Shown here one piece after another: positions 1-64,000 of a DNA stretch of 64,000 nucleotides. Under the pieces are notes generated by a model, which did no database searches, had not been told where the DNA came from, and worked only from the letters and a program-made list of their open reading frames with translations. Source of the stretch: Hydrolagus affinis (taxonomy: Eukaryota). The stretch is from the NCBI GenBank assembly GCA_012026655.1, contig JAAILG010000051.1, positions 62,001-126,000 of the forward strand, read 5' to 3'. Each line of letters opens with the position of its first letter. Within the stretch, counting starts at the first letter, position 1. The position numbers were made by a program, and so were the translations under genes.

Positions 1-604
1 ATTGAAAATGAATTTCCAAATGGGATATGCAGCCAAAGTTGGTGGTGTGCATCTGTAGATAAATTGCCTTTGGTCTTGTTCTTCGTGTTCCACACATGTG
101 AAAAAGAAGAGATCAAAGTTGGTGTGTAGGTCACAGCACGGTTGATAACACTGGTACTTAAAACATTCCAGAGCATTTCCCTAACTGTGCAAGTGAGTGG
201 TGGGAAAGCTGCATATTTAAATATTCTTGCACACAATTTGACCCATTCCTTCATATTTAATTGGAAGTGTAATCACAGAGGTTTTACCATGAGTCCTTGA
301 TTGATAATAACATGTAGATCAAGATTCCTAATGTAGAGCATATTTATTGAACTGGAAGCCAGTTATAGAATATTTTGCAGATTTCTTTATCTGTTCTTTA
401 TTTCTAGCCATTGGAAACTAAATACTGTAGTTGTATTTTAGAATCTTTGGGTCATATAAGTCATACAATATAGCTAGCCCATATGACTCACCAGGTATAT
501 CGAATGCACGAGATATTAACAACTGAATGAAAATCTACATATTAAATACCTTGGACATAACCTGGAAGAGCCTATTTTTAAACTGTGTCCAACAATAATA
601 GTGG

Positions 605-722
605 GTGTGTTTTGCCTACAAGACATACAGTGATTACACTTTATAGTATATTCTGTGAGATGCTTTGCAATGTCTCGAAGACCTGATAAGGCACCATATC
701 AAATGCAAGGATTATTATTATA
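605..722 (+). mobile_element. tRNA-SINE 3' fragment (family A)
   Basis: Ends ...tattctgtgagatgctttg...atcaaatgcaaggattattattat; matches the 3' end of the fuller copies at 17033-17350 and 20428-20702. Confidence 0.7.
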
Positions 723-1273
723 GATTTATAATTGTTGAGTAAAGACAGGTCACATTTGCTGCTTGGTCTCACACCTTAATCCTCTGCACAGCATTTTTGC
801 AAATGCTGTGTAAGGCATTGTTTGCTAAAAACTGACGTAATGCATTGAATGAATCCACATCGCCCAATGGGCTAAACTAACCACACCAAGGTCTCTTTCA
901 GCCTCTTCCTTGGTGAGTTCTATCCCATCCATGGAGTGTGTGTATCTCTGTTTATATTTTCTACATGCAGAGCTTTAATGAATTTTTGTTTCTCCCCAGC
1001 GATCAGCCATGATCCATATCCTGTTGAGCTTTCATGTTGAGATTTTGGCTGTCTCCCCGAGGCCTGAAATTCCTCATGGGTTTAAAGTACAAGATCCTGC
1101 GAATTTTCAACAAAATTTAAATTCCATATTCATTTGGAAAGTACTTACTTGCACTTTTACAAAGTATGGAAAGTTGTCTTCCAAATTGAAACTAGATTTT
1201 AAAATTTAGCAAAAATCTGCATTTTATACTGTCTTAAAATGTAAAACTAAAACTATGAGAGATTATTATACTA

Positions 1274-1383
1274 CTAATAATAATCCCTGCATTTGATTTA
1301 TCTTATCACATCTTTGAAACATTTCAAAACGCTTTGCAGAATACACTATAAAGTGAATTGACTGTATATTTTTGTGGGCGAAA
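1274..1383 (-). mobile_element. tRNA-SINE 3' fragment (family A)
   Basis: aataataatccctgcatttgat...aaagtgaattgactgtatatttttgtgggcgaaa is the reverse complement of the family A 3' end. Confidence 0.75.
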
Positions 1384-1456
1384 TGTGATAATAGCATGCT
1401 GTCCTCTACAAACTGAACAACCTTGCACTGGTTCTGTTAATATGATATCCTGAACA

Positions 1457-2706
1457 TTTGTGACCAGAGCTCCCTCTGCCTCCTTGTCCTCCTCGACCTA
1501 TCCGCCGTCTTCGATACTGTGGACCATTTGGTCTTCTTCCACAGCCTCTCCTCCCACCTCAACCTTCAAGGTACTGTCCTTGACTGGCTCAGGTCTTATC
1601 TTTCACACCGTCTCCACTTTGTGTCTGCTAACGGCTTTTCCTCCAGCCCTTGCTCCGTCTCGTGCGGCATTCCTCAAGGCTCTGTCCTTGGTCCCCTACT
1701 CTTTACCCTCTCTATGCTCCCCCTCGGTGACATCATCCACAGACATGGGTAAATTTCCACATGTACACGGATGACACACAATGCTATCACTCCGCTTCCA
1801 CCCTCAACTCCAGGACTACTGGCTTCCTGACAGCCTGCCTGCCAGACATTGTGTCCTGGACGAGGGACAACTTTCTTCAGCTCAACATCAGCAAGACCGA
1901 GGACGTCCTGATTAGCTCACGTCAGTACCTCCGCACCTTAGGCACTGGCTGCCTCAGCATCCAAGGCTGCACTCTCCATCTCTCAGTCAGTCAGGAACCT
2001 GGGTGTCTTGTTTGACAGTGAACTGTCCTTCCTCCCCCACATCCACGCCATGATTAGCACTGCCTTCCACCACCTCCGTAACATTACCAATCTCCAATAC
2101 TGCCTCACCCCTCAGGTTGCCAAAACCCTTGTCCATGCCTTCATCACATCAAGACTCGACTATGGAAACTCCCTCCTCCGGTCTTCCCTTCATAAACTGC
2201 AGATCATCCAGAACTCATCCAGCAGCTTGTGTCCTCTCCCATACCAAGCTCCACTCCCACCCTCGCCCGGCTCCATTGGCTCCCCATCCCCCATCAAATT
2301 CAAGATACTCGTCCTCACTTTCAAGGCCATTCATGGCCTTGCCCCTCTTATCTCTCCAATCTGCTGACTCCCTAACCTGCCCGCCCCCTCCGTTCAGTGG
2401 GCTCCAGTCTGCTCCATGTCCTCCACCTGACCCACCCTACCATCAGTTGCTGGGCTTTCAGCTGCTCTGCCCCCACACTCTGGAACTCCATCCCACAGTC
2501 CCTTCGCCTCGCTTCCTCCCTTGCCTCCTTCAAGGCCTGCCTCAAAACCCTACTCTTCGATCGTGCCTTCTGCCACCCTCCCAGCTCTCTGCCCCACCCT
2601 GCCCTCACCCTTGCTCGGGTCCTGATCCATGAATGTTCAGTGCCCTGGGACGTCCTCCTAACATGAAAGGTGCTCTATAAATGTAATTTTGTTGTTGCTG
2701 TTATTG
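1457..2706 (+). mobile_element. L2-clade LINE, 5'-truncated, frameshifted RT and 3' UTR
   Basis: ORF fragments GIPQGSVLGPLLF, YTDDTQ, LQLNISKTE, LVHAFITSRLDYGNSLL, FKACLKTLLF; tail ataaatgtaattttgttgttg. Confidence 0.92.
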
Positions 2707-3126
2707 TGATCAAGATCATTTAATATATACTGTACTAGGACAGGAGGGATCCAAGATCTAGCTCCCATTCTGCTTATGCTTACTTGCCTTTATCCAATTA
2801 TGAATCTACATCTATGGCTTATTCCTGATACCCAGTGGTATATAATATCAGTTTGGAAACATTCTTCTCAAATGCAGCTTTGTTAAATTTCCTTAGTAAT
2901 TTAATTGAATTGAAAAATTACTAGTTTATAGATGAACAATCAGTACTTGTGTATCAGAATTAAGAGAGAAGCAAACTGAAAGAAAGGGCTTACCAATTCC
3001 TGAACATTTACAACAGTTCCAAACAAAAGTTACAGGCTTCAGGTGAAAATTAATGTTTTGTTTGACTTGTTTTGAAAATGATTAGTTTTGGTTACAGTAT
3101 TTGAATTAGATTTTTTTGTCTTTCAG

Positions 3127-3236
3127 ACCTCCACCTGTAAGTGAAGGTGCACGAATAGGAACCACAGTTGTCACTGTAACTGCAGCTGCTATCAATCAAA
3201 CCATAGTGTATTCAATTATAGTCGGCAATGAAGGCG
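3127..3236 (+). CDS. PCDH15: PCDH15 exon, EC10 first half (110 nt; [37 protein letters not shown])
   Basis: tttcag|ACCT...GGCG|gtaagg. Peptide resembles recalled PCDH15 RPPPVSELA...AAAINQSIVYSIVSGNE. Phase 2 in, phase 1 out, compatible with the next exon. Confidence 0.93.
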
Positions 3237-3587
3237 GTAAGGACATTTTTCAGATGAATAATTTGGTAGGGCACATTGATTATGCAATCTCAAATTTTTC
3301 AATCTTGCCTAGTAATGATATGATTCAACCTTATGCAAAAGTTTACAAACCACAAATTGAACAACATGGCTAGAAACAATCATCTCTTGCGACTTAGCAA
3401 AGCAAATTTTAAAAATATTTCATTTCTTGTTTTCAACATATTTATATTTTTGTACATTTGTATTGTGCTGTACAATGTATGTGGCCAGATTTGTGTTGAT
3501 TCCCTGTGGTCAGAGTTTCATCCTCACTACTTTTATCAGCACAATTGCATCCTGCTATTATTGTGCCTCTTCCAAATGCTTCACCAT

Positions 3588-5625
3588 CATGGCTGATCTT
3601 CTCACCTAATTCCATTTACTCGCTCTATCCCCATATCCTTTAATCCCTCTATCCATTAGAAATCTATTAATCTCAGTCTTGAAAACGTTCAAGGATTGAG
3701 CATCCACAACCTTCTGGGGTAGAGAATTCCATAAATTCACTACCCTCTGAGCAAAGAAATGTTTCCTCAACTCTGTTCGAAAAGGCTGACCCTTAATCTT
3801 GAGACTATGACCCCTAGGTTTAGATTCTCCAATTAGGGGAAACAGTCTCACACTGTCTGCTCTGTCAATCCCCGTAAGAATCTTAAAAATTTCTATGAGA
3901 TCACCTCTAATTCTTCTATATTCTAGAGAATTTAGGCCCAGTTTGCTCAACCTCATAGGTCAACCCCCTCATCTCAGGAACTAATCTCGTGAATTTACGC
4001 TGTACCCCTTCTAAGGCGAGTATCTCTTTTCTTAAATAAGGAGACCAAAACTACACACTATATTCTAGGTGCGGTCTTTGCAAGCCCTATACAATTGCAG
4101 TAAGATTTCACTACTCTTGTGCTCGAACCCTTTTGCAATGAATGCCAATATGCCATTAGCCTTCCTAATTGCTTGCTGTACCTGCAAACTAACCTTTTTT
4201 GACTGGTGTACAAGGACACCCAAATCCCTCTGAACACTAACACTAACGAGTCTCTCCCTCTTTAGAAAATAATCTGCTTTTCTATTTTGTACTGTAGTAA
4301 AAGCCCATTTATCCGTGACCCGATCAACCATAACTTCCGTATAACTGGCACCTAAAAAAAAAGGTCCACATTCAACTAACCGGAATTTATCCGGCACAAT
4401 GTTTTTTTTTAATTAATTTTTTCTTTGTGTGTGTTTTTGGCCGAATATCCAGCACGCGCTTTAACCAGCATTGGCCAGGTCCCGAGGGTGCCAGATAAAC
4501 GGGCTTTTACTGTACCTAGGTGAATAATTCCACACTTCCCCACATTATATTCCATTTGCCATCTTCTTGCCCATTCACCTAGCCTAACTATGTGCCTTTA
4601 AATTCTTCTTGTGTCATACTCACAGCTTACTCTCCCACCTAGCTTTGTAGCATCTGCAAATTTAGCTATGTTAAGCTCTATTTCCTCATCTAAATCATTG
4701 ATATAAACTGTAAATAGTTGAGGCTCAAGCACTGATCCTTTTGGCACTCCACTCATCACATCCTGCCAATCTGAGAAGGACCCATTTATCCTTGCTCTCT
4801 GTTTTCTTCCTGATAGCCACTCTCCAATCCATGCTAATATATTACCTTTATTTCCATAGGCCCTAATATTATGTAATAGCCTTTTATGTGGCACCATATC
4901 GAATGCCTTCTGAAAGTCCATATACACTACATCTACTGGTTCCCCCTATCTAGCCTGCGAGTCACATCCTCAAAAACGCTAAAAGATTTGTTAAACATGA
5001 TTTCCCTTTTGTGAAGCCATGTTGACTCTGAAAATTGCATGATTTTCTAAGTATCCTACGACGACGTCCTTGATTATAGATTATAGAAGTTACCCCACCA
5101 CCGATGTCTGACTAACTGGCCTATAATTCCCCATTTTTTCTCTCCCATCCTTCTTAAATAGTGGTGTTACATTTGCGACCTTCCAATCGATGGGGACCAT
5201 TCCAGAATCTAAGGAATTTTGGAAGATCAAAAACCAAGCACCCACTAACTCTGCAGCCGCCTCCTCTTTTAAAACCCTAGGATCCAGGCCATCAGTCCAG
5301 GAGATTTATCAGCTTTTAAACCCATCAATTTCCCTTGAACTATTTCTTTACTGATTTCTTTAAGTTCCTCACTATCATTAGCCTTTTTGTTCCCCTCGAT
5401 TTTCAGTAAGTTTTCAGTGTCTTCTAACGTGAAGATAGAAATAAATTATTTAATGACTCCGCCATTTCTTTATTTCCCATTATAATTTCTCCTGACTCTG
5501 TCTGCAATGGACCTACATTCACTTCAGATAGTCTCTTTTTATGTATTTGTAGAAACTCTTACAATCTGTCTTTATGTTCCTAGTAGCTAGTTTCTGCAAT
5601 CTGTCTTTATGTTCCTAGCTAGTTT
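3588..5625 (-). mobile_element. CR1 LINE, 5'-truncated (RT to 3' end), interrupted by a MITE
   Basis: Minus-strand ORFs YMDFQKAFDMVPH...SGVPKGSVLEPQLF...KFADATKLGG, QRDLGVLV and LEYRRIRGDLIEIFKIL...FFAQRVVNLWNSLP are typical of the CR1 ORF2 C-terminus. Confidence 0.93.
4292..4512. mobile_element. pogo/Tigger-like MITE inserted in CR1
   Basis: Inverted termini tagtaaaagcccatttatccg and cagataaacgggcttttactg, flanked by TA; CR1 sequence resumes on both sides. Confidence 0.75.
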
Positions 5626-7439
5626 AACATAAAAATGTTTTTCTTTAATCCCACATCTGTCTGAACGTATGTACTTGGAGATGCTTTATAATTGGTATTC
5701 AGAAAGTATCATTTAAAGAATAAACTTAATTTCCATTAAATTGAAAGGGGCTAGTGCAACGTCACCAATGTGACTTCTCATTTCATGACACTTTTCTAAA
5801 GAAAATTGAGTTTCAATTTATATAATAATGTTTAATCCATTGTTGTGTCATGGTATAGAAACAATAAGAGACTTTATAAAAATGAAATGAAACAACTTCA
5901 AGAATACATGTGGAGGAAGTAGCACACAAGACTCAGGAACAGTGTTTTGGAGACTAAATCACCATGTCTGCCAGGCCCATAACTCACTTGGTCTTTAGGT
6001 GACCAAATTATGCTTGATTTTTTCCGGTATCAGACCTGTTTCATATCATATATTCTACACTTTAATGCTCTTGTGGCTGTGGATAAAATATATATCTGGG
6101 GTTAAATAACGTATATAAATTGCTGTGATGGTTTTATTTCAAGGCAGAACGTGGCAATTTTCAGCCCAGATCTTCATAATTCTATGAAATTTGGCTCAAC
6201 ACTTTTCCATGTTCTTTTCCACCAAAGCAATAATATATCTGTCAGTGCTGATAAAGTACCCAATGCACTTTCAGTATCTTTGCTGCCACTTGATGATGTA
6301 TGTTTCTGCCAGATATCAATACCAGCCATAAAATAAATTGGATGTTTGCACATAGTAAAATAAAATAATTTATTTTGCTAATGTTGAATTCAGTAAGTAA
6401 TTTCCCCCAAAATCTTCCATTTATTAGGGGAGGAAAGTGATTTTGAGGGTCAAGTTATAAAATCATCTTATGGAAATCTTTTAATTGATATTAACATGTA
6501 CATCATTCTGACTGCAATACAGAATTGTTTTCAAGAGAATGTCTGGAAAGGAAAGGTCATATTTTTGAATAAATAATCATCTTAAGTTTAAAAGAGTTCT
6601 GGTGCAAAATTATTTGAATTTATATTTTCTGAAATTATTTTCATGCATTGAATTCTTTTACATGCATTCAGCCACACATTAGTAGAAAATTAGCCATTAT
6701 TCACTGAGGGGATTAATTTTCTTTAAGATGTTTCCCCTTTTAGATGTTAGGTGGCTTTGACTACTTTATTGCATAAAGTCACAATCTAAGAATTGCCTTA
6801 AAAACATTTTCTTCTGATAGTTTCCATGTGCCCTGTGCTCTTCGTGGTAACAATGCATTTGGTTTTGAATATTTTATCCCGTTTTTCATTCCTTGAATTG
6901 ATGTTTACTGATTTTAAAATGCTTTAGGTAGTTTCTGCTGTCTTTTTATCTATTGTGGCAAAAATTGAACCAGACTTCTTTTCCTACTTGGGATGTTGGA
7001 ATTATCTTCCTGCACCAGCACAAGATGGAATCATTTTCTCACTGTTTCTATCACTTTCTGTTAAAAAAAACTAAAAAATCTTTCCATTGTCAATCATGTT
7101 CTCCTGTTGCTGTCTATGAGGTGCCACCTAAGAAAAAAATACCTTAAAGAGCATAATTCAGTTGACCAGTGGTCCTAGCCTCAAGGTTGCACGAGCTCCA
7201 ATATTTTTCACCTTCTAGCAATTGGTTTTAAACTGAAGCATTTTCGAGAACCAGTTGGACATGGCATGTCAGCATATTCCTGAAAGGTCATTCTGGGTAC
7301 ATGAACATACAATCATTTCAATCACTTTTTAAAAAAAAAGAAAATTGGATAGAGGAGAATGGCTTCCTGTGTTGTACCATTTTTGATTGACAGGAGTAAG
7401 CTATTATTCTATTTCTGCTTTGCGCAATGTCATTTTGGT

Positions 7440-7660
7440 TCACTTTATACTACTCTGAGTCAGAGCATGTAGGACTTGAGCTCAAAATGTGACTTTGTTG
7501 ACACTCCAGTTGCAGTACTAAGAGGGTTTGACCTTATTAGCATTGTTGATAAATACAGGTCCCATCATTTTGCTGTTCAAGTGGACATTAAGGATCCCGT
7601 GGGACCATTTAAAAAAATAGCATGAGCTTTTAATGGTATTTGGCCAATATTCCCACCTGC
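7440..7660 (+). mobile_element. Old DeuSINE-like SINE remnant
   Basis: caagtggacattaaggatcccgtgggaccattt...tggccaatattccc resembles the recalled Deu core (GGTGGACGTAAAAGATCCCATGGCACTATT...GGCCAATATTTATCCC). Confidence 0.55.
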
Positions 7661-8380
7661 TCAAATTTGACCAAAAATATTTAATTGTTGTTTGAGAATT
7701 TACATAGTTCAAGAATTAACCCGAACAAGCTAATGAACATGTTTTCACCTCAATTCACAAACATAAGGCAATTGTGATGCACCGACTCTCTTGGAGTAAA
7801 ATGTATTTTTATGAAGTGATCGAAGGCTGCAACTTCTTGGAGACAAGTTCTGCTTAAATTGGTTCTGGTATTTTTATCTATAATATTTCAAAAGATTTCA
7901 ACAACAAGGAGGTTTTAGCTTAAAAATAAGTTGTATAATTCAGGACCATATCATTTAGAATGACTTAAGCAAAATCCAAGTTGCAGACAAACTATACAAG
8001 TCGTAGAGAATCTGGTTTAATCAATAATCTACACTTTGCAATGCAGTCAGTCAGTAAGTGCAAGTGTGGTAGAGCATGTGTTGACGGGTTAAAAACACAA
8101 CTAAAAAGTGAGGGTTCAGAAAATGAAAAGGTATATGGAACAGATTATAAGCACAGTTGGCAGAATTCAAATGGGAATCTAAAAGGAAGCAGGTAAATTC
8201 ATGGAAATTAAAAAAGCTTGAGATTATTAGGTGATGAGATAGGTATGTGGAAATAATCTTTGGGTTTTGGGGAAGGTAGATGTAATGGACAATGGTCTGC
8301 TCCTGCCTGATGTTATTACTTTGTGACTATCAATATCCATTTGTGTGATCTTTTAATGTGGTCTTTGTGTGAATAATCAG

Positions 8381-8521
8381 GAAAGTTTAAGATCGACGAG
8401 CGCACAGGAGTCATCACTACAAATAACACGTTGGATTATGAAACAACAAAAAGCTTTGAACTTAGAATCCAGGCGGATCCATTGCAACTGGTGCGATCAA
8501 ATTTCAGAGTTCCTTCAAGAA
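8381..8521 (+). CDS. PCDH15: PCDH15 exon, EC10 second half (141 nt; GKFKIDERTGVITTNNTLDYETTKSFELRIQADPLQLVRSNFRVPSR)
   Basis: aatcag|GAAAG...AGAA|gtaagt. Contains the cadherin LDYE motif; phase 1-1. Not in the ORF track in this frame. Confidence 0.93.
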
Positions 8522-11495
8522 GTAAGTCTACAAGTTTTTGCATCACATCATATGCCTATAGATACTAACGTAATTTTTTTTTAGCAAAAACAGTTAACAC
8601 TCATTAATCTGTTAAACACTCTGAGATGCCACCCTGTGTGCAAGTTGTTGTTGTTGTTCAAGTTTTCTATTTCTTAATCCAATATATAAAACAGATCTAC
8701 GTATAATATTTTAGTATATTCCTGTAAATCCCTGTCTTAATATAATGTTTGGTCCCCAAATCCCCTGCTTACTGCTCTAGTTTTGGGGGCAGTCTTGCAT
8801 AAATCTTTAATTTATTCTGCACGTGATATCCCAAAAGTGCTTGTGTTAAGGTTGTGGAGAGATATGTGAGAGTGTGTATGCAGACATTTGAAACTGCTAA
8901 CATGAAATAGATATCAACAGATCACATCAGAATTGTTCTGTGGTCCAACATGTATTCAGTTGTGTATTTGCATATGAGAAGTTAAAGCCATTTGGGCAGC
9001 AAAACTCCCAAAGCTTCTCTTCAAGAGTCACTGTGAAATGTTATATATTTGAATTTGGATGTTGCTGAGGGCTAAATACTGTCATCGAAGTCATTTCATC
9101 TTAACAAGTAGTTAAATATTAACCTCCAGCTCTCTAGTGTTGGTAAAATCTTGCACCTCTGATTGAATGGGATTAAAAGTTTTCTACATCAAAAACAACT
9201 CAGAATCTCAAATATCAAAATGATAAACGGTCAGATTTAGAGATTATTAAAAATAAAAATTCAAAACAGCTAAAACTAAAATTTCACAAAAGATTGAATT
9301 GGTCATTCCAATCCTTTGCAGAATTGATCCATCAAACAATGTAGCACATATTGTTTTTACTTTTGAGAAGACTGATAGACAATCTGCCTGAGGCAATTAT
9401 CTGTGCTGGGAGATGTAATGGTCAAGTAATCTGGTGCTGCATGTATATTCTCTTTAATGAATTCAATGCCAAATCTACAAAGTAAATCAAATAAAGCCAA
9501 TGCAAATTGCATTGAAGGCTTGAACCTGATGCCACTTGGAGATGGTGAGTCCACAAGCAGTTTGATTCATCCCACTGTAATTTAAAAGATGTGGGTATGA
9601 ATCAATTTAGGATTTGGTGCTGAAAACTCTCAGACAGGCCATTAAACTACCAGAAAAACATTCAATAACTACATTTTGTATAATAATAATAATAACCCTT
9701 TCGTGTTTAATGTTATTAAACAATAGACCTTTTAATAGCAATACACAAAGCTATCTTCTGATTTCAGTTGCTGGAAACTTACAAAATAAAATGTTGGGAT
9801 TTGATTGCTACTTGAAATGTTATAGGAATCAGAAATTAGACTGAACATGAGTGTTAAAGAGAATTAATAAATACGAGTGGAGATACTGTAAAGGTGATGT
9901 GGGTGACTGGTTGGTGATTCCTGGGAGGTTACTGGAGTTAAGCCAGTGTTGGATGAAAAGCCATGGCATATATTGACACATTTGTAGTTTGCTATTGACG
10001 AGGAAGCCATAGGAAACGGGATATTTTTCCACTACAGGATTTTCAGATTGATCTCATACTTCACTCTTTTCAGTGTGATGTTCTGCAGTTGAAACCTGAT
10101 TTAAAATGCAATTTTTTTTTAACATTCGTTAAGAAATTTATATGAGATATACATTTTCTATTTTAGTCATTTTTATCACTGTACAACTTGAAATTCTCTT
10201 TCATTCATGAATGTGTACATAACATTATTAGATTGAAAAATCTTTAGTCTTTTATATGCAGTAATATTTGCAGAATTTGCAGACTGGTGAATGAAAGTAG
10301 GATTGTTGAACTTGTAAATCGAAACCCAAATGGGTAGAGTGGTCCGAGCTGGACACACAGGGGGAAGCTAGCCAGATTGTGCTCTTAATAGCATGTTGTG
10401 CGGTTTTAGCTGGTTAAACTCTAGCAGTACCCCTAATGCACAATCTGGGATCCTCACACTTTGGTCTCTGCCAACCAGCACTGAATGCTCGGTAATTAGG
10501 TAAGCAGCATGTGTTCCTCTGGGGAGAGAGAGTATACATTCCATTCTAGACCTGAACATTTTCATAAGTAGGTGGCGTACATATGTGGAACTCTGTCTGG
10601 TTTGGATAATCTTAAAGATGGCAATGGATTCCGCATGTGTCAGACATTTGTCTGACTGGGCACAAAATTTCTCAGGTTTAACATTTTTGCAGGAAGCAAA
10701 TGAACATGCTGCTTAAAATTATTGCGATTTAAGTTATTCAGAGAATAACAAAAATAACAATTTATCATCCAAGTGCAACTGGAAAGTATAGTATATACCA
10801 TAAGTGTAGATACTATAGTCTACTCAGCAGGATGACATAAATTGAGTTTGCATCTTTAGAGTTATTCACTTTCCAGAACTATTCTTATGTTATGGAGAAG
10901 CTCAGGGGATTGAGAGAATTCATACAACAACAACAACAACTTGGATTTATATAGCGCCCTCCAAGCCAGACAAAAAGAAGAAAGAAGTCCATACGGAGAA
11001 CTTATAGAAGTATTCAAGAACTCAAAGGGTAGAGATAGATTGAATTGAGGCCTAATTAATTTGCAGGATTTGCAAAATAGGTGGTTGGCTCATTTATTTT
11101 GGATGCTGACCTTTTTCTGGGCACTTTACTGTCTCTTGGAAATTGCAAATATCTATTTCAGCAATTAAATGGAAAATGCAATACTGTTTTCCACCCCTTT
11201 GACAAATCTTGTAAATTAGATCCCTTTATGTTCAACAATAGTCAAATAATCTGGAATAAGAGGATACAGATTCCAGCTCAGAATAAACAACTCAATTTAA
11301 AAGGAATTAGCTAACAATTTGGCTAATAAAACGATTGAGAGAGTATAGAGTTATTTGCTTTGGGATGGGCCAGATGGATAACAATAGTGCTGCGCTTTCC
11401 TCGGCTTCCATGTTAATTCAGTGAGGATAATATATCGAGGAGCTGCATGTGAAGTAGAATATTCAATTTTTTGTGTTACTGAAATCCATGTACAG

Positions 11496-11853
11496 TAATA
11501 ATAATCCTAATATTTGATATAGCACTTTTCACATTGTCTAGACGTTTCAAAGTGCTTCACAGAATATACTGTAAAATGAAATGACTATATATTGGTGGGT
11601 GAAACATGGTAGCCAATTGAGCAGAGCAAACAGTTGTAGATTGAGCAACCAGATTATTATTGGGGATTTTTTTTTAGGGTTTATTATCTCCGGAAAAGCG
11701 ATCTACCAATTGACTGACAACCAGATTCCTACTTACTGCTCAGTAAACAGAGTTGTGTGGAGTAAGCAAACTTGCCCAACATTTCGCCCTGCCAGGAATA
11801 GAACCCAGGTCCCTTGCTTGTGGGTGTGTGCTCTAAACACTGAGCTACAGGAC
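11496..11853 (-). mobile_element. tRNA-SINE family A, near full length
   Basis: (taa)n tail at the left end; tRNA-like head (rc of ...gaacccaggtcc...actgagctacagga) at the right end. Confidence 0.8.
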
Positions 11854-13814
11854 TTCACATGTTCAAAGTTGAGAACTATATGTCACCTAATTTGTATTTA
11901 CCTGCTTAGATCTGCTCCACATTGCCCTGCCTACATTTCTAGTCCTCTTATCACAAATGTGGTAACTTAGGCTGACATTCAATTCCATGTGTGGCAATGA
12001 CCTTTTGAGCCCTCATTCAAATACTGTTGCCATTTCTTCATCAGTCAGCTGGACACTGATTACTGTGAGTTATTCAACTGTGAAGGTCAGCACACCTGAG
12101 CCCATCCTTGTTATCACCTGTTGATCACGCATGCATTTCTAGCAGTGAACACAGGTTAATGGACAGGCACAGTACAGTACTATGGACAGTGTTTTCATGA
12201 TTTGACCAAGTGATACCAAAGCACCTCTACTGCCACCCTGTGATCACACAACTCAGTAATAGAGGGGAACTGGGATTCTTCCTCATCTGTATGCCTTGCA
12301 CATCCATATTACCATACATTTATCCACAAAATCATTGGGAGGGATACCTGACTTACCTTTAGTGGGAAGAGCTATTGAGAGAAGATTTATGTGATTGTAT
12401 ATTACCATTAATGTAAAAAATCCATGTTAAAGCTGCATTTTAAGTTTTCTCAACAGATACACCATTTGTCTTCACAATACAGATTGAGGTTATTCTTGCA
12501 GCAGGGAACTTCACTGATAAGATTAGTGTTTTAAGCAATAACAATTCATGTGTAAATAATTAATGTAAATCAAGAAATATTTTATTATAGATTCAGCTGA
12601 ACTCTTAAGGACATATTTAATTAAATCATGCATTGAAAATTAAATGTAATTTGATAATTTCAACATGTATAATATGACTTAATCCACAGACTAGAATTTC
12701 TCAATTTTATAAATCAATCCTGCCCTACGTTTGTTCATGCGCTTTTAAAGATATATTTGTAAAAGCAATGCTACATGCATCAATAAATATTATCTATCAA
12801 GAAACTCAGGCATTTAATTGAAATGTAACCGGGATCATAATTCTTTAACATTTGATCATGATGGGCCAAAAGAATGCTATCTGGATTTCAGCAGTTTCTA
12901 GTTGAATATAATTTATAGGTTCAGTCGACTGATTAGTCTTCCAGCCATCGGTCAGTTTTCATGGTTTTGTAAGGGAACTGAGAGAAATATAATTTAATAT
13001 ACAGCTTGCCAATGATGAGAGAAAAACAATTACACTGCAACCCATATTTGTGTACTGGTTTTTCTGTCACAGGTGAATCTATACTTTTGATTCTCCTTTT
13101 ATTTGTCTTTGCTGTTTAGGGATAACCCTTTGAGTTTCTGAAACTTCATAACAGTTCTCCCACACTTAAAAGGCCAAATTATTCTGAACTATGATCCTGT
13201 GGGAATGAAAAGAGCATAGTTAATACTGGAAAATGTTTTCTTACATTGTGCCGAATGTATCAATCAGGACTGTTTACTGGGCTACACTTGCAAGGTCTTA
13301 AAAGAAAGACAGGCATTGACTTTAAAAACAATTAATAATTCATGAATAATGAGATCAGATGTGCTGAAGGGACTTCTTCATCTGAACTAATCTTGTGTTC
13401 TTGTGATCTTGTGAATACCAAAAGTACAAAGCAAATCTCTAGGCACTTGGTGGGATGGGGCATGGGGTGGTTGGGGGGGAAACTTTTGTCTATAATATTG
13501 CCAATGTGAAAAATATCTGTAAAACTTGAGCTGGTCATTGGCCATTACTGAGTTGTAGAATTGAAAGTTAAGGCAGAAAACAATGCATTTGTAACATTGG
13601 AAATGTTAACCACAGACTTGGTGTCAAGTGCCAACAACCCGTGATATTAGTTTTAACACAATAGCAAATTGTTCATTTGTTAAACTTACATAACCTCAGT
13701 TGACTCCTCGTATAATGTATGCTTCCTTTGTAAACACTATTGCTACCACAGCAGTGTGCTTCTTTACAAGCAGTTTCACCTTTATGAGGTGAGTATGATT
13801 AACCTCTGAGATTA

Positions 13815-14876
13815 CAAAAAAAAACAACAACAAAATTACATTTGTTTAACGCCTTCACATTAGAAGGACATCCCAATACGCTAAACAAATGTAATTTTGT
13901 TGTTTTTGTTGTAATCTCAGAGGACAGTCGTTTTGTTGACTACGGACAGTCAGTATTTCAGATCCGAGCTGGAGTCAGGATCGGGGAGGGTAGAGGGAAA
14001 GGAGGGGAATTGGGGTGATCTATATCGGACCATTGAAAAGAGGGGCTTTGAGGCGGGACTTGAAAGAAGCTAGGGAGGGGGCGAGGCGGAGGGACTGCTG
14101 GTTAGAATTCCAGAGGTTAGGGGCACAGTGGCTGAAGGCCCACCCTCCAATGGTGGGTTGTGGGTTCGGAGGACATGGAGCAGGCCGGAGCCTGCTGAGC
14201 GGAGGGAGCGGGTAGGTTGATAGGGGGTTAGGAGGTCGCAATGGTAGGGTGGTGCGAGGCCGTTGAGGGCTTTGTAGTCGAGGACCAGAATCATGATTTG
14301 AATCTTCTGGATGATGGGGAGCCAATGGAGTCGGGCGAGAATGGGGGAGATGGGATTGCGGAGTTTGGAGGGTGAATGAGGGTTTCAGCGGTCTGAGGAA
14401 TTAGGTAGTTGGGCAATGTTACAGAGGTGAGGGAAGAATACAACCATGGAGGTTGATGCTGCCAGTGCCTAATGTATGAAGGAACTGGCTCGATCGAATT
14501 AGAAGGGCCTCAGTCTTGTTGACGTTCAACTGTAGAAAGTTAGCTCTCATCCAGGACTTGATGACTGACAGGATAGTAGTGGTCCTGGAATCGAGGGTAG
14601 AGGCAGAAAGATAGAATTGGGTGCCATCCGCACACATATGGAAATTGACCCTGTGTCTACGGATTACGTCACCTAGTAGTTATTGAAACATAAGGGGCCA
14701 AGGACAACAACAACAAAATTACATTTATAGAGCGCCTTTCACATCGGGACGACAACAACAACAAAATTATACTTGTATGGTGTCTTTCACATCTGAAGGA
14801 CATCCCAAGGTACAGGGACAGAGCTCTGGGGGATGCCACAGGTGACAGTGCGGGGGCTAGAGGAGAAGCCATTGGT
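13815..14876 (-). mobile_element. L2 LINE fragment with nested short L2 tails
   Basis: Minus-strand peptides ADGTQFYLS, LQLNVNKTE, LVLDYKALNGLAP, FKSRLKAPLF; tail aacaacaacaaaattacatt; two extra tails at 14704-14810. Confidence 0.88.
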
Positions 14877-17032
14877 ATTACATATTGGAAGCTCCATCAG
14901 TTAATTTTGTAGATTCCAGAACTACAGAAATATACTTTTTTTTAAATTATTGAAATTATTTTGTCACAAATATTTGTAAGTTTATCTCTTTCAACCACGG
15001 GAACGTATTCCTTGCGTAAATTGTGTGTAAAGAGCTTTGCCTTCAGTAATACTTTAATGTATGAGCGAAAATATTGGTCTCTTGGTTGAACTGATGTGGA
15101 ATGAATTGGATTGGTGAGATCAAATCACATTCATATTTTAGCCTCTAAACTCCAGTTTCAGCCTATAAAGGAAGCCAAGCTGAATTTCAATGATAGTACT
15201 GTAGGTCACTAATCCACACGATAGAGTACTTACATGAAGAAAATCATCTTTTGGTGGTGTTTTAAAAATTTTGACTACACTGAACAAAGCAAATAGTCAA
15301 CCTCTTTAAAGGCTTCAGATACATAAAAATAAAACATTCTGTTAATTTTCTTTGTTTCTATGATCAGGATAGTTTTTTGATTGCTGTTTGCCCCCGATTG
15401 ATAAATTGAAACATATATCCTTCCCAATTCATACTGTGTAAGGTGTAATTTGAATATGATTGACAAATTAAAGTGGCTTAAAAACAGGGCTAAATTATTT
15501 TCTAGTGAACCAACCCATTGTGAATACTGGCATTGTGGATGCAAATTAGTGCATGGTCTCTTACAGAATATAAGTACCAACATTTGAAAGAGTTGCCATT
15601 TAGAAATTAGTCTGATTAATACAGAATCAAACATTCATGAATATTTTAAAAATATAACGCATAACATAGCCCACCAAATCTGGGAAACATGATTTAATAA
15701 GCTCTTAAAATTCAGGTTTTCTACATAGCCTTGCAATTTCTAAATGAATAGGTAACAAAACATAAAACATAGAAACTCCTATATGTAGCAGCATTGTACC
15801 ATTTTCACATACATCATAAGTTGCGTACAATTTGTATGCAGAAATAAAATATAATCTCACCTTTAATTTTCAAGTGCAATCAAAGCCAAGGTTATTTTTT
15901 TCTCCCTGGCATGAGATGGTTCAGACTATAAACATTTCCCTAAGGTACAATGTCTACTTAATTAACTGCCTGTGAAATCTAATGTAGTGTCTAGAAGACA
16001 CAAATACTAACGGCAAATGAAGTTTGAATTCATGATCACAATGCTCTGGATGAGTATCTAACCCGTTAGGCTACTCTTGTGATGTAATCGTGTTTATAAT
16101 TGGGTAAACCTTCAGTTATTAGTCCTATCAGTCACATCAGGTGGTCACAAATGTTGGGATATTTACACCCTGGAAGTGTTGATACAATATTGAGCTTTTA
16201 TTAGCATCTTCTCTTTGTTTCCACTTTGTTTTGTTCCTTGGGTAAATTGTATTGTATGCATGAGGTGCATTCTGTGATGATTCAAAGTGTTTCAAATGCA
16301 TGTATCAGACACAAAAGGGGTAAAATCAATAGTGCTGACGGATATATGAATCTCAGCACAGTATTGTTAGATCCAAACTGATCAGCGGAGGGGGACATTT
16401 TCTCTTATGTTGTACATTTGTGATCAAATTGCGTTAATCTCTTTCAGCAATTATTGATTTCCAGAAGGCTATTTAGCATTACAGCTCACTCTTTAAAGCA
16501 CCCAAACTGGTGACCAAACAAAGGCCATCCTGACTGACTGATTGTTAAGATTTTAAATTGATTTTACCACATTTTCCTTTCGTACTTCTAATGGCAAAAT
16601 ACACTTATACTGAAGATAAAATGTTCTCATCTGCTATTAATGATGGATGTTGCCCTGAGGTTGGTGGTTATCTTTATCTCTCCAATTTTCTTCTCCATGT
16701 TGGCGACTTACACTTCAGCATGGTTGCACAGTTGCTGGCATCCATCCAGTTCCTCACATAAGTAGCCAATTCTTTATCATGGAGTGTCAGTTAGCTGTTC
16801 AACTGCCGAGATGCTATAACTAAGCTCAATGTTTATTTGGTATTCACACATGGAAACTTTTGCAGCAGAAATTGCTGGTAAGAATCAGCAACAATGAAAA
16901 TTATTTTTCCCTTCTTTGCCCGGAGATAAATTGCAGCATCCCACTGACTTCTTCACGATTGTAGTTTCAGTTGTATAGAGAGATATATGAACTGTCATCC
17001 TGAGATATGAAAGAATTCAGAAGTGTAATATA

Positions 17033-17350
17033 AATAATAATAATCCTTGCATTTGATATAACGCCGTTCACATTTTATCGACGTCTCAAAGAGCTTCACA
17101 TAATATACTGTAAAGTGAATTGACTATATTTGTGGGTGAAACGCGGCAGCCAATTGCACACAGCAATGTCCCACAAACAGTCATGGATTGAAATGACCAA
17201 TTTTATTATTGTGGATTTTTTTTGACGGATTATTATTAGGGGTGTGGAGTAAGGAAACCTTGCCCACAGTTTCGCCCTGACCTGCCTGGATTCAAAAACA
17301 GGTGTCATACTTGTAAGGCGAGTGCTCTAACCACTGAGCTACAGGAGCTC
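17033..17350 (-). mobile_element. tRNA-SINE family A, full length
   Basis: The rc begins ggagctcctgTAGCTCAGTGGttagagcactcgcc (A box) followed by a degenerate B box, and ends atcaaatgcaaggattattatt. Confidence 0.88.
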
Positions 17351-17645
17351 CACAAAATACCACAATACACAATGTTGAAGCAAACATGTATTCCCAATGT
17401 AATTATGGATAATATGTTTGATAAAATGGTTTTACATTTATACAATTAAGATAAGATTGAATAAATCAAATAATCTCATAAAATGAGAAGTTAAATTTTA
17501 ACAACAAATCAATGGAATCCTATTGTCCGCAGATTTTTTAAAAATATATAGTTTTAATGCTTGGCTTTTCCACTACAAAAGTCCTCAAATTACTCTGTGA
17601 ATAAGCATCATCTATCCATTAATAAAGTTGCTATTTCTCTTCCAG

Positions 17646-17773
17646 CAAATACTGCAAAGGTTTTCATTGAGGTACAAGATGAAAATGACCATGCCCCTGT
17701 TTTCACCAAACCTTTATACCTGGGTGGAGTGGCTGAAGATGCCAAGACATTCACCTCTGTGCTGGAGGTTGAG
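17646..17773 (+). CDS. PCDH15: PCDH15 exon, EC10/EC11 linker (128 nt; [43 protein letters not shown])
   Basis: ttccag|CAAAT...GAG|gtgagt. Contains the DxNDxxPxF calcium-binding linker; phase 1-0. Confidence 0.95.
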
Positions 17774-20427
17774 GTGAGTGGGAATGATGAATTACCTTTT
17801 CATTTCATTATATAAATGAAAAAATACTGCCTAAATATTATGCTGAGCAATTGAAAACTTCTAACCCTGACTGATTCTATATGAATCTCCAGCACAATAC
17901 AGTGGCTACATCAACCAGATAAATACCTCCTAGAATTTATACGAAATTATTATAACTAAACAGACAGATACAGTTTAATCCTTGCAGAATGTATGTAGTC
18001 TGATCTGGGAAAACATTTAATATACACCATGGATTAAATAATTTTCTGAAAGATGTACCTGTTAATCGAAGTACAGAATGAAAGAACAACAATGCAAATA
18101 AATCCTAAACTAAATTTTGTTATAAACAAAGGTGTCAAAAGTGGAAATGGAAATGCACGCATTCACCCCTTGCATATTTTAAACAGATGTATTTTTGTTG
18201 TCAAACCAAAGTACTGTAATATGATTTTAGCCCACTCTGTTTAACTAGTATTTGTCAGCATCTGTTCTTTTCATAAACCAGATTAGGTCACTTTGTGTAC
18301 AATAAAATCAGAGAGAGCTTGTCTGGCTCTGTGAGATAAATTGGCTTAATTAAGCCTGGCCAGTGTAAATCATGATCTATCTCATACACATCACTATTTG
18401 CACATCTTTTTAAAAAGCTTATGCCCTTAACATTGAAATAAATTGAAGCACTTCTAATCATTTCTAATAATGTCAGGAAATTATCCCATGTATACCAAGT
18501 TGCTTTTATTTATTGCTATTTTGTTGCCTCCCAATGTAGTGGTTTACTGCAGGTCATAAATTAAGTTATCCCGCAGCAAATTGGATGCAAACTCTGTCAT
18601 TTTTTTAAGGTTATTAACAAGGAATGCATCATTACGTCATTAAGAAAGTTGGCTAATATTCATTTCAACATTTCAACATTCAACAGTAAATCATCCAAAT
18701 TTTGTACGATGCAAAATCATGAAAAAAAAATGAGGAGTAGTTTCACATATATCAGAAAATAAATAACATTTCTCAAAACACCTGGAAGTTGTGATCTCTT
18801 AGCTGAAATATAAAATAAACTACTCATTTGAAAATTGGAATGTGATAGAGACTTTTAATGGACTAAAATATGTGATAAGACCGAAGAAAGCTTGCAAACA
18901 ATATGAGGCAATGAGCTAAGGATGAAACGAAGCTCATGAAAACAAACCTGAGAGATTTAGACTGTTAAGGTTATACACAGGAGGAAATTAACACAGATAA
19001 TTTTGAGCAAGAGATTGCAAAGTTCAGACGAGCCAAGATCTGAGTAGTAGAGCAGGGACCAGGCCAAATGCTGAGATTAACACATCCTGCACAGGATTCT
19101 CCACAAGTGTAGTGCACAGAAGGATAACCAGAAAGCAAGCAGCAAAAAAAATCCATATTATTGTAGCTAATCAGATGTTCAATTCATCCACCTCATGACT
19201 CAAATGACAGCAGGACAAAGAGTGATCTGTGGACAGAAAGTATTGCAATCAGACTGTTAGAGTCATCAATATATGTGCACTTGATGTCGTCATCATTGAC
19301 TGGTGTACCTCAGGAATCTGAAGTTGGCAAGATAACAGTGCAGCTTCACTCTGAATTTGACTTCCAGCACATTTCCATTAAGGTTTTGACTACATTAGTT
19401 ATTTTTTCTACTTTGACTGTTTTTTAGGGGATATGCACAATAATAATGCCATGACCTGCTTTAGTTATAATTTCACTTTATAAAATGTATAAAGGGTTGA
19501 AATTTCACCTGGGTCCAGATTTACTATATTTATATAATATTTCAGAGCTTCCAAAATGTGACAAAGTTTCTACAAAGCCTTAATTTTAGAGTTGGTATTC
19601 CATCAGTTCTTTTAAAAACTGCAGAAAAACAGTTTAAACATTAAAGCTTAATTCAACAATTTGCCAAATTCTAGAAATGTTACTAGTTAATCCACCCAGA
19701 TTGATTTCTTACCTTAGCTTCTGTCTTTGTTCAGCATGGACACTCTGTAGAATGTTGCAGTATCTCACCATATAGACCCTTGTTGCCTGAATTTATGCTG
19801 GTATAAGTGGCTTGCTTAGTGCCAGTAAATTGGCTGTGAAAAGTCAAATTAGACTAATATAGTTAAGGCTCATTTAAGTCCAGTAACACCATGCTATAGT
19901 CAAAATGTTTATTTCTCAAAAATTATACGTCAACTTGCATTTCATCAAAGTGAAGGAACACGAGACCTTGTATTTGAATGATTCACAGCAGATTGATATT
20001 CAGGCACAAAGATCCATCTGTGGCCAAAGATTAATGCAAGACAATGAGATGCATTAAACAGTATTTCACATTTGATTTAATACATGTTCTATTCCCTGCT
20101 ATATCCCTTCCCCAAATGTCTACTTAGCAATTAGTGACTCAATCTAGTTTGTGAATATCACATCGGGGAACCCACTGTATGATGTATGAAAAAATGTCTC
20201 ACTTTCATTTTGATTGTTGAATGTTAAATACAGTGATCCTATTAAGCATCTGATCTATGAAGACCTGGGAATATGCCAAGTATGATTCTTGCACAAAAGC
20301 AACCATGGGATGGAAGCATGCTACCAAAATCAACAATCAAGTATTGATGCTTTTCTCTGGGTGTCCAAGCTAACTTAAGAAACTTTCTAAAGATTGTGGG
20401 TAAACTTTCTTTTTATACCCCAAAATA

Positions 20428-20702
20428 GGAGTCCTGTAGCTCACAAGTGAGAGACCTTGGTTCAATTCCTTGCCAGGATGATACCTTGGGCAAGTTTCTG
20501 TACTCCACACACCTAATAATAATCCCTAAAAAAAAAAAAATTGGTTATTTCAATCCATGACTGTTTGTGGGACACTGCTATGTACAATCAGCTGCTGCAT
20601 TTCGCTCACAAATATACCATCAATTCACTTTACCGTATATTCTGTGATGCACTTTGAGATGGCTAGAAGACATGAAAAATATTATATCAAATTATTATTA
20701 TT
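20428..20702 (+). mobile_element. tRNA-SINE family A, near full length
   Basis: ggagtcctgtagctca...ggttcaattcc (B box)...atcaaattattattatt. Confidence 0.85.
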
Positions 20703-23199
20703 AAAATCTAGGCACATTACATGCAGAGGTTGAGTCTGAAGTTGGTATGTCAAACTGTACTTCAGAGCTAGTTTGGCTAATGACAGATCAAAGCTATCCA
20801 ACCATCTGACTATACAGGTTAAGGCATACATTAGCAGTGCAATCCTTACATGGATCAATATTTGTAGAGAATAACTATAATAGCAAATGGGAAAATAATA
20901 ATATTAAAAAGAAGAACACAGAATTGGTATGAGAGTTGTAAACTTCAGTAGTGGAATGAGCCACAGCATTTGGCCATTTCAAATGGCCATTTCCTATGTA
21001 ATAATATCTATCCAGCCTGATTTAGCATATGAATAAAATTCATACATTGCTGCCGAAAATCTATGAGCTGGTTGTCATTTGTCATGTTTTTTCCTGGCTC
21101 TATTTCATCCTCTTGACCTGGTTGTGTTTTTTGTTCTGAGTGAAAGGTTCAGAAGAATACCTGGTTCTCAGAGGAGGATGTTGATTTGGCTGCAAGCTTC
21201 AAACATTAATCAAAAAATAGAGTTGATTGAAATTCATTCAGAAACAATGAAATGATAGGCAAATTGTTCAGAAGCATTGAATTTATTACAACTCAGGCAG
21301 TTTCTCTAAATTATGTTTGCCTCCCACTTTCTATAGGAGTGTGGGGGAAAATAAACAGCAATTATCCTCTTCCCTTTCAAATGAATTCAAAGGAGTTTTG
21401 TATATGAATGTAACTATGATGAAATTTAAGGCAATTGGTTGTTTTTTCTGATGCATTAACGTGGCCTTTTCAGCAAACACATGCAAACTCTCAAATACTC
21501 TTCCTACCCCCAGCTTCAGCTTCAAGGCAATTCGATGAAGTGTTTTGCGACATTTTCTCAACATGAAAGACACACTATAAATGTGAAATTGCTGTTGCAA
21601 TATCAGTTTGGTTTCAACTTCTACAATGCTAACTGTGCAACTGCACTTTGAAAAGATGTTGAGAACTAAGTACTGTACTGACAATCCTTTTAGATCAATG
21701 ATGAATTATGGCTGCATTATATTTAAAATTTCTTATTAAAAAAAACTAGACTTTTTGAAAACAGAATGTAGCTGTAAGTTATTGACTAATAAAAATACCA
21801 ATTTATTTTATCACACATCAACAACAACAACTTGGATTTATATAGTGCCCTCCATGCCAGACGGATCAAGACACTTTCAAATATTTGAATGCACAAAATA
21901 GTCATATAGATGGACTTGACTTTCATCTACTTAAAACCCCAAACTACAAATATGTGCCCTTAATTTATAAAATTAATTCTTACTTTAAGAATGTTTTTAA
22001 TCTAACAATTAAGAACAAATATCAGTTTAGCAAATCCATTAAGCAAAAATGGTTAATTTGTTCTTCACAATTGAATGTCTTAATTGTAGCTTGAACATGT
22101 AGACTTAACCTAATAGTTACAAAAGAACAATATTTGGAGAGTAAATATTTGATTACAAAAAATAAGATTCTTTTAAAACTGCTGCTGGCAAAGGCACCAC
22201 TTTAGTTCTCGTTTCCATGAAGGTGAATGGTCACTGTAGGCAAGCAGCAAGATGGTCAATACTCATGCATTTCTTTCGAATATAGATATAATTGGTAGCA
22301 AAAGCTGGCAGCAACTTTAGCACAGATTGGACTGTGGTACAGAGCCTCCCTCTTCTGGCTGAATTCAGACAGAACCTATAGTTAAGCACAAAAAAAATGT
22401 AACTTCTAAATGCAGTTGGTAATGAGAGAGGGAAACAACTCCATCTATAATTAAAGCAGTTTCATCTAAATTAAGTTGTTCAACAACATTGCATTTTTTA
22501 TTTTCTGTTGGTTTGTAGCAATAATATTTAAATTTTCACTACATAATTTTCACTCTGGAAGCTCATTAAACATGGATTTTTGTGATTGCTCCCTCATTTG
22601 TTTTTCAAGCAAGAGAAAATAAAGGCTAGGTATGGACTAAATTCTCAAATTTGAAGGAGGTGTTTACAAACATCAATGAACAGAACATTAATTTTGCTTT
22701 ACTTGAATAAATAGAAGCTGGAGCATAGTTTCACTGGATTGTTTCAGCTTCTTAAAACCACTAATTTAGTGATGCCTTAAGCTGTTTTTGTACCACAGTA
22801 TTCACAAGAGATTCACTGTGAAAAATCCAGTATCAATCTGGGCTGTGTAGCGTGATTGGGGAGTGAATTGCAGAGATTTGTTTTAGACTGCCCTGAAGAG
22901 GTGGTTCTCGCAACACTTTCATGTGCACCCAATAACTTTCAAGGGACTTTTTTTGGTGGAAGGCATGCATTTAGTTACACAACCGCAGAACTAGTACATC
23001 AGGATTTAGTTCTTTTACAGCCTCTGGTCAATGCAATAAGCAGAAGGAATTAAATGAGGCTTCCAGCTCCACATCATCATTTTACTGCTGGGAGTTTGAA
23101 GTTATGATGAGATGGATATTAATTTCCAATGTCAATGTAGTTCAGCATCTTTCTGATTTTGAGCAGATCATTGGCTTTGAAGTTCCAGAAGTTTACATT

Positions 23200-23395
23200 G
23201 GCTCAGCGCTCTCACTTCTTTGTCAGAAGGTTGTGGATTGAAGTTTGTCATTTGGACTTCAGTTTCAAACTGACACTTCATTGCGGTACTGGGGTCGCAT
23301 TGCATTTTACAATGCCTCCCTTCAGAATAGGTGGAGGATCTTAAAGATCCTGTGACACTATTTGAAATGAGAAAGAAGTTTCTCTCAATGTCCAC
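23200..23395 (+). mobile_element. Old DeuSINE-like remnant
   Basis: tggctcag...gtcagaaggttgtgga head and ttaaagatcctgtgacactatttgaa core, similar to 7440-7660. Confidence 0.55.
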
Positions 23396-23403
23396 TGCAC
23401 AGA

Positions 23404-23967
23404 TAATAATAATAATAATAATCCTTCCATTTGTTATAGCACTTTTTCAACACTATGGAACTCCATCTCACAGTCCCTTTGCCTCACTTCCTCCCTTGCC
23501 TCCATCAATGCCAGTCTCAAGACCCGTCCTCTTCAATCTTGCCTTCTGCTTCCCTCCCAACTCTCTCCCTCCCCAACTCTCTCCCTGCCCTTCCCCCCCC
23601 TATCCTGCTCCTCCCACTTGATCGGGTCCCGACCTGACAGTTCGGCGCCTTGGGACGTCCTCCCAACATGAAAGGCGCTCTATAAATGTCACTTTTGTTG
23701 TTGTTTTTCACGTTTAAGTTGTTGTTGTTGTCTTCTAGAAGTTTCAACGCACTTCACAAAATATACAGCAAAGTGAATTGACTGTACAATTGTGGGCAAA
23801 ACTTGTACTGGATTGAAGTGACCAATTTATTAATTGTTTTTATCTTGAGGGATTATTGTTAGGCATGTGGAGTAAGGAAACTTGCCCAAGGTTTCGCCTT
23901 GTTGGGAATCGAACCCGGGTCTCTCGCTTGAGAGGCATGTGCTCGAACCACTGAGATACAGGGCTCC
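23404..23967 (-). mobile_element. tRNA-SINE family A split by an L2 insertion
   Basis: SINE tail at 23404-23451; body resumes at 23731 (tcttctagaag...) and runs to the head (rc ggagccctgtatctcagtggttcgagc...ggttcgattcc). Confidence 0.85.
23452..23730 (+). mobile_element. L2 3' end nested in SINE
   Basis: tggaactccatctcacagtccc...ttgggacgtcctcccaacatgaaaggcgctctataaatg...gttgttg matches 2480-2700. Confidence 0.88.
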
Positions 23968-24354
23968 ATAATCACTTCATTATTTACCTAATGACTGTTT
24001 GTGGGCCTTTGCTGTGTGCAAAATGGCCGTCACATGTGAAGTACTTTGAAACTTTCAAAATAAATGGTATTGTAAATCTAATGCAAGGATAAGTATTGTC
24101 CATGTGCAATCACTCACAAGAAAAAATATACTGATAATATACTGATATATGAATTGCGGTATTGTTATTTACCATTAGTGCTGTGCATGATCTCTGGTTA
24201 GTGCCATTAGAAAATATTGCCCTGAACCTTTTTTTGTAACTCTCTTCACTGCAAAATGAAACAAAGTAATGAAACCAAGTGACATTTTTGGTGGCTGTGT
24301 TGTGTTTTATGAATATTGTATGAGACCTTGGGGCTTTATTTTTTATATTGGCAG

Positions 24355-24570
24355 ATTGAAGATCAGGACACTGGAAACTATAGCGCCGTTCAGTATCGAC
24401 TGATCATACCACCCTCGAAGGATGGTAAGGATGGTTTTGTGATAGAGGCGTACACTGGCCTCATCAAGTCAGCAATTACGTTCAGAAACATGAGGCGATC
24501 GTATTTTAAATTTGAAGTTATTGCAACAGACAACTATGGGACAGGATTGAGCAGCAGTGCACGAGTTGTG
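24355..24570 (+). CDS. PCDH15: PCDH15 exon, EC11 (216 nt; [20 protein letters not shown]...[16 protein letters not shown])
   Basis: tggcag|ATTGAA...GTG|gtaagt. YRLIIPP and NMRRSYFKF are PCDH15 hallmarks; phase 0-0. Confidence 0.96.
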
Positions 24571-25097
24571 GTAAGTACTTTATTTTGTAATGCTAATTCT
24601 CTTCCTTCTAGCTATAAATGGCCTGTCTGAACCCATTTAGCCAAACTCTTGTTCAAGGTTTTCATTGAATACAGAATGCCATTTGGAGGCTCCAGATGTA
24701 CTGGGAAGAAAAGAAAAATCATGTGTGGGAGAGGAACTGTTTTGAAATCAAGTTTGCGTGTTAACTAATAATCATTTCTATTGCATTTGTCAACTACAGT
24801 ATGTTGCTTAGGAAGTCATTCACAAAATGCTTGTTTTGACATTTCCTAGCATTTAATTTGGGGGGCATTTATTTCAATCACATAATGTAGAACAGGGGTT
24901 TTATATTGATGATGTGCATGGAACATTGATGTCCGAAGGGGGTGAGGGGGAAGGTGGGGAATGGGGTTGCTTGAAAATATTTGAAAACGGATGCATTGGA
25001 GGGATATTCTTTTATGGATTGAGTTCTTGGCATCGTGGAATTCCTGGTTGTTTTTCTGGTATGGTTACAGTTTGTACATTTCTAACTACAGTATTAA

Positions 25098-25213
25098 ATA
25101 ATAATAATAATAATCCTTGCATTTGATATAGCGCTTTTCACATCTTATCGACATCTCAAAGCGCTTCCCAGAATATACTGTAAAGTGAATTGACTATATA
25201 TTTGTGGGCGAAA
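25098..25213 (-). mobile_element. tRNA-SINE family A 3' fragment
   Basis: aataataataatccttgcatttgatatagcgcttttcacatc...tttgtgggcgaaa. Confidence 0.82.
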
Positions 25214-27749
25214 CTATTGTGGCCTTCCTACTAAGGTGAGGACAACTGTGGCAATCATCTTTCATACCTCAGCATTTTTCCAGGAACCAACTGGTAACAT
25301 GGAGGATGAGTCAGTTTAACATGTGCATTTTCATTTGCCAGATCACCAATTCTTCTTATACAGTATTAAGAATCCAGGTGTACACAACGTTATAACATTG
25401 TCTTGTTTTAACATTGTTTTGATATCCATAAAATCCCAGTCCCTGTTACAGTGAGCGCAATTGCAGTTTGATTGTGCATTGTGCAACTAGCCAATTCCCA
25501 TACTTATGTGTAAATCAAGTAGTCACATTGGTTGTAAAGTTATGAAGCAGAAATTGGTCATTTTGAGCAACAGTTGACCAGCATGGGGGAAGCGATAGGG
25601 CAGACTGTGCAAATGTGCAGTGAATGGACAATGCAACCATAGTATAACCAAATTTTTGCTATAAAGAAACACATTATAACAGGGCAGCACAACATTCAGC
25701 AGCAAATTGCATGTTGATAAGGATTCCTCCTAACAGCGAACTTTCCACAGGTGAAAGGAGACAAGAATTGCACAAAAATAGCCATTTGTGCACCAATTCG
25801 AAATCACATACTTATCTCAACAGAAAGCACTCAATTCATCACACATGGCTAGTATTTTCTGAGAGGCAAACCTAACCGAACCTCATCAATCTTTCTTTAT
25901 CAAGCAACTAAGTCTTCCTTTTTTTCTTTGTGGTCAAGATGTTATATCTAGACTTTAGCCTGAACTGTCAAAATGAAGTTTTCTTTCTGTTATCTGTAAA
26001 TAAGAGATAACAGGGAATAATTGTTTAATTTCCTGTTTGTTGACCAATGGCAATAAAGGTGTCACATTGGTGTTGAACAAAATTGCTCACCAGAAAAACT
26101 GCAGCCAAAATGGTATGTTACCTTGGAAAATGCATCCAGCGACTTCTCTTGCAAGCAAGCCCATTTGTGTCACACTAGCTCACGACTTGCAAGAACTCAG
26201 CTGTGAACTAACCTCATCTCGTGATTAATGCATATCTTTTGTAGTAACTGTAATGGGTGAGCTAATCTATTTTCACCTTCTAAATAATCACTAACACCAA
26301 CTCAAAGCAACTCCTTCTGATCTCTGTATGCATTAGATAAACACTGATACAGTCCTGTAAAATGTTGCAGGGCGTTTTACCGATCATTAATGTTAGGTAA
26401 AAGAAAGACTATATTCAGAATATTTCTACTAAGTTGGATGAGGGAGGTGGGATGCGTGGGGGGAGGGGAGAGTCAGAACTCTGTCGTCGTATTAAGCAGA
26501 TCAACAGTAACACTTTTCTGGGAAGAATTAATTTTATTTTGAAATTATATATTTATTTATTTATAAATATATTGGGTATAACAGAAATCAAAAACTAAAT
26601 GCAGTATCTTTTTTTATTTTCCCAACACAAAAAAAAACATTCTGTTGTTCATGATTCATTTTTTTTCTGCACACAGGTTGGGCACACATTTTTTCAGGGA
26701 CGCTCCCTTTAAAACAGTTGGGAGTCATCCATGTGTGCACCAGAACCATGTGCGCACTCACATATACCCTGACAAGATCTCCTGCCACTTTCGGAAGGAG
26801 CCTCGATGTGCAATGTATGCACGTATGTTTAGAAATAATTAAATCTGTGGCAGAATATTATATTTATTTATTACTTAAACTCCTGGCATTTTGGGATACA
26901 CATTTCAAAGCTAGAATACACACATCATCTTACAGTACTGATGTAGTTCACTATTATATAAGAAAATAATGAGGCATTGATTTGGTAGATTGTTGAAAGT
27001 TGATGAACCTAAATGTACCGCATTTTTTTTTACACCCATTTTACAGTCTCTTTTCAAATCCTGCCTTTACGGATACCAGCAATTTACATGCAGGGAAAAT
27101 TGATTTAAATTTTAGTTAAGAAGCAATTAATTTGTGAAATAATTGTGTGTTTGGCCTTGAGTACCCAAAAACATGGGCAATGTCAAAACCTTGATATCCT
27201 TGTGGCACACTGTGCATAAATACAACAAGGCTAATTGATTTGAAATTACAGCGTGGTATTACAGCAGTACAGTTATAGACCAGATTACCAATGTAACCAA
27301 TGTTAGTACAACAGAACAGAAATTGAGTTTCCATAGTCAAATTGGAACTGCATCAAAGCATGCAATCTATCAATATTGCCTCACCAAGCTGCATGATATT
27401 ACAAAAAGAAGGATGATCTATTTTGTCTGATGTACTAAAAGATGTGCAGAATCATTGTGGTGTCGATCCAGTCCCTTGTGGTAACAATGAGCAATGATCC
27501 ATCCACTATTTCAATCTTCTGATTCAGATGCACTCGCACCAATGAATTTGCTTCCTGTCTTCCACTTTGCAGTCCATGTTTTATGAAGGAAGATTATAAA
27601 ATGCCGGGTCCAGCCATATAAGACTAAAATCAGCAATGGGTAACATGCATTTTATGACTTAATAGTAATGTGCCTCTAAAAAGTGGAGAAACTGTAATTA
27701 GAAGTTGGTGTGGTTTTAGGAGTAATGGATCATGTTTCATAAAATATAT

Positions 27750-28050
27750 TAGACTTTTTTAAGGATGAAAGTAAATTTATTGACAAGGGCTATCTAGTTG
27801 GTAAAATAATGTACTTGCATTTTTAAAAGGCATTTGATAAAATTGCACAATTCAGATTCATAAAGAAGATTAAGGCATTTTAGAATTAATGGCAAGTTAG
27901 ATAATTGGATTGAAAAACGGTTTTATCAGTAGAAAGTAGAAGTTGATGATAAATGGAAAAGGTAGGCTTCAGGCAATGATTAGTGGAGTTTCCCAGGGAT
28001 TTATTCTTGGTTCCCTGCTGTTAACAGTGTTCACAAATGACATGGAGGAG
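27750..28050 (+). mobile_element. Old degraded CR1 RT fragment
   Basis: tacttgcatttttaaaaggcatttgataaa (YLxFxKAFDK) and agtggagtttcccaggga...cttggttccctgctgtt (SGVPQGxxLGPLL-like), with frameshifts. Confidence 0.6.
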
Positions 28051-28976
28051 GGAATTTCTTGTAATGGAACTTCATGCAATACTACATGTCCAGCTGAATG
28101 ATTTGGTGAGGGAAACCTGATTTATACTGCACTCATTTCCCCAGAGCTAAACAGAATACATTGACAGGCTGGCTCATAACGGTAAAATTTGTAAACTACT
28201 CAGGAACTTTGGAACATTTTTAAGTTTAGAAATTAGAATCAATTGCAGTAAAAAAAAAAGTTTATATCATAGCTGTTGACGTCAGCTCATATCTGAACTG
28301 CCACATGAAGTGGCTTTAGGAGTGAGTTTCAAAATTGAATTGAAGGCATCATAACTGGATTTATTCTGCACTTTTAGCATTGTTTTGATGCAGAAACCAG
28401 AAGGAAACATGCATGATGGCCCAAAATGGCCTTTTCTTATTTCATGCTTTCATGCTTTCTTCTATTATAATGGGAATCTTGGAACAGATATAGTGTGTTA
28501 TTATCTTTCTCAAGACTTTTTCTCCTGGTTCAGATGAAAAGTAGGTCCTGGTCAAAGAACAGCCTGTTTATAGGCATCAAAATGCATTATTAAATCTTGT
28601 GAAGAAATGTTCTGCCAACCAATAGTGAACGCATCAATTCAAAATGTAATAAACACAAATGCCTCACCTTGGATCCTAGTTTCACTTTTAAACGTAACAT
28701 TTCACTTTCAGAATTTGATATCCATCATCCAGCAATTAACTTTTCTTTCTGACTTGCATAATATTTATTAATGATCTTAGTTTTTGTAAATAAAAAATAC
28801 TCCCATGTTTAAGGGACTCAAAAATTTGACACCCCCTCTTTCCTGGATGGTGATGTATAAAATGAAATTTGGCCTTGCTTCTAATAATTTGATCATGATG
28901 GTCATAATCATGAATATTCTGTTCTTCATTACCAATTTAGGTCATTTTTTATATTCTTCTGTCTGTGTCTAATGAT

Positions 28977-29080
28977 TAATAATAGTAATCCTTGCATTTG
29001 ATATATCGCTTTCCACATCTTTTAGACGTTTCAAAGCTTCACAGAATATACTATAAAGTGAATTGACTGTGTATATGTGG
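28977..29080 (-). mobile_element. tRNA-SINE family A 3' fragment
   Basis: Reverse complement of the family A 3' end. Confidence 0.8.
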
Positions 29081-29204
29081 ACACCACAACACAGATCAGT
29101 CTCTGATTCTGGTCTTTCCAAGGGAGATTTACAAAGAATACAAAACACGGAACCAAGCCACTCTGCCAACCAATCTGTGCCTGTGTTTATATTGCACACA
29201 AGTC

Positions 29205-29423
29205 ATTCTTTATTCCACACGCCTGACAACAATCCCTCGAAAAAACGATAATAAATAAGTAATTTCAATCCATGACTGTTTCTGGGACACTGCTGTGCAC
29301 AATTGGCTGCCATGTTTCGCCCACATATGTACACTCAATTCATTTTACAGTATATTCTGTGAAGCGCTCCAGGATGTCTAGAAGATGTGAAAAGTGCTAT
29401 TTCAAATGCAAGGATTATTATTA
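29205..29423 (+). mobile_element. tRNA-SINE family A, head-truncated
   Basis: tccacacgcc...atttcaatccatgactgtttctgggacactgc...caaatgcaaggattattatta. Confidence 0.82.
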
Positions 29424-30132
29424 GTAGTAATGTTATTATCCTCTCTGTTACCCTTCTGTTCCCCATTCTCTTATGCGAAAGTCTAGCTTCCTCTTGCATA
29501 TATCTACACTAACTGATTCAACCATCACTCAGGGTTCCACAAATCTCAATCTGCAAAAAGTAGTTCCTGCTAAATTCTCTTCCAGATGCCCTAGTTGCTA
29601 CTTTATATTTGTGTTCCCTGGTTATGGACTTCTCAACCAATGGAAACTACCTATTGATGTTAACCGAAACAAACCATTTTGTAATTTCAAACGCTTCTAT
29701 TAAATGTCTATTTAAGCAAAACAGGTCTAACCAATCCAATCTGCTAACAGTAACCTGCCAGCCCTGATATCATCTTCATATACCTATGTTTACTCATTCC
29801 ATTGCTACTATATCTTTCTTATATTGTAGAGATGACTAGATTTGGACATAATACTCCAAATATGGTCTACATTTTGCATAAATTCAACATCATCATTTCA
29901 CTTTTTATATTCTATTGCAGTGATGAATTAACTGATCAACATGAGAACACCCAGCATTGCTTAAAATGTTTTGTTTAAGTCTAATCATGCTGGTATGTTT
30001 CATAGGATTTCCAGGTTTAGTATATTGCAACATTAATATTAAAGTAATTATCATTAACAGTAACGGTGACCGGATTGCCTGCAATATGAGGATGTCATGA
30101 TTTTTTTTTAAATGTGCTTATCTTTCCTCCAG

Positions 30133-30221
30133 GTATCTGTGGTCAATGAGCTGGATATGCAAGTGGTTGTTTCAAACGTTCCCCCTACTCTGGTGGAAGA
30201 GAACAAAGATCAGCTTATCAA
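30133..30221 (+). CDS. PCDH15: PCDH15 exon, EC11 end and MAD12 start (89 nt; [29 protein letters not shown])
   Basis: ctccag|GTATCT...ATCAA|gtaatg. Matches recalled [22 protein letters not shown]; phase 0-2. Confidence 0.94.
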
Positions 30222-30990
30222 GTAATGCATGCATGAATATTCACACTTTAAGACACAGTTTTAATAAAAATATGATCTCCCTTTTGAATTCACTTTGACA
30301 CACTCATTGCTTTTTTAAGTCTGCAAAATGCAGATTAAGGTAATGTGTAAAAATGTGCACAAAATGTACTGACTTTGCTTTGTTCATGCTTCTTTTTCAA
30401 TGACGTGGATATGCATCTCTTAATAAAGTACAGAGATAGTCACATGTTATTCACTGGAAGTGACGAATTACCGTGATCAAAATAAATCTTTGCTTACATC
30501 ACAAATTAATGAACTAAGTTATATATGAAAACATGCTAATGATTGATCTGGCTTTTCAAAGATTGTTTGATCCATTTAAGAAACACGGTTTATGCAGTTA
30601 AATTAGGATTTTAAATCTTGAATGACCACTGGTTAACTTGTGAAGCTTGCACTAGATTCTTTAACTGGGATCCTATATTTGAATCTCGTGCTAAATTGGC
30701 ATCTACATTGTGCTGGATGTGGCAGTCATTGATTGGATAGGTTACTTTGGAATGTGTGTACCTTGGAAATACGTCATTTTGTGGAGAGGAGGGAAAACGT
30801 AATCAGAATTGAAGCCAAAGCCATTCTATCCAAACAGCATGATCCATCTCATTAAATTTTCTAGTGCATTCATAAATTAATTGAAGCTACATGCTTGAAA
30901 CCAGATCAAATGGAGTTAAATAAAAACAAAAGTTGCTGGGAAAATACAGTAGGTCAGGCAGCATCTATGGAGAGAGGAATGTGAGTTAAT

Positions 30991-31044
30991 TGGGACGTCC
31001 TCCTGACGTGAAAGGCGCACTATAAATGTAATTTTGTTGTTGTT
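30991..31044 (+). mobile_element. Very short L2 3' tail insertion
   Basis: tgggacgtcctcctgacgtgaaaggcgcactataaatgtaattttgttgttgtt flanked by gttaat direct repeats (30985-30990, 31045-31050). Confidence 0.8.
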
Positions 31045-31909
31045 GTTAATGTTTGAGGCCAGTGCCAGTTCTAACAATTTCCAACATCTGCAGTACTTTG
31101 CCTTCAGTAGGTGTGAAGTGCTATTAATTTTTTCGCTTGAAAGATGCCACAGATAAATTTATGGCATTTACTAATGTAAAAGTCGATTATTCCAATCATT
31201 TTAACGATCATTTTAAACCAGTTTATAAATGTTACTAGTGATAACGGTATAGGTACTTTGTATGTAAACCCTTGGAACAGTTGAATTGATGTTAAATCAC
31301 TTCTAAATAGTCAAGACCGCATATTTTTAACCAATAAAAGAGGTCATTTTTCACGAATGCCTACAATTGATCGTAAATTAAACCTTTGCAACATTTTAAG
31401 CACACTTCAACTGGTGTAATCCATCAACTAAAATGCACCTAAATTATGCAGTAAATGATGGCTTATTTGGCATGAAAAGCATTCTGAGAAAGGACAACTG
31501 ATAAGCAGAACACAGCCGTATTCTTAATGTAGTACAAAAGCTTGTGTGTATATAATGAAGTGGTTAGCGTATACTTGACAATATACCTTTTAGTCTCAAT
31601 TTTCAAACGGATATAACTTAAAAATTCAATTGTTAAGTCAAATCATTAAACATGCATATAAAGAATTAGACCTTTTTTTTCAACATACTGTTGGGTCATC
31701 TTCATCCCATCCCACCCCCACTCCCCCCCACCCCCTCCCTGTCCCCCGTCCCCTGTCCCCACTCTGCTCAATGCCACCAATCCCAGCTCACGGTCTCAAG
31801 TCAGTTCTGAGAAGTCCTCCCAAAATGAACAGCTTTACTGCATATCAATGTGATTGATTGTTGTTGGATCAAGCAACTCAGTATATTTTGTTAAATTGTT
31901 CATCCATAG

Positions 31910-32086
31910 AATTTTGGAACGTTATGTACAAGATCAGATTCCAGGTGCAACAGTGGTAGTGGAATCCATAGGACCTCGTAAGCATGGAGATGGCTTTCAA
32001 GAAGAGGACTATTCTAAATCGGACCTGATGGTTTATGCCATTGACCCTTTGACGAATCGAGCCATATCACGGAATGAGCTTTTCAA
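31910..32086 (+). CDS. PCDH15: PCDH15 exon, MAD12/PICA (177 nt; [27 protein letters not shown]...[19 protein letters not shown])
   Basis: ccatag|AATT...TTCAA|gtaagg; phase 2-2; strong similarity to recalled PCDH15. Confidence 0.96.
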
Positions 32087-32985
32087 GTAAGGGTCTCAAG
32101 GGTTCTATATAAATCCAATAAACACACTTTTGTAGTGAATTTTTTCAGTATTTTATTCAGGATCAGCGTGCTCTTTCGACCATTTAATGCTGCATTGTTA
32201 TCACAAGGGCCTTTAAATATAAAGGGTAATGTTACCTCAGTTGTGGAAACTTCCTTCTATAATTTACACAACTCACAAAGTAGACTGCATTGTGAACATG
32301 ACAGTCAAATTAGTAAGTCTTTTTTGTCAGAGCAGAATGCATTTTTGGAACTTAGTTAATGTTTTATGTATTTTTGTCGGATATAAATTTTTAAAAATAT
32401 ACTATATGCAAAATGTGGTGGTCCATTTCAGCATAAAACAAATTAGATTTTTCTCCTGATTTGAAAGTTTCTCAGCAATTGTGTGCAGGCTGACAAGAAC
32501 CTTGTGTTACATTGTTCAGTGTCACAGGTTGTTGCTGCAAATAAATGCACAACAAAATAAATGCACAACACAATTTCAATACTGTTGTTAAAATATAAGT
32601 GAAAGAAATCACATATTGTGCAGATATATGGTTGTCCAGAAACAATGTTATTTTAATATTAGTTCAGATTGATTTGAGATTGATTCTGTTCCTAAGAAAG
32701 AGTAGATTGTAAATTGCGCAATTATGCAAACAATGTGAAGTACCAAATGTTTGCATGTGCATTTGATGGGGAGAATGCATATTTTGATGAATTGGGCTCT
32801 TTTCAAATCTAAATCTAATCTAATTTTCTAGCTTTTTTTTTATAAATCACACTAGATGTAAATCATTTCAAATTCATTTTAGAGAGTTGATGTTATGAAA
32901 TTGGATTTTAGTGTTTGTGTTGAAAGCATAATTTTTGTTTTAGGCAAAACATTGCTTAATGCTGTCATAAAAGTAATTTCTCTCA

Positions 32986-33358
32986 GGAATTGAGTGATGC
33001 AGGGGCGAGAGCACTATCCTTCTCCACTCTGGGGATCGAGGTTTGAATCCAACAAAGACTGACGAGATGTATACCTCCCCTGTCAGTTGGGTTTGATCCT
33101 GTGTGACATGAGTTTGGGCATTTTCATCCCAGTTCATTCTAACCGTAGATTTAGAGCATTAACTGACTCCTATTTGTCATTAAACTGTCAATCTTACTCA
33201 AAATAAGGTTGGCTGATGTGGAAAGTTGAAATTTCTGTTGCAAGATTATTGCTCTTCGGATAGTAAAATGTTTGAGTCCTTGGGTGGCTGACTGTAACCA
33301 GACTTGGAAAAGGGTGATGCTGACCCTGGGTACCTCAAATGGGGAAAACGAGGAAAAG
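32986..33358 (+). mobile_element. Ancient tRNA-derived SINE (LF-SINE-like)
   Basis: B-box-like ggtttgaatcc, followed by cctgtgtgacatgagtttggg...cccagttc, reminiscent of the LF-SINE body as recalled. Confidence 0.45.
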
Positions 33359-33685
33359 TTTCACAGAAAACAACTTTTAGGAAAAGCTATAATTGTCAGA
33401 AATGTTCTGGTAATGTCAGTAATGAAATCTGGTAATGAATAAAACAGTACAGCATCAGCAAAAATAAACAGTATTTTGCAATAAGCATTCTTGTCCCTGT
33501 TAAATAATAGTTTGGGGAAGTAAACATGTTTTACCGATTATCCAGCTTTTGCCACAATTTTATAAAAAGCTAACACACAGAAATAAAAATACTCGTGATG
33601 TAGTGAGCTAGTTGTTATGGCTTGGTACAGCTGTAAATTATACTTTAGCTTTACCAATAAAGTACATAACCTGTATTATTCCATC

Positions 33686-33798
33686 AATAATATAATAATC
33701 CTTGATTTGCCATAACATGTATCATATGGCCAAAACGCCTCAAAGCTCTTCACAAGATTTACTGTGAAATATAGTGACTGTATATTTGTGTAGGTGAA
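33686..33798 (-). mobile_element. Diverged tRNA-SINE family A 3' fragment
   Basis: ataataatccttgatttg...ctcaaagctcttcaca...gactgtatatttgtg. Confidence 0.65.
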
Positions 33799-33899
33799 TA
33801 GTACATGAATAGCAATACCACAAATTAGGTTTTTAGTGGGACACATAATTTTGCCTTTAAAATATGTTTTTTAATGTTGTGCGTTTATAATTACTAAAG

Positions 33900-34118
33900 A
33901 TTTCTGGATGGCAAACTTCTTGACATTAACAAAGAATTTCAGCCGTACTTGGGACAAGGAGGGCGTATTCTGGAAATTCGAACTCCAGATGTGGTGTCAA
34001 ATGTAAAGAAGCAGGCGCAAGCAGTGGGTTACACAGAAGGAGCTCTGCTTGCACTCGCTATCATTATCATCCTCTGCTGTTTACCTGCTATTCTGATAGT
34101 CATGGTCACCTACAAACA
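33900..34118 (+). CDS. PCDH15: PCDH15 exon, MAD12 end and transmembrane helix (219 nt; [16 protein letters not shown]...[31 protein letters not shown])
   Basis: ctaaag|ATTT...AAACA|gtgagt. Hydrophobic helix follows GYTEG; phase 2-2. Missing from the ORF track. Confidence 0.96.
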
Positions 34119-34929
34119 GTGAGTACAGAACTGAAGTAAAAATGCACGTGAGCCTTTATGTTGTATCTTCCACTACTCAAACAAAGTTTGAATGTTCTGC
34201 ATTCATGTTCCAGTCTTATACCCTGTGTTCATTTGGCATCTCCATATTTTTCTAAAATGCCCTCCCACTAACCCCCCCACCCACCCATGCCCGCCCCAAC
34301 CCCATTAATATCTGATGTTCTCGAAAAGAATGTCCCTGCCTAACCACACAAAGAAACTCCAGCAAAAGAAACATAAGCTAAATGTTTTCACCTTCACTCT
34401 CCTCTGTGATCAGTCAGCAGAGGGAGAACTCAGACAAATGAGTCAGTTATTCAGTGACCAGTGCAGTTCTCAACATTACCTTGAGGGCTGACAGAACCCA
34501 CTAGGTATGAGCCGGTGATGGAATGGCAAGTGCACTGTAAATTGAACTCATAATCCTTTCATTTGTGGTCAAGAGCAGCATCTAAATTGTTTATTTCATT
34601 CCTCATATTCTGCGATTGTTGGCACAGTGCTGTGCGAAAGGCATTGTTGTACATGACAATTGGCATATCCATGTTTTGAGCATGTTTTGTTTTCTATGGT
34701 ATTTAAAGATGCATACATCAGAGTTGAAGAATAATTTATTCAGACATCCAGATATGATGTTGAAACATGCAACTAAATGACAATGCAATCTTCATTATAG
34801 ATTTTAAAAGTTGCACTTAGTAGTTTGTGTTCGAAATATATACCTAGCAAGCAGAACTTGAAGCTCAAGCAAAGCAGTTTTACCAAATTATAATAATATG
34901 TTCTTTCTTTTTTTCCTGCATTAAATCAG

Positions 34930-34938
34930 ATTTAAGGA
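34930..34938 (+). CDS. PCDH15: PCDH15 9-nt microexon (QFKE across junctions)
   Basis: Long polypyrimidine tract, then cag|ATTTAAGGA|gtaagt. Gives YKQFKERQAEC, compared with mammalian YRQFKVRQAEC. Confidence 0.88.
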
Positions 34939-35002
34939 GTAAGTATAATTTTTTATTTCATAGTTTCCTTTGTAGTTTTTACTGCATGTTCTTTCAATTG
35001 TG

Positions 35003-35064
35003 TATATTCTTGATTGCATATCACCATTGATAATATATTCTTAATTGCATATCACCTTTGACAA
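35003..35064. repeat. 31-bp tandem duplication (2 units, 28/31 identical)
   Basis: tatattcttgattgcatatcaccattgataa / tatattcttaattgcatatcacctttgacaa. Confidence 0.85.
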
Positions 35065-35334
35065 TGGTGATTATCCATCAAGAAAGGGGAATATCAACAA
35101 AAGAAAGAAATTATGTTTTGAGGCCACAACCTGTAAGATTATTTTAATACCATTCTACACAACTGCACTTGTGCTATAATGCATAATTTCACATAGATAC
35201 GCATAATTTTATGCTACTTTTACTGAAACTATTTTATTCAAGTGATTAAACAGGACCTCTCCATGAGACATTAAAAAATAGGCTCTTTCCCTTTTAGTAA
35301 TATCCACCAAAGCTACTTTACGATTCACATTATC

Positions 35335-36090
35335 AACAACAAAATTACTTGTTTAGCACCTTTCACATCAGGAGGATGTCCCAAGGCACTGGATAGTCAT
35401 TGTTTCAGATCTGAGCTGGGAATGGGGAGGGTGGAGGGAAAGGGGGGGATTTGGGATGTCAGATGGGACTGTCAAAGGGAAGGGTCTTGAGGCGCGACTT
35501 GAAGGAGGCTAGGGAGGGGGCGAGGCGGAGGGACTGTGGGATGGAGTTCCAAAGGTGAGGGACAGAGTGGCTGAAGACTTGCCCGCCAATGTGGGGCGGG
35601 TAGATCGGGGGACATGGAGGAGGCCGGTGGATAGGGAGAGGTTGATTATGTCAGTTAGGAAGTGGGTGGAACTGGAAGATGAAGAGAGAGGTCGAGATGG
35701 GATCAAGAGAGAAGTTGGTGGGTTTCATTTTTCAGATGAGAGCAGAGAGGCCGGAGGGGGAGATAGGGACAAAGGTGTGTAATAGGGGGTGGGAGGTGGG
35801 TGGATCCTGAGGGAGAGGCAATGGGAAGGTAGACTGGGTAGAGACGGCTGAACGGATACCCTCAATTTTAGATTCAAGGAAGTCCAGCAACTCCGCGCAG
35901 TTGAAGTTGGAGGATGAGGCATGGGAGGGTCGATGGAGGAGACAATTTGTGGTGAAGAGGAACCTAGGTTATCCTTGGCCTCCAAGATTAACTTGGGGGA
36001 CTTGGCGGAAGCAAGGGTGGAGTGGTAGGTCTTAGTGTGATCCAGCCAAATCTGCCGATGTACCATTAGTTTGGATTTGGTCTAGGCGCG
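35335..36090 (-). mobile_element. L2 LINE fragment, internally deleted
   Basis: Tail aacaacaaaattacttgtttagcacctttcac and 3' UTR matching 13815-14200; upstream ORF2-like peptides (LTDIINLSLSTG). Confidence 0.82.
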
Positions 36091-36231
36091 TTCGGCAGCT
36101 CACCCAGGGGGATTTATGGGATTATCAAGTTTGAGATGGAGAAAATTAGAGTTTTTGTCAGAATCAGAAAAGGATGAAGCAGTAATATATTAGGCAATGA
36201 AGCAGTGTTGGTAACCCCAAACTAAGACCCG

Positions 36232-36346
36232 TTTCTCCCACAAATATACAGTCAATTCACTTTACAGTATATTCTGTGAAGCGTTTTGAGATGTCGAAAA
36301 GATGTGAAAAGCGCTATATCAAAATGCAAGAATTATTATTATTATT
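36232..36346 (+). mobile_element. tRNA-SINE family A 3' fragment
   Basis: cccacaaatatacagtcaattcactttacagtatattctgtgaagcg...gcaagaattattattatt. Confidence 0.82.
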
Positions 36347-38148
36347 TAATGAGTTTAATGCCAGAGTCACAGTTCCTGAGGATTCCTTTAAATAGATGAC
36401 TAACTGGCTACAAATATCACTATGGGAAAGATTTACACAGCTCCCAATGTAAATTTGGGATATGCTTGATAAATTTGTTGGATAGCATATCAAGGTTTAT
36501 TCAACGCCAACTTGGTTGGCAAATTGTTTGTAAGCTCCTATTGAATTAGATTCTGTTCCCATTGCCAACCAACTGACTGGATTACTCAATGTCAGGTCAA
36601 AATAAAAATTGGTAAATCACCATGACAAATGCCTGAATCTAGAACCTTAACCATCACTCATGTCAATATTCAACAAATAAGTTTTTTAAAAAATGGATTG
36701 CAGCCAAGAGTCATAAATAAGATGTTCATATCACACCAGGATCATAGCACTTCAGTAGGACCAAATAGAGGACATTTTAAATGGAAAATCAGCCCTGAAA
36801 ATCAATATAGAAGTGTTGCTGAGGCAGGTAATCTTAAAGGGAAAGTTGACACCATTGGTTTCCGAATTGTTATGCTGACCTTATGTGAAACATAACCTGA
36901 TGTGAAGAATGAGGGTAATCAAATACAAAGCTAAATATTCTACGTTTTTTTGATCTAACAGCTTTATCCTCTAACCTGGGCACTATAAAACATGCTTGAT
37001 CTCTTGTAGACAACATATTATGATTCAAGTGTTGTGTTGTGTTCATATTGTAGAATGAACTTATTTGATCACAGTGATTAAGGTTCTCGTACTGCAAACT
37101 TTGCAATGACAAATGTTGTTATGAAATCTCCGATCTCCTGAGGATTCCATTTTCTGTACCATGTCAGTTTCAATGCAGTTCAACCATTATAATTCTTAAA
37201 ATCAAAGGCAATAATAATCACATAAGGTGGACCTGTTCAACCTTGAATAGAGATGTCTCAGGTGGGATCTTCTGGAGGACACTAAATGGGATTGAAAAAG
37301 TAAACCCAGACTAATACTTTGCAAGGCATCAGTTACCAGTTCCAGATGTGTCACTCATAAAAGGAGTATAAATGCTATTTGCAAACACTATGTGTTTCCA
37401 TTGTGTAATATTGTGTGACAGTGATGCTTGATGAATGGTGAGATCACATAACACACATATTGAATTGATGAAGCATATTGGATTTAACATTTGTATAATT
37501 TGCAGGTATGTTTGTCCTACTCACTGATATGGTTGTAGCTTATGTCTCAACTGAGTAACAGCAAGGAATACATTGTGACTTATCTCAGGAGAAATCCTGA
37601 TGTTTCACATTTTTTCAGCTTTCCATTGCACATTAAAGATCATAATCAGTACCTTCCAACCAGTAATGAAATTGTTGTGTGATTGCATAGCTGGCAAGTA
37701 TATTAGATCATTTTCTAGAAACTAGTTCAATGTTTTAAGTATTAAAAAATATCTTGTGGTTTTGCAAAAAGGTAAATTCCTTATTTATCCTAAGTTCTTT
37801 TACAAAATGTGAATGGAGAATGTATGTGAATTGTCTTATACTGTGAAATTCAGCTTAGTTCAAGGTAAATGTGAAATAATTGCTCTTGTTGTAGTTAGAA
37901 ATAGTTAATTATTTTTTGTGTGGAGTTAGTTACCCACTTCTGTAGATAATGGAGGGCAATCTTTATAAAGACCATAAGCATGGATTACATTTGAAATATC
38001 ATTCAAATGCAAAAAGCTCAGTTGTTTGCAAAGACTGAGCAACAGATGTATTTTTTGTAAATAGTCAAAACAAATGAATCGCTGAAATAGAATGAGACAT
38101 GAATTTGCTAATGAAATAGTTCTGATTATCTATTCTGTGTTTGCAAAG

Positions 38149-38259
38149 GCGCCAGGCAGAGTGTGCAAAGACTGCAAGAATCCAGATGGCTTTGCCAGCA
38201 GGCAAATCAACTGGTGGCCCAGCAAATAACCTATATGAAGAGTTGGGCGACAGCACTAT
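38149..38259 (+). CDS. PCDH15: PCDH15 common cytoplasmic exon (111 nt; RQAECAKTARIQMALPAGKSTGGPANNLYEELGDST)
   Basis: gcaaag|GCGC...ACTAT|gtaagt. RQAEC.KTARIQ and LYEELGD are conserved; phase 2-2. Confidence 0.95.
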
Positions 38260-39526
38260 GTAAGTTTTTACCATAGGAAATCTTTGTTGCAGACCAGTAA
38301 GTGAACTGTCTATTCTAATTTGGTGCATTTAATAACTATCATCTTTATTCATTTTTAGTGTTGGGTTTTTGACTTAGTTTTCAACTTTCAATTTTTCAAT
38401 GTTCAATTTTCAACTTGCCAACATAAATTTTTACATTTGTCATTTTGCAAAGATTGATTCTAATAAGTGAGAAACAGTCACAGCAATATTTAAGCCACTA
38501 TCATCGACAGAACCAGTGAATTCAACATGTTTTAGGGTGCTGTGTTCACTATATATTTTACCACGTAGATGGTTTTACACCGCTTGGTCAGTATCAATCA
38601 TGGGAATTGATCGTGTAAGATCTATTGTGGAAGATAATGTGAGGAAAACCTTTTGCAGCTGCTGAAAATTGAGTTCTAAATGTGTTGAACGTTCAGCTGT
38701 TCACCCGCTGAAAAATGATTCTTCTGTCTGCAGAATTTAATAGACTCCATTACTGCTGCTCCTATAGAAATAGAAATTTCCCATAAAACCATGTTTTAAC
38801 ACTGGCATGTACACTGAGGAAGTTGATTATTTTGTTCCCCACTCACATAACGTGTGCATCTAATATGTACCTTCAGAGATATTTAATGTCTCATCTGGGT
38901 CCTTAATATCTCACTCAACAGTCCAAATGGTCATCATACTGATTATGGAATATCTGATATTTATTTGGAATATTTCATATAACAAACTCTTCTACCTTGT
39001 CAGAAACCTGAATTAACTGAGGCTTTGATCTAAAACTTTGATGAGATGAAAATGGGAAAAATATTTTCGGATTTCAGAGCACTAGTGAAAAACTACTTTA
39101 AAGAATCCTCCAGTTTACACTATTCTGATTTCAAAAAGCTTGAATTATATTTACCACACGACCTATGCTAAAACTATTGTAATTGGATGTAACAATCAAT
39201 CCGGTCTCTTTCCCCCTCACAATAATGAATACTGTTCAGTAGGATTAGCTGAGATTTTGACAAGTTGCAGAATGGAGTTCAGAATCTAATGTTTTTTTTT
39301 TCCCATTAACACGTCTTATCAAACTCTTGTCTGCCTCTTAACATTTGATATTTAGATAGCTTTCTGTGAAGGATTTACTCAGCAATGATTGTTGTATCTT
39401 CTACATTTGCTCATTTTCAACTTGACTTCTGGTCTTGATTAACTCGCTTCCATAACAATGTTTATTTCTTACCCATTCGTTGTATACCACCTCCGTTACT
39501 CTCCCACTCTCGACTCAATGTTTTAG

Positions 39527-39532
39527 GTATCA
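39527..39532 (+). CDS. PCDH15: PCDH15 6-nt microexon (GTATCA)
   Basis: Pyrimidine-rich tract, then ttttag|GTATCA|gtaagt. Yields GDSTMYHLFLLYHF, paralleling recalled mammalian GDSSMHNLFLLYHF. Confidence 0.75.
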
Positions 39533-39947
39533 GTAAGTAGCCTGAATTTCTGTTGTGAGTGTGCGAAAACCAAAACTTTTTTCGATAGCTTAGTGAAACA
39601 AATGTAGTATCCAACCAGCTATGTGGTACCTTTAAACATTTTGTGTATAGTTATATTTATGGTGAATGCTGTAGAGCTGCAAGTATTTAGATAGTATTGC
39701 AACCATACATATTGACAACCTTACCCTCATTATTACAAACCAGCAAAGTTGATCTTAGACATTTGACCTCCTGTCTGACTGTAATGGAGCTTTGACCTGT
39801 ATCAGGGAAAATGTTTCCTTCCAGAGGTTTGTAACAGCTATTTTTGTAATAATGAGGTTGCCTTGTACAAACAGCTTTAGATTAGATTTGTAGATATTGA
39901 TGTCCTTGCATGTTTCCTTACACCTGATTATCTTCTTTTCTTTCAAG

Positions 39948-41391
39948 TCTTTTTCTTCTCTACCATTTTCAACAAAGCAGGGGAAAAAAGTCTGTTTTAG
40001 AAGAAGGAGATCGTCAGAGACTTTTAAGCACATTTGCTTCACGTGCTATTGAGGCTCATAAACAATCTTCTATCAATGGAACATTGAAAAAAAATCTCCC
40101 CAAATCTGAAAGTAATATCACATATCTGTCAGATGAGAATCCGTTAACTACACGGAACCCTATATATAATGATGGATTATTTAAATCTCCTGATACCGGT
40201 GGCTTATCTCATAAGAAAAAGGGAGCAATTTTAACCAGTCCTTCAGCGAGAAGAATAGTTTCAAAGGATTCATTTTTGAACCTGTCATCTGAGAGTGAAC
40301 GTGATGCATACACTTTGCCCTCTCGTGATCACAGGCAGCAAATGCATGATGCTCTGAATAGACCATTGATTATGGATCCTGTGCAGTGTCAGATAGAAAT
40401 GATTAAAGATGAAGGGGGAGGAACCGAAAATCAATTGAGCCAAATTAACCCCACTTTTAAAGATCCCAAGATTAAATTAACTGTTAAAGAACAAGCGAGA
40501 CAGTTTGAACAACAAGCCTTGCAAGAAACGAAGCAAGTCAAAAACCGTGACTTAAAAGGAACACAATCACTGATGACCAGAAATCATTCCATAAGCAACA
40601 ATTTGTTTGAGGTACTTCCAGAGTCCTCCATTTCACCTCCGTCGAATCATCATTCTTTGTCTATTCTGCCATCCAATTTTCAGGTTTCTGTTCCTGAATT
40701 GCCTGAGGCATCCTCCATCATCATTACTCATTCAGACTTTTCCTTGGATGTTTCTCCTCCTCCAACCCGAACACCATTGCCTCCTTCCATAAGGAAGCAA
40801 AGCGAATGCAGCTTCATTCCTTGTATATGCATCTCAGTGGAATCGAGCATGAATCTGCTTGATGACATTCCAGAACCTCCAAATGTTCCTTCCCCACCGC
40901 CCCCTTCACTCTCACTCCTGTCTCTCCCTCCACCTCCTCCTCCTCCTCCACTCCCTTCAGGTTTACCTATTCCTCCACCTCCCCTTTGCCCTCGACCTCC
41001 TTCACCACCATCCCTTCCTCCTGCCCCACCTCCTCTCCCTCCCCCTATTACTTTTTCTCTTCCTCTAAAGCCATGTTTGCGCATTACTCCTGCACCTGCT
41101 CCTCCCCCCAATCTTACCTCTCAAAATCAGGCCCCCCAGAGAGAATTGAAAGGAATTCTGAAACACATCCAGAACCTCGCAGAGATTGAAAAATCTGTTG
41201 CCAACATGCATCGTCAAATAGACAAGAATAATGCAGTGTATAAACAGACCAATCAGCCAAAAGTCGCAACCCAGCCACAAATGCAAAGGACTGAGGCGTT
41301 ACCTGAACCAAGTGTGAATAACCAAAATGGTTTAAAATCTGTTGTACTCGAACTCAAAAACCATTTCCCATCACAGTCGACGTCTTCGTGA
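39948..41391 (+). CDS. PCDH15: PCDH15 CD1 terminal exon (LFLLYHFQQSRG...polyproline...QRELKGILKHIQNLAEIEKSVANM...SQSTSS*)
   Basis: tttcaag|TCTTTTT; in frame with ORF 40084-41391. CD1 motifs LFLLYHFQQSRG, IEAHK, LSDE..L...NP.Y and KGIL.H..NLAE.EKSVANM are present. Confidence 0.94.
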
Positions 41392-41975
41392 TGCATGGCT
41401 ATTCAGTTTGGCTACTCACAGCATTTGGATTTATCAGCAAAGATCTGCAGTGCTCCAGCAAAGGCTTTGTCTGTACTAAACTGGTACAACTGTACTTCTG
41501 GAGCACTCTGACTTCTGATCAATTGATTTTCATAATTTAATTGAAGAGACTGACCATATAGGATGTGTCACTCATTAGTACACATAACAAATTGTCCATG
41601 TCTTCTAACTACTGTGTGTACATTTTGTGTATTAGTTTCGTATTAAATTCAATTGAATTGAATTGCGGTTTAGATAATTGGCTGCTCCCTCAGCCCATAG
41701 GAATGTCTTATTAATTACAGCCATTTCAATTCTGCTTCAAGCTTACAACAGCATTTTCTGCACCAAGCAATGTTTCAAGATCCATCTCCCTTTTGATTCC
41801 ATAAGATATTTCATCTGAATTTGGTTTATATCTTGTAAGGTCTTCAGAAGGGATTACTTATTATTCACATCTTTATTCACTTTAAGCTAATGTGGCTACA
41901 CGCTGTTGTTACTGTACTGTACAGCAACCACACAATGCCAGTCATTCCTGGCTAGTATATTGTGTTCTTCTGAAA

Positions 41976-42050
41976 AATAAATTTACCACTCTCAGGCCAA
42001 AATGCCCAATACCAATTGCTCAACTGCTGAAAAATCCATCTAGCAATAAA
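41976..42050 (+). terminator. Candidate CD1 poly(A) signals (AATAAA at 41976 and 42045)
   Basis: Two canonical hexamers about 0.6 kb after the CD1 stop; usage unproven. Confidence 0.4.
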
Positions 42051-42279
42051 ACCAGGACATTAAACAGCTTCCAAGTGGGGGAAAAAACACATACCCACAA
42101 CATCTCCAGTTTTCATTGCAGCTAGTAGTTTAAAAACAGCATTAAAGCACTTCGATATGCCACTGTCATATTGATAATTTTAATTTTTTAACACTTTACC
42201 AAATTGATCCTTTTATGGAACCTAATATGCTCATTTACATAAGTTGATCATACTATTTGCCACCATCTCCTAATTTCTG

Positions 42280-42386
42280 AGAAATGATTAAAGATGAAGG
42301 GGGAGAAACCGAAAATCAATTGAGCCAAATTAACCCTACTTTTAAAGATCCCAAGATTAAATTAACTGTTAAAGAACAAGCGAGAC
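42280..42386 (+). repeat. 107-bp dispersed direct copy of CD1 coding sequence 40395-40501
   Basis: agaaatgattaaagatgaaggggg...aaagaacaagcgagac; 2 mismatches by eye. Confidence 0.95.
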
Positions 42387-44086
42387 TTCAATAATAAAGG
42401 GGGTTTTCTCCAACAAGTGAGTATGCAGGAGAAATGGTATATTAAAAATAATGGCACAAGTAAGCAGAATTATGAATATTATTAGCAGAACTAGGTCAAT
42501 TAAATATACGAGTATACTTGAAAATGTTAGTAAGACAAAATGGAACCTACAGGACCAGTGAGGACAGATAGTGCAAAATAGACAATGGAGAAGGATTTGG
42601 ATTTTAAATTATATTTTTTAACCTTGTTTGCAAGTTATTTTGATTAAGGGTCTTATAGGTACATAGATATTTGTTCTTAGATAAGCATTATACAGAGGTC
42701 TGTACTAGAGATGGACTAAAAGAGAGATTCAACACCTTAACATACACAGCATTTTGTCTTGTGTTTATCTGTCATTCCATGTTCTCATATATAATGTTGG
42801 TCTTGTATGTGATTAATAATATAAATATGTTATTGTACTCTATACTATTTCTCTGTCTCTTTCATTTTTCCATTTATCTTCATACATCAACCCAAATCTT
42901 GCAATTATTTACAGTGATAAGAACAGAAAACACTTAAATATTATACTCATAACTTTAATTCCCATTTGAAGACTATCAGTGCTATTTTAGTAAATTTACA
43001 ACACTCAAATGATCATAATTTGGCATTGATGTTAAAATTTTGATTTGTGAGCTACAGCATAATACTTGTTAGATATTGAAATAAATTCAATAGAGGAATA
43101 ATTCAAATATTTTTTCATTCAGAGACTGAAGTCCAATCCAGGATTAACTCATACCAATTTGACTTCCATCCTTGTGTTAGCTATTCTCCCAGGCAAATAC
43201 CATTGTGTGATTAGAGTCTAAAAGTTTTCTAATGTGCACAAGTAATTTTAAAAATCCTGTGATTCTTTTTTCTGCATTATAAATGCTCACCGGAAATTTT
43301 ACCCATGATTCACCTTAAATGTTCTGAATCTAGCTCCATTAACTTGGCAATCAATTTTGAATCTGTTTAGCATAACCTTCTGTCAAATTTTGTGTGTGTG
43401 CATGAATTGCAAACAAAAAAGTATGAAAAAATACCAGACTTAATATATCTTTCCTTGAAATATGGTTTCTATGTAAAATTAACTTGCCTGTGTTAGTTAA
43501 CATAAAATAATAAAATTACTAATTTCCATATTACACAATTAATTAATGAAATTAATTGATACATTACTTATGTACAAGTTGAAAATTCTATTTTCATATA
43601 ATTTTCTATCTACATATTTAGAAGAGCCTTTAAACTGTCTGTTTACCAATCTGCCCCTCACTGTTACTTATTCACAGGAAGTCAGTTTGTACTTGCATTA
43701 ATCACCAGTTAAAGTGAAGCCATGGGTAGGTTTTATATAAAGCACTATTTGTTTTACATTTGATTTGTGGTTGAACGCTAATTTTTTAAAAGAGGAAAAT
43801 AATACAAGTTCCTACCCATAGTCTGGGGTTTCAGTCCATTTTAATCGTTGTTGCAAAAAAATATTCTTCTGATCCAAGTCAACATGATCCTAAAGTCACA
43901 AAACTTACTGCCTTTCTCTCTTCTGGTGAACTATCCTTTACTTTGATCTGAGCCCACTGAAAGAGTTATAGCTGTTGGCAAGTCACTGAATTTTAAATCC
44001 CTGACTAACCGCAGCTATTGTATTTTGCTTACATTAATGGAATCGAAGCAGCATAATACTGAAGAACATAAATGTTGAGAAAATTG

Positions 44087-44590
44087 AATCATAGAATTTT
44101 TCAGCACAAAAGGACACCATTCGGCCTATCGAGTCTGTGCTGACTCTTTGAAAAGAGCTAGTCAATCCCACTTCCTGGCTCTCTCCCCATAACCCCACAA
44201 ACCCCTCCTGCCCAAATAAACTCTCTTAAAAGTTGTTATTGAATCGGCCTCCTCCACCCTTTGCAGGCATTGAATTTCAGATTCGAACAACTCGCTGCAT
44301 GAAAAAATTTCTCCTCACCTCCGCTCTGCTTCTTTTAGAAACTATTTTAAATCTGTGACCTTGAGTCACTGACACACTTACCACTGGACACAGTTTTTCT
44401 GTTTACCCTGTCGAATTCCCTCATGATTTCTCCTCGTAACCTGCTCCAATGAGAATAATCCTAGCCTCTCTAGCCTTTCCTCATAACCAAAGTTCCACAT
44501 TCCTGGTACCATCCTGGTGAATCTCCTCTGCATCCTTCCCAATGCCTAAACATCCTTCCTAAACTGTGGTGACCAGAACTGAAAACAGTT
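44087..44590 (-). mobile_element. CR1 3' end fragment
   Basis: aatcatagaa...ccattcggcctatcgagtctgtg tail; rc encodes FFMQRVVRI-like C-terminal ORF2. Confidence 0.8.
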
Positions 44591-44639
44591 AGACCATCTA
44601 TCTCACTATATTATGTAAATTTGGTTTCATATACAATCA

Positions 44640-46330
44640 TATATCGTTTTCAATATATTTTACTCCCCACAGAGTAAGGAGTTGATCCAGTTCCTCTTTA
44701 AATGTTACAACTAATTGAATAACTAATGCTCTCTGTTGTAGATTATTGCAAAAAGTGGCAACTCTAATTAGAACAAAACAATCCTTGAGTTAAATTGAGT
44801 TTTTGGCTTCTTCATCTGATAATCTTGTTCACTGGTTCTTCTGTTTTATACAAAATCCTTTCCTCTATTCTTCTTATTAATTCCCTTCATTATTTTGAAA
44901 ACCTAAATTGTTTAGCTTTTAGAATAAATCTAGCTGCTTTAACCCAGTATTAGAATCCACTGATCTGAAGTCTGAAATCATCTTTGTTGCATTCTGACTT
45001 ATTTTGACTGTCTACTTATACAAATGCAGTGAATAGAAATTAATAGAATATGCCACTTGCAAATTCACTGAATCTTACAGAGCATATTTATTAGTTCTGC
45101 AGAATATATAGCTCATATGTTTGCACCTGAATATTTAATTCCTTTGGCAAATATTTCCCCTACACTCCATTTTGTTTTCATCCATCATATCTAATGTCAT
45201 TTATTATTTACTTTATTTAACTATGGACCCTTCATTTTGTAATATTGGCTGTTAATGTAAGCATAATGTAATATTAGTGTATTCCTTGGATCTGACTATG
45301 GTGGTAACCATTCCACATTTATTATCTTCACCGAGATCATTGTTAGAGGAGCCAGGAAAGCTCCACCGGGCCTATCTTTCCATTCAGAATCATTGAACTG
45401 TTATAATCAGTTGTATTAGTAAATCAAAAAACTTTATTCTATCACTATAAAAGGTTTAGTTTTAACCAGAAACCTCAAGTGAGTAATCCTAACAAATGCC
45501 TTTTGACAGTCACAGCATATTTCATACACCTTCCGATAAGCCCCGAAAAAGTTCCAGTAAATTTGTTATCCACCCATATTATTAACAGCCACTCCTTTCC
45601 TTCTTTGATAATTCTCACTCTTTTTCCTGCCAACAATTATGTGGGAAGGGGCCCTAGGTTATTTTTTCAACTGAATCAACATTAGCTATTTTCCAATGTT
45701 TGAGTAATACTCTAGCTTTTAATGAGCTGTGAAAATTTTCAGCCAGACCTCCCTTCAATTTCCTCATTTCCTTAAGCATTCCATAAATACTCTTGAATTC
45801 ATTCCATCTGATCTTGTTGTATTTAGACACTTCCAATTTCTGATGAAAATTTCATTACTGAGTACAGATTTCTGTGCTTTACATTAATATCATTGCACTT
45901 TCTTTCCTTCAAAAAGTCAAAAGGGACATAGACAACAATGTAACTAATTCAGATGCAACACATTCTTCAATGTTTACACAATATTCTATAATACCAGGTC
46001 TATAAAGGAACACAGGAATGTACAGGACTGAAATAGATTGTTGTGGCCTATCCAGCCAATCCCAAAGAGAAAAATACTGTCTCATGTTTCACAATTGAGT
46101 TGAGCTATTAAATATTGAATATTCTTTGAATTTACTGAAAAAATTGTATTTGCTACCTGGTTAGGGAATCTATTCCACATATTCATCAATTTATGCAAAA
46201 AAATGTAATCTGAGATATCTATTTACTGCAGCTCTTTCACGTCTGTGTTCTTATTGAAGACATTGCCACTGTTACATATTTTAGGGTGCAGTTTATCTAT
46301 CTCTTTACGATCTTAAATACATCAGTAAGA
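44640..46330 (-). mobile_element. Highly degraded CR1-like remnants
   Basis: Scattered CR1-like segments (WKIANV peptide at 45654-45836, aaatgccttttgacagtc, ctggttagggaatctattccacatattca). Boundaries approximate. Confidence 0.45.
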
Positions 46331-47653
46331 TTCTTGAATACTTTATTGATTGAAATACTTTTTCAATGATTTGCTTTGCTTAGGAAGAATAAAATGACCA
46401 ATTGTAGCCATTAATTCTTTAGTGAACAAAACATTACATTCATGAAATAACTAGCAATATAGCAACCTTGTCTTAGCAAGAAGCAGCATTACAAACTGAT
46501 GATATGTACATGGCTTCCTTGTCGAGGCCTCCACATTCACTAGTTGGAAAATTTCCAATGCTAAATTAGCTTTTTGGTTAGGCAAGCAGTTCTGTTTGCG
46601 CTGGTTATAATTGTAACCTGTCTCAGTTGTGTCCAACCTTTCGTTTGAGATGAAACACTTGACATCCACGGTGCAATTAAGAGGTTCTCTTTCCAATATG
46701 ATCAGGTTGCTGGCATCACAGATGAAATAATTCTTCCCACTGCAGCCCTTTCTTGTTTCAAGGTGTAAGATGTTCAAATTTACCTAGTCTTCTATATAAT
46801 ACAATTATGTCATGGTTAGAGTGACACATTACTGAGAAGTCTCTGGCCTATGGCTGTGACGTTTAGCATCAAAACCCACTCCAAGCCTGTGCCCAGTCAT
46901 TGGGCTGTGAGTTGTAGTTTAAATATATATATATATATCAGGCAAATATTCATTCTACACTTTTGTATTGCTTTATGTGTACAATATTAATACACTATAG
47001 TATAGTATACATTATAGTACTGTTAAGTATGTATTTCTTTTATTAAGCAAGCATATCCCTGTTGCATTAATTGTCTGCAGCATTTGTTAGCTGACTAAAA
47101 GCAATGAAACAGAGTATTGATATGAATATATATCTGCAGAGCAGCCACACCATCCATAAAACACCCCCTCTACATTTGTTTCTTTGATGAACCATGATAA
47201 AGGATTTAATATGTGCATTTCTGTGTGAATGCTCGAGTTGATAGCTATAGATCTTTGTAACTTGCGCTGCCAATGGGCATAATTTCACAACAAATGATAA
47301 AAGCTAAGATTATGTAAGATGCTGCATGAACATTGCCTAGGTTTCAAGTTGAATTCTGTCAATGATCTTGTTCCTATTTGATTATGGGGCTTTGTATTAG
47401 TCTTAATTTCACCAAGTGGTTTTGATATCTTCCACATCCACATGATGTTGTGTAATTAAAATAAACCTCGGCAGTGCAGTAAACATTGCTTTCTGAGCCT
47501 AAAATGGATTCTGCTTAATGGTTGAGGCATCGCTTGATAACTTGGTGGGAGGGAAAACATAAAATCCATCAGCTCTTGTGTGCATAAAACAAACAATATT
47601 TAAACCAGTAATTTCACCAGATAGAAACATAAAGGGTTTCTAGGGATCAAAAT

Positions 47654-47846
47654 TGAAATGTTTAATATTTCATTGGTTGAATAGCGCAGTGAAATGGTTA
47701 ATATTTGACTGACTAAAGTTCAGTAATATAATTAATGTTTGACTGACTGTATAGAGTAGTGAAATGGCCGCTGTTTGATTGATTTTATAAAGCAGTGACA
47801 AAGTTACCCATAAATTGTTGTGAAATGGTTAATGTTTGACTGACTG
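47654..47846. repeat. Degenerate ~35-bp minisatellite (about 5-6 units)
   Basis: Recurring tgaaatggttaatgtttgactgact...cag units. Confidence 0.75.
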
Positions 47847-49180
47847 ATTGACTTAATCCTGACAGCAGAGCCTCTAAAACTTCTTTAACGTTTTGAGCAT
47901 TAGTTCGCATAATAAAATCATCTGTTTTGGCCTCCTGAAGAAATTAAGTCTTGTGATGCCAGATGCAAGATAATATTAAGTAGTTTTTTTGGAAACCTCA
48001 AATTATCCCCCATGATAAATCTACATATTAATTCCTCATTACTTTCACATCAGAGGACAATTGAAGTAATTTGCTTCTGATCATCATCTGCTTGCACTGA
48101 ATTCTAATTGTTAGCCTTTGCAGATTGCCTTTATTCAATACAATAAATCATCAACCATGTCTTTATGTTCTTCTCGAGTGTAATTAAATTGCGTTGCCAA
48201 ATCTATTTTGCCTGACTCTATTCTATTAGTTTTGTACTTTTTTTTGCTTTCCTTTTAAATGTAAATCACACTAGCTGATGGCAGAATCCAACTTTGTACT
48301 GTACATATTAATTTATGATTTATAACTTATTTGCTTTTATTGATGGATTGCATTGCAAGGAACACCATACAATGTTCATTTTCTAGCAACGTGATGTGTT
48401 GGATTGTTCTTTCTAAGCATATACTGCAACAGGTTATTGCACCACTTAACCTGTTCTATCACTCGACATAAACTTAAATTAAATTTGAATCAAAGTTAAA
48501 TTGCTTCATCTGATAGAATGACATTTTTAAAATTAATTTATTAGTTCTTTACACTTATTGCTTTTAAAAATGTCATCACTTAATATCATTCCTAGATACA
48601 AATATGCTTTTGTATTATATGTGAACTGTCCAGTATTCCCCTTAAATCGGTATGTTCCTCAAGTCTACAATAAGAATTATGTTTTAAGAATCAGGCTATA
48701 TGCAATAGTTCAGTACAAATGCTAAAACAGCTACTTGTACTCAGCAATAAATGTCATAGGGAGAATGATACTATCTGATTTGAGACTTTATTAAGGATTA
48801 ATTATACTTGGTTTCCTGTTAATGGATTTCACAACTTTAGATGTAATGTACTGTAGTTACATAATTTAATTATTAAATTTAATAGTTTATCAATTATGGT
48901 TCAGTGACTTTTACTTATGTAGTTTGGGGCAGCCAAACAATTTATTTGACATAAATCCTAGTTTAGAGTGCCCAATCTCCGGTATTCTCTTTGCTAAGAG
49001 GCTGGAAATTGTTATTCATTCAGTGAAATGAAACTCTCATTTCAGAAGTACATGTAATTGTAACCAGGTATGACCAAGGTTTTCAATTATCATATGCAGT
49101 ATGCTTTCTGGTTTGTTTTAATTGAAAGTTGGAACACCAAAATCTGAAGCCTATTATAATTTTTATATAATTGTTTGCAG

Positions 49181-49202
49181 GAGAGGATATGGACAACAAG
49201 AG
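49181..49202 (+). CDS. PCDH15: PCDH15 22-nt exon (RGYGQQE)
   Basis: tttgcag|GAGAGGATATGGACAACAAGAG|gtaaga; phase 2-0. Confidence 0.8.
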
Positions 49203-49367
49203 GTAAGAATGCTCTGTTTTTGCAGTTGCGTCATTCTTTTCACATTTTCCTGTCTTTAAATCAGTGTGCTTTAAAACTATTTCAACGGGAACTCGATATA
49301 TGCTTATTTACAATCTCCTGCTCTTTGCTTTTGTCTCTGTCTGTCTCTCTCTTCAACTTTTTACCAG

Positions 49368-49406
49368 CAACAGCAATTACTGAGGCCCTCACTGCTTAGA
49401 CCTGAG
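49368..49406 (+). CDS. PCDH15: PCDH15 39-nt exon (QQQLLRPSLLRPE)
   Basis: Long CT tract, then accag|CAACAG...CCTGAG|gtacaa; phase 0-0. Matches recalled QLLRPSLL(K/R)PE. Confidence 0.82.
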
Positions 49407-49599
49407 GTACAATTGTCTGTTAACACCTAAACTAATCCAAATCTTCCTGAATGACTACTTGAGTAGCTAGCTGTATTCAGAGAAAAATATGTTTTCTTAT
49501 GATTCTCTACTCAAATTATATTTGTATTTGCTGATAATAGAAGATTATTTCAGTGGCATATGAATCTAGTGCTCATTATGTTGGTTATTTTAACAATAG

Positions 49600-49673
49600 G
49601 AACTCTCAATGGAATCTGGCATTGATCCTGGTCAGGAATACTATGCGCAGGACTACTACAATTATGAGCCTGG
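49600..49673 (+). CDS. PCDH15: PCDH15 74-nt exon (ELSMESGIDPGQEYYAQDYYNYEPG)
   Basis: caatag|GAACTC...CCTGG|gtaagc; phase 0-2; ELSMESGIDPGQ motif. Confidence 0.88.
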
Positions 49674-50380
49674 GTAAGCACTGTTCTGTGAAGTTTTTTT
49701 TAAAATGTAACTGGTATGTAAGGTTTATCTTTAGAGGACTGCAGTAGTAGAGATTTCAATGAAAAGGTGTGATTCCATGCAAGTATAAAAAGTGTAGGGC
49801 AAAGGTGTACAATTCATTATGCATCATTTCAGATTAAGTCATTCTATTCTCACATTACAATTAAGCCGTAATTTTCATGTGTTCAGTATCAAAGGAAACA
49901 AATGGCTATTGCATTGATTACATACCAAGATATTTTAATTTTGAAGGTGACTTTGAAAAACTGATGTTACAGTTAAAGTGATAGATTTTACTTTGTTTAG
50001 AAAATATATTGAATAGTACAGTATTTTTCTTTCTCTTGTATATTCTACCTGTGATCCTATGTTTCCATTCTTGCTGATTCCAATAAGGCAATCTAGGCAG
50101 AGTATAAATTTGATTGCTAATATCTTGCCACATATAAAAAAACACAGAAAAGTGATAAATTTTGCCTTGCACCTGCACAATCTCGCATTTGAACCATGTA
50201 CGTTGCTTCCATGATATAAATGAAGAATCTGTCCATAGATTGTATTTATTACAGATAATAAAACTTCAATTACAGTGTCTTTCACTTTCAGAATGCTAAT
50301 CTGTATTTGGTTACAAAGTAAATCAATCATACTGTATGAAACATTATTCAGGGCACAGGAATAAAGTTGATGCTTGGTAT

Positions 50381-50696
50381 ACAACAACAAGTTGCATTTA
50401 TACAGCACCCTCCACACCGGTCAGTGTCTCAGAGCGCTTCACAATGGGAGTCAAAGAAGATATATGGGAGTGAAAGAGGAAATCGACCCATCGACTCCCT
50501 CCACACAGCAGCTTTAGCCCGTTACACATTCCCGACCTAGCCCGCCCCACCAGAGAGGCTGTGGTCAAGCCTTCAGCCTCTCTGTCCCTACCCTCTGGAA
50601 TTTTTTCCCACAGTCGCTTTGCCTTGCTCCCTCCCTTGCCTTTGGATGTCATCCTGATGTGAAAGGAGCTTTACAAATGCAATTTGTTGGAGTTGA
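50381..50696. mobile_element. Back-to-back retroelement 3' fragments (minus-strand tail, then plus-strand L2 end)
   Basis: acaacaacaagttgcatttatacagcaccc (also seen near 10925 and 21818), then ...cctgatgtgaaaggagctttacaaatgcaatttgttg. Confidence 0.65.
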
Positions 50697-50935
50697 AATT
50701 GGGCATCCCAAAGCCATTTCTCTATGTCAAATGGAATTGAAATGCTTTGGCAGAACTTGCTGGGGCAATTGCCAAAATTATATTCCAGCTATATATATAT
50801 GTATGAATATGTAGATATAAATATCAACCAAGTGCTAAAATAACAATCAGATGATTTTAGCCATGAGGCTTTCAATTCCTGATCATCATTTCAAGTTGAT
50901 CTTCTTCTGATGGCAACTTCTGATCTGAATTGTAG

Positions 50936-51071
50936 GTATGAAGTGCCACAGTATGGAAGTCGTCGTAGATTAATCTCCCCATCTGGTATGTACGACGAAT
51001 TTGGAGAGGTAATAATGGAAGATGATGGAGGCTACTATTACAGTCCAGATGGATCTAACGCAGCTCCAGAG
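50936..51071 (+). CDS. PCDH15: PCDH15 exon shared by CD2 and CD3 (136 nt; YEVPQYGSRRRLISPSGMYDEFGEVIMEDDGGYYYSPDGSNAAPE)
   Basis: ttgtag|GTATGAAG...CCAGAG|gtaaat. YExPQYGSRRRL motif; phase 2-0. Confidence 0.92.
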
Positions 51072-53153
51072 GTAAATTAATTGTTCTTATTTTGCTGTTT
51101 TTCTTTTGCAGTATTTGATAAATGAAGAATAATTAAAATTTCTCTCCCAAAAGCAACAACTATTTTGCAAGATACGCAAAACAACGAGAAACACTTAATT
51201 TCATATTTATAATAATGACTATTTTCTTCTTTTCATCCATTCTTGTATTGTTATGTGTTGATATATATTAACGATTAAACCAGTATTGATTTAATTCAAG
51301 AGCAGTTTTCCATTACCAGCCAATTCTTATCAGCAGAGTATAGCCACATAAAGCATCAGCCTTGGATGCCCCAACTGGTAGATGATGTTCAGTGTGGCTA
51401 TATGCTTTTCTAATAAGGCAGTAATGAGAGAGGTCTTTCCAGCTAATGCCATCAGCCAACTTCTGTTTCAGAATCCAACCAGGCAACTTTCATGTATGTA
51501 GTTCTTATCTTAAAGCAATATCAAGTAAATTGGGAATCGGTCCAATTATACTGAGTCAACATTTGCTGTATTACATGAAGATCTAAGCCATGATTCAACT
51601 CTTAGTATGAGCAATTGGCTCATTAAACTGGTTTGCCTCAGGGGTTTCTCAGTTTATAATCATATCTTCTGGTTCCACTGTCCTATCTTTGCACAAAGTA
51701 ACTATCTGCATCAGCCTTTTTACTTTCGTTTGGGTTTAAAGACATGTTATTCTCGTTTAGAATATATCTATTTATCTTTGTCTCATTTCATAGCTCAGTG
51801 ATTTAAAATCTGGAATTATTTTTGCTGACATCCTCCAATACATTTCTTATTACTTTTTTAAAAAAAAAGTAGATCCCAACCTTTTATATATACGGCGTGA
51901 CCAAAAAAAGTCTTGATAGCATTGTAGACTCTAATAAGTCTTAAAGAAATGATGATATTTTTTTTTTTTTTAGATAAAAGGGCACCTTTTTGGTAACCAA
52001 GTACTGTATATGTAACTACTGCAAAATTACTGCAAAACATACTTGTCACACCAGCGCTGTCAGTGTTTGATCATCTGTTTCCCTGAGTTGACACATTCCC
52101 TAATTTAACGATGTAACCTTCTTTTGTGAGTTTCAGTAACTTGCATTTGCTCACACAAAATTACGGTTTGTGATATATCTCTCCTCCTAAGCATCTATTG
52201 GTTGCAGTCAGTTTTACTCCTTTAATTTAAATGTCCTTTCAACACACACAATCTGGTATTGTTTCCATATGTCTAATGCCTTCATCAACACCATCAACAA
52301 ACATTGAGAACAGAAGAGGACCCAACAAAGACCTTTGAAATGCACTACAGTCTAATTACTCTCATTGAACAATGTGTTTTGTAGCTATTATTTAGCCAAC
52401 TTTATTATTCAATTTATATTCATCTTGATTTCAAGAGCTTTGTACTACTCACTCAAATAATTCAGTAATATTTATTAAATATGGATTGTGATTTATAAAC
52501 TCCTGATAACCTGGACATTATTGCACTTTTAAATAGTTTCTTTTATACAGTATTAGTGCTATTGTTTGTCAAAAATCTCAATCAAATAGTCCAATAATTT
52601 GTGTGATATGATTCAATTTATTCGAAGATTGTCTATTTTCCCTTTCTTCTTGTACGGTGTCTGTATTTAATGAGCAATAGAAACATTTCCTTAAGCATGC
52701 TTATCTGCTACAGTATATATACCCTGCTTTTATGTGAATTACACATGTAGAGCTCCCCTTCACTCCAGCAAAGCTGCTGTTTCCTTTCAAACAATCTCAG
52801 TTGATCTTGCAGTGTACTTTCCCCTAAGATGTAACCTCCTGTTGTGTGTCTGTGATCTTATTGCACAGACAACTTATGACCTCAGTGAAACAATAAAACT
52901 ATCTACTATCAGAACTATGTTTACGCTCAACACACTACCAGATAAGACAGATATAATAGCTAAGTTTTTTTTAAATTCAAATGTGAAGATAAACACTAGG
53001 GTTGAAATTACAATGAGTCAAGTAATCTGGGTTAGTTTGAAGTTCCAAACAACACCTCCTGTGACTGAACTATTCAATCATTTGATTCTCAACTAACCGA
53101 ATTTCACTGTATTGTACGCAATGTTTAATTTGGTTGCATTTTCATAATTACAG

Positions 53154-55301
53154 GGAGCGGATGAACAGCAAGGTCCTGTTAGGAGGAGTAGAATTCAGGA
53201 AGCTGGAGATCAGGGAGAGGCAGGGATGTCAAGTAGTGAGGCTTTAGACCCAACAGGTGCTTCAGAAGGAACTGCAGAGTTGGGGGACGCCTCGCTGGTT
53301 GCAGATGGAGCTGTGCAAGGAACTGCGCGTGAAGAAGGAAGGAAAAAGTTAAAGGGTGTGCTACAGATTAGCAAACTAGCAGCAGGTGGTATGCAATCTA
53401 AACAACAGATGGACGGAGAGCAACAAGTGGGAACTCCCATTGCTTTTCATTCTCCATGGAAAAAGGCAAAAATATTTCCTATGATACTTCAGAAGGTAAA
53501 AGCAAGCACCAAAGATTCCAGTTATGCCAAACTCGTGTCTGCACGTCGTGTGGATAGCCAAGAGAGTGTGGCGAGTGCGTCTTCGGGAAGTGTGGTCAGT
53601 GGAAAATCTGGTCAGAAATCAGCCAAAGGTAAGCCAACAGGCAAAAAAAAGATGGGCAAAGTGCTGAAGCATATCACCATCTCCAAACAGTTAAAATCCA
53701 AGCGTAAATCACAGGGGTCTATCAGTAAAAGTTCAGCTGCTGAGAGTGAACCAGAGGCAGCATCCCAAACCAAGGGTAGCAGTGAATCAGAAAAGGAACA
53801 AAAGAAGTCAAAAGTTGCGATTAGTGTCACCGGAGAGAGTGATCAGGAAAAAAGTGCAACCTCCGAGGACGACGATGATGGATCGAAGAAGAGACGGGAT
53901 TCCTCCAAAACGTCCGGAGATGACCAGTCACAAAGGAGTAGCGCCCAACAGTCACAGACCGAAGAAAAAGAGTATCTTAAAGTGACACTGGATCAGGATG
54001 AAACCAATGAAAGTACAGTGGACTCTGATGAAGAAAAAGATGATGAATCAGTGGGAACAGAGGATGACGCCAAGTCAAAGATTGACTCTGAGGCAGGAGA
54101 AGCAGAATCGGAGGAAGGTGTTGCTTCAGAAGGTGGAGATTCTGACGAAGAATCAAAGAGTGAAATCTCTGATAAATCTAGTTCTGGAAGTGGACAGAGT
54201 TCACAGAGTAGAGCTTCTGATACAGAAGGTCAAGATTCAGCATCGAGAGCGTCGGACAGAACCGAATCCAATGCTGAGGAAATATCTGATGAATCTGATG
54301 GAGATGGTAGCACTAGCAGAACAACAGAATCCAAAACTAGGTCAAGTACATTTAGCAAAGGGAGTGTTACCAGCAGGAGTACCTCAATAGCAACAGAAGG
54401 AACAGAGATGTCAGATAGTTCCATAGACAGCGATGCCAGTCAGCAAACATCAAATGTAGGTAGTTCTCAAGAAAAGTCCAGCCTGTCAACTCAGACAAGC
54501 ACAGCGAGCACGAAAACAGATGCCACAACAGGAGGTAGTAGTTCTTCACCTGGGTCTTTTTCAGGGAGTGGATTAAGTGGAAGAAAATCAACATCTGTCA
54601 CTGAACAAAGTCAAAGTTTCATTTCCAAAGTTTCAGCATCTACCAGCGATTTTGAAGCAATTCAGGAGGAATCTGATGAAGATGTCACGTCTGAAGACTA
54701 TGAAGACAGTGAAAGTAAACTCAGCGAATTTATAAGTCAAGAAGAGGAAGAGTCTGGGAACAGTAGCGATGGAACAAAATTTGGAACGTCAATCAGTCAA
54801 AACACTATCAATAGTGTGAATAGGAGTGAGAGCAGATATAGTCAATCGACAGACGCACAGACTGACAGTGCTGGAAATAGTATGAGGAGAATAAATACTG
54901 ATCAGTCAGATTACAATGACAGTGATGATGTCAGTCAAGCAACGGATTCACAGCAAACAACTATTAGTAGTGCATTCAGCGAAAGCAGGTTAAAAAGCTT
55001 GAAGAGCAATTATAGTGACAATACTGAACTCTCCAGAATCAGTGATGGAAGCAGCTTGAGACGTAGTTTGACAAGTGCAGCAGATTCTAATCAAAGCGAG
55101 ATTTCAGGTTATTCTGAAAGAAGTAACAGAATGAGCAATGCAAGTAGAAAGAATGGAAGTTTAAGCAAAGGAACATCTTCAGAATATAATGAATCCAGCA
55201 GTGTTGGAGAAGGCCTGCAAGACTCAACCGAGGACAATGAAGAACTAGATGAAGAAATATCAGAAGCAGAGAGTGTTCAGGATACAGTTACATCATTATA
55301 A
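53154..55301 (+). CDS. PCDH15: PCDH15 CD2-type terminal exon (715 aa, Ser/acidic-rich, ends DTVTSL*)
   Basis: attacag|GGAGCG, phase 0 and in frame with ORF 53226-55301. WKKAKIFPMILQKVK and EEKEYLKVTLDQDETNESTVDSDEE match recalled mammalian CD2 WKRARIFPMIFKKVR and EEDKDYL.LTLDQEEATESTVESEEE. Ends in a class I PDZ ligand. Confidence 0.88.
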   Translation, partial: GADEQQGPVRRSRIQEAGDQGEAGMSSSEALDPTGASEGTAELGDASLVADGAVQGTAREEGRKKLKGVLQISKLAAGGMQSKQQMDGEQQVGTPIAFHSPWKKAKIFPMILQKVKASTKDSSYAKLVSARRVDSQESVASASSGSVVSGKSGQKSAKGKPTGKKKMGKVLKHITISKQLKSKRKSQGSISKSSAAESEPEAASQTKGSSESEKEQKKSKVAISVTGESDQEKSATSEDDDDGSKKRRDSSKTSGDDQSQRSSAQQSQTEEKEYLKVTLDQDETNESTVDSDEEKDDESVGTEDDAKSKIDSEAGEAESEEGVASEGGDSDEESKSEISDKSSSGSGQSSQSRASDTEGQDSASRASDRTESNAEEISDESDGDGSTSRTTESKTRSSTFSKGSVTSRSTSIATEGTEMSDSSIDSDASQQTSNVGSSQEKSSLSTQTSTASTKTDATTGGSSSSPGSFSGSGLSGRKSTSVTEQSQSFISKVSASTSDFEAIQEESDEDVTSEDYEDSESKLSEFISQEEEESGNSSDGTKFGTSISQNTINSVNRSESRYSQSTDAQTDSAGNSMRRINTDQSDYNDSDDVSQATDSQQTTISSAFSESRLKSLKSNYSDNTELSRISDGSSLRRSLTSAADSNQSEISGYSERSNRMSNASRKNGSLSKGTSSEYNESSSVGEGLQDSTEDNEELDEEISEAESVQDTVTSL

Positions 55302-56128
55302 AAAGAATGGAAGGTTGAAAAATAATTTTGGAAAATAGATTTTGATGTTTGCTGTGGTGTTTCCTATTGATTGAGTTTGTGAAACTGTTTGCTGTGTTTT
55401 TTAATCGATTTACAGTGGACTAAATTGACCATGATTTTCCATGGATTGCTGAGGATAAACGCAGCCAGATTTCCTGCTCCCAATACCTCTACACAATGTC
55501 CTTCACTGTTTTGTGTGTGTGTGTGTGTTTGTGGAGGGGCGTGTGGGTGTGACCACCACAGGATCAGGTCAAGTGGCCTGTTGATACTCCAAACATACCC
55601 AATAGCAGAGAGATATGTGCCAATGGAGAGAAAGAAAAAACAATTACATTACGCAGACAAAGAAAAATTCGTTATAATCCATTGGGAAGCTGGTACTTTA
55701 AGAATTGTGTAGGATCAGCTTCCAAATTAAGAGTTTAGGAAGGGTTCACAGTTCAGAGTGTACTTTATATTTGAAGACAAAATGGTTTCAGGCTGGCTGA
55801 AATTAGATGGAAAATCAAACCTCTGGGTAGCACGACAGAATAGTGTTTTATTGCATGAAGTTGGTTTTCCGAAGGAATGCTGTGTGGAAATTACTTCAGT
55901 CTGCAAGCTATAAACCATTGTAAAATATTGCGTTTTTTGTTAAAAAAACTTACATACCCACTATATTGTACCATATCCTTATTGATTAGCTTGTATTTAA
56001 AAATGTCACATTTGGTGTTCAGTATGAAGTATTGCTTTAAACTTAGTTCTTTACTAACTGCTTCCCTGTGTGATTTTGACGTTCAGTGATCTAATGTGAA
56101 AACCTTTCTCGTTCCTTTCTTTACACAG

Positions 56129-56704
56129 TGTGCTCGACAGAAACGAGTGAAGTTGGTTGTAGATCGCGAGTATGAAACCAGCTCAACTGGTGAGGACAGT
56201 GCACCAGAAGCACAAAGAATTCGTATTAAGCACCCGAATAACCATAGCAACATTAATAGTAACATCTATATTGCTCAAAATGGATCGATCGTCAGAACAA
56301 GGCGCGGTTGCCATCCTAGCAACGCAAAAGCAAACTCACCTGCACGAGTCGGAAAACAGTTCAAAAAATTGGATAAACTGGCAGTCACACAGGAAGAAAA
56401 AGTTCCTTTGAGCAATCCGCTGGAAAAGGCAACGGCTTCTTGCAGCAATGCCGACCCTAACGCAAGGGTGTCATCTGGCTCTGTGGGCTCCAGCACCGTG
56501 GGTCATAACAGCAGCATGTTTAAACTGAGCACATTAAAGACAAGGAATGAGAGAGTAAAAAGCACAGATGACCAAGAGTCAGCTATTGATAACGAAGATG
56601 TTAAGGAGCCTTTCGAATCTCACAGTGACCAGACACAGTCTGATGAGGAAGAGTTGTGGATGGGACCTTGGAATAATCTTCACATACCAATGACCAAACT
56701 GTGA
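56129..56704 (+). CDS. PCDH15: PCDH15 CD3 terminal exon (191 aa; ...KLVVDREYETSSTGEDSAPE...LWMGPWNNLHIPMTKL*)
   Basis: tacacag|TGTGCT, phase 0. CD3 signature motifs and MTKL PDZ ligand. Confidence 0.96.
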   Translation, partial: CARQKRVKLVVDREYETSSTGEDSAPEAQRIRIKHPNNHSNINSNIYIAQNGSIVRTRRGCHPSNAKANSPARVGKQFKKLDKLAVTQEEKVPLSNPLEKATASCSNADPNARVSSGSVGSSTVGHNSSMFKLSTLKTRNERVKSTDDQESAIDNEDVKEPFESHSDQTQSDEEELWMGPWNNLHIPMTKL

Positions 56705-59359
56705 TTTACAAATTTTATTGTAACTAATAGGAAAATCCATTTTTTTTATAGGTTACATCAAAAGTACCCCCAATGTTTGAAATATGCATCAGTAGCATAA
56801 ATTTTGATCTGTATAAATTGCATTCACCAGGATCAGCAAGCGTCCAAATTCCAATGTTTACAGAAAAGGGGTAAGAAATTGCTGAGTCATAGTGTTTTGT
56901 ATGCTGGTTGTATCTGTCTTAATCGATTCATCAAACCCCAAACAATCTACAAGATTCCCAGATTGTCACAACAAACAAAGTACTTGTGAGTTTCAGAAAC
57001 TATAAATAACACTTTACACTGTTGGTGTTGGTCCTGCTTGGGAATAACTCGAATTTTTAAAGGAAAAACAATTGCACATACATTTATATGTGGTTATTTA
57101 GTTTTTGATGTTCATTATTCTTTTGAAACTGTTTATATGTTTTAAGAACTCACCTTAAACAAAACCGAAAAAATGATGGTTTAATTTGCATTTAATGACA
57201 GTGAAGAAGTCAGAAGTATTACTCTTAAAATACAAAAATCTTAGCTTGGTCTCATTCATGGATATTCACCATACAATATCCACATCCAGGTTACGCTGTA
57301 AATGCTATTAAGTGAAATGCAGGTTGCAAACATGTGCACTCAGTATTTTACTACTTTACCTTGTTCACCACTTCTTCAGCTTCTCTCACATAATTCACCT
57401 CCTAGTGGAGATGTGAGAATATTGTCAGAAGCAGGTACTTGAAATTGTTAAATATGATTCCCAAATTCCTTCAACTTATTTTTAAAAAAGAAACTAATTT
57501 CATCATTTGACTATTGTAGTATTTTGTTCAAAAACTTAATTCTGCAGTGCTTAAAAATAATTTTATCAGGCTGCCAGAATATTTGCTTTAGTCAACATCT
57601 CTGAATCTTTAATTTCCCTGCTTGATGTGCACCATTACATTTGGCAAACATTTCGAGGAGTTCCTCCAAATCACTATTTAAATGCAAACTATTGTTCCTA
57701 TGATAATGCACTTTATTTTATTGTACCCGTAATTCATTTTTAAAAGTGGTTATCCTTGTACACTGATATCTCTCATAAACCTATAATAAATTCTAGTTGG
57801 CCTCTGTCAAAGTAAATAATTGTATATTTTTAAAAGAAAAATAGCTTTAAAATAACTTTGGGAATGTCCTGATAGTTTTTGAAGTATGGCCATTCGAAAT
57901 ATTAACTTCTAATATATTTGTTGTTGGCAGATCCTGTTCATTAATTGACTTTGTACTGCTGCTTACAAAGACAGCATGGATTTCCACCGATTAAAGACTA
58001 ATAATTTGTTACTATCTCCCTCTTACCCCTCCCTATTTATTTTCTATGCTACCATTTTCTGTATTTCCTGTCTGAGCCAGTTAACCAATTCGCAGGCTGT
58101 CGGTGAAACTAATGTTGTGTTGGCTAAACATTAAGCTTGGAAATTAGGTCCCAAACTAGAAATGTTTTAATTAATTATTTGAGGGAAAATACAAGTGAAT
58201 ATGGGTTATGCTTTAATGCACAAACACATTGCTAGTCTCACTGTTGGATTTGGGTGAGTCAAAAGATTCCACACAAACCCAGTTTTTGCTGTGCATTTTG
58301 CATTGTAAACATGTGTTAAATTGCAATGAAAACCAAGTCTATATCTGGTATTTGCTGTGCAATCTAAAAGCAATTCACATTGGAGTCTGGGAGCACATGG
58401 TTTCAAAAACAACAATGATTTGCACAGTTGCAGATTTTATTTCTAATCAGATCAGAAATGTCCATTGGAATGCCCACAAAGCTGTAAGAAACCATTTTTC
58501 AAGTTTATTAAGGCTCTTTACTAACATTGAAAAAAATACATTGGTTCTGTACCACTGGTGGAATATAAGCATAAACATCCGTAACTCTATGTGAGTGTTC
58601 ATAGCAGTGGGAAGTATAAATCCAGTTCCTCTCATGGAATTGGTCGGCTGTTGGAAGCTGCAAAATAAACCAGGCACAGAGGCATAGGCATATCAATTGA
58701 AGATAACAGTGGGTTTAGAAAACCAAGAGAGAAATCTTGAAAATTTATGGTAACAGTGTGATAGAATAAGACTATAAAGTGACTGATCTGTCAATGCTGG
58801 CTGGACTAGCAGAGACAACAGACACAGCACCCAGGTTGAAGCTCAGATTGTGTAAAATAGGAAATGGAAGATCTGGAAGAATTGATCAGATGTGTCTCAA
58901 TTTTCATAATTGATTTCAACTAATGAAGTCCAGCAACCAGTCTACGTAAAGTTGATGGCATGAATACTTAATATTGGGTGTATAAAATTAAACAAAGACT
59001 TGCTTTTTATGCACACGTCAATTGGCAAAATACACGTTTTTTAAAAAACGAATCTTATAATCACACAGTACCGACTACTTTTGGACACGAGGAAAGTTGC
59101 ACAGAATGGTATCCTGGTGAAAGATGTTTATCAGATGACCATTAATTTTAAAAAGAAGCTTTAGCATATTTATATTGATTAAAAAAAACACACCAATATG
59201 CCTTCAATGACAATAATCCTTGTAGTTGTATGCTCTGTGTTGGCCTTTGGATGTCACTGCTGGCTGCTCTATAACTGTGGAAAATATCTTGGATTTTTTA
59301 ACAAAGTGTTTGTACGTACGCTTATGTTGAAAGAATCATTTCCGTCTGTTTGATTTAAT

Positions 59360-59365
59360 AATAAA
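59360..59365 (+). terminator. Candidate distal poly(A) signal of the CD3 3' UTR
   Basis: AATAAA at the end of a ~2.7 kb stretch with no recognisable repeats after the CD3 stop, just before a CR1 fragment. An alternative AATAAA lies at 57785. Confidence 0.4.
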
Positions 59366-59406
59366 ATACATCGAACACCGTGCCGATAGTTAATTTATTT
59401 TTACAT

Positions 59407-60655
59407 ACTGGAGAAGTGGAGCTTGAGGGGCGATATGATTACGGTCTTTAAGATTCTGAAGGGAATAAATAATGTTAACCATAACAAGTTGTTTTATCGT
59501 GCTGAACGGTAGAAACCAGAAGACAAGGCTTGCGATTCAAGTAAGGTAGATTCAGAAGAAATCTAAGGAAATACTACTTCTGTGAACGAGTAGTAAACTA
59601 ATGGAACAGATTTCCTAGGGACCTGGTGGAAGCAGAAAAAGGTGTTTGTTTCAAGAACAAATGAGATAGATTTCTGCTAGAAAATAATATTTTGGGACAC
59701 AGTACTATGCAGTAGAACCTCGGTTGGCGACCACCTCAGTGGCGCGACCACCCCGCCTAGGCGACCAGTCAGATTTGGTCCCAAATATTTCCTTACTCAT
59801 TTCCAGTTAAATAAACCTCACTGACGCGACCACCCCAGTTCCTAGACCGTGACCACTGATTTGGCGGTTCCCAAACAACCTTTTCCTGGTCCTAACGCAA
59901 CCACTCTGGCCAATCAGGGAACAGTTTTTAAACTTCACGCCACTCTAGTGTGTCGTCACCTCTGAGTTGCTAGACTGGTTCCCAATCCTGTGGGAAACAG
60001 ATCCATAAACACAAACACGGTACATTATCATTGAGACCAAATGCAAAATAAATCAGGTTAATGCTCCCAGTTTGTGACTCTTGACGCTTTGGCAGCTAAG
60101 ATCCCACGAGGTTGTGAGTTGCTTCCATCTCTCGACAGCAACCCACGCATAGAACCGGTCCAAGCTCCAATCACCCACTTTTGTTTTGAATGAAATCACA
60201 TGGGGTGAACAAATCAAACGGCGTAATGGTGCAGGCCAGCACTTTAATTTACTTTTTAAACTCGCTACGGGAAGCCTGCATGCTGGCCCTGGAGGCTGAT
60301 CACCGGGACACAAACAACAATCTATAACTGGAGCATGTAATAAATGGTCATGGCTTGTGCGGCTCGCATTTGCAGAGCAAGTTTTCCCTCTCTATGCAAA
60401 TCACTGTCCTCGGGCGTACAGGGCCGACTCTGCATGGACGGTAGCCAATAGTTTAATCTTCCATCCAGCAGAATCGACACCTCAATAACGCGACCACCCC
60501 GCCAACGCGACCACCTGGCCGTGGTCCCATGGGTGGTCACGTTACCAAGGTTCTACTGTATATAGTTTGGGACACAACACGTCCAGCGATTGCCAAGATA
60601 GTGGAAGGTGAACTAGATGGATCTTGGTCCTTTTTCGCCCAAGTTCTTATGTTAT
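59407..60655 (+). mobile_element. CR1 3' end interrupted by a DNA transposon
   Basis: LEKxxLRGDMITVFKILKG-like start; 3' UTR gaactagatggatcttggtcctttttc...ttcttatgtt resumes after 60560. Confidence 0.75.
59710..60558. mobile_element. Non-autonomous pogo/Tigger-like DNA transposon (849 bp)
   Basis: TIRs cagtagaacctcggttggcgaccac and gtggtcacgttaccaaggttctactg; TA on the right, TG on the left; multiple subterminal gcgaccac repeats; no transposase ORF. Confidence 0.85.
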
Positions 60656-62502
60656 TAATGCAGCTTTTTCTCTTTATTTTGCATGGCTTACTTAATTAGA
60701 AAATGTTAGATTGCAAAGTGGGCTAGATGAATGGCCTGGCAAGGTTCCCATTAAAATGCTCCTAAGGATTTAACTGGATGATCTTCAGCTGAGACCAAAG
60801 TGTGTGTTAGGCCAGCTGGCTCCTCCAGTGAAAGGTAACTCACTATTAATGCCCTTAGAAATAATACCTTGGGTCACAATGGATGTCTAAATGGCAATTT
60901 CTGTGTGAGTTTTCCTGCTCTTCAGTATTACGGTGATTATTAGAACTTTGATGTTAACAAGGTGTAAACGGTAAGATGATTTTTACAGACAATCATAGTA
61001 CTGTAATAACTTGCTGATATAAATGACCATATTTTATTGAATGAAAAGATAAGTACTGTATTAACAGTCACTGCATAATTGCTTATTAGAAAAGGTCTGC
61101 TATGCAGACCCTGAACTGGCGCCAGCAGTAACTTCAAGCTCCATTCACTTTACACAATTATAATAGAACAGATGAGCGCATGCAATTTTTAAAAATTTGA
61201 TTTCCTCCTGCTGTATTTCACCATATTGTCCTGATCCTACTGGTGGGGTGGGGGTGGTGGAGGGGGGTGAGGGGGGTGGGGGTGCTGGAAAGGAAGGAGG
61301 AAAGAACAGCCATTATGTGGACAGAATTGTAACCAAAATTTTGTGCTAATGAGAAATTTAGAATATGGGGCAATTCTCAAGCAAATAGATTTCAGCATGT
61401 CCTGGGGATCTGTGTCATTTGTTCCACCGTTCCATCTGGGTGTCAGAGCATTTACATAGAGTAGTTAGAAATAGTTGATTAGTTTTTCCAGAATAAAATT
61501 GGAGCTGCCTATTTCAAATAGATTGTGAATGTTTCTCACGACCAAGATTTTGTTCAACTGGAAGAGTTGCTTGTCTAATTATTTTTTTCTTAGCTTTTTT
61601 TATTGCAGTATGTATGTTGGCCTCAGTCTCAAGGTCACCATTTTTATGATGCCTTATTATTTCTTGCAACTCTTTTTCACTTTTCCATGCAATCTGAAGT
61701 CTGACTGTAAGTTCCTAATTCTTGTGCTGCTTTAACAATTTTTTACAGCCTGAATTAGATTTAAACTATATATTTTGAATAGTGGAGCTCCACTTTCAAA
61801 TTATTTTCCTACTTCTAAACATAAATTTAAATTGAATCACCGTTCATTTAAACAATCACTTTGCTGACTGCCTTGATTTAAAAATAAATCAAATACAATT
61901 TCCCATTCAATACTTGTAGTTATTCCCTTATTATATGATTTGTGAGTTAGAATTTTATTGGTTTAGCCTTTGGCTCAGTAAACAGCAATTTATTTGATAT
62001 GGTTTCATTTCAGCCCAAAACCTCCTCTAAGTTCAAATCACTAACCATGTCCAACGCAATGCTAAATTATTGACCTGTTTCTGGATCTAACTTCCTCCCT
62101 CGATTCACAAGCTGATAAACTATCGTCAGCTACCTCTGTTAGCTTATTCCACCCCTTTTCAGATGGATTTAGTAGTTTCTGGTATGTATGAAGGGCTATA
62201 TCTTAAATGTCCAGAATTCTACTAATTAACCACATTGTAGAAAGTAGCATTCATTCTTGCCATTAAAACTAATTTGAGCAATATCAATGCCAGTCATAAA
62301 TACCAATTTAGGTTTAACGCGGTAGTAAATGTTTTCTACTAGTGGACTAGAAGTTCAATTTGCATTAATTATCAGAACATGGATCCAATTAAATTATGTT
62401 GCAATTACTTGGCCTATTCTTTTATCGTAATAAGTACCACTTCAAATGGTCTTAAAGTCAATACAGTATAAGAAATGTTAGAATGGGGGTGCCTTTAGGT
62501 CT

Positions 62503-62666
62503 AGACTCTCCTTTTCGACCGTGCCTTCTGCTGCCCTCCCAACTCTCTCCTGCCTCTCCTCCCTACCCTGCCCCTCTCGCTTGCTCGGGTTCCATCCTGA
62601 CTGTTCAGCGCCTTGGGACATCCTCCCGACATGAAAGGTGCTTTATAAATATAATTTTGTTGTTGT
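62503..62666 (+). mobile_element. L2 3' end fragment
   Basis: ttcgaccgtgccttctgc...cttgggacatcctcccgacatgaaaggtgctttataaatataattttgttgttg. Confidence 0.85.
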
Positions 62667-63460
62667 ATTCTAGGATTTTTTCTGTTATTTCTGTTAATTA
62701 TGTACATTTATGACCTGGATTTGCATGCTTGACCCTCACGTCCTCTCATCTCCACCTTTATGGTTCTGCCCTTGCCTTGTTCTTTTCTTACCTTTTCCAT
62801 CGTTTCCACTTTGTTTCCACCAATGGCTTGTCCTCTAGCTTGTCCTCTAGCCCTTACACCCTGGGGCTCTGTCCTAGGTCCTCTCATTAAAAGATACAAC
62901 TAATGGTGCTAATTTAAGTAACTTTTTATTACATAAAACGTAGTTAACTTTTCTCTCCTGTACACTTTCCTTCCAAGATTAATGTTGGCTGAAAGACATG
63001 GAATATAATTCCGGAGATAGTTAAGTGGTTATATGATTAGCGCCTTTTTTGATTAGCTAGCTGTGATTTCTCTGGTGGCACAATCACAGCAGTATCCCTA
63101 ATCATTTTCAGGAAATTAAACTTTTAAGTACACACTTAAATCTGTATTCACATCCTTTTTTTGCTTATCTCCTCATAAAGTCACAGGGTCTTAACGCATT
63201 TTAACAGTTCTAAGGTATAATCCAGGAGTAAGCAGATGCTCGATAACATCAGAACACAAAAGTGGACATGACAAAACTAAAACACAGAACATGTTGAATT
63301 CTGTTACGTGAAACCACATGTGTGGCAATGATGCACTTGATTTGTACTTTAAGAATGGGATATTGGCGGACAATCCCAATGAAAAAGTTGCAGTTTCTGG
63401 ACTAGGATTTTGCTAGTTTGTGCTGAGATTGTTTGTGTACGCCTGGGCTGCAAGGAGAAG

Positions 63461-63515
63461 CTTGGGACATCCTTCTGACAAGGCGCACTATACAAATGCA
63501 ATTTGTTGTTGTTTT
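63461..63515 (+). mobile_element. Short L2 3' tail
   Basis: cttgggacatccttctgacaaggcgcactatacaaatgcaatttgttgttg. Confidence 0.7.
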
Positions 63516-64000
63516 TGCCTTCCCAAAGTTAGGAAGGGCAAAACCAGCCCTACCTAACATATAACTTTCCTGCTCACACTGCAGCACCCTCTACTGGTAA
63601 TGTACAGTGTTATCTGAGTGATGCTCTCTGCAGTCGTGGCCTGACAACATTCACTGCCTCAAAGTGTTTTGAATTCACCAGTTGTTTGCTAAATTTAAAA
63701 GTATTTAAAATCATGTTATTTATTATATGAAATTAGCCATGTGAAGCATTGAGACTGCCTGAAGATAGGGATTACAGATCATTCATTTCAAGACATGACA
63801 GCGGCATCCAATAACTCTGGCTCCACGCTCTCGTAAATACAGCACAACATAATTTGTTACCCCAAGAAACAAATACAAATCTGAATTCCAAATTCACCCT
63901 TGTTTGGTTGTTTTTGTGGTTGGGGAGCATTTAATTGACACTCTGCCTTGTCTTTGGCTGGGCTTTGTTTTGAAATTTACCCTGGAGGGAAACCAAACTA

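What the first reader, a model, noticed from the sequence alone, without database searches (positions are those of the whole stretch)
53154..55301. Intact, giant CD2 exon of PCDH15 in a probable cartilaginous fish
Seen: a 2148-nt stop-free exon with a good phase-0 acceptor, lying between the shared exon and CD3 as in mammals. It has two CD2 signature blocks (53457-53501 WKKAKIFPMILQKVK; 53961-54035 EEKEYLKVTLDQDETNESTVDSDEE) and a PDZ ligand VTSL. Known (recalled): CD2 is the isoform required for tip links in mature mammalian cochlear hair cells and for kinociliary links, and zebrafish is reported to use only CD1 and CD3, so CD2 is often treated as mammalian. Inference: the three-tail system predates the shark/bony-fish split, and the two conserved blocks mark the functional core of CD2.
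Basis: partly seen in the sequence, partly recalled or inferred. Interest (0 to 1): 0.85.

Follow-up and report, generated by a model that had tools for sequence, protein, structure and literature searches.

The report
Chimaera PCDH15 CD2 tail exon
This is the real, intact "CD2" alternative last exon of the hair-cell tip-link gene PCDH15 in a chimaera (a cartilaginous fish); the same exon is already annotated in a related chimaera and CD2 is already reported in chick and zebrafish, so it is an ordinary, known feature.

Summary
Positions 53154-55301 are 715 sense codons plus TAA behind a good acceptor. This is the longest stop-free run in the window: 717 codons, against at most 207 in 100 shuffles.

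It is the CD2-type terminal exon of PCDH15 in a holocephalan. It matches the last 717 residues of Callorhinchus milii RefSeq protocadherin-15b end to end, 601 of 721 identical. CD1, two of the small shared exons, CD2 and CD3 lie in the mammalian order.

Orthologous tails occur in shark, ray, sturgeon, gar, bichir, frogs, turtles, birds, squamates and teleosts.

The exon is transcribed on the sense strand. The 51071>53154 junction was not seen.

No mammalian CD2 sequence could be obtained, so that alignment is untested.

A chick CD2/3 hybrid is cited from 2006 (PMC3337639), and zebrafish CD2 was reported in 2026 (PMC13443151).

The scan had already noted the CD1 tail on this same window.

The parts
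39928..41391 (+). CD1 tail exon. The coordinates give the stop-free frame plus its stop; the acceptor was not mapped. It is proline-rich and ends ...PSQSTSS*.
   Evidence: Second longest stop-free run in the window, 487 codons. 32% identity, E 9e-19, to the CD1-like N-terminal part of the Conger model P0013, including LTVKEQARQFEQQA. C-terminus read.
49600..49674 (+). Small cytoplasmic exon downstream of CD1, used by CD2 and CD3 forms.
   Evidence: tblastn of C. milii P0036 residues 1464-1488, 100% identity.
50937..51071 (+). Last small exon shared by CD2 and CD3 forms (..YEVPQYGSRRRLISPSGMYDEFGEVIMEDDGGYYYSPDGSNAAPE), with donor GAG|gtaaat.
   Evidence: tblastn of P0036 residues 1489-1533, 98% identity. 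RNA contig ends exactly at 51071, and the joint 51069>56127 to CD3 is GT..AG. Donor score 8.1.
53130..53153 (+). Pyrimidine-rich tract and AG acceptor of the CD2 exon.
   Evidence: Sequence. In-frame TAA at 53145-53147. The first residue of the exon aligns with residue 1534 of P0036, directly after the shared exon.
53154..55301 (+). CD2-type alternative terminal exon: 715 codons plus TAA.
   Evidence: open frame. (601/721 identical to the C-terminus of XP_042192779.1). (orthologues). (RNA coverage).
53343..53378 (+). Conserved basic block KKLKGVLQISKL; predicted helix.
   Evidence: Conservation profile. L66 is invariant; K67, V69, M70 (a residue of the majority of rows; the window itself has L at position 70) and S73 are nearly invariant. 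AF2 helix at residues 63-78, low confidence.
53451..53501 (+).
   Evidence: Best conserved stretch across 25 other sequences. W102 is invariant.
53511..53546 (+). Conserved block KDSSYAKLVSAR.
   Evidence: Y124, K126, L127, A130 nearly invariant. AF2 helix at residues 123-129.
53805..53840 (+). Conserved block KSKVAISVTGES.
   Evidence: S219, S222, I223, E228 nearly invariant.
53961..54035 (+).
54036..55286 (+). Fast-evolving Ser/Asp/Glu-rich, low-complexity part of the tail.
   Evidence: Residues 201-715 are 26% Ser with net charge -64. Little column conservation. The three indels against C. milii, of 3, 15 and 9 nt, are all in frame.
55287..55298 (+). C-terminal VTSL, a class I PDZ-binding-type motif.
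   Evidence: C. milii has the same VTSL. Among the proteins fetched by then, 61 of 152 end in STSF and 5 in STAF. Mouse CD2 is printed as ..NTAL.
55302..55577 (+). Probable 3' untranslated part. RNA coverage fades here.
   Evidence: X3 depth is 1.66 in the bin 55184-55380, which spans the stop codon. It is 0.92 at 55381-55577 and 0 at 55578-55971. There is no AATAAA or ATTAAA up to 56128, only variants such as ACTAAA at 55419 and GATAAA at 55454.
56129..56704 (+). CD3 tail exon: acceptor tttacacag|TGT, 191 codons, ends MGPWNNLHIPMTKL*.
   Evidence: Joint 51069>56127 seen in an X1 contig and in one read each of X3 and X4. Mouse CD3 peptide is printed as MGPWNSLHIPMTKL.

Best explanation
Positions 53154-55301 are the CD2-type alternative last coding exon of PCDH15 (protocadherin-15, the lower tip-link cadherin of hair cells). 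The animal is a holocephalan other than, or clearly diverged from, Callorhinchus milii.

Inferred mechanism: the transcript splices from the small exon ending at 51071 either to this exon (giving a CD2 tail) or past it to 56129 (giving a CD3 tail). CD1 is made from the exon at about 39928-41391.

The exon encodes a 715-residue cytoplasmic tail that is intrinsically disordered. It has three parts:
- A lysine-rich stretch, residues 60-200, net charge +21. It carries short conserved linear motifs: KLKxV..SK, SPWKKAKIFPMxLxKxK and KDxxYAKLxSAR.
- An acidic motif, KxYLKVTLDQDExxESTVDSDEE.
- A long, fast-evolving Ser/Asp/Glu-rich stretch that ends in the class I PDZ-type ligand VTSL.

By analogy with mouse CD2, the tail most likely anchors PCDH15 in kinocilial and tip links. 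It would do this by binding PDZ scaffolds through its C-terminus and other partners through the conserved motifs.

Shown here: the open frame, the orthology, the gene order, the conservation pattern, transcription, and the predicted lack of a fold. Inferred: the 51071>53154 splice, which rests on the RefSeq model of the sister species and on frame and acceptor logic, and all partner binding.
For: - Open frame far beyond chance.
- End-to-end match to the C-terminal 717 residues of C. milii XP_042192779.1: 601 of 721 identical, query residues 1-715 against subject 1534-2250. The modelled exon borders are therefore the same.
- The rest of the gene is in the window, in order: cadherin and PCDH15-like domain exons, the transmembrane exon, CD1, two of the small shared exons, CD2, CD3.
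- All named hits in three searches are PCDH15 or unnamed fragments of it. They come from shark, ray, chimaera, sturgeon, paddlefish, gar, bowfin, bichir, frogs, turtles, birds, squamates and teleosts, including carp pcdh15a. Hit counts were 22, 119 and 42, plus 9 representatives.
- Conservation is concentrated in five blocks plus the C-terminus.
- RNA evidence, run X3: single-cell poly(A) raw reads, 78 of 159 laid reads at least 99% alike. They cover the exon on one strand at depth about 2-5. Depth is 0 in the introns at 51244-51834 and 55578-55971.
- RNA evidence, run X1: a 2014-nt contig covers 53333-55303 through the stop. Its 38 listed differences translate exactly into the C. milii residues.
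- AF2 on a 21-row alignment gives mean pLDDT 47 and only two short helices. No Pfam family matches and no PDB sequence matches.
- Papers: mouse C-termini are printed as CD1 STSL, CD2 NTAL, CD3 MTKL, all type I (PMC5102745, passage). Whirlin PDZ1 binds all three C-terminal peptides (PMC7532178, passages).
Against: - No read or contig joint 51071>53154 was listed in any of the 4 runs. The listing threshold is 3 reads or a contig, and depth there is only about 2.
- X3 shows a few reads, depth 0.2-1.0, in the intron just upstream at 52229-53213.
- There is no canonical AATAAA or ATTAAA between the stop and the CD3 acceptor.
- None of the 22, 119 and 42 hits is named as mammalian. This holds even though the size range (606-1927 aa) and the size window (0.55-1.75 times the 2075-aa query) both include the 1790-aa mouse CD2 form (length from PMC4119359).
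- Identity with mammalian exon 38 therefore rests on position, tail type and the naming used in papers, not on an alignment made here.
- A crude count gives 10 synonymous and 28 non-synonymous changes against C. milii among the 38 differences shown, out of 249 listed in total. Much of the tail is therefore under weak residue-level constraint.
Confidence: 0.88

Rival explanations
1. The exon is used mainly as an internal piece of a hybrid CD2/3 tail, as reported for chick. An internal donor in the exon would be spliced to the CD3 exon at 56129, so the protein ends in MTKL and not in VTSL.
For: [quoted passage not shown]
- Many database models join CD2 to CD3. Examples are catshark P0001, ray P0040, sturgeon P0023, turtle P0002, conger P0013 and carp P0137.
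- The older C. milii model XP_007897895.1 (2397 aa) joins ...ESIQDT directly to WARQKRVKL, just before the VTSL codons.
- The CD3 acceptor is phase 0, and phase-0 GT sites exist in the exon, for example 53496 AAG|GTAAAA.
Against: - No joint from inside the exon to 56127/56129 was listed in any of 4 runs.
- The C. milii RNA contig runs through the candidate site, the stop codon and 26 further letters.
- The site before VTSL (ACA|GTTACA) is a poor donor and is not among the 15 best GT sites.
- The current RefSeq model ends in VTSL.
- The VTSL end is kept in both chimaeras. An STSF-type end is kept in 61 of the 152 proteins fetched by then, which argues that the free C-terminus is used.
Confidence: 0.12
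2. The open frame is a separate nested gene or transcript. It would encode an acidic, serine-rich protein starting at the ATG at 53226, transcribed from within the PCDH15 intron and not spliced to PCDH15.
For: - Several annotations call the same stretch a stand-alone protein. Names used include 'dentin sialophosphoprotein-like', 'flocculation protein FLO11-like' and 'uncharacterized protein LOC...' in birds and Scleropages.
- X3 has a few reads in the 1 kb upstream of the acceptor.
- No junction read was listed.
Against: - The first 24 codons before the ATG are also conserved with C. milii.
- The frame opens exactly at a good acceptor in phase with the upstream exon.
- Full-length RefSeq and UniProt PCDH15 models of dozens of species contain it.
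- Zebrafish CD2 transcripts were measured with isoform-specific primers (PMC13443151).
- The stand-alone models look like fragments from short contigs of 47-124 kb.
Confidence: 0.03
3. The exon is the ancestral gnathostome tail in the CD2 position, but it is not recognisably related in sequence to mammalian CD2. The mammalian exon 38 would have been remodelled or replaced, so the two blocks are not 'CD2 signatures' in the mammalian sense.
For: - None of 183 listed hits is named as mammalian.
- The mouse tail is far shorter. The protein is 1790 aa, and only 273 residues lie beyond P1515 in human (PMC4119359).
- Mouse ends in ..SEQYNTAL, against ..QDTVTSL here.
- Squamate hits already fall to E 1e-11 to 1e-22, which shows fast divergence in some amniotes.
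Against: - Ahmed 2006, as cited in PMC3337639, recognised a CD2 part in chick cDNA. Chick CD2 (P0072) carries both blocks.
- The 2026 zebrafish paper uses the name CD2 for both paralogs.
- The search tool needs shared 5-residue words and shows cluster representatives only, so a blank is weak evidence.
- Teleost ends such as ..NSTAL (P0097) bridge STSF and mouse NTAL.
- The position next to CD3 is the same as exon 38 next to exon 39.
Confidence: 0.1

Closest known systems
Callorhinchus milii protocadherin-15b, RefSeq model XP_042192779.1 (2250 aa)
   Same: The same exon with the same borders, the same VTSL end and the same five conserved blocks. 601 of 721 residues are identical over the full exon.
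   Different: 17% of residues differ and there are three in-frame indels. The window is therefore another holocephalan or a clearly diverged lineage. It is a computed model. An older model of the same gene, XP_007897895.1, joined CD2 to CD3.
Mouse and human PCDH15-CD2 (exon 38; mouse Q0ZM28, 1790 aa)
   Same: - Alternative terminal exon lying after the CD1 exon and the small exons shared with CD3, and directly before the CD3 exon.
- Type I PDZ-binding C-terminus: NTAL in mouse and VTSL here.
- Specific to one of three cytoplasmic tails.
   Different: - The tail here is about twice as long (715 aa).
- No residue-level alignment could be made, because no mammalian CD2 sequence was returned by any tool.
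- The functions known in mouse (tip links of mature cochlear hair cells, kinocilial links, TMIE binding) are not tested in any cartilaginous fish.
Chick hybrid CD2/3 isoform class (Ahmed et al. 2006, seen only as cited in PMC3337639)
   Same: A non-mammalian PCDH15 with a CD2 part. Chicken models P0072 and P0045 share all conserved blocks with the window exon.
   Different: The chick cDNA is described as CD2 fused to CD3. Here no CD2-to-CD3 joint was seen, and the RNA contig of C. milii reads through to the stop. Ahmed 2006 itself is not held in the library.
Zebrafish pcdh15a-CD2 and pcdh15b-CD2 (PMC13443151, 2026)
   Same: CD2 tails in a non-mammal, transcribed at a low level beside CD1 and CD3. 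Carp pcdh15a models P0047 and P0137 carry the same blocks.
   Different: The zebrafish sequences themselves were not seen. Teleost tails end in ..STAF or ..STSF and have a weaker first block.

Membership tests
PCDH15 gene (protocadherin-15) | The exon lies in a locus that encodes the cadherin repeats, the PCDH15-like domain before the membrane, the transmembrane helix and the common cytoplasmic region of PCDH15. | tested here: met
   tblastn of C. milii PCDH15 gives 11 colinear exon matches from 3122 to 55298 on the + strand, plus one weak secondary match to another cadherin repeat at 17636-17797. Pfam finds Cadherin and PCDH15_12th in the orthologue P0040.
PCDH15 CD2 isoform class | Alternative coding exon with its own stop. 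It is placed after the CD1 exon and the small exons shared with CD3, and directly before the CD3 exon. | tested here: met
   CD1 at 39928-41391, small exons at 49600-49674 and 50937-51071, CD2 at 53154-55301, CD3 at 56129-56704. The mouse order is exon 35 (CD1), 37 (shared), 38 (CD2), 39 (CD3), from PMC4119359 and PMC7532178.
PCDH15 CD2 isoform class | Spliced in frame to the exon shared with CD3. | tested here: inconclusive
   Phase and acceptor fit, and the RefSeq model of C. milii uses exactly this junction. However, no 51071>53154 joint was listed in 4 runs. Only the CD3 joint 51069>56127 was seen.
PCDH15 CD2 isoform class | The exon is transcribed. | tested here: met
   X3 raw RNA reads cover it on one strand at depth about 2-5 across the exon. 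An X1 RNA contig of 2014 nt covers 53333-55303. The tissues are unknown because run names are coded.
PCDH15 CD2 isoform class | Isoform-specific class I PDZ-binding motif at the C-terminus. | tested here: met
   VTSL. Mouse CD2 NTAL is called a type I PDZ-binding interface (PBI) in PMC5102745. Binding to any PDZ domain was not tested.
PCDH15 CD2 isoform class | Sequence similarity to mammalian CD2 (mouse Q0ZM28, exon 38). | not testable with these tools
   No mammalian CD2 sequence was returned. None of the 22, 119 and 42 hits is named as mammalian. Only the last 11 residues of mouse CD2 were seen, in a paper.
PCDH15 CD2 isoform class | Sequence similarity to the tails that papers call CD2 in non-mammals (chick, zebrafish). 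| tested here: met
   Chicken XP_015143563.1 (P0072) and carp pcdh15a (P0047, P0137) share the blocks. Bird fragments hit the exon at E 1e-21 to 1e-31, with one (Indicator) at only 2.8e-4. The link between these sequences and the papers' 'CD2' is by name and species, not by accession.

The most novel reading that the evidence does not exclude
The roughly 300-residue N-terminal part of CD2, with its five short motifs, is an ancient module kept since before the split of cartilaginous and bony vertebrates. The two blocks SPWKKAKIFPM.. and KDYLKVTLDQDE..ESTVDSDEE are the clearest of these motifs. The mammalian CD2 tail would be a shortened, diverged derivative. On this reading the motifs are the docking sites for the CD2-specific partners in kinocilial and tip links. 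The giant Ser/Asp/Glu-rich remainder would be a tunable, probably phosphorylated spacer. No paper found here says this for cartilaginous fish.
Probability: 0.45. Interest if true: 0.4.

Novelty: already known. Interest (0 to 1): 0.2.

Why it matters
For hair-cell biology, the useful point is that CD2 is not a mammalian invention. All three PCDH15 tails, in the same order, are present in chimaeras, sharks and rays as well as in bony vertebrates.

The CD2 tail also has a small set of motifs that have been kept for the whole history of jawed vertebrates. These motifs are concrete candidates for mapping the binding of CD2-specific partners.

This can already be read from public annotation, namely RefSeq models for Callorhinchus and Narcine. 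CD2 outside mammals is in print for chick and zebrafish. The window therefore adds one more species and no new kind of thing.

Tried and rejected
- **Pfam** on the exon and on the CD3 exon: no family. The two weak matches, DnaI_N and Sof1, are below their cut-offs and are taken as chance.
- **PDB** sequence search: 0 matches at E up to 10.
- **ESM Atlas**: no usable hit.
- **AF2**: no fold, mean pLDDT 47, so no fold search was run.
- **Direct comparison with mammalian CD2.**
  - Three homologue searches were run: the chimaera exon alone, a sturgeon protein restricted to its CD2 part, and a turtle protein restricted to its CD2 part, with a size range that includes 1790 aa.
  - One all-against-all representative search was also run.
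  - None gave a hit named as mammalian.
  - The cause cannot be told apart among real divergence, the word filter, and isoforms hidden behind cluster representatives.
- **Paper search for the motifs as letters**: 0 papers.
- **Papers not held:** Ahmed 2006 and Ahmed 2008. The chick hybrid is therefore known to me only through the sentence in PMC3337639.
- **CK2-type [ST]xx[DE] sites:** 37 observed against a mean of 40 in 500 shuffles. There is no enrichment beyond composition, so I make no claim about CK2.
- **Internal donor for a CD2/3 hybrid.** The best GT sites were scored with a simple matrix. None lies at the site used by the old C. milii model, and no read supports any of them.
- **Rows dropped.**
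  - In one search, 4 of the 29 chosen orthologues (Amia, Oryzias, Denticeps, Gasterosteus) were left out, because my pattern did not find their first block. The alignment had 26 rows.
  - In one search, the synonymous/non-synonymous count used only the 38 CD2 differences among the 40 rows shown, out of 249.
- **Spliced model.** Each exon was searched alone, and the joined step was left out.
- **Supplements** of PMC13443151 (Table S2, primers) are closed. They may name the zebrafish CD2 accessions.
Full report
**1. The observation**

Positions 53154-55298 translate into 715 residues without a stop, and TAA follows at 55299-55301. The exon starts behind ttggttgcattttcataattacag. An in-frame TAA lies two codons upstream of the AG, so the frame opens at the acceptor.

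In six frames this is the longest stop-free run of the window, 717 codons. The next two are 487 codons (39928-41388) and 204 codons (56090-56701). In 100 shuffles of the window the longest run averaged 137 codons and never exceeded 207.

**2. What it is**

A tblastn of the Callorhinchus milii protein P0036 on the window gives 11 colinear + strand matches from 3122 to 55298, plus one weak secondary match at 17636-17797. For the cytoplasmic exons identity is 92-100%.

The exon itself aligns from its first to its last residue with residues 1534-2250 of P0036, with 601 of 721 identical. P0036 is RefSeq XP_042192779.1, 'protocadherin-15b'.

It is not the C. milii sequence itself. RNA contigs of run X1 differ from the window by 167 letters and 27 gap letters over 53333-55303. 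The 38 differences that were listed translate exactly into the C. milii residues, and three in-frame indels match the gaps.

**3. Gene order**

- The CD1 exon is the 487-codon frame at 39928-41391. It is proline-rich and matches the CD1-like part of the Conger model P0013 at E 9e-19. It ends ..PSQSTSS*. The scan's earlier notes s1-907429 and s1-907430 pointed me there.
- Small exons follow at 49600-49674 and 50937-51071.
- Then comes the CD2 exon.
- 827 bases after its stop comes the CD3 exon, 56129-56704, ending MGPWNNLHIPMTKL.

Mouse has exon 35 for CD1, exon 37 shared by CD2 and CD3, exon 38 for CD2 and exon 39 for CD3 (PMC4119359 and PMC7532178, passages read). The order is the same.

**4. 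Relatives**

*Searches with the exon alone*
  - The taxa are catshark, a turtle, tarpon, conger, a frog, a sturgeon, 12 birds and 3 squamates.
  - One further hit is an unnamed Logan protein.
- The HMMER scan of 1.84 billion representatives gave 9 hits.

*Searches with the CD2 part of database proteins*
- The CD2 part of a sturgeon PCDH15 gave 119 hits among 5054 candidates.
  - 115 are annotated as protocadherin-15.
  - The other 4 are an unnamed 'hypothetical protein' or 'uncharacterized protein'.
  - Two rows are MetaClust entries without a species.
  - The taxa are C. milii, the ray Narcine, sturgeons, paddlefish, gar, bowfin, bichir, frogs, turtles, many birds, squamates and many teleosts, including carp pcdh15a and salmonids.
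- The CD2 part of a turtle protein gave 42 hits among 7674 candidates.

*Mammals*
- No hit in any list is named as mammalian.
- The blank is weak evidence, because the tool needs shared 5-residue words and shows cluster representatives only.

**5. Conservation**

In a MAFFT alignment of the window exon with 25 orthologues, conservation is concentrated in the first 300 residues. Four of the 29 chosen orthologues were dropped because my pattern missed their first block. The conserved stretches are:
- KLKxV..SK (residues 65-75)
- SPWKKAKIFPMxLxKxK (100-116)
- KDxxYAKLxSAR (120-131)
- KS..IS.T.ES (218-229)
- KxYLKVTLDQDExxESTVDSDEE (272-294)
- the C-terminal T-S-L/F

A second alignment of 21 rows gives R11, L66, W102 and G150 as invariant.

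The remaining 420 residues are Ser/Asp/Glu-rich and poorly conserved.

Among the 152 proteins fetched by then, 61 end in STSF, 53 in MTKL (CD3 or hybrid models), 5 in STAF, and one each in VTSL and STAL. Mouse CD2 is printed as ..GANSEQYNTAL.

**6. Nature of the protein**

- The exon product is 23% Ser with net charge -50. Residues 60-200 have net charge +21 and residues 201-715 have net charge -64.
- AF2 on the 21-row alignment gives mean pLDDT 47, pTM 0.15 and only two short helices, at 63-78 and 123-129.
- No Pfam family and no PDB chain matches.
- It is best read as a disordered tail with short linear motifs and a PDZ-type end.
- Against C. milii, the 38 listed differences split into 10 synonymous and 28 non-synonymous, near what no constraint would give. 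The blocks themselves are almost unchanged and all indels are in frame. This is a crude count on 38 of 249 listed differences.

**7. Expression and splicing**

| Run | What it is | What it shows |
|---|---|---|
| X2 | Genomic-type contigs | Depth 50 throughout; 49 differences in 4810 letters |
| X1 | RNA-type contigs | Exons only; a GT..AG joint 51069>56127; a loose end before 50935 that reads as the upstream exon |
| X3 | Single-cell poly(A) raw reads | 78 of 159 reads at least 99% alike; one strand only |

X3 depths are:
- 4.2 on the shared exon;
- about 2-5 on the CD2 exon;
- 7-15 across most of the CD3 exon;
- 0 in two intron stretches (51244-51834 and 55578-55971);
- 0.2-1.0 in the 1 kb before the CD2 acceptor.

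The joint to CD3 was seen in a contig of X1 and in one read each of X3 and X4. No joint 51071>53154 was listed, but at a depth of about 2 and a threshold of 3 reads this says little.

The splice into CD2 therefore rests on phase, the acceptor and the RefSeq model, not on reads.

There is no AATAAA or ATTAAA between the stop and the CD3 acceptor. RNA coverage ends between 55381 and 55577.

**8. Hybrid CD2/3**

PMC3337639 (passage read) cites Ahmed 2006 for a hybrid CD2/3 class expressed in chick.

Many gene models join CD2 to CD3. The older C. milii model XP_007897895.1 joins ..ESIQDT to WARQKRVKL just before the VTSL codons.

In the window that site is a poor donor, and no run shows such a joint. 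I keep this as the main rival.

**9. What is in print**

- PMC13443151 (2026; passages) states that both zebrafish paralogs have CD1, CD2 and CD3. It refers to Table S2, which I could not open. It also reports that CD2 transcripts were detected but were never the major form.
- In Xenopus eye only CD1-like and CD3-like cDNAs were cloned (PMC5461027, passages).
- Searches for PCDH15 and CD2 together with shark, lamprey or evolution found no paper on cartilaginous fish. A search for the motifs as letters also found none.
- The specific statement 'CD2 is present in Chondrichthyes' may not be in print, but it is plain in RefSeq.

**10. Verdict**

The feature is real and correctly named. The evolutionary inference is sound.

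The one open item of some value is the direct alignment with mammalian CD2, and with it the question of whether the conserved motifs survive in mammals.

Noticed in passing
window 41272-41391: The CD1 tail ends ..NHFPSQSTSS*. Mouse CD1 is printed as ..QPHSQSTSL. The last residue here is Ser and not Leu, so the class I PDZ ligand of CD1 seems lost in this assembly. It was not checked against reads or against C. milii.
   Followed up: partly
window 55299-56128: There is no canonical AATAAA or ATTAAA between the CD2 stop and the CD3 acceptor. Only variants occur: AATAGA at 55334, ACTAAA at 55419, GATAAA at 55454, TATAAA at 55909. RNA coverage fades at about 55381-55577.
   Followed up: partly
window 52229-53213: A few sense-strand RNA reads of run X3, at depth 0.2-1.0, lie in the intron just upstream of the CD2 acceptor. 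Two other intron stretches have depth 0. This could be retained intron, pre-mRNA or an upstream start.
   Followed up: no
window 51930-51982: A short repeat in the intron attracts many contigs and reads with loose ends on both sides in all four runs. X2 summed depth is 868 against 50 elsewhere. It is probably a dispersed repeat family.
   Followed up: no
window 56473: 15 of 20 X3 reads carry a 6-nt insertion (TCTGGC) in the CD3 exon, in frame and within ..SSGSVGSS... The X2 contigs do not carry it. It is a likely allele or a difference between close species.
   Followed up: no
P0153 (C. milii XP_007897895.1) against window 55284-55289: An older RefSeq model of the sister species joins the CD2 exon to the CD3 exon immediately before the four PDZ-ligand codons. 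The same kind of CD2/3 model is common in other species.
   Followed up: partly
window 53496 and 53629: Two strong donor-like sites lie inside the CD2 exon: AAG|GTAAAA, phase 0, inside the conserved ILQK|VK block, and AAG|GTAAGC, phase 1. No read shows them in use.
   Followed up: partly
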